From an uncultured Nitrospiraceae bacterium (GTDB lineage Bacteria > Nitrospirota > Nitrospiria > Nitrospirales > Nitrospiraceae): a stretch of DNA of 64,000 bases. Shown here in pieces: positions 1 to 64,000 of the stretch. Each line of letters starts with the position of its first letter. Within the stretch, counting starts at the first letter, position 1. The notes under the pieces are model-generated. The model was not told where the DNA came from. It searched no databases and was given only the letters and a program-made list of their open reading frames with translations. The stretch is taken from contig CAVSTP010000002.1 of NCBI GenBank assembly GCA_963730935.1, forward strand, positions 672,001 through 736,000. The letters are read 5' to 3'. The translations under genes were made by a program, and so were the position numbers.

Positions 1-1743
1 CTCTCGATCGGTCTTGGACTCATCGAGTGTTGCGCGGATCTGATCGAGACTCTTTGGTGACTCGTTGCACATCTCAATAAGGACGGCGGCCAGCCCATCG
101 TACCGGCGTCGCGTGGGAGCCTTGGGGTTCCGCCCGTCGTATACCGTGACATACCCCAACGCCTTCGAATAATACAGAAACGGACGGTCATTCGAGGCAT
201 GGAGCCGCTGCCATCCCTCGACCGAGGACACCAGTTCTTGGTAGACATGCGGATCGATCGGCCAGTTCTCTAATTCGTACTCGAAGTCGTACGCGATTTT
301 CATCAAGTCCACCTGCAGGGCATCATACACATATTCATAGGCCAATCCCGGGCCCGTCATCCGCACGCCGTAATCGTGTGGTCTGGCATAGTACGGGCTG
401 AACCGTTCCAACCAGAATTTCCCCGTGGCTTCCGGCGGCTGCAAATGGACTAAAGACGGAATCAAGTCGATTTGGTGCAGATAATCGCCGTTGGTTTCGC
501 CGGGAAAGCCCAACAGAATATTCCAGGACACCGCAATCCGGTAATAATAGCTCCATTTGAGGCAAACGATGTTCTGCATCGGCGTGACGCCTTTGTCCAT
601 CGCTTTGAGCTGAGTGGCGCTCAAGCTTTCGAGACCGGGCTGCATGCACTTCACTCCGCCCAGCGCCAAGGTCCTGATCTGGGATTTCTGAAGATTGCTC
701 TTGGTCTCGATGAAGACGTCAAGGTCGCAGTGCTCGGCGGCAAACTTCCCGAAGAGCTGGTCGATGTATTTCATGTCGATGATGTTATCGACCAGTCGGA
801 AGCGAGCCGTATCGTACCGGTGAGAAAGGTACGTCATTTCGCGAGCGACCTGATCGGGCGGTTTGGCGCGAAACCTCATACTTTGGGCATTGAGTCCGCA
901 GAATGTGCAATGATGTTTTTCGCCCCACCAACAGCCGCGGGAACCTTCGTACAAGAGAATCCGATCGAGGCCTTGGGCCGTGTCGCCCAACTCAGCCAGC
1001 AAATGGTAATAGTCGTCATAGTCAGGCGGACCGGTCCGCGCAAAGTCGGTGAAAAGCGCGGGGGTCGGCGTCAGCCGGACTTGACCGTCCTGGCGAAACG
1101 CCACTCCCGGTGGACACACAGTGGAGCGTCCTGCCAGCACCTGCTGAGCGAGCTCCGGAAACGCGACTTCGCCTTCCCCCACGACCACGTGGTCGATGAA
1201 GGGAAACGCTCGAAAGTACTCCAATCCCATCTCTCCATCGTAGTTGGCTCCTCCGAACACGATGGTCACTTCGGGGTAGAGATCTTTGATCAGCTTGGCC
1301 ATCGTGAGACTCGCCACGTTCTGATCGAACGTGGAGGTGAACCCGACGAGCTTATAGCGGCCCCAATCGATCGCGGTCAGTGCCCACGTCAGAAACTGCG
1401 GCGCGATTTTCGTGGCCATTTCCTCGAAATAGCCGATCGGCTGTCCGCTCTGTTGGGCGATTTGTTCGAAGACGGGCTTGAAGACTCGTGGGTATTCCGC
1501 TCGCTTGGGGTTGTCACGGAACAGCAGGTAGGAAAACAGCCATTCGCCGAAGAGCGCGCGCTTCTCACAAATGAGCTCGTACAGCGGCACGCCGATCTTG
1601 TGAGCGAACCGTACGTTCAAGTGGTGGCAATCGACCGCGATACCTTGGGATTTGAGCAACGCCGAAAGGGTGCCGAGCTGGATGGACGGATATTTCGAGA
1701 AGCTGAACGGCATGTTGACGAGCGCCACCTGCGCGTCGTCCAT
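1..1743 (-). CDS. B12-binding radical SAM C-methyltransferase, RiPP-maturation (PoyB/PoyC-like) family; 3' end runs off the window
   Basis: Manual minus-strand translation gives MDDAQVALVNMPFSFSKYPSIQLG..., cobalamin-domain motifs GFTSTFDQ, VFGGANYDGEMG and VVVGEGE, and the CX7CX2C motif RGCWWGEKHHCTFCGLN (about 890-940). An alternative in-frame GTG start is at 1776. It is absent from the ORF track because its stop is outside the window. Confidence 0.9.
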   Translation of the reverse strand, partial: MDDAQVALVNMPFSFSKYPSIQLGTLSALLKSQGIAVDCHHLNVRFAHKIGVPLYELICEKRALFGEWLFSYLLFRDNPKRAEYPRVFKPVFEQIAQQSGQPIGYFEEMATKIAPQFLTWALTAIDWGRYKLVGFTSTFDQNVASLTMAKLIKDLYPEVTIVFGGANYDGEMGLEYFRAFPFIDHVVVGEGEVAFPELAQQVLAGRSTVCPPGVAFRQDGQVRLTPTPALFTDFARTGPPDYDDYYHLLAELGDTAQGLDRILLYEGSRGCWWGEKHHCTFCGLNAQSMRFRAKPPDQVAREMTYLSHRYDTARFRLVDNIIDMKYIDQLFGKFAAEHCDLDVFIETKSNLQKSQIRTLALGGVKCMQPGLESLSATQLKAMDKGVTPMQNIVCLKWSYYYRIAVSWNILLGFPGETNGDYLHQIDLIPSLVHLQPPEATGKFWLERFSPYYARPHDYGVRMTGPGLAYEYVYDALQVDLMKIAYDFEYELENWPIDPHVYQELVSSVEGWQRLHASNDRPFLYYSKALGYVTVYDGRNPKAPTRRRYDGLAAVLIEMCNESPKSLDQIRATLDESKTDRE

Positions 1744-1783
1744 CGCATGCCCTGTCGAATTCGCGTCGTGAGTCACTCTGTGA

Positions 1784-2137
1784 TCACCCACTCGCCATCG
1801 CTCGAAACGGTTCAAATTCCCTGTCGGCCTTTGCCGCCAGGTAAAAATCGCTTTCGGTTAGTCCATTGATCTTATGCGTCCAGATTTCAATCTTGCATTT
1901 TCCCCACGACAAGTGGAGATCGGGATGATGGCCCTCGGCTTCGGCCACGGCACCCACCTTGTTGACGAAGGCCAAGGCCTGCGCGAAGTCTTTGAAGGTA
2001 TACAGTCGTTCGAGATGGCCTTCAGGGCTCAAGGACCACCCGCGGCCGAGTTCCTTCAATAACGCCTGTACCCGATCATTGGGAAGCGGGGGCACACCGC
2101 CGCGGCAGGGGACACATTTGTTGTCAGCAAGACCCAT
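1784..2137 (-). CDS. phhB: pterin-4-alpha-carbinolamine dehydratase
   Basis: 117 aa with CVPCRGG, FKDFAQAL, EGHHPDL, WTHKINGLTESDF. Confidence 0.92.
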   Translation of the reverse strand: MGLADNKCVPCRGGVPPLPNDRVQALLKELGRGWSLSPEGHLERLYTFKDFAQALAFVNKVGAVAEAEGHHPDLHLSWGKCKIEIWTHKINGLTESDFYLAAKADREFEPFRAMASG

Positions 2138-2200
2138 AGCGGCCTCCCGGGTTAGCAGCGAGTGATTATTGTACGGGGGGTTTTACGAGAGAAACAAGTC

Positions 2201-2228
2201 GGGAAGCGGGAAGCGGGAAGCGGGAAGC
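2201..2228. repeat. heptamer tandem repeat (GGGAAGC)x4
   Basis: Read directly; intergenic, next to the stop codon of the ParB-like gene. Confidence 0.9.
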
Positions 2229-2229
2229 G

Positions 2230-3222
2230 CTACTCGGACTCGTCCGGCGCGCCTCCCGATCTGGCAAGATCGTCCATCTTGATCTTGTCTGGATTGAATT
2301 TAGCAGCGGCCTGCATCATGCGGTCCAGAGCGTCGTCGAAGGAGAGAGGAGGGGCATCCTTGGGCCGGAAACGGACCGGATTGACTCGTGCGACGACGAA
2401 GCTTTTAAGGTAGGGACTGGTCAGCCCTTTTGCCTTGAGGATCTCGACCTGTTTGACAATGCTATCGTCCAGCCCCAAGAGCTTCCGAGCCCGTTCATAC
2501 CGCGACTCGATGGCCGTCCGCAACGGCTTCTTCAGAAATTCCTCGACCCGTTTGAGCACGGGATGGTAGGCCCCTCCGCTGAATCGCGGCCGTTCTTCAT
2601 AGCAGAGTCCCAACGTGATCAACGCCGGCTCCTCGAATTCCAACGCATACGCCTCTTCGGTCGCATGGTCCAATTGCATGAGCTCCTTGTACATGCGAAT
2701 CACTTCGAGGGCCTTTTCACGGAGGTTATGGGCCTTCTCAGTATTGAGCGCCAGAATCTGATAGGCGGCGGCCGGTTCCGGAACCACGAGCGACACTATG
2801 GTTTTCGCTCCCAGGGTGCGCATGGCCGAGAGACGATGGTGCCCGTTCGGCGTCCAATATTTTGCCGCCTGGTCCTTCGGCACACGGACCGAGATAATCG
2901 GATCGAGGAACCGGCCGAGCTTTCCGATTACCGCTTCAAGTTTTCTCACATGGGTATCGGACAGGTTGCGCTGATACGGCGTCGGCTCCACCAGGGCGAT
3001 CGGCAGTGCCGCAAGCACGAGCCAATGACCTCCATACGGTTCCCGGTACACCGCGAGGGCCTTGCCGCCATCCTCTTCGATCGCCCGGTGCAGCTCTGCC
3101 ACTTCGCCTGGGGGAGCCGCCGCTTGCAGTTCCGTGGCGGCCAGGCCGGTGGACTGCCCGGCCGGCTTCCGTCTGCGCCTGGCCCCGGCAGCGGGAGCCT
3201 TTTTCTTCGGCTTCTCAGCCAT
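2230..3222 (-). CDS. ParB/Srx N-terminal domain protein
   Basis: VEPTPYQR, FLDPII and TPNGHHRLSA motifs. Start moved to MAEKPKK (3222) to avoid overlap with the divergent permease. Confidence 0.8.
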   Translation of the reverse strand: MAEKPKKKAPAAGARRRRKPAGQSTGLAATELQAAAPPGEVAELHRAIEEDGGKALAVYREPYGGHWLVLAALPIALVEPTPYQRNLSDTHVRKLEAVIGKLGRFLDPIISVRVPKDQAAKYWTPNGHHRLSAMRTLGAKTIVSLVVPEPAAAYQILALNTEKAHNLREKALEVIRMYKELMQLDHATEEAYALEFEEPALITLGLCYEERPRFSGGAYHPVLKRVEEFLKKPLRTAIESRYERARKLLGLDDSIVKQVEILKAKGLTSPYLKSFVVARVNPVRFRPKDAPPLSFDDALDRMMQAAAKFNPDKIKMDDLARSGGAPDESE

Positions 3223-3267
3223 CAGCGGATATGGTAGGAGAGTCGCCCGACAAAAGAAAGGCCCGAC

Positions 3268-4608
3268 GTGCCTCCCTTCAGCACACGCATCGACACCATC
3301 GGCTGGTTTACCGCGAGCTGCCTTCTCATCAGCAACATCATCGGGGGCGGCATCTTCACGACCACAGGGCTGTTGGCGAGAGATCTCGGCGATCCGATGC
3401 TGATTCTCTTGCTCTGGAGCGTGGGCGGCTTCTTTGCGATCGGCGGTGCGATGGTCTACGGCGAGCTCGGCTCGCGGCTTCCACATGCTGGAGGCGATTA
3501 TGTATATCTGCGCGAAGCCTATGGACCGTTGGTGGCCTTTCTCAGCGGCTGGACGTCGTTTACGATCGGCTTCGGCGCGGCCGTCGCCGCGTCCGCCATC
3601 AGTTTTTCCGCCTATGCCTTCAGAATCCTTCCCGTCATGGACGAGACTGGTTGGCGGGCCAAAGGGCTATCGCTGGCGTTGTTGTGGCTCGTGACGCTGG
3701 TCCATTGCAGAGGCCTGGCTGGCGGCGGCCGGTTGCAGCGCATGATTACGAGCACCAAGGTGCTGGCCATCGGAGTCCTGATTCTGGGCGGCTTATCGGC
3801 GAGCGCTGGGCATTGGGGCTGGTTGTCGGACCGGCAAGTAGTCGAATCTCCGAAGGTGGGGTCCCTCGCCGTCGCGCTCGTGATCGTGATCTATTGTTAT
3901 CTCGGGTGGAACGTGGCCGGGTTTATTGCCACCGAAATCGCCAACCCTCGCCGTACGCTGCCGAGAGTGATGATCGGCGGTACGGCGTTCGTTGCGGCCA
4001 TCTATGTACTGTTGAACCTCGTGTATCTGTCCGCCTTGTCGGTCGCCGAGTTAGCGCAGGAACCCATCGTGCCGGTCGCCGAGAAATCTGCGGCGGCCTT
4101 ATGGGGAGCAGATAGCGGACACTTAGTCGCGGCATTACTCTGCCTTTCCATTGCCGGAGCGGTCAGCGCCATGACCTGGGCCGGCCCACGTGTCTACTGG
4201 GCCATGGCGCAAGACGGCGCGATCACCCCATGGCTGGCCTACCGCCATCCCGAAACCGGCGTCCCCGCACGTGCGATTCTCTTTCAAACGCTCTGGGCTT
4301 CAGCGCTGATCGTGAGCGGCACCTTCGAGCAATTGATCATCTACAGTGGAATGGTGCTAGCATTCTTCATGGGGCTGACCCTGTCGGCCATCTTCCCTCT
4401 TCGTTCGAGAAGTCAGGATCCGTGCCCCGCCTACCGTAGTCCGTGGTATCCGGTGTTGCCGGCTCTGCTCGTCTCCGGGGCCATGTTGGTGGTGGGCTCG
4501 AGCTTCTTGCAGCGACCGGTCGAAGCCTTCTATGGAGCGCTGACCGTGGTGGGCGGCCTTCCGCTTTATTTTTATTGGAGACGAAGGAAGGCGCTACATG
4601 GGCAATAG
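3268..4608 (+). CDS. APC-family amino acid permease
   Basis: IIGGGIF, ELGSRLPHAGGDYVYLREAYG, YLGWN..EIANPRRTLP; about 12 hydrophobic segments. Confidence 0.92.
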   Translation: MPPFSTRIDTIGWFTASCLLISNIIGGGIFTTTGLLARDLGDPMLILLLWSVGGFFAIGGAMVYGELGSRLPHAGGDYVYLREAYGPLVAFLSGWTSFTIGFGAAVAASAISFSAYAFRILPVMDETGWRAKGLSLALLWLVTLVHCRGLAGGGRLQRMITSTKVLAIGVLILGGLSASAGHWGWLSDRQVVESPKVGSLAVALVIVIYCYLGWNVAGFIATEIANPRRTLPRVMIGGTAFVAAIYVLLNLVYLSALSVAELAQEPIVPVAEKSAAALWGADSGHLVAALLCLSIAGAVSAMTWAGPRVYWAMAQDGAITPWLAYRHPETGVPARAILFQTLWASALIVSGTFEQLIIYSGMVLAFFMGLTLSAIFPLRSRSQDPCPAYRSPWYPVLPALLVSGAMLVVGSSFLQRPVEAFYGALTVVGGLPLYFYWRRRKALHGQ

Positions 4609-4659
4609 GGGTGTAATAGTGAAACTCCGGCGTCCCGTTTCATAAAATGGAGATGCTGA

Positions 4660-4835
4660 GCGGATACTCAAAAAGGCCGATATTCTCACCCACCCGATCC
4701 CACCGCGTCCAGGACGCGCCTTCCCAGGCAAGGCCGCAACGAGAGAGAGCGATGTGAAAACGAAGCTCGGTGAAAGGCGCGTCTCGGCGCGCCGGGGAGG
4801 GCGGGTGAGAATGTCAGGCCTTTCTCAGTATCCGC
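4660..4835. repeat. palindromic intergenic element (REP/MITE-like)
   Basis: About 36 bp imperfect terminal inverted repeats (GCGGATACTCAAAAAGGCC...GGCCTTTCTCAGTATCCGC). Internal GGCAAGGCCGCAACG is shared 14/15 with the element at 45290-45407. Confidence 0.75.
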
Positions 4836-4843
4836 AAAAATGA

Positions 4844-4881
4844 CACGGGCGACCTTGCACTATGGTGGGAGGTCGCCCGTG
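4844..4881 (-). terminator. probable intrinsic terminator hairpin
   Basis: 12 bp perfect stem CACGGGCGACCT/AGGTCGCCCGTG, with a T-tract on the minus strand at 4836-4840. Confidence 0.65.
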
Positions 4882-5366
4882 GTCGGCGCTTAGGACGCCG
4901 GAACTGCTATTGAATTGTTGCGGCCCGAAAGACCCGCCCGAGGCCAGGTTCTGCGAGTTTCCAGTCGGGGGAGACGTCGTCAATCCCAGGCGCTTATGTT
5001 CCTCGCGCCGCGACGAATGCTCCGACGAAGCAGGCTGATATCCAGTTGGTCTATGGTGCCTTCACGGCACAGCCAGCGGAGATCCGGCTAGCGCGACCGA
5101 CGAGAAACCCGCCCTCGCATCGGCGGGCCTGACAAGCCAGGTGGAGTCGCGTCGTCCATGTCCACCCTCCTCTCTTGGTGAAGTCAACGGGAGACCTGGA
5201 TGACAGCCGCGCGGTCTGTCCGATCTCTCGCACTTCAATGGGGCTTCAGGGCCGCAGTTCCCGTCCTACGCTCATTAGATGATCGTGTCAATGGGGGTCA
5301 GAATTTTATTGCCTGTCGCCATGACGCATATCCCGTACCAAACGATATGGGGTCAGAATTGAGGAT

Positions 5367-6194
5367 TTAGACAATCCGGAGTTTGGAAAAATCGACGCCG
5401 GGGAGAGGGGGTGGTAGCTTCAGTTTCATCTCGGCGAGCGCATGGAGGACGCGATCCGCAACCACCAGGTTGCGGAACCATTTTCGGTTAGCCGGCACGA
5501 TGTACCACGGGGCGCAATCGGTACTGGTTACCGATATCACGTCTTCAAACGCCCTCATGTATTTTCCCCAGAACTTCCGTTCTTCGAGGTCACCGGAATT
5601 CCACTTCCAGCGTTTCTCCGGGTCTTGAATTCGCTCCTCCAGCCGCTTCTTTTGTTCTTTCTTGGAGATGTGCAGGAAAAATTTCAGTACGGCCGTGCCG
5701 TTTTCCACCAACATTTCCTCGAATTCTCGAATTTGGTCGAACCGGCGTTTTACCACTCGGTCGGGTACCCAGCCGTGCACGCGCGTTATCAGCACATCTT
5801 CGTAATGAGATCGATTAAAAATGCCGATAAATCCTTTCGGCGGAACCTCTCGGTGTACACGCCACAAAAAGTCACGAGCCAGTTCGTCCTTAGACGGGGC
5901 TTTGAACGAGACGACTTTGCAGCCCTGCGGGTTTACCCCGGACATCACATGCTTGATCGTGCCGTCTTTTCCGCTCGTATCCATGCCTTGCAGCACGATC
6001 AACAACGACCGGCTGCTATTCGCATACAGCCGTTCTTGCAGTTGGCCAAGTCTGGCGACCCACCGTTCAACCTCTTTTTTTGCAGCCGTTTTCCCATCGT
6101 CGTTCTTCTTGTAGTCGCCGGTGTCATCGGGATCATAGTCTTTCAATCGCACCCGGCTGTCAGGCTTCACCCGATAACGGTTCATCGCGCTCAT
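5367..6194 (-). CDS. ppk2: polyphosphate kinase 2 family protein
   Basis: Walker A QGMDTSGKDG, FNRSHYEDVL, KFFLHISK.EQKKRL, APWYIVPANRKW. Confidence 0.95.
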   Translation of the reverse strand: MSAMNRYRVKPDSRVRLKDYDPDDTGDYKKNDDGKTAAKKEVERWVARLGQLQERLYANSSRSLLIVLQGMDTSGKDGTIKHVMSGVNPQGCKVVSFKAPSKDELARDFLWRVHREVPPKGFIGIFNRSHYEDVLITRVHGWVPDRVVKRRFDQIREFEEMLVENGTAVLKFFLHISKKEQKKRLEERIQDPEKRWKWNSGDLEERKFWGKYMRAFEDVISVTSTDCAPWYIVPANRKWFRNLVVADRVLHALAEMKLKLPPPLPGVDFSKLRIV

Positions 6195-6346
6195 CCTTTA
6201 CGGAAAGGCGTTCGGTGCCGATCTGCAGTGCGCCCCACTATACTTCCGAGGAGCAACCGCTTCTACCACTTTTCGCAGCCGTCCCTCTGACGACCTGAAC
6301 TGCACACGCCACCATCGCGTATGACCTCTGGAGATAGGGATGGGGG

Positions 6347-7396
6347 CTACGGCTGTTTGGGGACGTCTTGTGCACAGCGGAAACCTACGTTTGGATCGTG
6401 TTCGGTGGGATCGCCCTTAGTCCGGAAGGAAGAACGTAGTCGGTAGGCGCCGTTGATGTAAGACCCACCTCGCTGCACTTTGGCCGTCCCTTCGAGTGGC
6501 CCTTTCGGATTGATCGCCGGATTTTTGGAATAAAACTCTTCGTCGTACCAATCTGTCGTCCATTCATACAGATTTCCCGCCAGGTCATGGACTCCGTACG
6601 GACTCTTGCCCTTGTCACGATTCCCGATCGCCGAGACCGTGTCGGACCCCTCCTTCAAACCAAAAACGGCGTGGGCTGAGGTCGGAGCATCGTTGCCCCA
6701 GGGGTACACTCGACCGTCGGACCCGCGCGCGGCTTTTTCCCACTCTGCCTCCGTCGGCAACCGTTTTCCCGCCCAGAGGCAATAGCCGATCGCGTCCATC
6801 CAGTTGACCCAGCGCACGGGCTGATCTGGACGAATCACCGGAGTCTCCTTATCGGCGAACCCCCACGGTGGCTCGCTTTGGATGGCTTCGACGAATTTCG
6901 CAAAACGCCCATTCGTAACCTCGAACCTATCGATATAGAAACCATCGAGAAAGACTTTGTGGATGGGCTGCTCATCGTCGTCCCCTTTGTCGCTGCCCAT
7001 CGTGAATTCTCCGACCGGGATCAGCACCATGGGCGCTCCGTCCTTCCCGACGATCTCTCCCGGAGGCTGTGGCATCGTGGCTGCCTTGGGCGGCGTGTTG
7101 CCGTTGGACGGATGCGTCGCTTTTGCCGGCGGTTTCGCCGGCCCAGGTGTCGCAGAGGGCGGCTGCTCCTTGCTGCCCTCCTGTGAAGGCGGGGACTTGA
7201 CGGGCGGTTTCACTTCACCGTCTTGCGCATGCTGCTTGGGGACGGCTGGAGGTTGTGGGGGAGCCGGTACTTGAGGCGTCTGCGTCTGACCGGAATCAGA
7301 TTTGGGTGCGACCGGTTCAACCGCGAGCGCCAAGCCGGTGAGGCTGAGGCCGGCCAGCATCATGCCTGCAACCGTGTTCTTCCATGCCATAGTCAT
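6347..7396 (-). CDS. secreted formylglycine-generating enzyme (FGE-sulfatase/SUMF1) domain protein with Pro-rich linker
   Basis: Signal peptide, FTMGS, RLPTEAEWEKAARG, YPWG, DLAGNLYEW, RGGSY, VGFRCA. Start is 7396 or 7390. Confidence 0.9.
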   Translation of the reverse strand: MTMAWKNTVAGMMLAGLSLTGLALAVEPVAPKSDSGQTQTPQVPAPPQPPAVPKQHAQDGEVKPPVKSPPSQEGSKEQPPSATPGPAKPPAKATHPSNGNTPPKAATMPQPPGEIVGKDGAPMVLIPVGEFTMGSDKGDDDEQPIHKVFLDGFYIDRFEVTNGRFAKFVEAIQSEPPWGFADKETPVIRPDQPVRWVNWMDAIGYCLWAGKRLPTEAEWEKAARGSDGRVYPWGNDAPTSAHAVFGLKEGSDTVSAIGNRDKGKSPYGVHDLAGNLYEWTTDWYDEEFYSKNPAINPKGPLEGTAKVQRGGSYINGAYRLRSSFRTKGDPTEHDPNVGFRCAQDVPKQP

Positions 7397-7567
7397 AAGC
7401 TGAACGCACCTGCAAATGGAGTTCCTGATGTGGGGCTCTTTAGGGTACTCAAAGATATGCCAATAAATCCAGAGCAGTAACGTCCCTTGGTGAATCAGGG
7501 GGGGGTGGTTCCCCGTAGGGAACGGCCTACGGCCAAGGAAAGTCATTGAGGGAAAAGGGGGTTTTGA

Positions 7568-7846
7568 TCAGCGGCCTATCTTGTATCCGTAGAGCCACCG
7601 TGAGGTGGTCTTCCCGCGGTTTCTTACGCTGTGAACGACGCCGGCGGGAATGAATACCTCTTCACCGACTGGCGGGCGAAGCACGTTACCGTCGATTTCG
7701 AATTCGACGTCACCCTCCATCGTCATCACGACCTCATCGGCCGTGTGCGTGTAATCCTCCCAGATTTGGCCGGGAGGATCAGTCCATATGTCGCAACTGA
7801 AGCCTCGGGACCGCCAGTTGGACCGAACGGAAGTGACGTCTACCAT
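7568..7846 (-). CDS. cupin domain protein
   Basis: HTADEVV..EG and IPAGVVHSVRN cupin motifs. Confidence 0.85.
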   Translation of the reverse strand: MVDVTSVRSNWRSRGFSCDIWTDPPGQIWEDYTHTADEVVMTMEGDVEFEIDGNVLRPPVGEEVFIPAGVVHSVRNRGKTTSRWLYGYKIGR

Positions 7847-7862
7847 ACAAATGCTGCGTCCA

Positions 7863-8135
7863 TTATTCTCCACGAGCTGTGACGCACTCCCTTCCCCACC
7901 CATGAAATGAGTTCACGTGATACTCGACACTCCGCACTGTTGCTATATCGCCAAGCCGCATCGCCTCTTTGCCGGTCAAGTCAAGCTTGCGACCAAGTCC
8001 GAACAAATCGAAGAGACACTCTTGACCCTGTTTCGAATCGCTAAGTGGAGGGTTCGCATATATCAACCACGTATGGGACTGGCAGCCCTCGAGCACGGGC
8101 AGCAGCATCGCGATCAGCATCAGTGATCTCTTCAT
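7863..8135 (-). CDS. small lipoprotein, TRL-like family
   Basis: GGAG RBS, lipobox LEGC, KQGQEC..LFG and C-terminal CVTARGE. Confidence 0.65.
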   Translation of the reverse strand: MKRSLMLIAMLLPVLEGCQSHTWLIYANPPLSDSKQGQECLFDLFGLGRKLDLTGKEAMRLGDIATVRSVEYHVNSFHGWGRECVTARGE

Positions 8136-8235
8136 GGCTCCCTTCTTTCCAGAAAGGGGACCCAACCGTTGTTGGCACCCTTACTCCGCTTTGAAATTGC
8201 AGGTGTTGCTTTCGCAGCCTGACTCGCGACCAAGA

Positions 8236-8421
8236 CTATGTTGAGTGCCGGTGCTGATGTTCACCGTGCTCGCCACTGTGCTGATGGTCATGGCGTTCGG
8301 TGTCGGTGCCATGCTCGTGAGCATGGGCATGCTCGTGCTCATGTTCATGTTGGTGAGTTTGAGCCGATCCATGCCTGTGTTCATGGCTGTGGACGTGCTT
8401 ATGGGAATGGGAACCCTTCAT
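8236..8421 (-). CDS. 61 aa histidine-rich microprotein, putative metal-binding
   Basis: AAAGGAG RBS before ATG; MKGSHSHKHVHSHEHRH...; 22 of 61 residues are His, in an HxHxH pattern. Confidence 0.7.
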   Translation of the reverse strand: MKGSHSHKHVHSHEHRHGSAQTHQHEHEHEHAHAHEHGTDTERHDHQHSGEHGEHQHRHST

Positions 8422-8580
8422 GGGTGGTACTCCTTTCAAACGGTTTCTTGAAATAGTACCACCCTTTCTTGAGTCATGGAATACGTGGCCGTCCACAAGT
8501 GACATTCATTGACCCGCGACTTGCTTGTTCGCGGACCATCCCTGGGCCATTGAGAATTGTTTGATTCAATAGTCGAAAAA

Positions 8581-8611
8581 TGGTGGAGGCGAGGGAACAA
8601 CCATCGTTGAC
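8581..8611. repeat. outer att junction: duplicate of tmRNA 3' end plus type-A arm
   Basis: TGGTGGAGGCGAGGG at 8581-8595 is identical to 14139-14153. ACCATCGTTGAC at 8600-8611 is the exact reverse complement of 12933-12944. Confidence 0.85.
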
Positions 8612-8712
8612 ACCAATACTACACTTTGAATTACGAAGGATGGACAGCCGTCAATGAAATGATGAAAAGTGATTGGAAATGAGTGTTCGCATTCGAGTAG
8701 GCTCGAGAGGCC

Positions 8713-10104
8713 ATGGCCCCCACTGTGCAAACGCCGCTGCATGAAGTCATATCGCGACGCGTGCGGCAAAGATTCATGAACGTCTCAAACGCGGCAGTTC
8801 CTTTCCGACGAGCAGGGGTTTACGCTTCGGCCCGCTGTCTTGAGTGGGCTCTTGTCTGTGCGCTCCTGGTAGCCTGTTCGGCACCCAAAGAGCGAGAACC
8901 CCTTCCATCCCCATCGCCAGGACCGCTTGGATGGGAAGTGCCTCCTCTCTTCTCTGCAGCGGGGCTGCTCACACCGGACTGGCTCAAAGGGCCACACCAC
9001 TCAGTCCAAGACGAACTGGTGAACGATGGCGCCCAGCACCATTTTGTGGTGAGCTCTGACTTCGGGACATTTCCTGCCGTCGGTATGCCTATGCTTCGAA
9101 CTCGAGTCGTAGAAATCGAGGCCATTGCGGCGATGAAGGATGTACGCCAATCGGAGGTGTTCGTCGATGCCCTCAGCTTCCAACTTCTCCACCCACTGCG
9201 CGGGTTGAAGATGCTGCTCACAGAGCCTCGACGTGTCGGGACTAGTGTCGGGGGTGGACTCTTGGAGTTTCTTGCCATGCCCGGACAATTTAGCAAGTTT
9301 GAGGGGAGCGACCGGGAAGATTCCATGACGAAATCGGCAATCGGTTTTTCTTATCTGAAGCGAAAACTAGCCTTTCAATTCGGGGTAGATCCCTATTCAT
9401 CCAATCCCACCTTGCAGGACGAACTGAATGAATTGACCTGGATCGCCTTCACTGCTGACCTGGCCCCTCAGATCGGGTATATTTTTATGCCAGCCAGCGC
9501 CATTATGTGGATGACCTTTAGTGCGACGCGCTGGACGTCGTACCTCGATGAACAAGTCCGCGACTATTCAGCGAACGATCTACGGGCATTGAACCGGGAC
9601 AAATTCTTGAAGATGGGAATCAGTGAGGAGGAGATCCATCAGTTCTTCCTCAACGCGCTCTATTCACCGAGACACGAGACGATCATTACCACCGCGCTAG
9701 ACGAACTCACCGGTGTTGATGGCCGGGAGGCCTTTTTATCCGTAGCCGAGGAGGCAAACTCTGAGGAACTGGTCTTATTCTACCAGCACGTGGTGGAAAT
9801 GATGCGCGGCTATCATGTGCACATAGGCGCCGTTGATCGACTGCTGGTACTGCCGCGTGTACCGGCTCTCTATACCAAGAATAAGACGCTCGTCGTGATG
9901 CTGCCCGTCGATTATTTGTTTTGGACCTCGCGCGTCGCGTCGGTCGCTCAGGCCCTGACGACGCATGTGCCCAGTCGACCTCGTATTGCCCAGCGAGAAC
10001 TCTGGATCGCCGGTAATGTCTCGCCGCGCGCCAGGCAGGAACTTGAATCGCTTGGATGGACAGTGTACGAGCAAGTCTCGGCAAAGCTTAATCCAGGGTC
10101 GTGA
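8713..10104 (+). CDS. hypothetical lipoprotein (island cargo)
   Basis: 463 aa ORF with lipobox LLVAC; the true start may be ATG 8776; no family recognised. Confidence 0.75.
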   Translation: MAPTVQTPLHEVISRRVRQRFMNVSNAAVPFRRAGVYASARCLEWALVCALLVACSAPKEREPLPSPSPGPLGWEVPPLFSAAGLLTPDWLKGPHHSVQDELVNDGAQHHFVVSSDFGTFPAVGMPMLRTRVVEIEAIAAMKDVRQSEVFVDALSFQLLHPLRGLKMLLTEPRRVGTSVGGGLLEFLAMPGQFSKFEGSDREDSMTKSAIGFSYLKRKLAFQFGVDPYSSNPTLQDELNELTWIAFTADLAPQIGYIFMPASAIMWMTFSATRWTSYLDEQVRDYSANDLRALNRDKFLKMGISEEEIHQFFLNALYSPRHETIITTALDELTGVDGREAFLSVAEEANSEELVLFYQHVVEMMRGYHVHIGAVDRLLVLPRVPALYTKNKTLVVMLPVDYLFWTSRVASVAQALTTHVPSRPRIAQRELWIAGNVSPRARQELESLGWTVYEQVSAKLNPGS

Positions 10105-10208
10105 CGCTGTCCCATCTCCTTAACACCTATATGAGACCTGATGAAGTGTGAAGGAATCGGTACGACTGGGGCAACCTGAAGCTTCAAGGTTCAAACCGCT
10201 CAAAAAAA

Positions 10209-10265
10209 TGGTGGCGGCGAACCGAGTTATAAATTATTTTCGCCGACGATTCACGTCCCCCTGCG
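10209..10265. repeat. internal att-like junction, type-B arm copy 1
   Basis: TGGTGGCGGCGA matches the tmRNA end 11/12. It is followed by 10 nt and then a 35 bp block (10231-10265) identical to 13927-13961. Confidence 0.85.
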
Positions 10266-10590
10266 GCCTTCCAAGACCCTGAAGACATCTTAACCGAACT
10301 TTGGGTGGAATAGGCTGAAATGGGCCAGAGTGAGGTGGAGTTGAGCACAAGAGAGATCCAGCCACGGCGCTATCAGTCATTTCATGGTCCCGTTGATTAA
10401 GAGTCCGGACGAAGACCCATCTCAGGACACCCAGCAGAACCAATCAGCAGCAAAAGACGAGGAATCGTGATGGCACAGATCAGCATGGATCATGGTGTGT
10501 CAGGCTGTTTTGACACCAGCTTGCCACCATCGCTTGCCCCATCGCGCCGATCATTACCGCATCGTCATGTTGCAGTGTGTGTGCAATAAG

Positions 10591-10621
10591 AAAGGCACGG
10601 TCTCGACAAAACCGTGCCTTT
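10591..10621 (-). terminator. intrinsic terminator downstream of the TOBE gene
   Basis: 11 bp stem AAAGGCACGGT/ACCGTGCCTTT, about 35 bp after the stop codon. Confidence 0.7.
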
Positions 10622-10654
10622 CAAAATGCGAAGATCGACCAATTACGATGAACG

Positions 10655-11095
10655 TTATGCTTTCTGAAGCATTACTTCGCTCGCCTTGAAGAACGCTGTC
10701 ACTTGATCCCCTTGGGTAAGTTGGAGTTCGTCGATAGCTTGCCGTGTGATTGTCGACGTGAGTTTCAACTGTCCTGCGTCCACCGTGACGCTTCCCATGG
10801 CTGTTCCCTTCTGAATGTCTGTCACCCGTCCACTCACTCTGTTTCTTGCGCTTATCTTGATTGCGCCAGCGTCTCCTTTGACAAGCATAGCTTCCGTCGA
10901 TTTGACGAATGCCACGACGGGGTCGTTCTTCCTAAGCCCCAGTTCCTGTACGGCCTGATTTGTGATCGCGGAGGTGATTCGTTGTCCTTGGGCCTGCACG
11001 GTAACGACGCTCATTGCCGTACCAGCCTGGATTTCGGATACAGTCCCACTTATCTGATTCCTCGCACTGATTTGACTCATTGTGCTTGTCGCCAT
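10655..11095 (-). CDS. di-TOBE molybdate-binding protein (molbindin, Mop/ModG-like)
   Basis: Two ISARN...ITxxAxxELxL...KxxE repeats; GGGAGG RBS. Confidence 0.92.
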   Translation of the reverse strand: MATSTMSQISARNQISGTVSEIQAGTAMSVVTVQAQGQRITSAITNQAVQELGLRKNDPVVAFVKSTEAMLVKGDAGAIKISARNRVSGRVTDIQKGTAMGSVTVDAGQLKLTSTITRQAIDELQLTQGDQVTAFFKASEVMLQKA

Positions 11096-11559
11096 TCTGT
11101 CCTCCCATATGTTGAAATGTACTCACAACAACATACGTTATCCATGGTCCATCTGATACAGGGAATAAGCCCCATGACCCGCTGATTGGGTATCAGCGCG
11201 TGATTACATAAGCTGGCTTATGCCAAGGTTTTTTTAGTCCGGTGCGCCTTTGGCGCCTAGCATCAAGTACGCGAGGGAACTGCCCAACGCAACACGCGAT
11301 ACCACCACCCCCCGGCGCCAAAAAAATCGACGTGGCGAGTTCGCGATACAACTAACTGCGACGCGGCACCAAGTTTCGACGCTGTGGAGGGTTAGCACTA
11401 GGCGTTCCCCAGTGGTCCCGCGACGCGGTAACGAGCTAAACTCCCGTGAGTCAGCAGGACTGCTCCTGCGACGGGTTACCCATAATCTCGCGCTTGGCTG
11501 TGCTGGCCGCGGGGTTGACATCTGCATGCCATGTTGATACTCGACTGTTCGGTTGACTC

Positions 11560-12585
11560 ATGGATGAACGCATCCCAATCACGGCGGCGGCACCCTGGGC
11601 CGAGAGCAGGGTGAATGGCAGCGGCCCGATCAGCCATGCGGACGTGGCAGAGGAGATCTGGCAGGCGCTCAGCCGGAAAGCCGCCGGTGAGCGTGATGTG
11701 CCGCCCCTCGGGCTCGTCGTGCAGGGCGGCGGGATGCGGGGCGTCTATTCCATGGCCGTGTTAGCGGCCTTCGAAGAGATGGGCTGGACCCGTTGCTTCG
11801 ATCACGTCGCGGGGGCGTCCGCCGGAGCCATGAACGGCGCTCATTTCATCACCGGGCAGGCCCGCTATGGCGTCGAGACGTATATCGACTATCTGAGCAA
11901 CCGGAAGTTCATCGATTTCTTCCGCCTGAGGAAGCTCGTGGACATGGACTACATGATCGACGACCTCGTCCGCCACGTGCGACCTTTCAATCTGCCGGCC
12001 TTGCTGGAGGCGTCCACCGAGTTGCACATTGCCCTCGCCGACGCCGAAGACGCCTCCGTGCATTACGTGACGAACCGATCAGAGGATGTGGACCTGTGGG
12101 AAGCGTTTCGCGCCACGGGTGCGCTGCCGATCCTTTACAATCGGTTCGTCAAGGTTGGCGACCGGTTGTATCTGGACGGGAGCCTCAGCGACGGCCTCCC
12201 GCTGCCCCGCCTCCTGGCGCTCGGGTGCCGCTACATCGTGGTCGTCTTGACGAAACCGCTGTCGTTCCGGAGTCAGCGGGTGAGCCGGCCCGTTCGCACG
12301 CTGGCCTGGTGGGCGACGCGCCAGTACAGCCCGGCACTGAAGCGCGCCCTCTTTGACGTCAACCTGGACTTCAATCGTACCATGTCCGTACTGGCCGCGC
12401 CGGCACAAGCACGCCTCCACGAGGCAGTTAGAATTTTGGTCATTGCGCCACGCAGTAAGGAGCACCTCGTGCGGTGTGTCACGACGGACCCGCGACGGCT
12501 GAGACGGTGTGCGCGGCAAGGGCGAGCGGACGCGTGGCAAGCCTTCGGCCAGCGGCCCCCTGCCACGACGCATCCATTCCAATGA
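11560..12585 (+). CDS. patatin-like phospholipase
   Basis: Oxyanion GGGMRG, nucleophile GASAG, catalytic DG motif in YLDGSLSD. Confidence 0.9.
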   Translation: MDERIPITAAAPWAESRVNGSGPISHADVAEEIWQALSRKAAGERDVPPLGLVVQGGGMRGVYSMAVLAAFEEMGWTRCFDHVAGASAGAMNGAHFITGQARYGVETYIDYLSNRKFIDFFRLRKLVDMDYMIDDLVRHVRPFNLPALLEASTELHIALADAEDASVHYVTNRSEDVDLWEAFRATGALPILYNRFVKVGDRLYLDGSLSDGLPLPRLLALGCRYIVVVLTKPLSFRSQRVSRPVRTLAWWATRQYSPALKRALFDVNLDFNRTMSVLAAPAQARLHEAVRILVIAPRSKEHLVRCVTTDPRRLRRCARQGRADAWQAFGQRPPATTHPFQ

Positions 12586-12875
12586 GACCACGCGTCGTCC
12601 GGTCTCTTCTCCTTCTCTGAAGCAGTCTATATGGTCTTCGGACCTAAGACGGCCTTTCTCGAAAAAGGCTTGTGGTGTGCATTTAGGGAATCTCCCAGTC
12701 AAACCTTCCCACGCTTCGTCGTATAAGTTACGCCTCTTGAGAGGCGCACTGTAGTCTGATGGGTGCACCAACTCATAGTAAGGCTGGACTTCGCGCCCAC
12801 CGAAGTCGGGCCTTCTTATTTATCCGGACAGGCTGAACTCAAATAGAACCGACCTATCCTGTGCGCCTGTCCCCC

Positions 12876-12998
12876 CGCTACCGCTTCACGGCAACCGGGA
12901 CATTTGACCACCTATTGACCGGGGCGACCTTGGTCAACGATGGTGTTGGCGGCGAACCGATACCTAAATTATTTTGCGCATCGATTCGCGTTCCCTAA
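12876..12998 (+). pseudogene. C-terminal remnant of a probable large serine recombinase spanning the A/B att junction
   Basis: Startless frame RYRFTATGTFDHLLTGATLVNDGVGGEPIPKLFCASIRVP*. It contains type-A arm 12933-12944, core GA 12954-12955 and type-B arm 12966-12975. The family call is from recalled sequence pattern and position, not from a search. Confidence 0.55.
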
Positions 12999-13165
12999 CG
13001 ACCTTCTAAGGCCTCGAAAACAATCTAACCAGGACGCGATGGAGACGGTCAAGAACCGGACAGCTGCATTCACTTTAGAAGCAGCTGGGTATTGTCGGAT
13101 TGACGTTTTTTGCGAATCTCTTTATGAGAAAAGTCCAAAAAATGTCACAAAGGAGGATTACCGTC

Positions 13166-13882
13166 ATGACGATGGAATTACTTGAAGTGCGTCTGCGTAG
13201 CTTGGAGCGGCGAAACGCTCGGCTGAGGATTGCTGTTATGCTCGTCGCCGTGCTAGCCGTCGGAGCGACCCTCGTCAGTGTGTCAGAGAACCTCTGGGCC
13301 GATCTTCCTGCGCCGTTCTGGGCCGATGCTCCTCAGACGATGGTCCAAGATACCGTAAAGACAAAACGAATCGAAGTGGTCGATACGGATGGTAAGTTAC
13401 TGGCCGTTCTCGGCAAGTTGACCGATGGCCTCAACCGGACGAGCACCGGCCTTGCTCTCGTCTCCAATAACAAACAAGTAGTCCGATTGACGCTGGATAC
13501 GGACAGCGATGGCTCATTGAACCACGCGACATTGACGGTTTCAGATCCCAAAGATGCGGAACAGAAAGAGTTGTTCAGAGTGGGGGTGACCTCAGTCGGC
13601 GAGGGTATTGGATTATTCCCTGGACTGCTATTCGAGAATCGAGATTACTTCACAAGGATGGAGCCGGACGGTCTGAAAATAGCAGTGAAGACCGAGAAAG
13701 ATGAATATGCGGAGGCTATTTCGCTCCGGGCTAACGAGGACAGTTCGGCAACGCTCACTCTCGGCGGGCTTTTCAAGCCTTTCAAGGTCCGCGCAATCGC
13801 AGAAGCTGACAAGCCGAGGCTCGTGTTAGAGAAAGGCGAAGGGAAAAACCGAAAGATTAAGACCTACGGCTTAGCCCCATAG
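13166..13882 (+). CDS. hypothetical membrane-anchored protein (island cargo)
   Basis: AGGAGG RBS at 13151-13156, short coiled coil, one TM helix, then a beta-rich domain. Confidence 0.75.
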   Translation: MTMELLEVRLRSLERRNARLRIAVMLVAVLAVGATLVSVSENLWADLPAPFWADAPQTMVQDTVKTKRIEVVDTDGKLLAVLGKLTDGLNRTSTGLALVSNNKQVVRLTLDTDSDGSLNHATLTVSDPKDAEQKELFRVGVTSVGEGIGLFPGLLFENRDYFTRMEPDGLKIAVKTEKDEYAEAISLRANEDSSATLTLGGLFKPFKVRAIAEADKPRLVLEKGEGKNRKIKTYGLAP

Positions 13883-13914
13883 CATCGACGGGCTATAAAG
13901 ACGACGGATCCCAT

Positions 13915-13961
13915 GAACCGATACTGAAATTATTTTCGCCGACGATTCACGTCCCCCTGCG
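13915..13961. repeat. internal att-like junction, type-B arm copy 3
   Basis: GAACCGA-TACTG-AAATTATTTTCGCCGACGATTCACGTCCCCCTGCG. Similarity to the other copies starts exactly at GA 13915-13916. Confidence 0.85.
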
Positions 13962-13989
13962 TCCTAGTTCAAGGGGTGGCCGCCCGTTC

Positions 13990-14160
13990 CGGGGGATCCT
14001 GCGCGACTTGATGGGCAGGGAGATCGCCCTACACCCGATCGCCGACGCAGCCGAGCGCTACTTGACCGCCGAGGTGTCAGGGGACTACGCAGGGCTCTTT
14101 CGGCTCATCGCCGGGAAACAGAATGCCAAAAATAATTTTGGTGGAGGCGAGGGGAGTTGA
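13990..14160 (+). pseudogene. C-terminal remnant of a second probable serine recombinase reading into the tmRNA antisense strand
   Basis: RGILRDLMGREIALHPIADAAERYLTAEVSGDYAGLFRLIAGKQNAKNNFGGGEGS*. It contains arm AAAATAATTT at 14129-14138. The family call is pattern-based. Confidence 0.55.
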
Positions 14161-14484
14161 ACCCCTGTCCGAAGATCGTCAACACACCGCATCTACATGT
14201 GTAGCCGACAATTTAACTTCGCCGCCATCCACGCCCATCGGCAGGCTTAGAACGGCCGCTAGCCCAGAAAGTTCTCGTCCTCAGCCGCTGAGCACCGGCC
14301 TTGGACCAGCCCGCTGCATCGCGCCCTTCCACCCCCGCGGGCCTCAGATGGAAGAACGTCACAGCTGATTAAGCTGCGAGTGCCAGTTCTTGATTGGCAG
14401 TTGCATTTTCCCGGAGTTAACGAGTCCCCGAGAGCTCGACATGCCACGGTGGTATCAGTATCCCCGTCGAAACCGGTCGCCCCC
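14139..14484 (-). ncRNA. ssrA: tmRNA
   Basis: 5' GGGGGCGACCGGTTTCGAC; 3' T-arm GGGGTTCAACTCCCC followed by TCGCCTCCACCA; tag frame ANQELALAA* at 14398-14369. Confidence 0.97.
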
Positions 14485-14698
14485 TTTCCGTCAGATGTTG
14501 AAAAAGCTGAACGGCCAAGCTGCCGAGATGAGGCAGGCTATCTCATGCCGATCCAGCTATTCTCCTAGATGGTCATGATACCGCAGGGGCCCGGGGGATG
14601 CCAGCGTGAAGGGCCATCCGGGAAAGCGCCTTGGAGCGATGCGTTGGCGCACCTCGGCACGCACGGGCAGGTGAGACAAGCCGTGCTTCAACTTCCTG

Positions 14699-16390
14699 TT
14701 AGGCGCTCTTGAAGCGGGTGATCCGGGCGAACAGAATCGCGGCAAAGGGCAAGGCCAATCCCAGGAGCATCTCGGCGATCAATAGATCCCCGAGCTGACT
14801 ATAGTCGGCCGGGGTTTCGATGGCGCCAGATGTGGGATTCCTGACCTCGCGGGTGACGACATACACATCGTTGAGATATTTCGTGCCGAGCTGGCTCAAG
14901 GAAAGCGCAAGGTTCGTAAACGAGGCCATCACCGCAAAGAACGTGGCTTTGAGGTGTGCAGGCGCCGAGTTGGCGATCCACACGAGCATCGGAATCATCG
15001 AGATCTGGCCGAGCGGAGATTCCAATGCCGTATCGATCAAGGCGATAAAGCGGGCGTCGACCACTCCGCCGGTCAGGCGCGCCGTCCATTCGTGAAGCCC
15101 GTAGTACATGCTGACGACCGGCAGGGAGAGAATGGTTCCCACCAGCGTGAGGAATCCCACGACATACGCGATGGACCGTTCGGCCATGAAGCGCCGGAAC
15201 ACAAACATGCCGGCCAGGGTCAGCGTGCTGCCGATCAAAGACAGGACGGACAAGAACTGCTGGTCGAACTTCAGTTCGTCGATCATCCACCAGGTGGTGC
15301 CGGGCCCCGTTCCCGGAATCGCCCGGAAGATAAACACGACCACCGCCGTACCCACCAAGGTAAACCGCTTATCAGGCTCCAGTTCCTGCACGAGCCTTGC
15401 CATGAGGAAGAGCACGATCGCCATGGAGCCGGCAAAGACAATCTCTTCGCTGTAGGGAAAGCCGCCAAGTCCCACGATCAGGGTGAAGAGCCCGAAGGCC
15501 AGACTCCCACCCAGAATCCACCAATTCGGACGCGTCGGCTCGGCCGGCTCGTCTCGCACCTGCACCAATCGCCTGGCCTCTTCCGCCGTAAATCCTTCTC
15601 GTTTGAGCCGGGACAGATGTCGGCGCTTGATCCACCAGGCGAGTCCGACCCCGAGCACCGACACGAGGGGAACGATCAATGCCATCAGATAGATGTCCTG
15701 ATACAGCCGGACCACTTCCGTCTGCGGACGGCCTTCGACGCCGCTGAAGACAAACACATTGACCAGTGCCACGAGAATGCCCCCGGCGATGATGGCAACT
15801 CGTCCGAGCGTCTGCATCGTGGCGTGCATGAGTTTGCGCGTCGCGTCGTTGAACGGCTGGCCGCGGTCATCCACACGCGGGACCGCCTCAACGGTCATGG
15901 CGTCGGCGACGGCGTCTTGGATGACATACCCGATGGGTGCAAGAATGACACTCAGGACGAACCAAACCTCCGCCGGCATGACGGCCGTCATGGCTTCACG
16001 GTGGCCAATCAAGGCCGCCATGATGCCCAAGCTGATGGCGAGCAGCAGGGCACCGACCCCGATCAGCCAGCTCTTCCATCTCCACAGGAGATCCACGGTG
16101 TGACCGATGGGCATCTTGAGCGCCCAAGGAATCCCGGCCCAAAACCCGAGGGCGGCCAGGAACGACGCGGAGAGGCCAAGATAGTCCTTGACGAAGAAGG
16201 TGCCGACGATGCTCGTGAGACCGGAAATCCCGTAGGCCGCATAGACCATGAGCGGCGGCAAATACGAGAGCCGCATCTCCCGCCCGATGGAGAGGATGTT
16301 TCGATCAATCCAGCGCAGGATGGGATGCAACGTGCCGCCGGCAGGCGTCACATCGCCGACAGAATTACTCCCGATTTGAGAATCAGCCAT
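14699..16390 (-). CDS. BT1/folate-biopterin transporter family (MFS)
   Basis: IPWALKMPIG, IQDAVADAMTVE, APAHLKATFFAVMASFTN; 12 or more TM segments. Confidence 0.8.
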   Translation of the reverse strand: MADSQIGSNSVGDVTPAGGTLHPILRWIDRNILSIGREMRLSYLPPLMVYAAYGISGLTSIVGTFFVKDYLGLSASFLAALGFWAGIPWALKMPIGHTVDLLWRWKSWLIGVGALLLAISLGIMAALIGHREAMTAVMPAEVWFVLSVILAPIGYVIQDAVADAMTVEAVPRVDDRGQPFNDATRKLMHATMQTLGRVAIIAGGILVALVNVFVFSGVEGRPQTEVVRLYQDIYLMALIVPLVSVLGVGLAWWIKRRHLSRLKREGFTAEEARRLVQVRDEPAEPTRPNWWILGGSLAFGLFTLIVGLGGFPYSEEIVFAGSMAIVLFLMARLVQELEPDKRFTLVGTAVVVFIFRAIPGTGPGTTWWMIDELKFDQQFLSVLSLIGSTLTLAGMFVFRRFMAERSIAYVVGFLTLVGTILSLPVVSMYYGLHEWTARLTGGVVDARFIALIDTALESPLGQISMIPMLVWIANSAPAHLKATFFAVMASFTNLALSLSQLGTKYLNDVYVVTREVRNPTSGAIETPADYSQLGDLLIAEMLLGLALPFAAILFARITRFKSA

Positions 16391-16402
16391 TGCCTCCCTA
16401 TC

Positions 16403-17311
16403 TCACGACCGGCCATCAGAAAATGAGATGGTCGACCGACCGGCATGCGTGGACCGGCGCCTGACCAAATCCTGTAACGCCTCAGTCATCTCGGTAGGGG
16501 AGAGACGAATGCGGTCTCCATGCCCGGCGAGCACCCATTCAAAGCGGTAGTTCAGCAGCTTCTCAATGGACTGGACCATCGCCCGCGATCTCCAGACCAG
16601 CCGCCTCGGTGTTTCGAGCGATCGAGCCTCGGGATCCCACCAGAGGTGGTCGCCGGTGAACAGAAACCGACGATCGTAGAGCAGTGCAATGCTGCCCGCG
16701 GTGTGGCCCGGCACAGGGATGAGCTCGAATCCTGGAGCGAGGCCGACGGTCTCCAGCCCATCGATGATCCGTTCCGCATCCGGCATCGCTTCCGCATCTG
16801 CACGGTGGATGATGCGCGTGGCGCCGAATCGTGCGGCGTATCGGGCAGCATCGGCAACATCGTCTTCATGCGTCAAGAAGATGTACCTGAGCCCTCCCAT
16901 GCGCTCGAAGGCATCGGTCAGGTGTTTGATGTAACGCGGCGAGTCGACCAGCCAGTTTCCGTCAGGATGCTGGATGAAATAACTGTTCGCGCCGAACGAT
17001 TTCTCAGAATTAAAGCCGCAGTAAAACACACCTGCTTCAAGGAGCAGAGGGAAACTGGACATCGCCTGTTTCAAGCGGGTGTGGTCACTGCGCTCAGTGC
17101 CGATCGAACCCACGGGACAGGCGAGCAGCGCCTGGTAGGCCTGATGGAGACGCTCGTCACCCTCCGGCTGGGCTGTCACGGCGGAAAACTCGCCGACTTC
17201 CTGAAAGCTGCGGGACGCCAGCTGGCGGCAGGTGTCGCAATTGATGCAGGTCGCGTCGACAAAGAAGTTGCCCGGCACATTGCTGTCGAGACGTTTTTTG
17301 GAGTCCGCCAT
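16403..17311 (-). CDS. ferredoxin-fused metallo-beta-lactamase-fold hydrolase
   Basis: N-terminal CINCDTC...CPVGSI; MBL motifs THEDDVAD, PGHTAG, FTGDH, AGHG. Confidence 0.88.
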   Translation of the reverse strand: MADSKKRLDSNVPGNFFVDATCINCDTCRQLASRSFQEVGEFSAVTAQPEGDERLHQAYQALLACPVGSIGTERSDHTRLKQAMSSFPLLLEAGVFYCGFNSEKSFGANSYFIQHPDGNWLVDSPRYIKHLTDAFERMGGLRYIFLTHEDDVADAARYAARFGATRIIHRADAEAMPDAERIIDGLETVGLAPGFELIPVPGHTAGSIALLYDRRFLFTGDHLWWDPEARSLETPRRLVWRSRAMVQSIEKLLNYRFEWVLAGHGDRIRLSPTEMTEALQDLVRRRSTHAGRSTISFSDGRS

Positions 17312-17314
17312 ACG

Positions 17315-17965
17315 TTATCCGTTGAGCTCCGAAGCCGCCGCTTTCCGTCTGGCCCCATCCGCCGCCCGCCACAGGTACCAGGATGCAACTGTCCGATAGG
17401 GCTTCCAGCGCTCTCCATAGCGTAACATGGCTTTGGGGGTCGGCAGCGCGCGCCGGCCATAGGCGATCCGGAACCCGTTTCGCACTCCGAAGTCGTCAAC
17501 CGGGAGCACATCCGGACGGCCCAGATGGAAAATCAACAACATTTCCGCCGTCCAACGGCCGATGCCCCGAACGACCAGCAAGCGTTGGACGATCGCTTCA
17601 TCATCCAGCCGTTTGATTTCCCGATTCGTCGGAACCGTGCCGTCGAGCGCCTTTGCGGCAAGATCCTTCAAGGCTGTGATCTTGGGGCGAGAAAATCCCG
17701 CACGTCTCATGATCCGCCAATGTGTCGCGAGGATGTCGGCCGGACACGGAAAGCGGCGTCCGGGAAAAAGCGCGACGAGGCGCTTGAGGATGCTCGCGGC
17801 AGCCTTGTCGTGAAGCTGCTGATAGGCAATGGCTCGGACCAACGATTCAAACGGAGAGCACCCGACCCGCGGAGTCAGCGTACAGGGGCCGACCGCCTCA
17901 AGGAGATTCCTCATGACGGGATCGACGTTCGAGAGATGCGCGATTGCGGCGGAGGAGCGTCCCAC
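17315..17965 (-). CDS. alkA: DNA-3-methyladenine glycosylase II (HhH-GPD)
   Basis: FESLVRAIAYQQL, VRGIGRWTAEM, DVLPVDD, WKPYRT..YLW. Start uncertain; GTG 17965 chosen. Confidence 0.88.
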   Translation of the reverse strand: MGRSSAAIAHLSNVDPVMRNLLEAVGPCTLTPRVGCSPFESLVRAIAYQQLHDKAAASILKRLVALFPGRRFPCPADILATHWRIMRRAGFSRPKITALKDLAAKALDGTVPTNREIKRLDDEAIVQRLLVVRGIGRWTAEMLLIFHLGRPDVLPVDDFGVRNGFRIAYGRRALPTPKAMLRYGERWKPYRTVASWYLWRAADGARRKAAASELNG

Positions 17966-17969
17966 CGTT

Positions 17970-18572
17970 TCACCGCACGAGAGGCGACGGTCGGTTCCAG
18001 CTGGAGGAAAAGACAAAATCACTGATCGGCTGACGCTCACGAGGGTTCAGTTCGCGTTCTTGCAAATAATCCGGAAGGATCGCTGGATCGCCCGGATATC
18101 CCACGGCAATCATCGCCACCGGCTCGAAGCCCGACGGAATTTGACATTCCCTGCGGGCCTTTTCCACATCGTACCCGGCCATCTGATGCGCCTGCAATCC
18201 CAGGCCGGTCGCTTGGAGAACAAGGTTCTCGACGGCCATGCCGGTGTCATGCAAGGCATGCCGGTTTGGTGTTCCATCGTCCTCAAAAAACAGACTTGCA
18301 ACAGAGAGGATCAAGACCGGCGCACGGAACGCCCACTTCAGATTCCTTTCGGAGAGGCACCCGAGCAGCCTGTCGTAGTCGGGTCGGTGGTCCTTGGTGG
18401 CCGCAAGAAACCGCCACGGCTGTTCATTGTTCGAAGAGGGCGCCCAACGCGCCGCCTCGAACAGACTCTTGAATTTCTCCGGTTCCAGCGGTCGTTCCTC
18501 GAAGGCGCGCGGACTCCAGCGGCGTGCAATGAGGTCTACGATGTGGTGCTGCGCCGGCGCCGGTTTTTCCAT
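17970..18572 (-). CDS. nitroreductase family protein
   Basis: RRWSPRAF, AARWAPSSNNEQPWRF, HQMAGYD. Confidence 0.93.
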   Translation of the reverse strand: MEKPAPAQHHIVDLIARRWSPRAFEERPLEPEKFKSLFEAARWAPSSNNEQPWRFLAATKDHRPDYDRLLGCLSERNLKWAFRAPVLILSVASLFFEDDGTPNRHALHDTGMAVENLVLQATGLGLQAHQMAGYDVEKARRECQIPSGFEPVAMIAVGYPGDPAILPDYLQERELNPRERQPISDFVFSSSWNRPSPLVR

Positions 18573-20002
18573 GCGGTCAGCTGTCCTTCTTCTCGCGGAT
18601 TCTCCGGATTCTCCGCCATCTCCGGAGACCATCCGCCGCCGAGCGCCTTGTACAGTTGGACAACCGACACCAGATGCAACCGTCGCGAGCCGGTCATGGC
18701 CAATTCGGCCTCGAAGAGACTGCGCCGCGCCACGAGCACATCGAGATAGTTCGCCAGACCGCCTTTGTAGCGGAGTTCGGCGAGACGAAGCGCGGATTGC
18801 AGTGCATTGACTTGCTGTTGCTGCGCCTCGTTCTGTTGGCGGGCGGTTCTGGCGGCCACCAAGGCATCTTCGACCTCGCGAAACGCCGTCAGCACCGTTT
18901 GTTGGTAGTCCGCTAGCGTTTGCTTGGCCTGCGCCTCGACGGCGTCCTGCTGGAATCCCAGCGCTTGCGCGTTGAACAGGGGAAGCGTGAACCCGGCGCC
19001 GGCCGCTCCGAAGGACGACACGTCGGAAAAGATCGATCCCGTATGGGGATCTGCTGCACCGATCAGCCCCGTGAGCGAAATTTTAGGAAAGCGGTCGGCC
19101 TTGGCCGCGCCGATCCGGGCGGTCGCGGCGTTCAACGTTCGATCCGCCTGCAAGATGTCCGGGCGCCGCTGGAGCAGTTCGGAAGGGAGGCCCGGCGGAA
19201 TTGTCGGAGGCAGTGTCTGCTCCACGAGCGACTTCCCGCGGGGAATCTCGAAGGGCTTTCGACCGAGTAGGACGCTCAGCTGGTTTTCCGCCTGAATCAT
19301 TTGCCGCTCCAATTCGGCGGTCCGTGCCGCGGCATTCGCCCGCTCGGCCTCAAACTGATCGGCATCCAGTTTCGACGTCATCCCTTGGCGCAAGCGCGCC
19401 TGGGCAATGCGGACCGATTCCTCCCACGATTGCAGCGTGCGCTTGGCGATCGTCACCTGGGTGTCGAACTGGAGAAGGTTGAAATAGGCTTCCGCCACCG
19501 CACTGACCAGTTCCAGCACGACCGCCCGTCGGCTTTCTTCTTTCGCGAAGAGATCCGCGCGGGCCGCTTCATTGGCACGCCTGATGCGCCCCCACACATC
19601 CACTTCCCAGGACAGATTGCCCTGGAGGTAGTAGTTGAAGGGGTTGGGAAACCCTGGAACAAGGAAGACCGTCTTGCGGCCGAACGAAGGTGCATTGCCG
19701 GATGCCGTCATGTTGGGAAGAAAGTCTGATTTGGCGACCCAGGCCCTGGCCTGAAACTCCTCAACAGTGGCCGCGGCCTTTTGCAGATTTTTATTTTCGG
19801 CCAGGGCGGTGCGGACCAAGTGTTGAAGCTGCTGATCTTTCAACAGCTCCCACCAGGGCAGATTGGCCATGGAGGGCGCATCAGCACCCGCTTCGGCCAT
19901 GCGAAACCGGTCGTCCGTATCGCCGGGGGGGCGCTCATAGTCGGGGCCCATGGCGCAGGACGTCAACAGAACGGACAGGACAACGATGGCGTAGGGGCGC
20001 AT
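18536..20002 (-). CDS. RND efflux outer-membrane lipoprotein (NodT/OprM family)
   Basis: Lipobox LTSC, WEVDVWGRIR, PSELLQRRPDI, LYKALGGGW. Confidence 0.95.
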   Translation of the reverse strand: MRPYAIVVLSVLLTSCAMGPDYERPPGDTDDRFRMAEAGADAPSMANLPWWELLKDQQLQHLVRTALAENKNLQKAAATVEEFQARAWVAKSDFLPNMTASGNAPSFGRKTVFLVPGFPNPFNYYLQGNLSWEVDVWGRIRRANEAARADLFAKEESRRAVVLELVSAVAEAYFNLLQFDTQVTIAKRTLQSWEESVRIAQARLRQGMTSKLDADQFEAERANAAARTAELERQMIQAENQLSVLLGRKPFEIPRGKSLVEQTLPPTIPPGLPSELLQRRPDILQADRTLNAATARIGAAKADRFPKISLTGLIGAADPHTGSIFSDVSSFGAAGAGFTLPLFNAQALGFQQDAVEAQAKQTLADYQQTVLTAFREVEDALVAARTARQQNEAQQQQVNALQSALRLAELRYKGGLANYLDVLVARRSLFEAELAMTGSRRLHLVSVVQLYKALGGGWSPEMAENPENPREEGQLTAWKNRRRRSTTS

Positions 20003-20003
20003 G

Positions 20004-23000
20004 TCAGGTTTCTCCTTTCGGAAGCCGTGAGGGTTCGTGCACTCCTCGCGACGGCACCGGGATCCGGCCCGTGAGCTTCCTGATCAACACATAGAACAAC
20101 GGCACGAAAAAGATCGCCAAGAACGTGGCAGCGAGCATGCCACCCAACACCCCGGTGCCGATGGATTGCCGGCTCGCGGCGCCAGCCCCGGTCGCAATCA
20201 CCAGGGGAAACATGCCGAAGATGAAGGCCATCGACGTCATAATGATCGGCCGAAAACGCAGTCTGGCCGCTTCAATCGCCGCGTCAATCAGCGGCATCCC
20301 GGCTTCATACCGAGTGTTGGCAAATTCGACGATAAGAATGGCGTTTTTTGCCGAGAGTCCGATGAGTGTGACCATGCCAATTTGAAAGTAGATGTCGTTT
20401 GAGAAGCCCCGCAACCATACGGCCGACAGGGCGCCAAAGATCGCGAACGGGACGGCGAGGATAACCGCGAAGGGCACCGCCCAGCTTTCGAATTGTGCCG
20501 CTAGAACGAGGAAGACCATCAACAAACCGATGAGAAAGACAACATTTGATTGGCTTCCAACCCGACGCTCTTGAAAGGAAATATTGCTCCAGTCGATGTC
20601 ATAACCTTGCGGGAGCAACACTTCATTGGCCGCCCGCTCCAAGGCCTCGAGCGCCTGCCCGGAACTATAGCCTCGTGCGGCCGAGCCAAGGACCAGCGCC
20701 GTGTTATATCCATTGAAGTGGTTTACGGGATCCGGTCCGCTTTGATATTCCGTGGTGACGATCGTGTCGAGTGGAATCATGCTCGTCCCCTGTCCGTTCT
20801 GCGCACGGATATAGATCTTGGAAATATCCTGAGGCTTCGACCGGTATTCCGCATCTGCTTCGGTCTGTACATGGTAGATTCGACCGAATTTTAGGAAGTC
20901 GTTGATATAGAAAGTGCCGAAGTACGCTTGCAAGGTATCAAAGGCGTCGGAGATCGGTACCCCGAGGGCTTTGGCTCGTTCGCGATTGACATGCGCATAG
21001 AGACGCGGCGCAGATACCCGGAAGTTCGTTCCCACCTGGCCGATGGCCGGCTCCTTTTTCGCTCGCTCGATAAATTGTTGGGCGACAGCCGCGAATTTCT
21101 TGAAGTCTCCTCCGTTCGGATCTTGTAACTGAACTGAAAACCCGCCGACCGTGCCCACACCGCGAAGGGACGGCGCATTAAAGGCTAGGAGAAGCGCTTC
21201 TGGGATCTTGGCAAACTCCGCATACGCCATCCCGATCAGCGATTGGACGTGATATTGCGGTTCTGTGCGTTTGTCCCATAGATGCAGAGGCACAAACATC
21301 GTTGCGGCATTTGGACCTCTCGTGCCGAAGACAAAATTCTGCCCGGACATGGCATCGGTCGAATGAACGGCCGGATTGGCCTGAAACACCTTTTCGATCC
21401 GCTCGAGCACCGCGTCTGTGCGCTGCTTCGACGCCCCATCCGGAAGCTGCACCACCACAATAAAGTACCCTTGATCCTCCTCAGGCAGAAAACTGCGCGG
21501 CAAGCTGACGAACATGCCGGCCGATAACAGCACGACGAGACCGAACACGAGCATGACCCGGATGGGCCTTACGACGAGCTTACCCACGATGCTGGTATAG
21601 CCTCGCTGAGTGCCGCCGAACACACGGTCGAACCATTTCCAGAACCCGCCGCGCTCTCCTTCGTGGTGCACGAGAAACATGCTACAGAGCGCAGGGCTTA
21701 AGGTGAGGGCCACGAAACCTGAAACCGTGACCGAGATCGCGATCGTTGCGGCGAATTGTTTATACAGAGCACCGGTAATCCCACCAATGAAGCCCACCGG
21801 GACGAAGACCGAGACCAACACCAGCACGATCGCGATCACCGGAGCGGTGACTTCGGACATGGCGCGCTTCGCGGCCTCTTTGGCCGAGACGCGATCCTCC
21901 CGCATGTGCCGTTCGACGTTTTCCACCACCACGATGGCGTCGTCCACGACAATGCCAATCGCCAAGACCATCCCAAACAAGGTAATGGTATTGATCGAAA
22001 AGCCCAGCGCATAGAGACCGGCGAAAGTCCCGATCAATGACACCGGCACGGCAACCGTCGGAATAATCGTCGTCCGCCAACTCTGAAGGAAGAGATAGAC
22101 GACCAGAATGACCAGGGCCATGGCCTCCGCAAGGGTTTTGACGACTTCCTTGATGGACACTTCGATAAACCGGGTGGTGTCATAAGGAATGTCGTAGGAC
22201 ACGCCCGGGGGAAAGTCTTTGGCAAGCTTGTCCATGACCACACGAGTCGCGCGGACGGTATCTAACGCGTTCGCACCCGGCGCGAGAAACGTCACGATGA
22301 ATGTGGTTGGGCGGCTGTTCCACCGGCCTTCCAACGCATACGATTGGGCGCCGAGTTCAATACGGGCCACGTCCGTCAAACGCACAAGGGATCCGTCCGG
22401 CAGTGCACGGACGATTAACTCCTCAAAATCCTTCACATCCGTGAGCCGGCCCTTTGTAATGACGGGGATCGTCAACTCAGTGCCTTTCATGGCTGGTTCC
22501 CGGCCGATCAAACCGGCCGGATAATCGCGGTTCTGCTCTCGGATGATCGCGGCGATGTCGGTGGGCGTCAGGCTCAACCGCGCCATCATCAACGGATTCA
22601 GAATGATCCGCATGCTGTAGTTCTGCTGGCCGAAGACCATCGCATCGCCGACACCTTTCACGCGGCGGACGTTGTCGACCAGTCGCAGAATGGCGTAGTT
22701 CGAGAGGAAGACGGCGTCGTGGTTTGGATCGGTGGATTTCAGGGCAATGACCCCCACGAGATCGGGGGACATTTTCTTCACGCTCACCCCTTGCCTGATG
22801 ACTTCCGGCGGCAGTTGCGGCTCCGCGAGTTTTTCGCGATTCTGAGTTTGGACCTGGGCAATGTCAGGGTCGGTGCCGATTTCAAAGGTCAGTTTGATGG
22901 TGACATGGCCGTCGTTGCTGCTCGTGCTGTCGAAGTACACGAGGTTGTCGATGCCGGGTAGCTGAACTTCGATGGCCCGAGCCACCGATTCCGCAACGAC

Positions 23001-23168
23001 CTCCGCGCTCGCGCCCGGATAATCGGCATCGATTTGGACGACCGGAGGAGTGATTTCAGGAAACTGTGCGATGGGCAGGAACTGGACGGACAGCAGGCCC
23101 ATGACCACAATCACGAGGGACACGACCGAGGCCATGATCGGCCGATCGATGAAGACATGGGAGGTCAC
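20004..23168 (-). CDS. RND multidrug efflux permease (HAE1, AcrB/MexB-like)
   Basis: 1054 aa; VDDAIVVVENVER, GLSAKNAILIVEFA, RFRPIIMTS. Confidence 0.95.
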   Translation of the reverse strand: MTSHVFIDRPIMASVVSLVIVVMGLLSVQFLPIAQFPEITPPVVQIDADYPGASAEVVAESVARAIEVQLPGIDNLVYFDSTSSNDGHVTIKLTFEIGTDPDIAQVQTQNREKLAEPQLPPEVIRQGVSVKKMSPDLVGVIALKSTDPNHDAVFLSNYAILRLVDNVRRVKGVGDAMVFGQQNYSMRIILNPLMMARLSLTPTDIAAIIREQNRDYPAGLIGREPAMKGTELTIPVITKGRLTDVKDFEELIVRALPDGSLVRLTDVARIELGAQSYALEGRWNSRPTTFIVTFLAPGANALDTVRATRVVMDKLAKDFPPGVSYDIPYDTTRFIEVSIKEVVKTLAEAMALVILVVYLFLQSWRTTIIPTVAVPVSLIGTFAGLYALGFSINTITLFGMVLAIGIVVDDAIVVVENVERHMREDRVSAKEAAKRAMSEVTAPVIAIVLVLVSVFVPVGFIGGITGALYKQFAATIAISVTVSGFVALTLSPALCSMFLVHHEGERGGFWKWFDRVFGGTQRGYTSIVGKLVVRPIRVMLVFGLVVLLSAGMFVSLPRSFLPEEDQGYFIVVVQLPDGASKQRTDAVLERIEKVFQANPAVHSTDAMSGQNFVFGTRGPNAATMFVPLHLWDKRTEPQYHVQSLIGMAYAEFAKIPEALLLAFNAPSLRGVGTVGGFSVQLQDPNGGDFKKFAAVAQQFIERAKKEPAIGQVGTNFRVSAPRLYAHVNRERAKALGVPISDAFDTLQAYFGTFYINDFLKFGRIYHVQTEADAEYRSKPQDISKIYIRAQNGQGTSMIPLDTIVTTEYQSGPDPVNHFNGYNTALVLGSAARGYSSGQALEALERAANEVLLPQGYDIDWSNISFQERRVGSQSNVVFLIGLLMVFLVLAAQFESWAVPFAVILAVPFAIFGALSAVWLRGFSNDIYFQIGMVTLIGLSAKNAILIVEFANTRYEAGMPLIDAAIEAARLRFRPIIMTSMAFIFGMFPLVIATGAGAASRQSIGTGVLGGMLAATFLAIFFVPLFYVLIRKLTGRIPVPSRGVHEPSRLPKGET

Positions 23169-23171
23169 GCG

Positions 23172-24395
23172 TCACCCTTGTTTCGGCGCCCCGGAAGGAG
23201 ACGCGGTGGCCGGCGGCGCCTCTCCGGCAGGGACGGCCTTCACCAAGGCACCGGGACCGATCTTCATCAATCCGTTGACGACGACACGGTCGCCGGCTTG
23301 AATGCCCTCGTCGATGAGCCACTGATCGCCCTGCCAGGTCGAGGCCTGAACCGGGCGCATCTGCACGTGCTCGTCGGGACCCACGATGTAGACGAACGGG
23401 CCCTGCGGCCCTTGGAGCACGGCGCGTTGCGGGATCAACACGACATTGGGTTTGGTGTCCCCCTTGAATTTCACTTTCACGAATTGTCCCGGCAGCAGCT
23501 CCCGTTTCGGGTTGGGAATCGTGATGCGCACGACGCGTGCCCCCGTTTCCGTCCGGAGGCCGGGCTCCATTAAATCCAGCACCCCTTCGTGGGGATAGGT
23601 GGTGCCGTCCAGCAACATCATCTCGCCTCGAAGCTGGTACACGCCGGGATGGGCAATCCGTTTCTCTTCGATGTCGCGTCGGCGTTTAAGGAGGAACTTC
23701 TCGGGGATACTCACCACCACGTACATGGGATCGACCCGATGCACCATGGTGAGCAAATCGGTTTGAGCCGACACGAGCCGTCCTTCGTAATACCGTGTCC
23801 GTTCGATCAACCCGTCGATCGGAGCGGTGATTAGGGTATTGTCCAAATCGAACTGAGCTTTCATGAGGTCCGCCTTGGCGCCCTGCAAGGCCGCTTTGGA
23901 CGAGAGGTCTTCGGCCACGGCGTCGTCCACGTCCTTTTGACTGACCGCTTGCTCGGCCAGGAGCGGCTTGACGCGGGCCAAGTCCTGCCTGGCTTGCACG
24001 ACCTTCGCTTCCGCTTGCGCAATCCTGGCCTTCGCGCTGGCTGCCGCGGCTTGGAAGGGGACCGGATCGATCTGATAGAGGCGGTTGCCCTTCTTGACGT
24101 CGCGCCCCTCTTGATACAGCACCGCTTTGATCAAGCCGGTGACTTGCGAACGGATCTCAACCGGTCGAGAGGCTTCTGCTTGGCCAAGGAATTCCGGCTC
24201 GTCAGGAACGGTCGTGGTGCTCGCCGTGATCACCTCTACCTGGGGTACCTGAGGTGAGGGAGCCGAGCCTGCATCTTGTTTACACGCCGCGAGGCCCACC
24301 AGGGCGAGCGCACCGAGCAGCCCCCAGGCCAGATGGCGTCTGGATTCTGCCCTGAGAGCAATGGACTGCGACATACGATCCATCCTTGTCATCAT
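23172..24395 (-). CDS. RND periplasmic adaptor (MFP) lipoprotein
   Basis: Lipobox LAAC, EIRSQVTG, LYQIDP, ITAPIDG, LLPGQFV. Confidence 0.93.
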   Translation of the reverse strand: MMTRMDRMSQSIALRAESRRHLAWGLLGALALVGLAACKQDAGSAPSPQVPQVEVITASTTTVPDEPEFLGQAEASRPVEIRSQVTGLIKAVLYQEGRDVKKGNRLYQIDPVPFQAAAASAKARIAQAEAKVVQARQDLARVKPLLAEQAVSQKDVDDAVAEDLSSKAALQGAKADLMKAQFDLDNTLITAPIDGLIERTRYYEGRLVSAQTDLLTMVHRVDPMYVVVSIPEKFLLKRRRDIEEKRIAHPGVYQLRGEMMLLDGTTYPHEGVLDLMEPGLRTETGARVVRITIPNPKRELLPGQFVKVKFKGDTKPNVVLIPQRAVLQGPQGPFVYIVGPDEHVQMRPVQASTWQGDQWLIDEGIQAGDRVVVNGLMKIGPGALVKAVPAGEAPPATASPSGAPKQG

Positions 24396-24455
24396 TTTCG
24401 CATCTTAGTGGGCGGTAGACTTCCTTAGCAAGCAAGGCTTTGACGCCTTTCCGCC

Positions 24456-24734
24456 TTACCTGACCTGCTTTTTCGCGTCCTCCACGATGGACCTCATGCA
24501 GCATCCGCTGGCGAGCAGGTCGGCGCCCGCCCGGTACATTCGCGTCAACAGCGCCTTGCCTTCCTGTTCGACATACGTGACACCGGTCAGATCGACAATT
24601 AATCGCCGGCCGGCAGCGGATTGTTCCGAATCCCGCCAGCATTGTTCAAGTTCTCCAATCCAGGGACCCACCAGGCGACCCTCGAGAGTGATTCTCGTCG
24701 AATCGTCCGACCTGTGGGTGGTGATCTTCAGCAT
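24456..24734 (-). CDS. small STAS-like domain protein
   Basis: MLKIT...LEGRLVGPW...VDLTGVTYVEQEGKALL; AGGAG RBS. Confidence 0.75.
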   Translation of the reverse strand: MLKITTHRSDDSTRITLEGRLVGPWIGELEQCWRDSEQSAAGRRLIVDLTGVTYVEQEGKALLTRMYRAGADLLASGCCMRSIVEDAKKQVR

Positions 24735-24772
24735 GGTATGAATTCTTCTCCTTTGTGCAACGTTATCGTGGC

Positions 24773-27700
24773 TCAGGCCTTGGCGCCAGCCACCAACAGC
24801 TCGTCATCCTCGACGAGGTCTTCCAGGTCGTCCCGCAAGGCGTCCGGCTGATGCTCTGCGGCGATCAGCGAATAAAACACCGGCACGACGAACAGCGTGA
24901 ACAGGGTCCCGACCGTCATGCCGGTCACGAGCACCATGCCGATGCTGTTTCGCGCCGCTGCGCCCGGTCCCGTCGCCAGCACCAGGGGAAGATGGCCGAA
25001 GACCGTGGCCGCCGAGGTCATGAGCACCGGCCGCAAACGGGTCAGGGCTGCCTCCCGCACTGCCACCGCACGTGCAAGCCCGCTGGCTTGAAGCTGATTG
25101 GCGAACTCGACGATCAGAATTCCGTTTTTGGCGATCAGTCCGACCAGCGTGATCAGCCCCACCTGCGAGTAGATATTGATGGTCGTCAGGTCGAGAAAAC
25201 TGAACACGAGTGCGCCGGAAATCGCGAGCGGGACGGAACCAAGCAGCACGATCAAGGGGTCACGAAAGCTTTGAAACTGGGCCGCCAGCACGAGATAGAT
25301 AAGGACGACCGCAAACCCGAGGGTGACCGTCAGCGCACCACCTTCCTGACGAATCTGCCGAGACTCGCCGGCATAATCGAGCACGACCGGCGGTCCTCCT
25401 GCCGTTGCCGCGGCGGCTTCGAGCACGCGGAGGCCTTCCGCCTTGGTCACGCCCGGCTTCACGCCGCCGAAGATGCGGACGGCGTTGCGCTGCTGGAAGC
25501 GGTTGAGCGTGCGGGGTGCGGTGCTCGTCTCGATGTGCGTGAAGGTCGAGACCGGCACGAGTTGACCGGCTGGAGTCTTGATCTTGAGGTCGAGGAGCGG
25601 TTCCACGGTCGCACGGTCCTTGTCGCCGATCTGCGGAATCACTTTGTAGCTCCGGTCGAAATAGTTGAAGCGGTTGACGTAGGCCCCGCCGAGGAGCGTG
25701 CCGAGTTCCCGGCCCACGCCGGCCAAATCGAGCCCCAGATCGGCCAGACGCTCGCGGTCGAGGACGACACGCGCTTCCGGTAGATCGATTTTCAGATCGG
25801 TGTCCACATACAAAAACTTCCCGCTCTGCCACCCTGCGCCGAGGACGGCGCCGACCGTTTGCAGCATCTGGTCAGCCGGAACATCGCTCTGCAAGACCAA
25901 CTCCACGTCGTACTGACCGGGGGTGGGGAGCGGCGGGTCCAGACGGGGGAATACGCGCAGGCCGGGCACTTGCGACACAGCGCCAAAGACCTGGCCATAC
26001 ATCTGCTCGGTCGAGCGCTCCCGCACATGCCAGTCCTTTGCGACGAGTCCCCCGAAGCCGCCCCATGCGGTAGTCAGCGACCAGGTGAACTCGGTTTCGG
26101 GAAAGGACCTGACGGCATCCACGATCTGGAGATGCTGGCGGTTCGTGGCGGCCACGGTGGAGTCGGGCGATGCTTCGAAGAAGAGACTGATATGACTTTG
26201 ATCCTCGACAGGTGCGAGTTCCTGCCGAGAGAACAGATAGAGAGGCCAGGCGGCGACCATGATCAGCACGGCCGCGGCGACGATGCCCCAGCGCATCTCC
26301 AACGCGCCGTCGAGCAGCCGTGCATATCCTCGGCGGACCAGCTCGAACGTCCGGTTCACCAGCACGGCCATCCGGCCTTCCTTGCCCTGAGGGTGGACGA
26401 ATCGTGAACTCATCACCGGCGAGAGCGTCACGGCGACGACACCCGACAACACCACGGCCACCGCGAGCGTCATGGCAAACTCGAGAAACAGAGAGCCGGT
26501 CAAGCCACCCTGGAATCCAATCGGCGTGTAGACCGTCGCCAGGGTAATCGTCATCGCAATAATGGGACCGATCAGCTCGCGAGCTCCTGCCAACGCCGCC
26601 TCGATCCGCGATTTGCCCTGCCGGACGTGCCGCTCGACGTTCTCCACCACCACGATCGCATCATCGACCACCAAGCCGACCGACAACACAATGGCGAGCA
26701 GCGTCAAGAGATTCAGGCTGAAGCCGAACGCGAACATAAAGAGGGCTGCTCCGATCAGTGACACCGGTATCGCCACCAACGGCACGAGCGCCGTGCGCAC
26801 GGAGCCCATGAAGAGAAAGACGACCAGCGCGACGATCAGAATCGTTTCCGACAAGGTCTTGGTGATTTCGGTCAGCGCATTCCGCATGAACATCGTGCCG
26901 TCCCAGACGAGCCGCATATCGATGTCCTTCGGCAGTGTCGGCCTGATGCGCTCCATTTCATCTCGCAACCGTTTGGCCACGTCGATTTCGTTCGCCCCGG
27001 GGACTGGCCAGACGCCCAGATAGACGCCTTCCGTGCTGTTGTACTTCGCGACCATGTCCGCCTCTTCGGCCTCACGCTCGACCTTGGCAATGTCTTTTAG
27101 CCGTACAATGGCGCCACCGCGATCGGCAACGATCAGGTCTTCGAACTCTTCGGTGGAACGGAGGTCGGTATTGGCGAGCAGATTGACCTGTACCAGATTG
27201 CCCTTGGTCCGGCCGACCGCCGCTAAATAGTTGTTCCGTCGGAGCGCGCCCTGCACGTCTCCTGGCGAAAGATTGAAGGAGGCCAACCGGTCGGGATCGA
27301 TCCAAATGCGCATCGCGATTTGGCGGCCACCCTCGATCGTCACCCGCTGGACACCCGACAGCGTCGCGAGTTGCGGCTGCAGCGTGCGCAGCAGCCAGTC
27401 TGTCACCGCGGGGACGGTCCGCTCGCTGGAGGTGAAGCTCAGATAGAAGGAGGCGTAGGGCCGATCGGCGCGCTGCACTTCGACGACCGGCGGCTCGGCT
27501 TCTGCCGGCAGCTCTGAGCGCACTTGTTGAAGCCGCGCTGTCACCTCGGCCAACGCCGCCGTGCTGCTGTGGTTCAATTTCAAATGCACCGTGACCGTGC
27601 TCACGCCGCCACGGCTGGTGGATTCCACGTAATCGACCCCGCCGATTGCCGACGCGACCCGCTCGATCGGCGTGCTCAGAAACCCGCGGACGGTCTCTGC

Positions 27701-27874
27701 GCTTGCGCCGTAATACACGGTGGTGATGATCACCGACGAGCTCTCGATCTTGGGATACTGCTGCACGGGCAGCGTCGTCAGCGCCCGCCAGCCGGCCAGC
27801 ACGATCATGAGATTCACGACGATCGCCAGCACCGGATGTTTGATGAAGATGTCGGTGAATGAACGCATCTGCAT
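24773..27874 (-). CDS. RND efflux permease (MexW/MexI-like)
   Basis: VDDAIVVVENVER, GLIAKNGILIVEFA, RLRPVLMTS; start set at MQMRSFTD. Confidence 0.95.
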   Translation of the reverse strand: MQMRSFTDIFIKHPVLAIVVNLMIVLAGWRALTTLPVQQYPKIESSSVIITTVYYGASAETVRGFLSTPIERVASAIGGVDYVESTSRGGVSTVTVHLKLNHSSTAALAEVTARLQQVRSELPAEAEPPVVEVQRADRPYASFYLSFTSSERTVPAVTDWLLRTLQPQLATLSGVQRVTIEGGRQIAMRIWIDPDRLASFNLSPGDVQGALRRNNYLAAVGRTKGNLVQVNLLANTDLRSTEEFEDLIVADRGGAIVRLKDIAKVEREAEEADMVAKYNSTEGVYLGVWPVPGANEIDVAKRLRDEMERIRPTLPKDIDMRLVWDGTMFMRNALTEITKTLSETILIVALVVFLFMGSVRTALVPLVAIPVSLIGAALFMFAFGFSLNLLTLLAIVLSVGLVVDDAIVVVENVERHVRQGKSRIEAALAGARELIGPIIAMTITLATVYTPIGFQGGLTGSLFLEFAMTLAVAVVLSGVVAVTLSPVMSSRFVHPQGKEGRMAVLVNRTFELVRRGYARLLDGALEMRWGIVAAAVLIMVAAWPLYLFSRQELAPVEDQSHISLFFEASPDSTVAATNRQHLQIVDAVRSFPETEFTWSLTTAWGGFGGLVAKDWHVRERSTEQMYGQVFGAVSQVPGLRVFPRLDPPLPTPGQYDVELVLQSDVPADQMLQTVGAVLGAGWQSGKFLYVDTDLKIDLPEARVVLDRERLADLGLDLAGVGRELGTLLGGAYVNRFNYFDRSYKVIPQIGDKDRATVEPLLDLKIKTPAGQLVPVSTFTHIETSTAPRTLNRFQQRNAVRIFGGVKPGVTKAEGLRVLEAAAATAGGPPVVLDYAGESRQIRQEGGALTVTLGFAVVLIYLVLAAQFQSFRDPLIVLLGSVPLAISGALVFSFLDLTTINIYSQVGLITLVGLIAKNGILIVEFANQLQASGLARAVAVREAALTRLRPVLMTSAATVFGHLPLVLATGPGAAARNSIGMVLVTGMTVGTLFTLFVVPVFYSLIAAEHQPDALRDDLEDLVEDDELLVAGAKA

Positions 27875-27902
27875 GGTCTTTCCCGTCCTTCTAATCATCG
27901 AT

Positions 27903-29030
27903 TCAGTGGAGACTGATCGCCTGCCGCCGCTCGTCCTCGGCGGTTCCGGCGCCGGCAATGGACACGAGCGCCGCCTCGCGCAGCTTGAAGGATCCTGATG
28001 CCGCGACCTGCTCACCTGCCGTCAGTCCTGAATGAATGACAATCTCGTCTCCGAACATCGCGCCGCTTTCGACCTGCTGAACGTGCGCCCTGGCGCGGCC
28101 GTCCTTGTCCTGAGTGATGACGAAGACTTGATCTCCCTGCGGGCCTTTGCGCAACGCACTCACCGGCACGGCAACCGCCTTGCGTGGTGTGCCTACCGGC
28201 ACGCGCACGCGCACCGAAGAACCAGGAGAGGGCGCATGGGCTGCGCCCTCGATTCGCGCCCGCACGACCGCATTCCTGGTCGCGGGGTCGATACGCGAGT
28301 CGAGCGCCACGATCTTGGCGGTGACAGGAGCCGACGTGCCCGCGGAGACCTCGACCAGTTCGCCTTCTCGTAGATCTGCCGCGACCTGCTGCGCCACGGT
28401 AAAGTCCACGTGTGCCGCATCGTCGATCCCCTGAAGTGTCGTCAACAAGGTCCCTTCGTTCAGATATTGGCCTGGATGGACGTCGGCGATGCCGACGCGC
28501 GCACGAAATGGCGCGCGAATCGTCTTGCGGGCGATGATCGCCTTGGTGCGGGTGATTTGCGCCCGGGCGACGTCCAGATCGGCCCGCGCCCGATCGACTT
28601 CTTCCTGTGTGGTGGCCATTTCGTGGTTCAGATTCTGTCGGCGATCGAGCACCGTCTTGGCGAGGGCAGCTTGCGCCTCCTGAGCTTTCAGCTCGGCCTC
28701 TTCGACGGAGACATCAAGCGCCACTAGGACCGTCCCGGCTTCGACGATTTGTCCCGGCGCGAGGCGCACCTGGCGCACCGTGCCGGCAAGTTCGTTCTTT
28801 AGGGTGATCGAGCGCAGTGCCAGGACCGTCCCGATCGATGTCGTGCTCTGGCGATGCTCGATTTCCTTCGCGAGAGCGACCGTCACCGTCTCCATAGGTT
28901 CAGGCTGCTTTGCCGAGGCCGCCTGGCCCTCTTGGATGGCGTCGTACTTCCAAGCCGCGAGGCCCACGCCCATCACGATCACCATTATCGGGAGTACAAC
29001 CGAACCGACCCAGTGATACCAACGCTTCAT
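27903..29030 (-). CDS. RND periplasmic adaptor (MexV/MexH-like)
   Basis: GGAGG RBS, N-terminal TM, IRAPFRARVGI, RIDPATRN. Confidence 0.92.
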   Translation of the reverse strand: MKRWYHWVGSVVLPIMVIVMGVGLAAWKYDAIQEGQAASAKQPEPMETVTVALAKEIEHRQSTTSIGTVLALRSITLKNELAGTVRQVRLAPGQIVEAGTVLVALDVSVEEAELKAQEAQAALAKTVLDRRQNLNHEMATTQEEVDRARADLDVARAQITRTKAIIARKTIRAPFRARVGIADVHPGQYLNEGTLLTTLQGIDDAAHVDFTVAQQVAADLREGELVEVSAGTSAPVTAKIVALDSRIDPATRNAVVRARIEGAAHAPSPGSSVRVRVPVGTPRKAVAVPVSALRKGPQGDQVFVITQDKDGRARAHVQQVESGAMFGDEIVIHSGLTAGEQVAASGSFKLREAALVSIAGAGTAEDERRQAISLH

Positions 29031-29082
29031 GGAAGACCTCCGCGCTTGTCTGACGTAGCTCTCACCCTTTATTAGGAAGAAC

Positions 29083-29098
29083 AGCAACGTTCGTTCCT
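29083..29098 (-). promoter_or_regulatory. sigma54 (-24/-12) promoter of the RND operon
   Basis: AGGAACGAACGTTGCT (GG-N10-GC), about 50 bp upstream of ATG 29030. Confidence 0.65.
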
Positions 29099-29193
29099 AG
29101 CCTTGCACCCACGACCAGTTCGCCTAACTATCGAAGGAACCTAGAGAATTTATGACGTGGCCAGGAAGAGGCGTCGAGGTGCCGATAGCGATT

Positions 29194-29227
29194 CGCCGCC
29201 TAATCGGCAGGTGCCGAAGGATCGGCA
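29194..29227. promoter_or_regulatory. tandem palindromic upstream activator sites YGCCGA-N4-TCGGCR
   Basis: CGCCGC-CTAA-TCGGCA at 29194-29209 and TGCCGA-AGGA-TCGGCA at 29212-29227, about 100 bp upstream of the sigma54 site. Confidence 0.65.
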
Positions 29228-29241
29228 TCGCCTTGTGAGTG

Positions 29242-30234
29242 TCATGCGGGGCTTCCAGCCATTTCATGCGGCGGGCGCACGGTGAGAAATGCTTCGACAG
29301 GAAGGATGTTGTACCGCCGCCTGAGCTCTTCGACCTGCTCGCCCATGACAGGCCAATAGTCCCATCCGCTGTTGAGGTCGACGGTCATCGCCGCGCCACG
29401 CCGGATGGCGATCATGGCTTTCACCGGATCGAAAAATCCCGTTCTCGCTCCTGTGATGGGGGTCAAGCGGATGCCGACATGGAATTGCAGCAGCACGAAG
29501 AACACGAACGCCCAAGGGTCGCGCCGTTGAAAGCCCGCACTAAAGCAGGCCACTTGCACTTCTTCATCGGGCGTCGTCCCATATCCGGATAGGACATGCG
29601 CGCAATCGTGAAACAGGACTTGCTCTGCCGCTCCTCCCTTTTCACCGGGCAAGGGAAAGCCGTTCTTCCGGCAGTATTCCCAATAGGACCGACCCAACGA
29701 TCCGGCAGGATAATGCTCCAGGGCTTGATACCGACGAGCGAGGGCGGCATCTTCGTACCGTCCTACCATGCCGCGCGCGAATTTCAGGAGTCCCCGAACA
29801 CCTTCATTTTCCCAGATTTCCTTCACTTTCTCCCTTAACCAAAACCGCCGTGCCAGATCGAGACGAAGGCGCAACATCTCACCATTGAGTAGATAGCGGA
29901 GGTCGTGTACTTCGGGAGCGTCCACTTCCAACGCCCGTGCAAATTGTTCAACCGTCTCGGTCTCATGCTCGTTGGCTTTCCCATCGATCAACGAGACGAC
30001 GATCAACCCTTGGACCAGTTGATACCTGATTTGTCGGTCAGAGAGTCCTGAGGCCAGCTCCTCCGGCGTGATGGGCGTGAGATCTTCGACCGCATAGTTG
30101 GTCCCCAGGATCGTCTGCACCGACGTGAGCATCTGCCGCTCCGCGTCGTCGAGCGCGCCGTCTGCCAAGGCGACGGTTTTCATGGCACGCAGCCCCCAAC
30201 GGGCTTGTTCTGGCGTGGGCATTTTCAGTTCCAT
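29242..30234 (-). CDS. TerB-like plus Coq4-like domain protein
   Basis: N-terminal VALADGALDDAER and LIDGKANEHE; C-terminal PAGSLGRSY and HDCAH-x11-E. Confidence 0.7.
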   Translation of the reverse strand: MELKMPTPEQARWGLRAMKTVALADGALDDAERQMLTSVQTILGTNYAVEDLTPITPEELASGLSDRQIRYQLVQGLIVVSLIDGKANEHETETVEQFARALEVDAPEVHDLRYLLNGEMLRLRLDLARRFWLREKVKEIWENEGVRGLLKFARGMVGRYEDAALARRYQALEHYPAGSLGRSYWEYCRKNGFPLPGEKGGAAEQVLFHDCAHVLSGYGTTPDEEVQVACFSAGFQRRDPWAFVFFVLLQFHVGIRLTPITGARTGFFDPVKAMIAIRRGAAMTVDLNSGWDYWPVMGEQVEELRRRYNILPVEAFLTVRPPHEMAGSPA

Positions 30235-30282
30235 CTGATCTCTCTCCTTGGAGTTAATTGTCGAAGTAGGGCCGGTTGAACT

Positions 30283-31242
30283 TCATGCCGGAACAATGTG
30301 AGGGTCGGACATCTGCACGGCCGTCGATGAATGAGCAGCAGCGACGTTCCAAGCCCCAAGACCTCCGGCCAGTGGCCACACGCGTGTGAATCCCAGCTTG
30401 CGGAGTCTTTTCGTCCCTTCGACGCTCGATGCATCCATTGGGCAGGCGCAATACAGGATCACATCGCGATCGCGAGACAGTTCATGCTGTCTTGTGACGA
30501 GCTCGTCGAGGGCCAGCGGGAGGGCGCCGGGAACGCCCGGCTCTTCCTGGCGCGCTGCGAACGAACGAAGGTCCACGATCACCGGAGTTTCTCCGGCCGC
30601 AAGTTTGTCGGTCAGCTGGCGGACCGTCATGCGTGGAACGCGATGGTCTGCACGATACCGATTGACCGCCTTGTAGACGACATACCCGATGATCGCCGTG
30701 AACACAGCCAGACCGACCGTCGGACCGATTTGGGCACTCATGACCAAGGCCTGCTCGAGCTGGTCGCTGAACGCCATCCCCAGAGCGATCCCTGTTCCAA
30801 CCCACAGCAGGGTACCCAGGCCATTGAACAGGAGGTACTGCGGCACCGAGAGTCCCACAATGCCAGCGAGCGGCGGGGCAATCGTGCTGAAGCCAGGGAC
30901 GAATTTCGCGACGATCAGCGAACGGACACCATGACGTGCAAAGAAGTCTTCCGTCCGGCGGACGCAGCTCGTCGGCTCCAACGAAATGCGGCAAAGCCAG
31001 TTCAACACCAGCCGGCCTCGGCGGCGGCCGAGTTCGAACCAGAGTTGATCACCCGCCATCGCGGCGAGAATGGCTGAGACAACAGCCATGCCCAGCCCCA
31101 TCTGCCCCGTGCCAACCAAGGCGCCTGCGGCAATCAAAAACGGCAACGCCGGTAGGGGAAGTCCGATCTGCTCGGCGAAAACTGCCGCCGCAAGTACCAG
31201 TGCACCATGTTGGCTCAGAAAGCTTATGGTCTCGTTCATCAT
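30283..31242 (-). CDS. DedA (VTT) plus rhodanese fusion protein
   Basis: EQIGLPLPA, GDQLWFELGR, AKFVPG; rhodanese VDLRS...LYCACP...LAGGLGAW. Confidence 0.9.
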   Translation of the reverse strand: MMNETISFLSQHGALVLAAAVFAEQIGLPLPALPFLIAAGALVGTGQMGLGMAVVSAILAAMAGDQLWFELGRRRGRLVLNWLCRISLEPTSCVRRTEDFFARHGVRSLIVAKFVPGFSTIAPPLAGIVGLSVPQYLLFNGLGTLLWVGTGIALGMAFSDQLEQALVMSAQIGPTVGLAVFTAIIGYVVYKAVNRYRADHRVPRMTVRQLTDKLAAGETPVIVDLRSFAARQEEPGVPGALPLALDELVTRQHELSRDRDVILYCACPMDASSVEGTKRLRKLGFTRVWPLAGGLGAWNVAAAHSSTAVQMSDPHIVPA

Positions 31243-31258
31243 GGACTCCCTTAACTCA

Positions 31259-31678
31259 TCAGAGGAATTGTTCAGCGGCGTAACGGGCAATCGCGCCAAT
31301 TCGATGATCGTCGTTCGGACGGCCCGGCAGGCCGCTGATCAATCGTGATCGGTTCAATTCAACAATGACGCGTCCCAACACCCATTGGACGCTGCTTGGA
31401 TCCAGTTTGGACACTCCCTCGAGGAGCTGCGCGGCGCTTCCGGCTTCAATGGAATGCTGCCGGATCAGCGCATCTTCGACGATGGCCTGCCCCAGTATCG
31501 GCTGAATCCAGCGCATTGTGAGGTTGTAGTCCGAAGAACGTTCGATCATCACGTTTGTCTCCATCGCGCCAAACGTCACCGGCGTAAAGAGAAAGAACAG
31601 GCACACCAAAATGCCGGCAATCGTGGCCATCATGCCGACCAGCGTGAACAGATCCGTTGTAGGGCTAATCCGGTCCAT
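31259..31678 (-). CDS. hypothetical single-TM protein
   Basis: GGAGG RBS, N-terminal TM; first gene after the sigma54 promoter. Confidence 0.6.
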   Translation of the reverse strand: MDRISPTTDLFTLVGMMATIAGILVCLFFLFTPVTFGAMETNVMIERSSDYNLTMRWIQPILGQAIVEDALIRQHSIEAGSAAQLLEGVSKLDPSSVQWVLGRVIVELNRSRLISGLPGRPNDDHRIGAIARYAAEQFL

Positions 31679-31731
31679 ACGTCCTCCGTCGTCTCGCATC
31701 TCAACTCGACTCTGCTGACAATGGGGCCTTC

Positions 31732-31747
31732 AGCAAGTCACGTTCCA
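31732..31747 (-). promoter_or_regulatory. sigma54 (-24/-12) promoter
   Basis: TGGAACGTGACTTGCT, close to the TGGCAC-N5-TTGCW consensus. Confidence 0.75.
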
Positions 31748-31855
31748 CCGACGTAGACATATTGCCTAGCGATACAAATTGCTGATCTTGCAGAGGAAGA
31801 AGTTGGTGCGGGCTTACTGGGCGTGAGAGACGAGACGAAGCGGAAGGGCTTTTGG

Positions 31856-31890
31856 TGCCGAGATCTCGGCGCGCTGCCGAAACCTCGGCG
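31856..31890. promoter_or_regulatory. tandem palindromic upstream activator sites
   Basis: TGCCGA-GATC-TCGGCG at 31856-31871 and TGCCGA-AACC-TCGGCG at 31875-31890, about 110 bp upstream of the sigma54 site. Confidence 0.7.
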
Positions 31891-34473
31891 TCACTGTGGG
31901 CGCATGATGCCGAGCTTCTGCATCTTGGACTGGAGCGTCGTGCGCTTCATGCCCAGTTTGGCTGCCGCGCCAGCAGAGCCGCCGATCGTCCACTTCGCTT
32001 CGCGCAGCGCTTTGAGGATATGCTCTCGCTCCGCATCTTCGAGTGTCTTCAATGATCCGTTCGAGGGCGGAGACAGCACTTTGAGCTCGGACAGCGGGGC
32101 TCTCAGATCGGAACCTGACGTTAAAATCACCGCGCGTTCGATGAAATTCTCCAACTCGCGCACATTACCGGGCCACGGATAGGCCTGAAGTGCCTTCATG
32201 GCTTCTGCCGGAATCGTCTCGATGCGTTTTTTCATCCGCAGCGCAAATTTCTGAGCGAAGTGCCGCACCAGTGCGGGAATGTCCTCGGCCCGCTCGCGCA
32301 ATGGAGGAAGCATGATGGGGAAGACTTTCAGTCGGTAATAGAGATCGCTGCGAAATCTCTGTTCCTCGACCATGTGCTCGAGGTCGCGATTGGTTGCCGC
32401 GACAACCCGCACGTTGACGCGCATCGTCCTCGTGCTGCCCAACCGCTCGAACTCCTGTTCCTGCAATACCCGGAGCAATTTGACCTGCAGTTCGAGAGGG
32501 ATCTCTCCCACTTCGTCGAGGAACAGCGTACCTCGATCGGCCGTTTCAAAGCGTCCGATCTTGGTCGCAATGGCTCCGGTGAAGGCGCCCCTTTCATGTC
32601 CGAAGAGTTCGCTTTCCAGCAAGCCTGTGGGGATGGCCGCACAATTGAGCTTCACGAAGGTCCGTTCCCGTCGATCGCTGAGATTGTGCAGCGCCCGAGC
32701 GATGAGCTCTTTTCCGCTGCCGGTCTCACCGAGAATCAAGACCGTCGACGCCGTGGCGGCAACCGTTTGCACTTCCTTCAGCACGCGCCGTAGTGTCTGG
32801 CTGTCGCCCACAATCTCCTGAAAGTTGTACTCAGTCTGGATTTCCTCCTGGAGGTACAGCTTCTCCTCGGTCAACTTGTCCTTGAGTCGCGCGATCTGCT
32901 TGAAGGCCAGCGCGTTTTCCACCGCGATGGCCACCTGCGCGCCGATCTGGGTGAGTAGTTCCGCGTCGTCTTGGCTGAACGCGTCCTCCTGCATGCTGAC
33001 CACGCTGAGCGTGCCGAGCACCTTTCCGTGGGAAATCAGCGGGACGGCGCATCCCGACCTTAAGCCGGCCGCTTCGGCCCGTTTGACGATCTCGGCGGGA
33101 AATTCGGCCGTGTCCAGATTCCGGATCAGCACGGTCTGGCGGGACGTAAATGCTTTGCCTTCCGGCGTGCCCTCGAGCGGAATGGCATCGCCGGTCTCGA
33201 CAAAATCCTGGTTGCGCGGAAAGTCCAACGCATGCGCCGACAGCCGCTGCGTATCGTGATCAAAGAGCGCGAAGCCCGCCAAGTCGTGGGGCACCACCCG
33301 GCTCAAGCTGACCGAGATGGCCTTCAATAGTTGGCGCAATTCGAGGTGAGCAATTACGGCATTGTTGACCTCGAGCAACAGACGCTGCCGATCCCGCTCG
33401 TGGGCGAGCTGTCGCTGATAGGCTATGGCCGCTTCTGAATTGAAGGCGTTATCTATCGCCACTGCGACCTGTTTCGCCACCTGCTGCATGAACTGGAGAT
33501 CGGCGTCCTGATAGGTCCTTAACTGCAAGCTTCCGAATCCCATGGCGCCCAACCGTCGCTGTGCCGTCGTCAGCGGGACTGCACAGAACGAATTCACGCC
33601 GTTCTCACGCAGGATGGACATCAACTTGGGGAAGCGGTGTTCCTGCGACAGATCGTTGACGGTGAGCGGCTGCTGATGCGTCCAAACCCATCCGCCGGGG
33701 GATTCCTCCACAGGCATTTCCAAGCCGGGGCTGATGGTACTGGGGACCGAGGCCACCAAGAGCCACAGCCGCATCACGTTGCGCGTGGGTTCGTGCAGCA
33801 CGACGTTGATGTAGTCGAACGGCACGATGGAGGGCAGACGTTGGGCGAGATCCTGGAGCAACTCCCCAAGATCCCGATGCGACGCGATGGATTCCGTGAC
33901 TTCCAGGAGGAGACGCAAGCGATCCCGGTCATGAACCAAGTCCTGATGGTGCAACACATTGTCTACGGCCACTGCGACCTGTTTGCCCACCTCTTGGAGA
34001 AACTCCAGGTCGCCGACGCCATACGCGTGTTTGCGCAGGCTCGCAAAGCCCATGGCACCCAGCTGCCGCACGGCCGTCGTCAGCGGGACGACACAGAACG
34101 AGTTGATGCCGTCCTCCTGCATCCGCTGAGTCACATTGGGCCAGCGCGCTTCCTCCGTCAGGTCCGGCACGAGGATTGGCTGTTGCGATTGCCAGACCGA
34201 ACCGGCGGGCGTTTCGTCGAGAGGCTCTTCATGGCCGCCGACAAGATCGGCCGGCACGTTGGCTTGGATCGTCTGCAGTCGCATCCGATTTCTCGCGGGG
34301 TCGTGGAGCGAGAGGGACACAAAATTCACCTGCACGACACGGGGAAGACGCCTGGCAAGATCGCGAAACAATTCGTGCAGATCGCGATGGGCGGAAATCG
34401 CTTCTGCTACTTCAAGCAGAGCCTGGTAGCGCTCTGCGACAGTCTCGCAGGGAGAGAAGGAGTCACGATCCAT
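31891..34473 (-). CDS. sigma54-dependent activator, FhlA-like, with three GAF domains
   Basis: Three similar GAF repeats, [40 protein letters not shown]-terminal Fis-type HTH. Confidence 0.95.
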
Positions 34474-34525
34474 AAGCGGTTAGTATGGCCTATCGATCCG
34501 CGATGACTCAAGGGGGGAGGATCAG

Positions 34526-34972
34526 TCAGAGGCGTAGCGCTTTGATCGGCGACAAGACGGCAGCCGGGTTCGCTTTCCACAAGGCTTCATCGGCATCGAC
34601 ATAGAGTTCCACTTCATTGCCATCCGGATCACTCACGTACAGACTTTGACTGACCGTGTGATCGCTCATGCCGTCGATCGGCACCCCAGCCTCTTCCAAC
34701 TCGCGCTTGGCGCGGCGCAGGTCATCCAGATTGTCGCCGACCTTGATGCCGATGTGGTACAGACCTCGCCGGCGTCCCGGCGGTGGCCCTGGCGCATCGC
34801 CCACTTGGATCAGCAGCAGCTCGTGGTGCGTGCGGCCCGAGGTCAACGCGGCGGCTGCCCCATTGAAGATTCGACCTACTTCCTTGAATCCCAACAGGTC
34901 ACGATAAAACCCTAGTGACTGGTCCAGGTCTTTGACATAGAACACGACGTGGCCGAGATATTGGGCTTTCAT
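34526..34972 (-). CDS. VOC/glyoxalase family protein
   Basis: LGHVVFYVKD, GLYHIG, SLYVSDPDGNEVELY. Confidence 0.9.
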   Translation of the reverse strand: MKAQYLGHVVFYVKDLDQSLGFYRDLLGFKEVGRIFNGAAAALTSGRTHHELLLIQVGDAPGPPPGRRRGLYHIGIKVGDNLDDLRRAKRELEEAGVPIDGMSDHTVSQSLYVSDPDGNEVELYVDADEALWKANPAAVLSPIKALRL

Positions 34973-35002
34973 CACGTCCTCCGTTCGGGCGGTCTCGCCG
35001 CA

Positions 35003-35446
35003 TCAGGTGGCTGTTCCATGCCGCCGCTTCGTGTTGCCGCGACCGAAGGCCAGACCGGTTTTTTGCACTTCTTGGTAGGGAAGCAGCCAGACCAAGGACT
35101 CGTCCGAAAGGTCTCCGACTTGGATGCGGTTCCCCCATGGATCACGAAAATCGCAGCGGAAGTCCGGGTGCAATTTGAGTTTGTACTTTTTCGTGAGCTT
35201 GCGCCTCACTTCCTCGATTTGGGCGGCATCCCGCACCATCAGGCCAAAATGCTTCACGCGGTCGGGCTGCAATTTCTCCACTTCAAAAATCGCCATGAAT
35301 TGGTGCTCGCCCAGCTTGCACCAGGCCGCTCCTTCACCGCCTCGCAACATTTTCAATCCGAAGACATCCGAGTAAAACTTGACGGCCTTTTTGGCGTCGG
35401 TCACCTCAATGACGATATGGTTGCAGCCATACACCTGTACGGACAT
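35003..35446 (-). CDS. VOC family protein
   Basis: NHIVIEVTD..FY..VFGL, HFGL, FRDPWGNRIQ. Confidence 0.88.
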   Translation of the reverse strand: MSVQVYGCNHIVIEVTDAKKAVKFYSDVFGLKMLRGGEGAAWCKLGEHQFMAIFEVEKLQPDRVKHFGLMVRDAAQIEEVRRKLTKKYKLKLHPDFRCDFRDPWGNRIQVGDLSDESLVWLLPYQEVQKTGLAFGRGNTKRRHGTAT

Positions 35447-35449
35447 CGT

Positions 35450-36106
35450 TTACTTCCTGCTCAGAAGGCCTTCCGCCTGCTGCGAATGGATTTTCTCAAT
35501 GGCGCCGACAAACACGTCGACCGGCTGCGCGCCAGAAATGCCGTAGCGGTTGTTCATCACAAAGTAGGGGACGGCGCGGATGCCGAGCCGGTGTCCCGCT
35601 GCTTCTTCTGCTTTCACGTCGGCGGCTCCTTCATCAGTCGCGAGAAAACGGGCCGCGTCTAACCCGGCCGACTCGGCCAGGCTGGCCAACACTGAGGGCA
35701 ATCCGATATCGGCGCCCTGCTCAAAATATCCTCTGAAAAGAGCGTCCACGACCGCATCCTGACGTCCCTGCTGTGCCGCATACCAGATTAGGCGATGGGC
35801 CAAGAACGTATTCGGCGTCTTGATGATCTTCTCGAATGCGAACGGGATCCGCTCGGCGACTCCAGCCGCGGTGACCTGCTCTTCGAGACGGCGGAAGGCA
35901 TCGAGACTGCCGAACTTTGCTTCGAGGTATGCGGTCCGATCCATTCCTTCCGCAGGCATCGCAGGATTCAACTGAAACGGCCGCCATGTGACCTGCCTTG
36001 GTACGGTCGGAAGCTGAGAAAGGGCGCGCTCCAACCGCCGCTTCCCAACGTAACACCAGGGACAGACCACATCAGAATAAATGTCGATGGTCAACGAGCC
36101 GTTCAT
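35450..36106 (-). CDS. DsbA family oxidoreductase (FrnE-like)
   Basis: SDVVCPWCYVG, PFQLNP, AVPYF, SGAQP. Confidence 0.93.
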   Translation of the reverse strand: MNGSLTIDIYSDVVCPWCYVGKRRLERALSQLPTVPRQVTWRPFQLNPAMPAEGMDRTAYLEAKFGSLDAFRRLEEQVTAAGVAERIPFAFEKIIKTPNTFLAHRLIWYAAQQGRQDAVVDALFRGYFEQGADIGLPSVLASLAESAGLDAARFLATDEGAADVKAEEAAGHRLGIRAVPYFVMNNRYGISGAQPVDVFVGAIEKIHSQQAEGLLSRK

Positions 36107-36987
36107 GACAAATGTCCCATCCTCCCAGCCTGATAATCCTCCGCCGCCTTTACCAGTTCGGCCCTCGTGTTCATGACAAACGGACCATAGCGGGCAATCG
36201 GCTCGTCGATCGGCTTGCCGCTCATGATCAAGATGCGGCTGTCCTGTTTGGCTTCAAGGACAACAAGGGATCCCTGGCGCTTCAACACGACCAATTCGGC
36301 TTCTCCGGCTGGTTTGGCACCGTTGACCGAAACACCCCCTTGAAGCACAAAAACCGACGTGCTCTGTCCCTCAGGGAGCGTCAACTCGACTCGCGCACCG
36401 GCTTGCAGCTGAAGGTCGTAGAGTTCGACCGGTGTAAACGTCCGCGCCGGTCCTTTCTGTCCCTGAAACGTCCCTGCGATGACCCGCAGGCGGCCCGCCC
36501 CATGCTCGAGAGCAACGGCCGGAATGTCGGCATCAAGCAGCGTTTGGTACCTCGGCGCCGACATTTTCTGCGCTTGTGGAAGATTCACCCACAATTGAAT
36601 CGCTTGAAATGTGCCGCCTTGTTTCGCCCACTGGGTTTCATGCAATTCCTCGTGCACGACACCCGAGGCGGCCGTCATCCACTGGACGTCTCCGGGACCG
36701 ATCACGCCGGCGTTGCCTGCCGAATCCCGGTGGGCCACCGCGCCGTCATACATGATGGTGACCGTCTCAAATCCGCGATGGGGATGTTCGCCAACTCCCC
36801 GCGGGTGGTCGGTCGCCGGAAAATGCTGCGGGCCGGCGTAGTCCAGCATGAGAAACGGGTCGACGGATCGATCCAAATCGTTGCTCGGAAAAAGGTTGCG
36901 CACGGGGAAGCCGTCGCCGACCATATGCGTTGATCCGGGTTGATAGATGCCCAAAACCTCCTTCGCCGTCGTTACGTCCGTTGTCAT
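36103..36987 (-). CDS. pirin family protein
   Basis: DPFLMLD, HPHRGFETVT, QWMTAASGVVHEE, GPFVMN; AAGGAGG RBS. Confidence 0.95.
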   Translation of the reverse strand: MTTDVTTAKEVLGIYQPGSTHMVGDGFPVRNLFPSNDLDRSVDPFLMLDYAGPQHFPATDHPRGVGEHPHRGFETVTIMYDGAVAHRDSAGNAGVIGPGDVQWMTAASGVVHEELHETQWAKQGGTFQAIQLWVNLPQAQKMSAPRYQTLLDADIPAVALEHGAGRLRVIAGTFQGQKGPARTFTPVELYDLQLQAGARVELTLPEGQSTSVFVLQGGVSVNGAKPAGEAELVVLKRQGSLVVLEAKQDSRILIMSGKPIDEPIARYGPFVMNTRAELVKAAEDYQAGRMGHLS

Positions 36988-37009
36988 GATGTCCTCCTTG
37001 CCGATCGCC

Positions 37010-37326
37010 TTACGGCTCGATTCTCTCGGCCACGACTCGGTCAACCGACCATCGACCGCCTCCTCTGATTAAGAGCGCAGCCGCAATCCCGATGACCAAT
37101 AAATGATACTCATCGCCTTCTAATGGCTCCCAGCATGATAACGGCCAGGCTGGCAACCGCAAACCTGGTGAGAAACCCAGCCAGAAGCCCCAGGCTGCCG
37201 AACGACTCCAGTCCCATCCTTTGCGTGAAGGAGCCCATGGTGCCCTCAAAGCCGAAGCCGCCGAACTATCCCAGCAGTTTCTGGGCGCCATGAGGGACCG
37301 TCGTCGGTCTGAAAGAGCGCCTTCAT
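37010..37326 (-). pseudogene. DoxX family pseudogene
   Basis: AAGGAGG plus MKALFQTDD, then frameshifted PHGAQKLLG*FGGFGFEGTM...ESFGSLGLLAGFLTR, then a second frameshift to EGDEYHLL...GGGRWSVD. Confidence 0.85.
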
Positions 37327-37358
37327 GGCTACCTCCTTGTCAGTGCCTCACTACCGGG

Positions 37359-37387
37359 AAGATAGTTCTAGTTAGAACCAAAGTCAA
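37359..37387 (-). promoter_or_regulatory. sigma70 promoter with operator palindrome
   Basis: TTGACT-17-TATCTT; palindrome GTTCTA-N2-TAGAAC (37365-37378) lies in the spacer. Confidence 0.7.
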
Positions 37388-37392
37388 GGGCG

Positions 37393-38535
37393 CTAGTCCA
37401 ACGTTTGGCGGTACCGCTTGATGCCGACCGCCAGCGCCACGAGAGCAAAGAGGGCAATCTGCCAGAGTTGGAGCCCGACTTCCTCAAGCCCATTGCCCTT
37501 GAGCAGGATGCCTCGCACAATACGGAGAAAGTGGGTCAACGGCAGTAACTCACCGAGGGCCTGCGCCCACTGGGGCATGCCGCGGAATGGAAACATGAAG
37601 CCTGAGAGGAGCAGGGACGGCAAAAAGAAAAAGAAAGACAGCTGTACGGCCTGAAGCTGATTCTCCGCCAGCGTGGAAAAAGTGATGCCCATGGCTAGGT
37701 TCGCGGTGATGAAGACGAACGCGACCACTAGCAAGACTCCAACGTTTCCCAACATCGGCACATGAAACAGGAGCCGGGCTGCGAGCAGAATGAGCCCGAC
37801 CTGCACATATCCTACCAGGATATAGGGGATGATTTTCCCCACCATAACCTCAAAAGGGCGCGTCGGCATCGATAATAAATTCTCCATGGTGCCTCGTTCC
37901 CGCTCCCGAGTGATGGCCAGCCCAGTGATCATCACCATCGTCATGGTCAGCACGACGCCCATCAGACCGGGCACAATGTTGTACTGTGTGTTCGCTTCAG
38001 GGTTGTATTGCGCATGAATGCGCAGATCAATCGGCTCATCGCTCGCCGCCAGGAATCCCAGCGGCCCCTTGAGATCATGCCGGAGGGCCGTCGACACGAG
38101 CACCCGCAGAGACCCGATGGCATTGCTCGTGGCCGCGGGGTCGGTCGCGTCGGCCTCCACGAGAATCGCCGGCCGTTCCCCCCGTAGCAGATCACGCGTG
38201 AAATTCTGCGGAATGTTCACCACAAATTGCACTTCTCCCCGAGCAAGTACATCCCGGCCTTCCTGCTCGGTCGTCAGTTCTCGCTTGAACTCAAAGTAGT
38301 CGCTGTTGCGAATGGCGTGGAGCAACGTGCGGCCTTGCGGGCCGTAGTCGGCCAGGAGCACGGCGGTGGGCAGACGTTTAGGATCGGCATTGATGGCGTA
38401 GCCGAACAGCACAAGTTGGATCAACGGGACGCCGATCATCATGCCAAAGGTCACGCGGTCCCGGCGCATCTGGATGAATTCTTTCACCACGATGGCCCAA
38501 AGACGCGACATCGAAAATCTGCGCGGCGTGCTCAT
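37393..38535 (-). CDS. ABC-2 exporter permease (YbhR/YbhS-like)
   Basis: KEFIQMRRD, RERERGTMENLL, LLSGFMFP; ATGA overlap with the upstream gene. Confidence 0.93.
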   Translation of the reverse strand: MSTPRRFSMSRLWAIVVKEFIQMRRDRVTFGMMIGVPLIQLVLFGYAINADPKRLPTAVLLADYGPQGRTLLHAIRNSDYFEFKRELTTEQEGRDVLARGEVQFVVNIPQNFTRDLLRGERPAILVEADATDPAATSNAIGSLRVLVSTALRHDLKGPLGFLAASDEPIDLRIHAQYNPEANTQYNIVPGLMGVVLTMTMVMITGLAITRERERGTMENLLSMPTRPFEVMVGKIIPYILVGYVQVGLILLAARLLFHVPMLGNVGVLLVVAFVFITANLAMGITFSTLAENQLQAVQLSFFFFLPSLLLSGFMFPFRGMPQWAQALGELLPLTHFLRIVRGILLKGNGLEEVGLQLWQIALFALVALAVGIKRYRQTLD

Positions 38536-39470
38536 GACGCAAAATTGTCCGGCGCCCGATCCATGAGGTGAATAAACACTTCTTCCAGACCGGAGTTGAT
38601 CCGATGCCATTCATAGGGCGGAGTGCGAAAGGGCGCGATAGCGGTTTCAAGGGCTTCGGCGTCGTCGCTGCTGACGTGCAAGCGGTTGCCGAAAGCGACT
38701 GCTTGACGCACGCTGGGATGCCTCCGCAGCTCTTCCGCCAGTTGATGCAGGTTTGGCCCGCTCACCGCCCAGGTCGTGAGACGCGCCCGCGCGATGACCT
38801 CCGGAACTGTACCGTGCGTGAGCAAGTGCCCGTAGGCGATGTACGCCACCTGGTGACATCGTTCGGCCTCGTCCATATAGTGGGTCGTGATCAGAAACGT
38901 GAGCCCTTCGGCGGCAAGCTGATGGATCTGTTCCCAGAATTCGCGACGAGCCTTAGGGTCCACGCCGGCCGTCGGCTCATCGAGCAGCAGAAGCTTCGGT
39001 TGGTGGATCAGACAGGCCGCGAGCGCGAGCCGCTGCTTCCATCCGCCCGACAGCTGTCCGGCCAACTGCTGCTGACGTTCAGCAAGCCCAAGTCGTTGGA
39101 GACTCCGCTCGACGGCCTCCCGCCGGTTCTTCACGGCGAACATGCGGGCCACGAAGTCCAGATTTTCAGCGATGCTCAGATCTTCGTAAAAGCTGAACCG
39201 CTGGGTCATATAGCCGACCTCAGCTTTGATGGATTCGCTTTCCCGAATGACGTCGTACCCCAGACAGGTGCCGCTGCCTTCATCCGCACGAAGCAGACCG
39301 CAGAGCATCCGGATGAAGGTGGTCTTCCCGCTGCCATTCGGGCCGAGAAATCCGTAGATCTCCCCGCGACGGACCTCGAGGCCGATCCGATTGACGACCG
39401 TGCGCTCGCCGAAGCGTTTCGTCATCCCGTGAACGTCGATGGCGAGCGTCTGTCCAGACAGGTCGTTCAT
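38532..39470 (-). CDS. ABC transporter ATP-binding protein
   Basis: GPNGSGKTT, LSGGWKQR, LLLDEPT, TTHYMDEAE. Confidence 0.95.
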   Translation of the reverse strand: MNDLSGQTLAIDVHGMTKRFGERTVVNRIGLEVRRGEIYGFLGPNGSGKTTFIRMLCGLLRADEGSGTCLGYDVIRESESIKAEVGYMTQRFSFYEDLSIAENLDFVARMFAVKNRREAVERSLQRLGLAERQQQLAGQLSGGWKQRLALAACLIHQPKLLLLDEPTAGVDPKARREFWEQIHQLAAEGLTFLITTHYMDEAERCHQVAYIAYGHLLTHGTVPEVIARARLTTWAVSGPNLHQLAEELRRHPSVRQAVAFGNRLHVSSDDAEALETAIAPFRTPPYEWHRINSGLEEVFIHLMDRAPDNFAS

Positions 39471-40459
39471 CGGGCGGACCCGAATAATACGTCCACCGGC
39501 TGCCCCGGATTCAGCTCCGCGGCCGCTGATGGATCAAAGACGAGTTCCACCATAAAGACCAGTTTGTCGCGGCTTTCTTGGCTATAAATCACCGGAGGCG
39601 TGTATTCGGCGCGCGGCGAGATGTAACTGACCTTCCCCGAAAATGGTCTGGCGACACCGTCGACGGCCACCAGTGCGTCATCGCCAGGATGTATCGTTCC
39701 AAGCCGCTTCTCCTGCACGAAGGCCCGTACCTTGATGTTTTCAGGAGGCAGGAGGACCACCACCGGCCGCCCCGCCGGCACCCATTCGCCCTCTCGATAC
39801 AGCGTGTCGAACACCAGCCCTGATTTCGGCGCCTGCTGACGCTTTTGCCCGAGCTCCCATTCGGCCCTGGCCAGCGCCGCCTCGCGCGCCCGAACCTCGG
39901 CCTCGGCCGCGAGAACTTGATCCGTGCGAGAGCCAAGCAACGCCGTGTCCAAATCCGCTTGGAGCTGCGCCACTCGCTGTCGGTCCTGATCGCGCGCCGC
40001 CCGGGCACGGTCCACCTCCAACTCCACCGCTGCGCCTGGAACCGTCGTCAGACCCTCCTGTCGCACCACCTCGCGGGTCGAGAGCCGCAAGGCCGCCTGC
40101 GCTTGTTTGAGTTGCGCCTTGATGGACTCAATCTCCGTCGGACGTTTGCCCTTCCTGGCATCCTCGAGATTCGCGTGAGCTTGACTCAGGCGGCGCTCGG
40201 CTTCATCTCTCGCGGCCTTTTCGGACACTCGTTCCAAGGCAAACAAGGCCTCTCCCGCGCGCACCTGTGCTCCGCGCCGAACGGCCAATGATTCCAGTGC
40301 GCCAGCAAAGGGGGAGGCGACGTAGACAAACTCGCCTTCGACATATCCTTGGACTCGATCCGAAGGCGGGCGTTGACAGGAGATCCACAGGGCCGACGCC
40401 ATGACTGCGCCGGTTACGCAGAACAATGTTCGAGCGCCCGCGTGGCCGTGCGCCCTCAT
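39467..40459 (-). CDS. HlyD-family membrane fusion protein (YbhG-like)
   Basis: QGYVEGE, coiled coil, ISPRAEYTPP. Confidence 0.9.
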   Translation of the reverse strand: MRAHGHAGARTLFCVTGAVMASALWISCQRPPSDRVQGYVEGEFVYVASPFAGALESLAVRRGAQVRAGEALFALERVSEKAARDEAERRLSQAHANLEDARKGKRPTEIESIKAQLKQAQAALRLSTREVVRQEGLTTVPGAAVELEVDRARAARDQDRQRVAQLQADLDTALLGSRTDQVLAAEAEVRAREAALARAEWELGQKRQQAPKSGLVFDTLYREGEWVPAGRPVVVLLPPENIKVRAFVQEKRLGTIHPGDDALVAVDGVARPFSGKVSYISPRAEYTPPVIYSQESRDKLVFMVELVFDPSAAAELNPGQPVDVLFGSAR

Positions 40460-41079
40460 GGCGATGACCTCCGCACGATGGCCCCCTCTAAGATGACCCG
40501 GATGATGGTCGAGTAGCCTCGTTCCAGTGTCAGACCGAGTTCGGTCACTTTCGACGGAATCATGATGGCCTCGACAGCGCCGAGCAATATCTCAATGAGC
40601 AGATGCACCGGAATGTCCTTGCGAATGAGGCCCGCCTTGCGTCCCTTGTTGAATAGGGCGGCGACATGACGGCGAATTAGCCGACGGCGGCGATGTTCGA
40701 CGATCCGGAACAAATCCGGCGTTTCCCGCCCCAAGTCCCGAACGAACGACGGGTGAATTTCGGCCGTGTGCGCTTGCACGCGCTGGAGAAACCGATGGAT
40801 CGCTTCTTCCATGTCGAAGGAGCGCTCCGATGCCACCCGGCTGAGATCGGCCGCCACCTCGTTGAATTTGTCTTTTAACACGGCCTCCACGAGCGACGAC
40901 TTGCTCGGGAAGCAGGCATAGAGCGTCTTCTTGCTCATTCGCAGCTCGGCGGCGAGATCGTCCATGCTGACTCTTCTGAAGCCGTGGACGAAAAATTGCC
41001 GCCGGGCCGCGGCGATCACGTGCCGTGCGACGACAGATCCGCCTGTCCTCTGGTGTCGTCTCGAGCTCTGGGCATGCAT
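40456..41079 (-). CDS. TetR/AcrR family regulator
   Basis: HGFRRVSMDDLAAELRMSKKTLYACFPSK HTH. Confidence 0.93.
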   Translation of the reverse strand: MHAQSSRRHQRTGGSVVARHVIAAARRQFFVHGFRRVSMDDLAAELRMSKKTLYACFPSKSSLVEAVLKDKFNEVAADLSRVASERSFDMEEAIHRFLQRVQAHTAEIHPSFVRDLGRETPDLFRIVEHRRRRLIRRHVAALFNKGRKAGLIRKDIPVHLLIEILLGAVEAIMIPSKVTELGLTLERGYSTIIRVILEGAIVRRSSP

Positions 41080-41089
41080 GGCAATACTA

Positions 41090-41119
41090 TGGAAACCATT
41101 GCAGTACTACAAGTTTCCA
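41090..41119. promoter_or_regulatory. probable TetR operator
   Basis: TGGAAAC-N16-GTTTCCA with inner TTGCAGTACTACAA symmetry, 10 bp upstream of the TetR start; TTGACA at 41128-41133 on the minus strand. Confidence 0.6.
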
Positions 41120-41204
41120 GCCGTCGGTGTCAACCTCGTGCGCCCTGACCGGACAGGGTACGAGGACGGTTCGTGGTCCATGAGGGAACAGGACCGCGCG
41201 CGTT

Positions 41205-41678
41205 CTATTTTCTTTCTTTGATGGCCCGTTGGACTTCCCGCCCGGCTTCGCGGGTTTTGATGGTCTCTCGGCGGTCGTACAGCTTCTTGCCCTTGGCGAG
41301 CCCAAGCTCGACCTTCGCGTATCCGCGCTTGGAAAAGTAGATGCGGAGAGGGATGAGGGTCAGTCCTTTTTGTTGGGTCTTACCCAGCAACTTGTGAATC
41401 TCGGTCTTGTGAAGCAGCAGCTTCCGGACTCGCGTGGGATCATGATTCATGATGTTCCCATGACTGTAGGGACTGATATGGCACTGATGAAGGTAGACTT
41501 CGTCTCCCCGTACAGAGGCATAACTGTCTTGCAGGTTCACCCGCCCTTCGCGCAAGGATTTGACTTCGGTGCCCTGCAGCATGATGCCGGCCTCGTATCG
41601 CTCCTCAATGAAATAATCGTGAAACGCCTTACGGTTCGTCGCCACGACCTTTTCGGAGGCCTCGGTGCGCTCTGTCAT
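41205..41678 (-). CDS. smpB: SsrA-binding protein
   Basis: [39 protein letters not shown]. Confidence 0.98.
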
Positions 41679-41735
41679 AATTCCCTCAGCAGCTCGTCCT
41701 CTTGACCTGACGCGGACCGCCGCCTAAGATTCGCC

Positions 41736-42227
41736 ATGCGTCCTTCCGGCTCGCTCGATTCGTTCAGCACCATCCTCGCGAGTCTCTCGAAACGGCTTGG
41801 GCTGCAATCCCATCTGTTCGAGCTGCGGCTCCAACAACAATGGCGTGAGATTATCGGGGAACCCGTCGGTTCTCACACGTGGCCCGTCCAGGTCCGATTC
41901 AAGAAACTGTACCTCATTGTCAGGAACTCCGTCTGGCTGCAGCAACTCGTCTTTTTGAAGCCCACGCTGCTGGCGAAACTGAATGACCGGGCCGGGACTG
42001 AAATGCTTACGGACATCGCCTTCCGTGTGGGGGAGATTCCGGATGTTCGTACCGTGGTCCCGGAGCCATCGCCCCAAAGCGTCCCGGTGAGCGACGCCGC
42101 GATAGTCGAAGCCCATGCCCATGCCGCCGCCGTGCAGGATCCTGAGCTGAGAACGCGATTGGCATCCGTCATGGCAGAAGCGTTTTCACGATCGGCACTC
42201 AACGATGAGGGGCCACCGACTCCTTGA
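41736..42227 (+). CDS. dciA: DUF721/DciA family protein
   Basis: WREIIGE..HTWP..LYLIVRNSVWLQQL..LLAKLN..IAFRVG. Confidence 0.8.
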   Translation: MRPSGSLDSFSTILASLSKRLGLQSHLFELRLQQQWREIIGEPVGSHTWPVQVRFKKLYLIVRNSVWLQQLVFLKPTLLAKLNDRAGTEMLTDIAFRVGEIPDVRTVVPEPSPQSVPVSDAAIVEAHAHAAAVQDPELRTRLASVMAEAFSRSALNDEGPPTP

Positions 42228-42771
42228 ACAATTGCCGGGAATACGCCGCCGTAGCCGCAGAATCCGGCCCATCGACCATCGGACCGATCCTTCCCTCTTC
42301 CTCGGTTTCCGTCAGCTGATAGAAACCCCGGAGCGCCCGCTTGAAGCCATCGCGGACTTCTTGGTCCTCGCCGCTCAAATATTTGTGAAGGATCGGCGCC
42401 TCAGCCCACGCGTCGTGGGTGAAAATAAAAATAGTGATCCGACGATAGCGTCCAGCGGGGTCGTCTTGTGTCGTTGGCCTGATTTTCATCGGTCCGAAGT
42501 TCCTGCTCTCCCGCCCGACCTTCCGAAAACGCTCGATCAGCGTTTCGATTTCGGTATCGCTCGTCCAGGCCGGGACATGCACGGAGACGGCTGTGCCTTC
42601 CTGAGAGCCGATGCTGTAGGGAGGGATCGATCGATCCGGCCGGCTCAGGTACATTCCGCCCCAGATCAGCGCAAACGATCCGAAAAAGACCATCAAGGCG
42701 AGTTTGACGACCGTATCGAGAGGCTTCTTCTGGGAAGGAGAGGGAGCTTGGGGTGTTGTTGCATCGTTCAT
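42199..42771 (-). CDS. hypothetical single-TM protein
   Basis: About 190 aa ORF right after gyrA on the same strand, with one TM helix. Confidence 0.7.
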   Translation of the reverse strand: MNDATTPQAPSPSQKKPLDTVVKLALMVFFGSFALIWGGMYLSRPDRSIPPYSIGSQEGTAVSVHVPAWTSDTEIETLIERFRKVGRESRNFGPMKIRPTTQDDPAGRYRRITIFIFTHDAWAEAPILHKYLSGEDQEVRDGFKRALRGFYQLTETEEEGRIGPMVDGPDSAATAAYSRQLFKESVAPHR

Positions 42772-42800
42772 CGGAGACACGGGCAGGACAGAGCGGCCGG

Positions 42801-45281
42801 TTATTGGCCGGCGGCGCCTTCGTCAGGACCCGCCTCTTCCCGCTCCCCGCTGTCCGCCAAACGAGCGACGGCCACCACACGATCCTCGTCACCATCCAGG
42901 TCGAGGATTCTCACGCCCTGCGTATTGCGGCCGATCTCTCGGATGTCGCCGACCTTGCAGCGGAGCACTTTGCCCTGCGCCGCCATCAGCATGATTTCAT
43001 CGCTATCCCGCACCTGGAGAAAACCGACCGCCAACCCGTTGCGCTCGGTGGTTTTGACGCTGATGATGCCCTTGCCTCCACGGCCCTGGACGCGGTATTC
43101 GCCGACGGGTGTGCGCTTGCCGTACCCCCCTTCGGTCACCGTCAAAATGGCGGTCGTCGAATCAGGGGTGATCGTTTCCATCCCGATGACTTCGTTGCCT
43201 TCCTCGAGCGTGATACCTTTGACGCCGTAGGCCGTCCGTCCCATGGACCGCACGTCACGTTCCGAGAAGCGGATGGTGATGCCCTGTTTCGTACCGAGGA
43301 GTATCTCCCGTTGTCCATCGGTGACCTGCACGCCGATGAGTTTGTCGCCGTCTTCCAGCCCGAGCGCGATGATGCCGCCCTGTCGCGGATTGCTGTAGGC
43401 GGCGAGCTCGGTCTTCTTGATGAGGCCGTTCTTCGTGGCCATGACCACAAACCGGTCCTCAGGATAATCCTTCACCGCTAACGTCGCCGTGACCTTCTCG
43501 CTCCCGGTAAGCGCCAATAGATTCACCAGCGCCTTGCCCTTCGCAGCTCGGCTGGCCTCCGGAATCTCGTGTACTTTGAGCCAAAAGACCTTGCCGGCAT
43601 CGGTGAAGAACAGCAACGTGTCGTGTGTCGACGCCGTCAACAGCGTTTCGACGAAGTCCTCGTCCTTGATGCCCATGCCGATCTTGCCCTTGCCGCCGCG
43701 CCGCTGGGCGCGGTACAGGGACGCCGCATTCCGCTTGATGTATCCGGCGTGGGAAATCGTGACGACGACTTCCTCATCGGCAATCAAATCTTCGAGACTG
43801 ATCTCAGCCTCTTCCTTCACAATCTGCGTCTTGCGGTCGTCCTTGTAGTCTTCACGGAGTTGGGTCAGCTCGCCCTTGATGATCGACCGCACAAGCGCTT
43901 CGCTCGCCAGCACCGACTTGAGATACTCAATCTGCTTCAGCACTTCTTGATATTCCTCGACGAGTTTGGCGCGCTCGAGCTGCGTCAACCGTTGAAGGCG
44001 CATGTCGAGGATGGCAGTTGCCTGGATGTCCGTCAGGGAGAACTGCCGCATCAACCCGGCCCGGGCTTCATCGGGAGACTGTGAGCGCCGAATCAGCGCG
44101 ATCACTGCATCCAGATTGTCGAGCGCAATCTTGAGACCCTCAAGAATATGCGCACGTTCTTCCGCCTTGCGAAGCTCATAGATGGTGCGGCGGACAACCA
44201 CTTCCCGCCGATGCTCGAGGAAATGATGCAGAATCTGTTTGAGATTGAGGACCTCCGGGCGATTGTTGACCAGCGCCAGCATGATCACGCCGAATGTCGT
44301 CTCGAGCTGGGTATGCTTATAGAGGTTGTTGAGGACGACGAGCGGGATCTCGTTGCGCTTGAGGTCGATGACGACCCGGACCCCTTCCCGGTCGGAGGAT
44401 TCGTCGCGGAGATCGCTGATGCCCTTGATGCGGTCCTCTTGAATCAATTCGGCGATCTTCTCGATGAGTTTGGCCTTATTGACCTGGTAGGGGATTTCCG
44501 TGACGATCAATCGCTCGCGTTCCGTTCGCTCATCGCTTTCGACGACGACCTTCGCGCGCAGCGAGAGCAGTCCACGGCCGGTTTCATAGGCTTCCTTGAT
44601 CCCGCTCATGCCGTAAATAAATCCGGCGGTCGGAAAGTCCGGTCCCGGGATTTTCTTCATCAGCTGGGCGATCGTCACGTCCGGGTTTTCGAGCAGCAGC
44701 AGCAGCCCATCGATGACTTCACCGACGTTGTGGGTGGGAATATTGGTCGCATAGCCCACGGCGATGCCGCCGGCGCCGTTGATGAGGAGATTTGGCACCT
44801 TGGTCGGCAGCACCAGCGGTTCTTGACGGGACTCATCGTAGTTCGGCCCGAAATCGACGGTTTCCTTGTCGATATCGGCCAGCATCTCTTCCGCCAGCTT
44901 CGTCATGCGCGCTTCCGTGTAGCGCATGGCCGCCGCAGAATCGCCGTCCATCGAGCCGTAATTCCCTTGGCCGTCGACCAGCACATAGCGCATGTTGAAG
45001 TCCTGCGCCATGCGCACCAAGGTGTCGTAGATGGCGGAATCGCCGTGCGGATGGTAATTGCCCATGATCTCGCCGACGATTTTGGCCGATTTGCGGTAAG
45101 CCCGGTTGTGCACGAGCCCCATCTCGTTCATGCCAAACAGGATGCGGCGGTGCACGGGTTTAAGGCCGTCGCGCACGTCAGGCAGTGCGCGGCCGACGAT
45201 CACGCTCATCGCGTAATCGAGGTAGGAAGCCCGCATTTCGTCTTCGATGGCGATCTGCCCTAGGCGTTCATCAGGCGGCAT
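42801..45281 (-). CDS. gyrA: DNA gyrase subunit A
   Basis: YHPHGDSAIY, AAMRYTE, GyrA-box QRRGGKG. Confidence 0.98.
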   Translation of the reverse strand: MPPDERLGQIAIEDEMRASYLDYAMSVIVGRALPDVRDGLKPVHRRILFGMNEMGLVHNRAYRKSAKIVGEIMGNYHPHGDSAIYDTLVRMAQDFNMRYVLVDGQGNYGSMDGDSAAAMRYTEARMTKLAEEMLADIDKETVDFGPNYDESRQEPLVLPTKVPNLLINGAGGIAVGYATNIPTHNVGEVIDGLLLLLENPDVTIAQLMKKIPGPDFPTAGFIYGMSGIKEAYETGRGLLSLRAKVVVESDERTERERLIVTEIPYQVNKAKLIEKIAELIQEDRIKGISDLRDESSDREGVRVVIDLKRNEIPLVVLNNLYKHTQLETTFGVIMLALVNNRPEVLNLKQILHHFLEHRREVVVRRTIYELRKAEERAHILEGLKIALDNLDAVIALIRRSQSPDEARAGLMRQFSLTDIQATAILDMRLQRLTQLERAKLVEEYQEVLKQIEYLKSVLASEALVRSIIKGELTQLREDYKDDRKTQIVKEEAEISLEDLIADEEVVVTISHAGYIKRNAASLYRAQRRGGKGKIGMGIKDEDFVETLLTASTHDTLLFFTDAGKVFWLKVHEIPEASRAAKGKALVNLLALTGSEKVTATLAVKDYPEDRFVVMATKNGLIKKTELAAYSNPRQGGIIALGLEDGDKLIGVQVTDGQREILLGTKQGITIRFSERDVRSMGRTAYGVKGITLEEGNEVIGMETITPDSTTAILTVTEGGYGKRTPVGEYRVQGRGGKGIISVKTTERNGLAVGFLQVRDSDEIMLMAAQGKVLRCKVGDIREIGRNTQGVRILDLDGDEDRVVAVARLADSGEREEAGPDEGAAGQ

Positions 45282-45289
45282 TCTTTCCT

Positions 45290-45407
45290 CGGATGCTGGG
45301 AATGGTCACCGACTTCGTTCTCGCGTCTCAGAGGCTTAACGTCCGGCAAACGTGCGCCTCGACTCTTCACCCGCTGCGGCCTTGCCCGATGACCATTTGG
45401 ACATCCG
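45290..45407. repeat. palindromic intergenic element, same family as 4660-4835
   Basis: Inverted ends CGGATG..AATGGTCA / TGACCATT..CATCCG; internal GGCAAGGCCGCAGCG and GAGAACGAAG on the minus strand. Confidence 0.7.
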
Positions 45408-45422
45408 ACAAGCACGTTTTTA

Positions 45423-47891
<2,469 letters not shown>

Positions 47892-48000
47892 TCAGACTCC
47901 TACATCCCGAACACTCATCGCTGTACCAGGATGTTCACGAAGGTTGTCCGCAGCAAGGGAAGGGCGAGGCGTGCATCAGCAGCGTAATTCAATATTCCTC

Positions 48001-49128
48001 TCAGATTTTGATGGGCATCACAACACATTTGAAGCCGGGGGTTTCCGCCTCTTGGATCAGGCACGGGCTGAGCGCGCTCTCCATCTGCAACGAGATTTTT
48101 TCCCCGTCCATGACGTCGAACACATCAAGCATGTAGCGCGCGTTAAAGCCGGTATTCAACGCTTCGCCTTCGTATTGCGCGGCCATCTCCTCGGTGGCTT
48201 CACCATAGTCCGGATTGCTCGAAAACAGCGTGAGGCGCCCGGGCGCACACGAGAGTTTCACCGCATTCGCCTTATCTTTCGACAGCACCGAGACCCTCCG
48301 CAACGCGCTTTCGAGTTCGGTGCGCTGCACGACGATCTTCTTGTTGCTCTCCTTCGGAATGACCTGTTGGTAGTTCGGGTAGTTGCCTTCCATCAAACGG
48401 GACGTCAGGAGCAGGCCGCTTTTCCGGAAGATCATGAGGTTTTTCGTGAACCCAATGAGCGGCTCGCCATCGCCTCCCTCTTCCAAGAGGCGACGCATTT
48501 CGTGCGCGGCCTTCTTGGGAATGATCGCTTTGATTTCCTGAGGCGCGCCTTTGGCGCCGGCCTTTCCAAGATCCTGTTCGGCCACCGCCAAGCGATGCCC
48601 GTCGGTCCCGACGAGTCTGAGAGTCGTCTTCTTTTCAGTGGAGATGAGCGTGACGAGCAGACCGTTTAAGATATATCGGGCGTCGTTGTCCCCCGCCGCA
48701 AAGAGCGTTTTTCGAATCAGTTCCAGGAGGCCAGCCCCTGCAAGCGGTGTCAGGCCTTCGCGCTCAATGGCGGGCAGCGCCGGATAATCGCTACTGGGGA
48801 GTCCGACGACCTTAAACTGGCTTTTGCCGGCCTGGATTGTGGTCCAGTTGTTCTCGCTCGAGACCAGGTCGATGTCGCCGCTCGGCAACTCCTTGATGAT
48901 CTCGTACAACTTTCTCGCCGACACCGTGATGCCGCCGGCCTTATGGACCGTCGCCTTGTAGAGCCCGCGCATGCCGATCTCGAGGTCGGTGGCCACGATT
49001 TCCGCGCCTTCCTGTTTTGCCTCGATCAAAATGTTCGACAAAATTGGCATGGTGTTGCGCTTTTCCACGACGCCCTGCACGCGCTGAAGCCCTGTCAGCA
49101 ACTCATCCCTCCCGATGCGAACTTTCAT
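48001..49128 (-). CDS. dnaN: DNA polymerase III beta clamp
   Basis: PILSNILI, ATDLE, TDGHRLA, YPNYQQVIP, VVMPIKI. Confidence 0.97.
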   Translation of the reverse strand: MKVRIGRDELLTGLQRVQGVVEKRNTMPILSNILIEAKQEGAEIVATDLEIGMRGLYKATVHKAGGITVSARKLYEIIKELPSGDIDLVSSENNWTTIQAGKSQFKVVGLPSSDYPALPAIEREGLTPLAGAGLLELIRKTLFAAGDNDARYILNGLLVTLISTEKKTTLRLVGTDGHRLAVAEQDLGKAGAKGAPQEIKAIIPKKAAHEMRRLLEEGGDGEPLIGFTKNLMIFRKSGLLLTSRLMEGNYPNYQQVIPKESNKKIVVQRTELESALRRVSVLSKDKANAVKLSCAPGRLTLFSSNPDYGEATEEMAAQYEGEALNTGFNARYMLDVFDVMDGEKISLQMESALSPCLIQEAETPGFKCVVMPIKI

Positions 49129-49153
49129 AGTTGCCCCTCTTTCGACCCGCCGG

Positions 49154-50497
49154 TCAGCTCCGGAGAATCTTTTCCTTCAACCCGTCTAGCGTTTGGTTCA
49201 AGCCGCTGTCACCCTCTTTAATTTTCACGATCTGCCGACAGGCGTGCATGATCGTCGTATGGTCCTTCCCACCGAACAGGCGGCCGATTTCAGGAAAGGA
49301 CGCATCGGTCAACTCGCGACAGAGGTACATGGCGATCTGTCGCGGATGCACCAACGTCTTGCTGCGGCGCCGCGACTTGAGATCCGCGATTTTGACATGG
49401 AACCAGGCTGCGACGGCCTCCTGAATATCCTCCATTGCGACAATCTTTTTTTTGTCGCCGATCAGATCGCGCAGGACGTTCTTCGCCATATCCAGCGTAA
49501 TCGTCTGACCGGTCAAGGATGCATAAGCGCCCAGGCGCACCAGCGAACCTTCCAATTCTCGAATGTTGCTTTTCATCGTGCTGGAGAGAAACTGAATCAC
49601 GTCTTCCGGCAACGTGACGCCTTCGTCCTCGGATTTCTTGCGAAGAATCGCGATTCTGGTTTCCACGTCCGGCGGCTGCAGGTCTGCAATCAGTCCCCAT
49701 TCGAAGCGAGAGCGCAACCGCTCTTCAATGTCCGGCATGTCCTTTGGGAACCGGTCGCTCGACAGGACGAGTTGTTTATGCGCTTCATACAGCGCATTGA
49801 ACGTATGGAAGAATTCCTCCTGAGTCCGTTCCTTGCCCGCCAAGAATTGAATGTCGTCGATCATCAACATATCGATATGGCGATAGCGCTTCCGGAGATC
49901 CATCATCTTGTCGTAGCGGATCGAATTGATGACCTCGTTCGTAAATTGCTCGGTCGTCAAATAGGCGATCCGTAAGTCGGTTCGCTCCGCCACATGATTA
50001 GCAATGGCATTCAACAAGTGGGTTTTTCCGAGTCCCACACCGCCATAGATGAATAAGGGGTTATAGGCCTTGGCTGGCTGTTCAGCAACGGCCATGCAGG
50101 CAGCGTGAGCAAATTGATTGCCGGCACCAACGACAAAATTCCTAAATGAATACTTTGGGTTAAGTTGGATGCCGCGTTTGGCTTTTGCGGGTCCGGCCGC
50201 CCGGACCGCTTGCGCTACAGCGGCCGCATCACTCTGCGCTGGCGCCGATCGATTGAACACGACGAATGAGACTGCCGTCTCTCCCCCTCCCCGGGCGGTC
50301 GAGACGGCTTCTACTAAAAGGGGTCCGTAATGTTGGCTGAGCCAGTCACCAAAAAACTTATTTGGAACGCCTATTTGCGCGGTCCTATCCTCAATTCTCT
50401 CCAAACGGACCGGCATAAACCAGGTGTCATAGACTTGTTTAGGCACCCGGCCTTGAATAAACGCCAAGGCTTCCTGCCAAACTGCCGAGACCGTCAT
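49154..50497 (-). CDS. dnaA: chromosomal replication initiator
   Basis: YNPLFIYGGVGLGKTHL, IDDIQF, RLRSRF, FGGKDHTT; start set at MTVSAVW. Confidence 0.98.
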   Translation of the reverse strand: MTVSAVWQEALAFIQGRVPKQVYDTWFMPVRLERIEDRTAQIGVPNKFFGDWLSQHYGPLLVEAVSTARGGGETAVSFVVFNRSAPAQSDAAAVAQAVRAAGPAKAKRGIQLNPKYSFRNFVVGAGNQFAHAACMAVAEQPAKAYNPLFIYGGVGLGKTHLLNAIANHVAERTDLRIAYLTTEQFTNEVINSIRYDKMMDLRKRYRHIDMLMIDDIQFLAGKERTQEEFFHTFNALYEAHKQLVLSSDRFPKDMPDIEERLRSRFEWGLIADLQPPDVETRIAILRKKSEDEGVTLPEDVIQFLSSTMKSNIRELEGSLVRLGAYASLTGQTITLDMAKNVLRDLIGDKKKIVAMEDIQEAVAAWFHVKIADLKSRRRSKTLVHPRQIAMYLCRELTDASFPEIGRLFGGKDHTTIMHACRQIVKIKEGDSGLNQTLDGLKEKILRS

Positions 50498-50519
50498 TTC
50501 CCTCGTATTCTCCCCATAC

Positions 50520-50800
50520 ACAGGCTTATTCACACCTGTGGATAACAAACCATTAACTACTGGAATCCTAAGACACCATCAGGGGTTTTTCGTCTTTACA
50601 TGAGTCAGTGAACCGTCTCTCAAAAGGTTCTGCACAGTGCACTCTCCTCACACTCCGAGTCAATCCCCAAGTTCATCCACAACACGTCCAAGACAACAAC
50701 GCTTTTGTATCAGCCTCTTACCCACAATCCCCACCATCCACCCCTCCTACTCCGATTCCTACTACGACGACTGTTCTTCTCTATGCCACACATTTTCGGA
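50520..50800. other. oriC: probable oriC
   Basis: DnaA boxes TTATTCACA 50526-50534, TGTGGATAA 50537-50545, TTCTGCACA 50628-50636, TCATCCACA 50673-50681 and TTACCCACA 50718-50726, followed by TAC/GAC trinucleotide runs (about 50746-50772); directly upstream of dnaA. Confidence 0.8.
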
Positions 50801-50814
50801 GAAGAGCCTATCAG

Positions 50815-51048
50815 CTAGATCATCACTGTGTGGTCACATTCGAAAATCTTTTTCACAAGGCCGTCATACGTAAGGCCATGTTCACCATCGCCATTCGTGA
50901 GTGAGAAGATCGCTCCTCCCGTATATGGAAACATCCGACCGCCGCTTTCCTCCAACAGAATGACATCTCCCTGAGATTTCGCTGGGAGAAACAGAGCGGG
51001 ATCGATTTGATCGATTGGCTTTCTGAGGAGATAGAGTGTCTTCTTCAT
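50815..51048 (-). CDS. small DsrH/TusB-like protein
   Basis: 77 aa, TLYLL...LTYDGLVKKIFECDHTVMI; third gene of a DsrE-type triad. Confidence 0.55.
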   Translation of the reverse strand: MKKTLYLLRKPIDQIDPALFLPAKSQGDVILLEESGGRMFPYTGGAIFSLTNGDGEHGLTYDGLVKKIFECDHTVMI

Positions 51049-51389
51049 GAAAAAACCAGTGTACGGTCACACGATTCAAGCAGACTACGGATCTCCTCGG
51101 CCGACTTCTGCGTCACAGAGAACTCCTCGAGAAGCGCACTCGTGGCTGCACCGGATTCGAGAACGAACGGAATGCCGAGTTGAGCCAAAGAAGGACGGTA
51201 TTTTTCGAGGATATCCACATCAACGACGTCTTCGGTGTCATCGGTCAGTAGAAGAGGAGCTCGTCCCAGCAGGACGATCGTCGTTTCATGGTCGCCGGCG
51301 CAGAGACCAAGCGCAATTCGTAAGGCTTCGACTGGACGATGCGTTTTTGTCGGATCTTCTGCTATGACCACTGCTACACGCTTCGACAT
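51045..51389 (-). CDS. DsrE/DsrF-like protein
   Basis: VAVVIAEDP..RPVEALRIALGL. Confidence 0.7.
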   Translation of the reverse strand: MSKRVAVVIAEDPTKTHRPVEALRIALGLCAGDHETTIVLLGRAPLLLTDDTEDVVDVDILEKYRPSLAQLGIPFVLESGAATSALLEEFSVTQKSAEEIRSLLESCDRTLVFS

Positions 51390-51404
51390 CTCATCACGCA
51401 CAGC

Positions 51405-51725
51405 TTATGTGAATGCTAAAAAACGATCACAGCCATCAATAATGCCGGAAAGCACCACTAAGCCTGAGAGTGAAACACGCGAATCCACCTGTTGGGTGGA
51501 GACACCATGCTGTTGGCATCCATAGGCACAGACGGACATCTTTACGCCCTCATCGAGCAAACGGCCAAAACGGGTATCTTTGAAGCCTTTCACCCCTTCA
51601 TCAATCAGATACAAATACACCTCGACGCCCTGACGAACGGCAGCTTCGGCAAGCCGGACCACCGTCTCAATTGTCGTGTCTGTAGGGGCTGTGGATAAGA
51701 GAAGACCGAGTTTCCGTGAAGGCAT
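51405..51725 (-). CDS. DsrE/TusD family protein
   Basis: LLLSTAP, YLYLIDEGV, conserved Cys in VCAYGCQQHG, SGLVVL..CDRFLAF. Confidence 0.8.
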   Translation of the reverse strand: MPSRKLGLLLSTAPTDTTIETVVRLAEAAVRQGVEVYLYLIDEGVKGFKDTRFGRLLDEGVKMSVCAYGCQQHGVSTQQVDSRVSLSGLVVLSGIIDGCDRFLAFT

Positions 51726-51795
51726 TGGAAATCCCTGTACAGTAAACAGGATATTTCTTGAAGAATCAAGTGGTTATACGGAGCGTGTGTTGGCG

Positions 51796-51824
51796 AGACT
51801 ACGAGGTTTTTCAGGCGAAGTCAA
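51796..51824 (-). promoter_or_regulatory. sigma70 promoter of the dsrE-like triad
   Basis: TTGACT-17-TAGTCT. Confidence 0.55.
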
Positions 51825-51840
51825 TCGGAAAAACCAGGGC

Positions 51841-53097
51841 CTAAAATCCCTTTATCAGCGAGAGAAAATAACGAGGAAGGTCCTGCAGCGACACGGTCTC
51901 TTGGGCCTTTGAACTCATGTTACGGACCACGGCAGATCCGGACTTGGCCTCATCGTCGCCGAGGAGCACCGCAAAGAGACATCCACTCCGGTCAGCTTGT
52001 CGGAGGTGCCCTTTAAGAGTGGCCGCGCGATAATCGCTGTGCACCGAGAGACCAGCTTGACGTAGCGCATCCAAGAGGTGGACTCCCGCCGTGCTACCCT
52101 CAGAGCCGAAGGCCGCGACGTACACTGATGGGAGAGACGGCGGAAGACTCTTGTCCGGAAGCATCATGACAATCCGTTCGAGGCCTGCGGCGAACCCGAC
52201 GGCGGGCGTCACGGGTCCCCCCAATAATGCCGCCAAACCGTCGTAACGGCCGCCAGCGCCCACGGCATTCTGCGCGCCGAGGTGAGACGACGTGATCTCG
52301 AACGCGGTCAGGCAGTAATAATCGAGTCCACGGACCAGCCGGGGATTCAGACGCCACGGGATGCCGAGAACGGCGAGGGTTGAAAGCACTTCATCGAAAT
52401 GGCTCTTGGCCTGCGGCGACAAGTGGGAGACGAGTTGAGGGGCGTCCTCCGTCGCCGCGCGACAACCCGGCACTTTGCAATCGAGCACGCGCAGGGGATT
52501 TGTCTCCATGCGCCGCCGGCAATTGTCACAGAGGTCTCCAATGCGGCTCTTGAGGAAGGACACGAGCACGGGGAGATATGCCGCCCGGTCGGCAGCGCTT
52601 CCCAGGCTGTTCATTTCAAGGATGAGGTCTGGTAAGGCCAGATCGGAAAGAAAGCGCCACAACAGTGCGATGACGTCGACATCGGCCTTGGGGTCCGGCG
52701 TCCCGAAGTATTCGACGCCGAACTGATGAAACTGCCGGAGGCGGCCAGCCTGCGGCCGTTCGTGACGAAACATGGGTCCGATGTAAAAGTACTTCTGCGG
52801 CAAGGGATCAGCGGCGCGATTGTGTTCGATGAACGCTCGAACCGTTCCTGCGGTCCCCTCTGGCCTCAGCGTCAGGGAAGTGCCGTCTCGGTCCGGAAAG
52901 GTGTACATTTCTTTTTCGACGATGTCCGTGGCCGCTCCAATGCTGCGGGCGAACAGAGTGGTGACTTCGAAGATCGGAATGCGGATCTCCCGAAACCCAT
53001 AGCGATCCGCCCACCGTCGTGCGGTCTCTTCAATAAATCGCCAGCGCGGCGTCTCTTCAGGAAGGATGTCCTTGACGCCCTTGATGCCTTTAATCAT
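51841..53097 (-). CDS. hisS: histidine--tRNA ligase
   Basis: LRPEGTAG, FRHERPQAGRLRQFHQ, LVRGLDYY, GGRYDGL. Confidence 0.98.
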   Translation of the reverse strand: MIKGIKGVKDILPEETPRWRFIEETARRWADRYGFREIRIPIFEVTTLFARSIGAATDIVEKEMYTFPDRDGTSLTLRPEGTAGTVRAFIEHNRAADPLPQKYFYIGPMFRHERPQAGRLRQFHQFGVEYFGTPDPKADVDVIALLWRFLSDLALPDLILEMNSLGSAADRAAYLPVLVSFLKSRIGDLCDNCRRRMETNPLRVLDCKVPGCRAATEDAPQLVSHLSPQAKSHFDEVLSTLAVLGIPWRLNPRLVRGLDYYCLTAFEITSSHLGAQNAVGAGGRYDGLAALLGGPVTPAVGFAAGLERIVMMLPDKSLPPSLPSVYVAAFGSEGSTAGVHLLDALRQAGLSVHSDYRAATLKGHLRQADRSGCLFAVLLGDDEAKSGSAVVRNMSSKAQETVSLQDLPRYFLSLIKGF

Positions 53098-53141
53098 GCG
53101 GGTCGCCTGGTATGCTCAGCCGTTCGTGAGATGTGCGCGCG

Positions 53142-53217
53142 AATATAACGACCGGTTTGCGGGCAAGTCAACGCGCGCCATCTCTTCTTGCAGGGAGCGC
53201 TGCGCGGGCGCTATAGT
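53142..53217. promoter_or_regulatory. divergent sigma70 promoters for hisS and thyX
   Basis: Minus strand: TTGACT(53166-53171)-18-TATATT. Plus strand: TTGCAG(53188-53193)-18-TATAGT. Confidence 0.5.
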
Positions 53218-53234
53218 TCGCCACTCCGCACTGT

Positions 53235-54743
53235 GTGCATGACGGGAGCCAATTTGTGAGCAGTGATCGCCCAGTCCGCCGTGTCATCGCCGTGGCGCCC
53301 ATGCCACCGGAAAAATCCGCCTATGCCCTGGCACGGTACAGTCGCTCGCCAGATTCGATCGAGCACAGCATCAAGTGGGTCCACGGGCATTCGTCCGAAA
53401 AATTCTGGGAGCAATTCTATTTTGACTACGGCCACGCGTCGATTGCCGATTTAGGCCACGTCATCATTTGCTTCGAAGACATCACCGAACTGGCCGCCAT
53501 CCGGCTGGAGGATGAACCCGTGTGGGACGGCCAGGCAAAGTCGAGTCGCTACCAAAATTTTGCCTCGGGCGGATGGTATGTGCCGGACGCCATTCATGGA
53601 AGCGAAACCGAGGGCACCTACCACGGTATTTTGCGGAGTCTCGGAGAAATCTACCGGCTCCTGCACGAGCCGCTCGTCACGTTCCTCACAGAGCGGGAAC
53701 CGCGCCCGGATGCGATGAAGCCTGGCGACTATCAGCGAACCATCGACGCCCGTGCCTTCGATGTGACGCGGTATCTGCTGCCTCTGGCCTGTAAAACCAA
53801 CGTTGGACAGGTGGTCAGTATTCGCACGCTGGAGAAGCAGATCACGAGACTGCTGTCTTCGCAACTTCCCGAACTTCGCATGATCGGCGAGGATCTGAAG
53901 GATGCCTGTCAACGGCCACCGATGAACGTGTGGGGAGAGCTGTCAGGCCAAACCGGCGGACTCAACGAGCCTATGGCGCCGACCCTTGCGCGTCATGCGA
54001 AGGCAAACGACTATCAGGCCACCGTCTATACAGATCTGGCGCGGTACGCGAAGGAAGCGCTCCGCGGGGCGGGAGTGGATTCCCCGGCAACGTGGGGAGT
54101 GCAAGAACCTGTCGATTTGATCGAGCCACACGATCCGCTGGATGAAACGGTCGCGACGCTGCTGTACCGCGTGTCGCAGGCACCGTATCGAAAGTTGCTT
54201 GCGGTCGTACGTGACTGGTCGGAGAAACAAAAGCAGGATACCATCGCCGTGGCCTTGAGCAACCGCGGACCGTATGACGAATTGCCCAGGGAGTTTCGCG
54301 CCGGATACGCGTTGACGTTCGACGTGCTCATGGACATCGGAGGCTGGCGGGACATGCACCGCCATCGCCGCTGCCAACAGATCCAACAGAACTTTACGAC
54401 CGCTCACGGGTATGAGGTGCCCCCGCCGTTGGTTCAGGCCGGGCTCGACGCGGAATATCGCCAGGCCATGGACGCGGTGCGCACCGACATTGACCAGTTA
54501 AAGAAAGTCAGCGGGGAGGCGGCGCTGTATGCCATCCCGTTCGGCTTCAAAGTGCGCTGTCTGTTCAAGATGGATTTTGCCGAAGCGGAGTATATCGCGA
54601 AGCTCCGCTCCGGGGTGAAGGGCCACTGGTCCTACCGGACCATCGCCTGGCTGATGAAGCAAAAATTGACCGAGCGGTATCCCGCCCTCGGCATGCATAT
54701 GCAAGCCACCTCGCCGGACATCGAAGACACGCTGACCAGATAG
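53235..54743 (+). CDS. thyX: FAD-dependent thymidylate synthase, long two-domain form
   Basis: YGHASIA, KSSRYQ, FDVTRYLLP, RDMHRHRR, LRS..GHWSYR. Confidence 0.85.
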   Translation: MHDGSQFVSSDRPVRRVIAVAPMPPEKSAYALARYSRSPDSIEHSIKWVHGHSSEKFWEQFYFDYGHASIADLGHVIICFEDITELAAIRLEDEPVWDGQAKSSRYQNFASGGWYVPDAIHGSETEGTYHGILRSLGEIYRLLHEPLVTFLTEREPRPDAMKPGDYQRTIDARAFDVTRYLLPLACKTNVGQVVSIRTLEKQITRLLSSQLPELRMIGEDLKDACQRPPMNVWGELSGQTGGLNEPMAPTLARHAKANDYQATVYTDLARYAKEALRGAGVDSPATWGVQEPVDLIEPHDPLDETVATLLYRVSQAPYRKLLAVVRDWSEKQKQDTIAVALSNRGPYDELPREFRAGYALTFDVLMDIGGWRDMHRHRRCQQIQQNFTTAHGYEVPPPLVQAGLDAEYRQAMDAVRTDIDQLKKVSGEAALYAIPFGFKVRCLFKMDFAEAEYIAKLRSGVKGHWSYRTIAWLMKQKLTERYPALGMHMQATSPDIEDTLTR

Positions 54744-54753
54744 CTCCTCTCCC

Positions 54754-55794
54754 ATGAGCCAGCACCAAACCACCTGTGAAGCAGCGCTACTGAGTGGAGC
54801 GTGGGAACGGGCGGCCGAGGCGGCGCTCGCCTGGGCGCGACACCCGGAGCCGACCGGCTCGCGCGATCCGCGTTCGCATTTCATCTTGAACGTCGTGCAG
54901 TTGATCAAGGGACAGTTTGCCGAGGCATGGGCCAGCCATGCGCTGTCGCTCCATGAGGTCGACGATATTGCCCGGGTCAAAGTGTGGGTCGAAGGACTGG
55001 TCGCCGGCCACCCTGATCAGGCCGCGGTGCATTTGGTCATGGGACTCTTCTTGTCGCAGTCGGGCCAATCTGAACTTTCGATGCAGTCCTATAAAACGGC
55101 CGCCAAGCTGGCGCCGCATTCCGCCCATCCCCACTATTTCTTGGCGCAAATTCACGAGCGGGCTGATCATGTGGAGATGGCGATCAAGGAATATCGAGAG
55201 GCGGTCAGGCTGGATCCCGGCTATGCTCCGGCCAGAACGAACCTCGGCGTCGCCTATCAGGAACAGGGGCGGTTAGAAATGGCGATCCCCCAGTACCGCG
55301 AGGTCATCAAGCTGAACCCGAACGATGGCGTCGCTCACGCGAACCTGGCCTGCGCGCTGGCCGAGCAGGGCAAACTACAAGCGGCCTTGCTGGAATATCA
55401 GGAGGCGTTGCGGCTCAATCCACGGGACGCCGAAGTGCATTTTGCGCTCGGTGGCTTATATGAAGACAAGAACCGTCCCGATCTCGCGATGAAGGAATAC
55501 CGTGAGGCCGTGGCGGCCAATCGGGATCTCGCGCCGGCCCATTCGGCGCTCGGCTGGATGCTCTTTGACCGCGGCCATCGTGAGGAGGCCATGGAATGTT
55601 TCAACCATGCCCTCCGCGCTGATCCCGAAAATGCGCGGGCCTATTTGGGCGTGGCCAAATGCTATGCGAGCCGGGGAAAAGTACAATTGGCGATTGAGAA
55701 CTACACGAAAGCGATCAAGTACGAGCAGGACCCGCAGAAAAGGAACGACATCATGAACAAGCTCTACAAAGAAGGCGGGACGTGGGATACGTAA
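54754..55794 (+). CDS. tetratricopeptide repeat protein
   Basis: About seven consecutive 34-aa TPR repeats. Confidence 0.9.
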   Translation: MSQHQTTCEAALLSGAWERAAEAALAWARHPEPTGSRDPRSHFILNVVQLIKGQFAEAWASHALSLHEVDDIARVKVWVEGLVAGHPDQAAVHLVMGLFLSQSGQSELSMQSYKTAAKLAPHSAHPHYFLAQIHERADHVEMAIKEYREAVRLDPGYAPARTNLGVAYQEQGRLEMAIPQYREVIKLNPNDGVAHANLACALAEQGKLQAALLEYQEALRLNPRDAEVHFALGGLYEDKNRPDLAMKEYREAVAANRDLAPAHSALGWMLFDRGHREEAMECFNHALRADPENARAYLGVAKCYASRGKVQLAIENYTKAIKYEQDPQKRNDIMNKLYKEGGTWDT

Positions 55795-55796
55795 AA

Positions 55797-55900
55797 GGGA
55801 TGGTTGGACTCGTTGCTCCGGTACAACGATGACTCAGGCAGGCCACGGCGAACGAAGAGTTCGGAGGGGCGACTGAGAACGAAGCCGGAGTAGACAGCCA
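55797..55900. repeat. degenerate copy of the palindromic intergenic element
   Basis: CAGGCAGGCCACGGCGAACGAAGAG...GAGAACGAAGC with inverted CTCCGG/CCGGAG, between convergent genes. Confidence 0.45.
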
Positions 55901-55901
55901 A

Positions 55902-56171
55902 TTATAGCTCGCGGATGGCGCCCTGGAGGACCGTAATTTGCGTCACCGGGTCTCCCGAACTCTTCAACTCTTTGCGGATCTGATCCTTCAGGTAGGACGA
56001 GTAGCCGACACGATCGATCAGAAGATCAAGGAACCGCTCGGCTGGAAGCAGACTCTGCGCTTTGAGATCTTCAATGGTTTCGTCGCTGACGGGCACATAG
56101 GTGCCACCGAGATGGAACACCACATTGTAGTAGCGTCCCTGACCGATGCGTTCGAACCGAAGCCCCTTCAC
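55902..56171 (-). CDS. hypothetical protein (about 89 aa)
   Basis: GAGG RBS plus GTG; MKGLRFERIGQGRYYN...LQGAIREL. Confidence 0.7.
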   Translation of the reverse strand: MKGLRFERIGQGRYYNVVFHLGGTYVPVSDETIEDLKAQSLLPAERFLDLLIDRVGYSSYLKDQIRKELKSSGDPVTQITVLQGAIREL

Positions 56172-56256
56172 AACAGTACCTCTTGAGCCAACGCCAAGCC
56201 GCCCATTGTAGACAACTTCCTGTCGTGATGACAAGGGCAACGGCGCTGCGCCAGGG

Positions 56257-56595
56257 TCAGGCCTGTTTGCCTTTTTTTGCGAAATATTCTTGGCGGCTCA
56301 CAGCGACGTCCGCAACGAACATCACCCCAGAATGCCGTTCAAACAGCGGCCGCAGCCCCGCCAGGATCGGCTCGACCTTCTCCTCGGGCACCACGGTCAT
56401 GATCATCTCGAGGCTTTCCTGTTCGCTGAACATGAAATGCGCCTCGCGCACGCCATGATGGCCCTTGCCGGACACATTGCCGACGATCGTGTACCCTGTG
56501 GCATTGACGCGGTCCAGCAAATCGGTCACAAAGGCCCGTTGCTCGCCCGCCACGATGACGCGGATCTCTTTCATCGGATGCAATATCAGACCCAT
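56257..56595 (-). CDS. PII-family regulator (SbtB-like)
   Basis: AAGGAG RBS; MKEIRVIV, ATGYTIVGNVSGKGHHG, GVMFVADVAV. Confidence 0.85.
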   Translation of the reverse strand: MGLILHPMKEIRVIVAGEQRAFVTDLLDRVNATGYTIVGNVSGKGHHGVREAHFMFSEQESLEMIMTVVPEEKVEPILAGLRPLFERHSGVMFVADVAVSRQEYFAKKGKQA

Positions 56596-56647
56596 TCCAC
56601 ACTCCTTTCCCACGCCCACTCAGATCGTTCTTGTATCCACAGACGCC

Positions 56648-59600
56648 TTATGGAATGGCGTTCCACACTCCCTTCGGGTGATATCGATACCATACTCCAT
56701 CCTCAGGATCGAAGGCGACGAGATGCACCCACTCATTATGATAGTAGTGCTGGAGCACTTCATGCCGAGAGATCAGTTTATCGATCCGCTCGCGAGGCGC
56801 TTCAATAATGGTGAGGAGCCGCATGGGTTCGTGGTACGGCATCGGGCCGTTCATGACCGTTTGTCTCGCCAGACCGAGCCGAAGATCGCTCCAAGGACCG
56901 GACATGATGCCGAGGCGACCAACGACATTGTGATAAATTTTGCTGCCACTGCCGTACACGTCATTATCGACGGCTGAAAAATAATGCTCCATGTTGATCC
57001 ACTGTCCGACGACTTGGGGAGCCGTCAAGAGCACTTCCAATAGTCGGTTTGTCGGGTCTTCACGGTAGTCATAGGAATGGAGGAAGACGCGGCCTCCCAG
57101 GTCAAGACCTTTCGTCAGTTCGCGTCGCCCGATCAGAAATGCCGTGTTGCCTGACAATCCCCATTCCGGGCGAACCTGGCTCCAGTCGACGCTGCGTCGC
57201 CGGACGTGGGCCTCAGCTTGTGCCTCCTCGAGAGGCTGCAGGACGTCGGGAAAGCGTGCGCAGCGTTCCAGGCTTGTCAATGCCGAGGCCGCCCTGAGAT
57301 CCTCTTGAAGCCGCGCAAGATCGGCGCGATGCGTCGGCGGCACATCTTCAAGGTCGAATAGATGCACCTCGTCGGTGGTGGTGTCCATCTGGCCGGCAAG
57401 GAAGTGCGTGTCACCGGGAATATCGATCCCCGCCTTTGTAAGCCGTTCACGAACCTTTTGATTGTTGGCCATCATCGCCAGAGAGCGGGCGTTCGGCTTG
57501 CCCTCGTTGCCTCCGCAGGCCCCGCAGTCGAGCGCCGATTCGTATGGATTGTTATCCGAAGTGCTGCCATGCGCGCAGAAGAGGACAAGCCGGGCGAAAT
57601 TCTTGGTCAATCCCATCATGCGCAGAGCGGTGTCCACCGTCAACGCCTGCTCTTCGAGAGTGAATCCCGTCCGCGTGATCCGCTCTTTCTGACGGGATGC
57701 GGATCGAGCATTCAGGTCATATTGGCGTCGCAGGATATCTACACAACTGCGCACCGAGTCCGCCGAAAGACCGGCAAGGCTCGCCGCTTCCTGCAATGCC
57801 GTGTCCGGTTCATCCGACTCGCTCAGCGCCTGTTGGCGGAGGCCCTCCAGCAGCTCAGGAGTGATACGGGATGCGCGGAGGCCGAACTTCTCCTCCAGCG
57901 CTTTTCGAACCACAGTCTGCTGTTCCGTAACGAGCATCTCGGCGGTTTCGTCGGGCGCCAGCTTGTCGACGGTGAGCGTCGTGGCGATTGACGGGACGAA
58001 CAGCCGCCTCAGCCACGCGGTCCAGCGCCGGTACAGCGCCGGCACCAACGTCTTGCCAAAGATGGGAAGACTGTAGAACCAACCCAACGATTCCACCATG
58101 ACGTATGGCGTAACGACGTTTTCTTTCAGATCGTGCAGCAGCGTGTGGCCGGCCCGGACCCACTTGGCACGTGCCTTATGTTTCGACACCCGATGGTCCA
58201 GATAACTCCGGGGAATTTCCCGCACCTCGTTCCTTGCCCGCATGATGACCGGAAATTGTTCGGTGTCATGTTCCTTGCCCCAAGCCCGATAGCGAATGAA
58301 GGCGGCGAAGAAGCCCGCGAAGCCGTAGGTCTCATGTCGACCGGTCGATTCGAGATGGCGGCGAAACGGCTCGGATCGTACGTCGATGCAATAGACCGAT
58401 TGCGAATAGGGGCGGAGCGAAGCAGGGGGACTTCCCTCTGCTCCCGATTGCTGGTCGGCCGTGCGGCGCAGCTGGGTCAGGAGGGGGGCTTGATAGCCTG
58501 CCTCAAACGCCTTGAGCCAGACCGGTCCATGGTCGGATTCTGGAAACGCCTCCATCCATTCGATCACCTGCTTGAGGCTGTCTGGCGAGGTTTCTGTGAG
58601 GCCTATCGGATCGATATCGAACGACCGTGCCAATGTCACGAGTCGCCTGGCCATCCCTCGTCTAGCGGCATCCTGTTGGCGGGGAACCACCTCGGTCCGA
58701 TACCGCTGCAGCACCGCGCCCCATCCGTTCCGCTTCTGATGACTCAGCCGGTCGATCTCCTCTGCATAGAGCGCCGGCAGACGGCCTGAGACGCGTTGAC
58801 GCCGCAGGTAATATTCCTCGGAATGATTTTGCATGAAGGCGATGACCGCATCGTAGCGACCTCCAATGCCGAGCATGTCCCGACATGCCTGCTGCACCAG
58901 TTCGCGGGCGTACCAGAGGCGAATAGCGAGGTACTTCACGAGCCCTACAGGATAGGCCTGTTGCCAGGGATAGTCGCGTTCCTCTTCACGCCACTTGATG
59001 AAGCCGGCCCAGCCAGGGAGAGCCGTCAGTTGTAGCGAGAGGTAATCTTGTCTGAGCTTTGTGGGGACACCGAGCGCGTCTAAATGTTCGAGGAGCGCGT
59101 CCTCCGGGTAGTCAGGCAGCTGCGCGATCTTCCGTTTGCTGTCCGCGATCCCACAGGGCGACCATTCGTGAGCGACCATCTCCTTCCAGGCTCTGTAAAA
59201 GCCCTTTTCGCGTTCTGGCATGGCCCAGGTGGCATGACCTTCGTCGAGAAAGGCTTCGCACCATTTGATCATCTGGTCGTTGATCTGTCCAACCATCTGG
59301 GTGCCGAGCGTGTCATCGCACCAGTGGGAAAGTGTGAGCCACCGGCCCAAGTCAGCCACGTCGCCTTGGACAATGGCGTCGATCCGCTTGCTCAAATCCC
59401 GCAGGGGCATCACTAAGGACAGCTTCTTCGCAAGGCTGTCGATCAAGTCACCGGAGTCATCCGGCAGCTCGGAATCGAGCGGCTCCACGACAGGATCGCA
59501 GAGGCCCTCGATCAAACAGGCTCGCAACACTTCCGCATGCGTCAGCTTCCGTGAGCCGATGAGGACCTGACTTTCGCGAGCCAGCGACTTTAGGGCGGCG

Positions 59601-59863
59601 TCGAGGTCCTCATGCCGAATGCGGCCTGCCGCGTAGTATTCACGATACTGGTAACTGGGGAGGTAGCCGCTGCCGCCCATGAATTGTTTCCCGCGGCGCA
59701 CGGTTTCTTCGAACGGCAGGTACTCCAGACTATGAAGGGGATTGTGGTGAACGAAGGTCCGCATCGGCCAATACTGGGCAATGACTTCGCCGGCGAGCTT
59801 CACCATGCCGCGCAGCTCCATCCGTCTGGTTTCAATGTCGATCGTGCGGTTTACCTGTTCCAC
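56648..59863 (-). CDS. dabA: DUF2309/UPF0753 inorganic carbon transporter subunit DabA
   Basis: WPMRTFVHHNPL; Zn-ligand motifs CIDVRSE, HGSTSDNNP and LDCGACGG; WSQVRPEWGL, WINMEHYFS, HEPMRL. Confidence 0.93.
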   Translation of the reverse strand: MEQVNRTIDIETRRMELRGMVKLAGEVIAQYWPMRTFVHHNPLHSLEYLPFEETVRRGKQFMGGSGYLPSYQYREYYAAGRIRHEDLDAALKSLARESQVLIGSRKLTHAEVLRACLIEGLCDPVVEPLDSELPDDSGDLIDSLAKKLSLVMPLRDLSKRIDAIVQGDVADLGRWLTLSHWCDDTLGTQMVGQINDQMIKWCEAFLDEGHATWAMPEREKGFYRAWKEMVAHEWSPCGIADSKRKIAQLPDYPEDALLEHLDALGVPTKLRQDYLSLQLTALPGWAGFIKWREEERDYPWQQAYPVGLVKYLAIRLWYARELVQQACRDMLGIGGRYDAVIAFMQNHSEEYYLRRQRVSGRLPALYAEEIDRLSHQKRNGWGAVLQRYRTEVVPRQQDAARRGMARRLVTLARSFDIDPIGLTETSPDSLKQVIEWMEAFPESDHGPVWLKAFEAGYQAPLLTQLRRTADQQSGAEGSPPASLRPYSQSVYCIDVRSEPFRRHLESTGRHETYGFAGFFAAFIRYRAWGKEHDTEQFPVIMRARNEVREIPRSYLDHRVSKHKARAKWVRAGHTLLHDLKENVVTPYVMVESLGWFYSLPIFGKTLVPALYRRWTAWLRRLFVPSIATTLTVDKLAPDETAEMLVTEQQTVVRKALEEKFGLRASRITPELLEGLRQQALSESDEPDTALQEAASLAGLSADSVRSCVDILRRQYDLNARSASRQKERITRTGFTLEEQALTVDTALRMMGLTKNFARLVLFCAHGSTSDNNPYESALDCGACGGNEGKPNARSLAMMANNQKVRERLTKAGIDIPGDTHFLAGQMDTTTDEVHLFDLEDVPPTHRADLARLQEDLRAASALTSLERCARFPDVLQPLEEAQAEAHVRRRSVDWSQVRPEWGLSGNTAFLIGRRELTKGLDLGGRVFLHSYDYREDPTNRLLEVLLTAPQVVGQWINMEHYFSAVDNDVYGSGSKIYHNVVGRLGIMSGPWSDLRLGLARQTVMNGPMPYHEPMRLLTIIEAPRERIDKLISRHEVLQHYYHNEWVHLVAFDPEDGVWYRYHPKGVWNAIP

Positions 59864-61158
59864 GTCAGCGATTCCTTCACCGAGGTCTGAGAGCGCGTCT
59901 GATCAGTCCCGAAGAGCGTCGTCGGCGCCAGGCCCAACGCCAGGAGGACCAGGACGGCCATTACAAGCGACGCCAATTCCGTCGTGAGCAGATCCGTGTA
60001 GCGCAGATCCTGCCGTTGAGTACCGAACAACAGACGCTGGACCATCTGCATGATGTACCAAGACGAAGTGAGCCAGGCGAGCAGTGTAATGAAGAGGCCG
60101 AGGGTCGAGGGAAAGGGCGAACTCAGCAGCAACCCCATGAATCCGGCAAAGACGCCGAATGGAGGAAGCCCCATCGCGGCCAACGCCAATAATGAGAGCA
60201 GCACGGCGTATTGCGGCATGCCGGATGCCAACCCGCTGACGGCCTGCGGATCGATGTCGTCTCCATATCTGGTGCGAACGACCTGCCATGCAATCAAGAG
60301 TCCGCTCGTTGCGAGGCCGACTGTTCCAACCATTAGGGCCGCACGGGGTGTCGCGGTTCGCGTCGCGGCCACGAACCACCAGAGCATCGAAAAGAACGAA
60401 AGGCTGCCATACGCGAGCAAAAGCCGCACGCGAGACTGTGCCAGTGCCTTGATCGCGCCGTAGAGAGCTCCCAGCAAGGCGAAGAAGGTCACGGTCCAGG
60501 CGACGGTGTCCGGAACCGTCTGAAGAACGCTTGGAAGCCCGTGGAGGCCCGCGATGGGAAGCAGAACCACGATGAATGCCGGCAAGCTGCCGGGCAACCG
60601 TGTCAATGCCGTGAGGTGGCCATCGTGAAAGGGCATGAGAGGCAGGAGCACCGCGCAGGCGACCAGAGATGCCACGGAAGACACAGGTGGACCTACGCCG
60701 ACCGTCAACAAGGCGCAGAAGGCACCGAGGCCGTACGTCCCGATCCCCCACCAAGACATAGGCCAGAGGGCGCTGTGATGGCGGTAGAGCAGAATCGCGA
60801 GGATGACCAGCAGCACCGCCAAGGCGAGGCTGCCAACCACCGGCTGGCTCGTGAGGACGGACAAACCCAGGCCGAGAAGCACCAAGGTCAGGGTGCAGGA
60901 CTGCCGATAATCATCATGGGCCGGCTGTGCGAGAAGGGAGATTACAGCCGTCAGCGGGAGTAGATACAGCGGCAGTAACCCTTCCGGCGGCATCGCGAGG
61001 TAACCGGCGAAGCCAATGAGCGATCCGAAACTGATGGCGGACCAGAGGAGGGAGGAGAGTTTTAGATGGTCGGCATTCGACCAGAAGAACAGGTTCACGA
61101 GAGCTCCCAATAAGGGAGTCCCGGCCAAGAGCCACGAGAGGAGTGCGCCGTCCATCAT
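59851..61158 (-). CDS. NuoM/MrpD-like membrane subunit, divergent
   Basis: PLMPFH, ALYGAIKALAQ..RLLLAYGS, AAMGLPPFG; coupled to both neighbours by overlaps. Confidence 0.8.
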   Translation of the reverse strand: MMDGALLSWLLAGTPLLGALVNLFFWSNADHLKLSSLLWSAISFGSLIGFAGYLAMPPEGLLPLYLLPLTAVISLLAQPAHDDYRQSCTLTLVLLGLGLSVLTSQPVVGSLALAVLLVILAILLYRHHSALWPMSWWGIGTYGLGAFCALLTVGVGPPVSSVASLVACAVLLPLMPFHDGHLTALTRLPGSLPAFIVVLLPIAGLHGLPSVLQTVPDTVAWTVTFFALLGALYGAIKALAQSRVRLLLAYGSLSFFSMLWWFVAATRTATPRAALMVGTVGLATSGLLIAWQVVRTRYGDDIDPQAVSGLASGMPQYAVLLSLLALAAMGLPPFGVFAGFMGLLLSSPFPSTLGLFITLLAWLTSSWYIMQMVQRLLFGTQRQDLRYTDLLTTELASLVMAVLVLLALGLAPTTLFGTDQTRSQTSVKESLTWNR

Positions 61159-62855
61159 CGCGACCAACCCCGTTCTCGTTTATCGAATTGGTGGACCCAC
61201 CGCATGATGGTGTCCCCCAGTAGCTGGTGGAGTTCGTCGGCATACAGGCGGTTCATGAAGGGCAAATAGAGTCGTATCCGCAAGGCGTCGATCCATGCTG
61301 GCATCCGGACGGTCCGGCCGTGGGCAGTCAGATAGAGGTAGGACCAGCTGGCGACCATGAGGATCGTGGCGGCGAGGATGATGAGATCGAAGAGCCAGTC
61401 GGGAAGGTCGGCGGCTTTAAAGTAGGAGGCGACCTCCTCCGGATCGGGATAGAGAAAGGCCGTGAAGGATTCGACGGCGAATAGATAGACGAAGACGATA
61501 AACAGCAAGGTCACCAACATCGCGGCCGAGACCTTCCAGGAGGCAACCTGCCGCAGCCTCGTCAATGTCAAGATGGCCTGTGACGAGGTAATCCAAATGA
61601 AGAAGAGAAAGATGACGGTCCCTTGCGACTCGAGCAATGGAATGCGCAGCACTCCGTGCGTCAATAGGAGAATGAACAGGGGGATCAGGAGCGTCGTGAC
61701 GGATCCGGTGATCCACGTCAGGCGGGACAAGCCCTCTTCATCTGTCTGATGGTCCGCATGAGGGAAATGTGGCTCCTGCCGGGCCTTGTGAATGACATTA
61801 CCGCAATTCAAGAACACCGTGGCCTTGAACAATCCATGCGCGATCAGATGAAACACCGCCAGTGAGAAGGCGCCCAGGCCACACTCCATGATCATATAGC
61901 CCATCTGACCGATCGTCGAGAATCCCAGAGTCTTCTTGATGTCGTTTTGTGCCAACATCATCGTCGCACCGAGGATGGCGGTCAGCGTTCCAATCACAAA
62001 AGCCACGTGCAGCGTCGCCGAACTCAGAGCGAACAGCGGAGCCAGCCGATTAATCAAGAATCCTCCGGCGTTGATGATGCCCGCGTGCAGGAGCGCGTGG
62101 ACGGGGGTCGGAGCGAAGAGCGAGCCGGGCAGCCAGAGATGGATCGGGAACTGCGCCGACTTTCCCATCGCTCCGATGAAAAAAAGGATTGTCACGGCGG
62201 TGACTCCGCTGACCTCCATGCCGAACCCGAGCGGCAAGCTAATCGGTGTTTCGGCCGCTCGAACGAACAGTTCTTGGAATTCAAGCGTCCCATAGAGCTG
62301 ATAGGCGAGCGCAATGCCGGCGAGAAACGCCGTATCCGCCACGCGCAGCAGCGTAAAGGTTTTGAACGCACCGGCCAGCGTTCCGGCGTGAGCATGATTG
62401 TGCGCGAGTACGTAGAGTAGATAGCTGAGGACCTGCCAGAAAAGAAATAGCATCATGAGATTGGAGCTGGAGACCATGCAGACCAGGACAAAATCTGTGA
62501 GGCAGATCATCGCCAGATACCGGCGGGCGTGGTGGTCTTGATACATGTAGCCGATCGAGTACTTGTAAATGATGACGCTGACGGCGGTGATCAGGGTCAT
62601 CATGACCGCGCTCAGCCGATCGACATGAAACCCAATCGGAATGGCGAAGGACCCGATGGAGGAAAGATCGTAAAACCGCAACGAAACGGGACCTTCGGTC
62701 GTGACCTGGTATAGCGTCGCGACGGCTCCCAAACAGGCGGCGCCAACGAGATAGGCGGCCATTCGCGCGCGCGCCTGGCGCGACCTGTTCGAGCCGATCA
62801 GCACCAGTGCGGCGGCGGCGAGCAGGAGCAGGGGGACCAACAGCGTAAACGTCAT
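61155..62855 (-). CDS. dabB: NuoL-like inorganic carbon transporter subunit DabB, copy 1
   Basis: VDRLSAVM, KSAQFPIHLWLP, APTPVHALLHAG, STIGQMGYM, HGLFKA. Confidence 0.88.
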   Translation of the reverse strand: MTFTLLVPLLLLAAAALVLIGSNRSRQARARMAAYLVGAACLGAVATLYQVTTEGPVSLRFYDLSSIGSFAIPIGFHVDRLSAVMMTLITAVSVIIYKYSIGYMYQDHHARRYLAMICLTDFVLVCMVSSSNLMMLFLFWQVLSYLLYVLAHNHAHAGTLAGAFKTFTLLRVADTAFLAGIALAYQLYGTLEFQELFVRAAETPISLPLGFGMEVSGVTAVTILFFIGAMGKSAQFPIHLWLPGSLFAPTPVHALLHAGIINAGGFLINRLAPLFALSSATLHVAFVIGTLTAILGATMMLAQNDIKKTLGFSTIGQMGYMIMECGLGAFSLAVFHLIAHGLFKATVFLNCGNVIHKARQEPHFPHADHQTDEEGLSRLTWITGSVTTLLIPLFILLLTHGVLRIPLLESQGTVIFLFFIWITSSQAILTLTRLRQVASWKVSAAMLVTLLFIVFVYLFAVESFTAFLYPDPEEVASYFKAADLPDWLFDLIILAATILMVASWSYLYLTAHGRTVRMPAWIDALRIRLYLPFMNRLYADELHQLLGDTIMRWVHQFDKRERGWSR

Positions 62856-62984
62856 GAACACCTCATTGCTATCGTGCAACGGTCCATGCGTCGCGCCCTC
62901 GGGAACCTGGAAATGCTGAGAGACACTCAAGCCGGCGGGCTACCATTAATACGGTGTCCTGACGTTCGTCAAGCACGGCGGTCC

Positions 62985-64000
62985 TCACACCCGTTCCTCC
63001 GCTCGCTTCTCAAGGCGTTGGAAGACAGACAGGCGGGTTTGCTCCAGGCGCTGGAACCCTTCATCAACATAGAGACGGTTCAAAAACAGCACATAGAGCT
63101 TGATGCGGATGCTCTCGATCCAGGCCGGCACCAGCAGTGACCGGCCATGGGCCTTCATATAGACATAGCACCAGCCGAGGATGATGACGAGCGTCGCCGC
63201 CCCGATCATCATGTCGAAGAGCCGGTTGGGCAGCTCCGCCGCCTTAAAGTATGAGGCGACATCCTCTTCGTTGGGATACAGGAAGGCGGTGAACGACTCA
63301 ACGGCGAACAGATATACGAAGACGACGAACAAGAGCGTCAGTAGCATGGCGGACGACACTTTCCACGAAGCCACGGCGCGCAAATGCGTCAACGTGAGGA
63401 TGGCTTGCGACGAGGTGACCCAGATGAAAAAGAGGAAGATCACGGTGCCTTGCGCTTCGAGCAGAGGAATATCCAGGATGCCGTGCGTGACCAACAAGAT
63501 CAGCAGAGGGATCATGAGCGTAGTAACAAATCCGGTGAACCACGTCAGCGGCGAGTAGCCCTCCTCGCCCGTGTCATGGGCAATATGGGGGAAATGCGGT
63601 TCCTGTCGCGCTCTGCCGATGACGTTGCCGCAGTTCAAGAACACGGTGGCCTTGAACAATCCATGCGCAATCAAATGAAACACGGCCAAAGAAAAAGCGC
63701 CCAAGCCGCATTCCATGACCATGTAGCCCATCTGGCCGATGGTCGAAAAGCCGAGCATGTTTTTGATGTCGTTCTGCGCCAGCATCATGGAGGCACCGAG
63801 TACCGCGGTCAGTGTGCCGATGAGAAATGCGATGTGCAGCGTCGTCGAGCTGAGGCCGAACAGCGGCGCGAGCCGGTTGATGAGAAAGCCTCCGGCGTTG
63901 ATGATGCCGGCGTGCAAGAGCGCTGTCACGGGGGTCGGAGCATACAGATAGCGCGGAAGCCAGATGTGAAAAGGAAACTGTGCGGACTTGCTCATGCCGC
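62985..64000 (-). CDS. dabB: NuoL-like DabB paralog, copy 2; 5' end outside the window
   Basis: KSAQFPFHIWLP, APTPVTALLHAG, HGLFKATVFLNCGNVI; highly similar to copy 1. Confidence 0.88.
   Translation of the reverse strand, partial: GMSKSAQFPFHIWLPRYLYAPTPVTALLHAGIINAGGFLINRLAPLFGLSSTTLHIAFLIGTLTAVLGASMMLAQNDIKNMLGFSTIGQMGYMVMECGLGAFSLAVFHLIAHGLFKATVFLNCGNVIGRARQEPHFPHIAHDTGEEGYSPLTWFTGFVTTLMIPLLILLVTHGILDIPLLEAQGTVIFLFFIWVTSSQAILTLTHLRAVASWKVSSAMLLTLLFVVFVYLFAVESFTAFLYPNEEDVASYFKAAELPNRLFDMMIGAATLVIILGWCYVYMKAHGRSLLVPAWIESIRIKLYVLFLNRLYVDEGFQRLEQTRLSVFQRLEKRAEERV

Follow-up and report, generated by a model that had tools for sequence, protein, structure and literature searches.

Composite SCCmec islands are built of tandem units, some of which carry no recombinase. 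The enzymes behind the locus described here resemble the Ccr proteins of SCCmec in being large serine recombinases (LSRs) that insert at the 3' end of a single-copy gene, but they score 103 and 56 bits in the Ccr family against a cut-off of 900 and are thus not CcrA, CcrB or CcrC. Moreover, SCCmec has a CcrA/CcrB pair, whereas here we find a single recombinase gene and an RNA-gene target. Other parallels are known from two groups of bacteria. In Dehalococcoides, islands lie in tandem behind ssrA and accrete through the serine recombinase DsiB, whose gene overlaps the att site at its 3' end and has a context-dependent stop codon; 15 of 31 islands lack an integration module and were proposed to be mobilisable in cis (PMC3146451). 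In streptococci, CIMEs are integrase-free, decayed elements that keep their att sites at the 3' end of a target gene. They span 1.2-13 kb with cargo, or 130-220 bp without it as microCIMEs, and the most decayed lie outermost (PMC7563491). The platform idea is already published for both.

The locus analysed here lies in a 64-kb stretch of DNA from an uncultured Nitrospiraceae bacterium (the window, in full). Compared by description, it shares with Dehalococcoides the tandem ssrA islands and a recombinase 3' end that overlaps att. The two differ in where insertion is placed, which is the T-loop in Dehalococcoides and a predicted crossover 10 nt from the 3' end here; in the company of the recombinase, a conserved six-gene module with a second small recombinase in Dehalococcoides and variable neighbours here; and in size, the Dehalococcoides islands being much larger than our units. 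The available text of PMC3146451 does not describe symmetric attP arms, an ssrA-like tail, a tRNA-Ala switch or a conserved non-coding end. As in CIMEs and microCIMEs, decayed units in tandem at a gene's 3' end have lost recombination genes and kept att halves. However, CIMEs are described as deriving from ICEs or IMEs and moving in cis only, whereas intact relatives here are satellite- or prophage-like. Also unlike CIMEs as described, the smallest remnant lies nearest the target and some units, which we call Q units, have a conserved end of their own.

Read outward from the tmRNA gene, the array comprises the following features in window coordinates.

14139..14484, minus strand: tmRNA (ssrA), whose 3' end serves as integration target; encoded tag ANQELALAA
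14129..14150, plus strand: tmRNA-proximal junction, with type B left arm (14129-14138), 10-nt tmRNA end and GA (14149-14150)
13990..14160, plus strand: C-terminal stub of a type B large serine recombinase, running into the tmRNA and stopping there
13915..14149, plus strand: gene-less micro-remnant of 234 bp, type B right half, arm 13927-13936
13100..13882, plus strand: cargo ORF, probable membrane-anchored protein
12933..13030, plus strand: hybrid junction, type A left arm 12933-12944, GA at 12954
12873..12956, plus strand: remnant C-terminus of a type A large serine recombinase (79% identity with intact P0001 across 28 aa)
11560..12585, plus strand: patatin-like phospholipase cargo
10655..11095, minus strand: molybdenum-pterin binding protein cargo, molbindin-like, with two TOBE domains
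10209..10295, plus strand: GA junction at 10219, followed by a type B right half, arm 10231-10240, and its tail
10073..10208, plus strand: Q end, conserved and non-coding, with a hairpin and an A-run, forming the right end of recombinase-free units
8713..10104, plus strand: cargo ORF, probable lipoprotein
8518..8634, plus strand: weak Q-like end (8518-8580), then GA at 8591 and type A right arm 8600-8611
8236..8505, minus strand: short His-rich cargo ORF
8155..8222, plus strand: sixth half-junction, a type A right half whose 19-codon tail is intact and ends FAA-stop

Over 56 aa the type B stub shares 73% identity with the intact L144 enzyme, and the tail of the 234-bp micro-remnant is fused to it in frame. 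To the left of 13915 only the GA is kept, the rest not being a tmRNA copy. The right half of the hybrid junction is type B (arm 12966-12975) with a decayed tail. At 8591 the spacer has a 2-nt deletion, the tail is truncated and the adjoining Q-like end scores weakly (E 0.16). The sixth half-junction near 8155, which an earlier note on this DNA missed, has lost its left side in the window, which is intact in L004, where the 436-bp unit holding the His-rich ORF recurs at 94% identity. Neither the lipoprotein nor the membrane-protein ORF matched a Pfam or NCBIfam family, and the latter was not found in 32 other genomes of the genus. The phospholipase has a 91% identical copy at ssrA in L013, adjoining a decayed type A recombinase, and a 98% identical copy at a different locus in G030. 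Just before the lipoprotein ORF (~8636-8700) lies a 3' gene remnant; L015 has this gene in full.

The earlier note aligned five junctions on one GA dinucleotide (8591, 10219, 12954, 13915 and 14149), and all five lie where it put them. Joining 14149 to 10219, 12954 or 13915 rebuilds the perfect 10-bp type B inverted repeat centred on GA, while 12954 joined to 8591 alone yields the perfect 12-bp type A pair, offset by 2 nt. The remaining 21 of 25 possible left/right joins give arms of at most 6 bp. The note had predicted that type A lost 2 nt. The deletion is real, because relatives have a 9-nt spacer after GA (7 in the window) and a continuous reading frame; their spacer also rules out a type A centre shifted one base to the left. 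Could the repeats be chance, or the junctions a product of assembly? The type B arm is indeed a low-complexity, A+T-rich sequence, and the genome assembly consists of six contigs. Against this, random GA pairs from the same contig gave arms of at least 10 bp in only 4 of 200,000 trials, and intact elements elsewhere are closed by the same arms. Four studies also yielded near-identical contigs that span the junctions with 0-8 differences; these independent contigs show that the junctions are not an assembly artefact. We regard the probability of either as negligible.

As judged from sequence, the arms correspond to the 3' ends of two LSR genes, only distantly related, whose reading frames cross attP. 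The window stubs match the C-termini of intact relatives, and comparison across genomes bears out the note's proposal of large serine recombinases with two specificities, our types A and B. Searching for full-length recombinases that end in the window peptides returned intact enzymes at tmRNA and tRNA-Ala(CGC) in Nitrospiraceae, at tmRNA one of type B (L087) and four of type A (L126, L127, L129, L132). Resolvase, recombinase and zinc-ribbon Pfam domains all score above cut-off in intact relatives of both types. The arms are thus linked to recombinase genes elsewhere. Intact carriers are elements of 14-23 kb, satellite-like or (filamentous-)prophage-like, in which the subset of ORFs scanned includes primase, helicase, terminase, prohead protease, Rep_trans or Zot-family ATPase domains. 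The recombinase gene comes with the incoming element, and its neighbours vary from one element to the next. No match to a core plus tail was found in the viral collection.

At both targets the crossover is predicted to fall 10 nt from the 3' end of the RNA gene. The two targets differ at the core only, GA at tmRNA and CA at tRNA-Ala(CGC), and comparison with relatives supports the note's crossover at GA. The attP sites have the form of ~40-50 bp with inverted arms around a 2-bp crossover. In eight elements with both ends, arms are symmetric at equal offsets at 5-10 of 12 positions (8, 10 and 9 at the tmRNA elements). Secondary sites lose the host-like flank and keep the dinucleotide alone; among 18 flagged cases, nine are in register, eight are out of register by 1-2 nt and the remaining one reflects a deletion. 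In serine integrases, the central dinucleotide is known to specify the site used (PMC10083194). Here that dinucleotide appears as a natural tmRNA/tRNA-Ala switch; the main text of the paper, on orthogonal cores, names no tRNA, tmRNA or ssrA.

Combining these observations, we are confident that the tandem array arose by recombinase-driven accretion with decay. Newcomers would insert at the tmRNA-proximal GA and displace older units outward, and later internal deletions would strip out module genes along with the recombinase, so that stubs, a single chimera with a type B left and a type A right end, and the 234-bp micro-remnant are left. Repeated stacking at ssrA is upheld by relatives, whose ssrA-downstream content varies rather than keeping one gene order, and stub length ranges across genomes from ~80 bp to a near-whole pseudogene. 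The window holds deletion-trimmed remnants of larger elements, rather than an integron.

The note had instead inferred an integron-like accretion platform of short cargo units. In its strict form, such a platform would have a resident dedicated integrase collecting single-gene cassettes at a fixed site behind a common promoter. The stacking at a single site of small units that have conserved ends yet unrelated cargo does give that impression. But most units are internally deleted remnants (stubs, the chimera, the gene fragment); cargo genes lie in either orientation, with several in some units and none in others; and the recombinase arrives on the incoming element. No integrase domain lies in the window: none of 13 Phage_integrase matches falls inside it, and no linked IntI was found. 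Five of the six junctions lack attC-like pairs, and two attC pattern matches near 8155 do not mark unit ends. Capture by a resident integrase is therefore very improbable. A promoter and terminator scan stayed at chance level.

The note was right that no intact integrase is present, in that the 64-kb window holds no LSR, resolvase or tyrosine-integrase domain, although the partial stubs at 12873-12956 and 13990-14157 remain. We found no cognate intact recombinase in this genome either, and four contig sets show neither recombination nor a circle or empty-site joint at any att site. Here the array is probably frozen at present. In the contig data, X1 and X2 have coverage gaps over ~13100-14000, which are uninformative.

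Trans mobilisation, which the note had raised for the whole array, gains indirect support for Q-ended units alone, a family that the note did not recognise. Q is a conserved non-coding end of ~140 bp that includes the left halves at 8591 and 10219. The units that it closes are recombinase-free, span 0.4-4.5 kb and sit, across three genera, at three target types: tmRNA, tRNA-Ala-type cores and a dispersed repeat. Recombinase similarity lies within 400 nt upstream of 0 of 20 distinct Q ends, compared with 31 of 35 type A/B ends. Where the far end of a unit is visible, Q is always partnered with a recombinase-type right half. Thirteen units have their ends in common but not their cargo, except for one orthologous pair. 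In G361 and G339, units whose left end is type A and whose right end is Q split the dispersed repeat exactly at CA. The two differ in cargo, and their ends are 78-84% identical to a unit of the tRNA-Ala core type in G369; the repeat itself is unsplit in 23 of 26 matches examined. L083 was not counted as a second clean insertion, as its right junction fails to restore the repeat.

Several points count against the mini-element reading. The Q sequence is divergent, with an A-run of variable length and an arm-like motif that sits ~3 bp nearer the crossover than the type A arm. In this genome's tRNA-Ala array, Q-like ends are partnered with type B right halves as well. The Q model was itself trained on 14 of the Q sequences. 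Because of the divergence, a DNA search with one Q end matched only 4 of 371 genomes. Several other identities for Q were set aside. Its presence at a non-tRNA repeat and tRNA-Ala-type cores rules out the host's normal tmRNA trailer, the lack of a match among 60 recombinase loci rules out a region upstream of the recombinase gene, and neither Q nor the left-end region matched Rfam at gathering score.

The most serious alternative is that all units once encoded a recombinase, and that none now moves alone. Q would then either terminate an autonomous subfamily not yet sampled or be a small sequence that overwrote the recombinase end, and units would move only in cis, alongside a neighbour in the manner of CIMEs, or exchange cargo homologously between conserved ends. 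Much at the locus fits this reading: stubs of differing length, the chimera between 10219 and 12954, the piece of a gene ahead of the lipoprotein, and differing cargo at one repeat locus, as expected from swapping in place. Published CIME and ssrA-island arrays look similar. The six Q-at-repeat junctions have one common right flank and probably trace back to a single insertion, which may at that stage have had a recombinase aboard. In L161, L024 and L015, recombinase ends at the 3' ends of tRNAs have been overwritten by small hairpin repeats, so Q may be another such element. Nor is a cognate intact enzyme found here or in the five Q-bearing genomes listed, apart from a frameshifted copy in G369; G028 and G339 lack any recombinase domain. 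Decay alone does not, however, readily account for the absence of Q from 60 recombinase loci and eight fully fetched autonomous elements, its constant pairing with recombinase-type right halves, its absence from tmRNA flanks without an array, or related Q ends at three target types in three genera. We give decay alone a substantial minority share of the probability. For the two distal units, the likeliest reading is that of non-autonomous mini-elements that a helper recombinase moves; for Q-ended units as a class, mobility in trans is plausible but falls slightly short of an even call.

Because the recombinase gene runs across attP, integration would split it, with the body ending just inside the RNA gene and a tail of ~20 codons staying at the far end. 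The type A tail is encoded solely in the attP form and ends in an ssrA-like ALAA. Among its copies, 59 of 69 have 19 codons and then a stop, all three stop codons occur, and 36 of the 59 end in AA; none of the 10 type B tails listed does, making the tag a type A trait. The substitution pattern indicates that the tail is under coding constraint, with pN/pS of 0.46 against 0.84 and 1.70 in shifted frames, values taken pairwise among relatives that are not independent, and with one reverse frame at 0.57. AlphaFold, run on the C-terminal half of a natural recombinase plus the tail with a 32-row alignment, draws the tail as a helix (block means 45-59); this low confidence gives no verdict either way on a tail that completes a beta-sheet. 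No full-length intact type A enzyme with an ALAA tail was found.

These features suggest that integration would strip the recombinase of a degron, and we think that the type A tail probably acts as one. The enzyme would be tagged when excised and untagged when integrated, and an adjacent type A newcomer would re-tag a resident recombinase. Mageeney et al. 2020, on regulated gene integrity, may already describe integrase genes split by attP. In mycobacteriophages with integration-dependent immunity, attP lies within a gene and integration removes a C-terminal ssrA-like AA tag, which is left at the far att site; in tandems, a neighbouring remnant can re-tag the resident protein (PMC9934374). The split gene described there is a repressor, whereas here it is the serine recombinase itself.

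Taken whole, accretion, internal decay, Q mini-elements and a type A tail degron form our best explanation, one we hold with moderate confidence. It is unlikely, though worth stating, that Q mini-elements hijack satellite or prophage recombinases to enter tmRNA, tRNA-Ala or a dispersed repeat and exchange cargo between their conserved ends, and that the split degron self-regulates the enzyme, with integration stabilising it and a later type A insertion re-tagging and silencing the resident copy, which locks the array. In the literature searched, we found no prior type A recombinase tail degron, core-only tmRNA/tRNA-Ala difference or Q end. It has long been held that serine integrases require little beyond a separate directionality protein. 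A degron stripped from the integrase by integration would, if true, be a compact new control, and would answer why DsiB of Dehalococcoides overlaps its att site. The two-base tmRNA/tRNA-Ala switch provides an orthogonal pair of landing sites in a near-universal gene. If Q units are decayed only, the locus is a well-mapped case of known island accretion. If they are mobile, they would be the serine-integrase counterpart of miniature non-autonomous transposons and would explain an accessory-gene hot spot in nitrifiers.

The array abuts the 3' end of the tmRNA gene:

14139-14484, minus strand: tmRNA gene (ssrA), tag ANQELALAA

Five junctions align on GA at 8591, 10219, 12954, 13915 and 14149, exactly where the earlier note had placed them. 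At ~8155 there is one more half-junction, the sixth. The window has lost its left side, which is intact in a related locus, L004; window and L004 share a 436-bp unit at 94% identity. When every left side was joined to every right side, both inverted repeats rebuilt in the note reappeared: three of 25 joins gave a 10-bp arm pair centred on GA (type B), one gave a 12-bp pair offset by 2 nt (type A), and the other 21 had arms of at most 6 bp. Random GA pairs equalled such arms in 4 of 200,000 trials. The suspected loss of 2 nt from the type A spacer at 8591 is confirmed, because in relatives the right arm follows GA by 9 nt and the frame is open. Contigs from four studies cover the junctions (7507-8849, 10030-10966, 12798-13171 and 13643-14170, the last with zero differences from the window), and none of these junction-spanning contigs contains a joint at any att site. 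The window also carries three distinct dispersed repeats (10389-10530, 11309-11400 and 12740-12863), each repeated several times in this genome and in related ones. A short ORF at 8236-8505 has a His-Glu-rich stretch and no Pfam or NCBIfam match; its product is possibly metal-binding.

Sequence comparison identifies the arms as the 3' ends of recombinase genes. The frame at 13990-14157 matches the C-terminus of an intact 561-residue enzyme (73% identity over 56 residues), and the frame at 12873-12956 matches a second intact enzyme (79% over 28 residues); both enzymes have resolvase, recombinase and zinc-ribbon domains. Full-length recombinases ending in the window's stub peptides, for which the earlier note proposed a search, are present in relatives. 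At the thresholds used, the type B query matched in 54 of 371 family genomes and the type A query in 58, both counts taking in enzymes with other targets. In the 60 best loci, frames run open into tmRNA for type B at L087 and for type A at L126, L127, L129 and L132; other open frames terminate inside tRNA-Ala(CGC), and more distant enzymes in tRNA-Met, -Ser or -Glu. The eight elements fetched with both ends span 6-23 kb, mostly 14-23 kb, and their arms are symmetric at 5-10 of 12 positions at the window's offsets. The ORFs scanned in three of the elements include genes for a primase, a prohead protease, a helicase, a terminase small subunit, a Rep_trans protein and a Zot-family ATPase, a content that suggests satellites and filamentous prophages. 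Satellite-like elements occupy tmRNA at L144:3784-19585 (primase, prohead protease, LAGLIDADG-like protein) and L146-L147 (helicase, terminase small subunit). Filamentous-phage-like elements with Rep_trans, a Zot-family ATPase and a large serine recombinase are integrated at tRNA-Ala in L155, L157 and L153; in L155 and L157 the cargo includes an ORF of ~2,400 residues.

Around the crossover, tmRNA and tRNA-Ala(CGC) differ solely in the two bases that turn GA into CA. Among 69 distinct type A right halves, the core dinucleotide in register is CA in 42 and GA in 14. In 18 of the 69 the left side was flagged as unlike the host sequence: nine prove to be genuine secondary sites, in which CA or GA is retained, another eight are shifted in register by 1-2 nt, and the last is the deleted 8155 site. 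A quick tree was built from 57 of 92 enzymes, after 35 tRNA-Ala rows had been removed at random and with database proteins labelled according to their last residues; it places types A and B far apart, with tmRNA and tRNA-Ala members inside each, and its well-supported branches require three tmRNA-label changes. A dispersed repeat of genus g42 (L177-L200) is a secondary CA target, and its copies hold type A right halves beside different genes at L068, L072, L081 and L083.

Such arrays decay and vary. The type A right half is present in 62 of 371 genomes. An att half or recombinase stub was flagged at 10 of 31 fetched tmRNA flanks, of which L032 was judged a false match and several of the other nine are short contigs. 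Gene order downstream of ssrA, a comparison raised in the earlier note, differs in every array, as does cargo. Stub length runs from ~80 bp up to a nearly complete but frameshifted gene in L013, a locus that also has the patatin gene at 91% identity. In the unit at 10219-12954 a type B left end is combined with a type A right end, as would be explained by a deletion spanning two elements. The lipoprotein gene sits after the 3' remnant of a gene that L015 carries whole, and both it and the patatin gene are found at further loci lacking these att halves. The window's genome encodes three further large serine recombinases, which end at tRNA-Glu, tRNA-Met and a contig end (the last frameshifted); none of the three is cognate to the array. 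A second array in this genome, at tRNA-Ala(CGC) (C4:1426666-1442200), is made up of one type B stub, a pair of type B right halves and a pair of Q-like ends; a type A N-terminal fragment lies close by. Elsewhere in the genome, a lone type A right half whose core is CA (C3:408770-408860) is followed by paralogous repeat-rich lipoprotein-like genes, and C3:876800-879300 contains displaced tRNA-Met 3' copies and a type B-related stub. L056 has six type A right halves in 18 kb, one inverted.

At both 8591 and 10219 the left half is something other than recombinase sequence: it aligns with a ~140-bp non-coding end of relatives, here called Q (the 8591 copy weakly, E 0.16). A profile trained on 14 ends gave 45 matches, 20 distinct, every one directly before a core. 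Recombinase similarity within 400 nt upstream was found at 0 of 20 distinct Q ends versus 31 of 35 type A/B ends. A set of thirteen units, 436-4545 bp long, have ends in common and carry unrelated cargo, save the orthologous window/L004 pair. Of 26 examined matches to a dispersed repeat of another genus, 23 are unsplit; in G361 and G339 this repeat is interrupted at CA by a unit whose left end is type A and whose right end is Q (2.5 and 1.2 kb, different cargo). The right junction recurs in four more genomes, so the Q junctions at this repeat probably go back to one insertion, with cargo exchanged later. This repeat-splitting unit has ends that are 78-84% identical to those of a G369 unit of the tRNA-Ala core type. 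Pattern scans contributed another three metagenome contigs and another six genome loci; Q was not found in 60 recombinase loci or in intact elements. Q-ended units may be mobile in trans, a reading we put slightly short of even. Against it, recombinase ends are overwritten by hairpin repeats at tRNA 3' ends, type B halves too are found paired with Q-like ends, and movement was not observed. The hairpin units, tandem and ~85-90 bp long, terminate precisely at the 3' ends of tRNA or tmRNA and take the place of recombinase ends in L161 and L024; they occur beside tmRNA at L015:6890-7212 and L018-L021 and, in the window's genome, beside tRNA-Ser, -Trp, -Ala and -Gly, and are possibly a separate small mobile element.

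The type A tail is somewhat more likely than not to be a degron. Of its 69 copies (70 rows less one non-tail row), 59 comprise 19 codons and a stop (TAG 31, TGA 19, TAA 9); 36 of the 59 end in AA and 21 in LAA, and the host tmRNA tag ends in ALAA. Over tail codons 5-19, pN/pS is 0.46, compared with 0.84 and 1.70 in shifted frames and 0.57-1.49 on the other strand (pairwise values, not independent). Integrated enzymes have no tail. Stubs are often fused naturally to a neighbour's tail, and every such fusion with the ALAA tail is a fragment or a broken gene; none of ten listed type B tails ends in AA. Clp proteases read ssrA-like ALAA ends. The available part of PMC9934374 states this for phage repressors too and describes an ssrA-like tag on a repressor, split by attP; here, in contrast, the putative split tag belongs to the serine recombinase itself.

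The earlier note's observations hold, extended by the ~8155 half-junction, as does serine-recombinase stacking at ssrA; its integron-like platform does not. The array is not an integron and, as far as the accessible portions of these papers go, works like the Dehalococcoides ssrA islands (tandem and accreting, their serine recombinase overlapping the att site and the integration module missing from 15 of 31; PMC3146451) and like CIMEs and microCIMEs (PMC7563491). SCCmec identity was rejected. Within the portions available, PMC12884075 notes tandem insertion at a reconstituted site, and PMC10083194 treats core dinucleotide swapping, the words tRNA, tmRNA and ssrA being absent from its main text. 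The literature searched, with few subscription papers, held no description of a degron split off a serine recombinase itself, a tmRNA/tRNA-Ala switch, Q-like ends or such arrays in Nitrospira; since subscription papers lay mostly outside the search, this is no proof of novelty. The broadest reading, which we consider rather unlikely, is that Q-ended, recombinase-free mini-elements would hijack satellite and prophage recombinases and swap cargo, while an attP-split degron would let the recombinase regulate itself.
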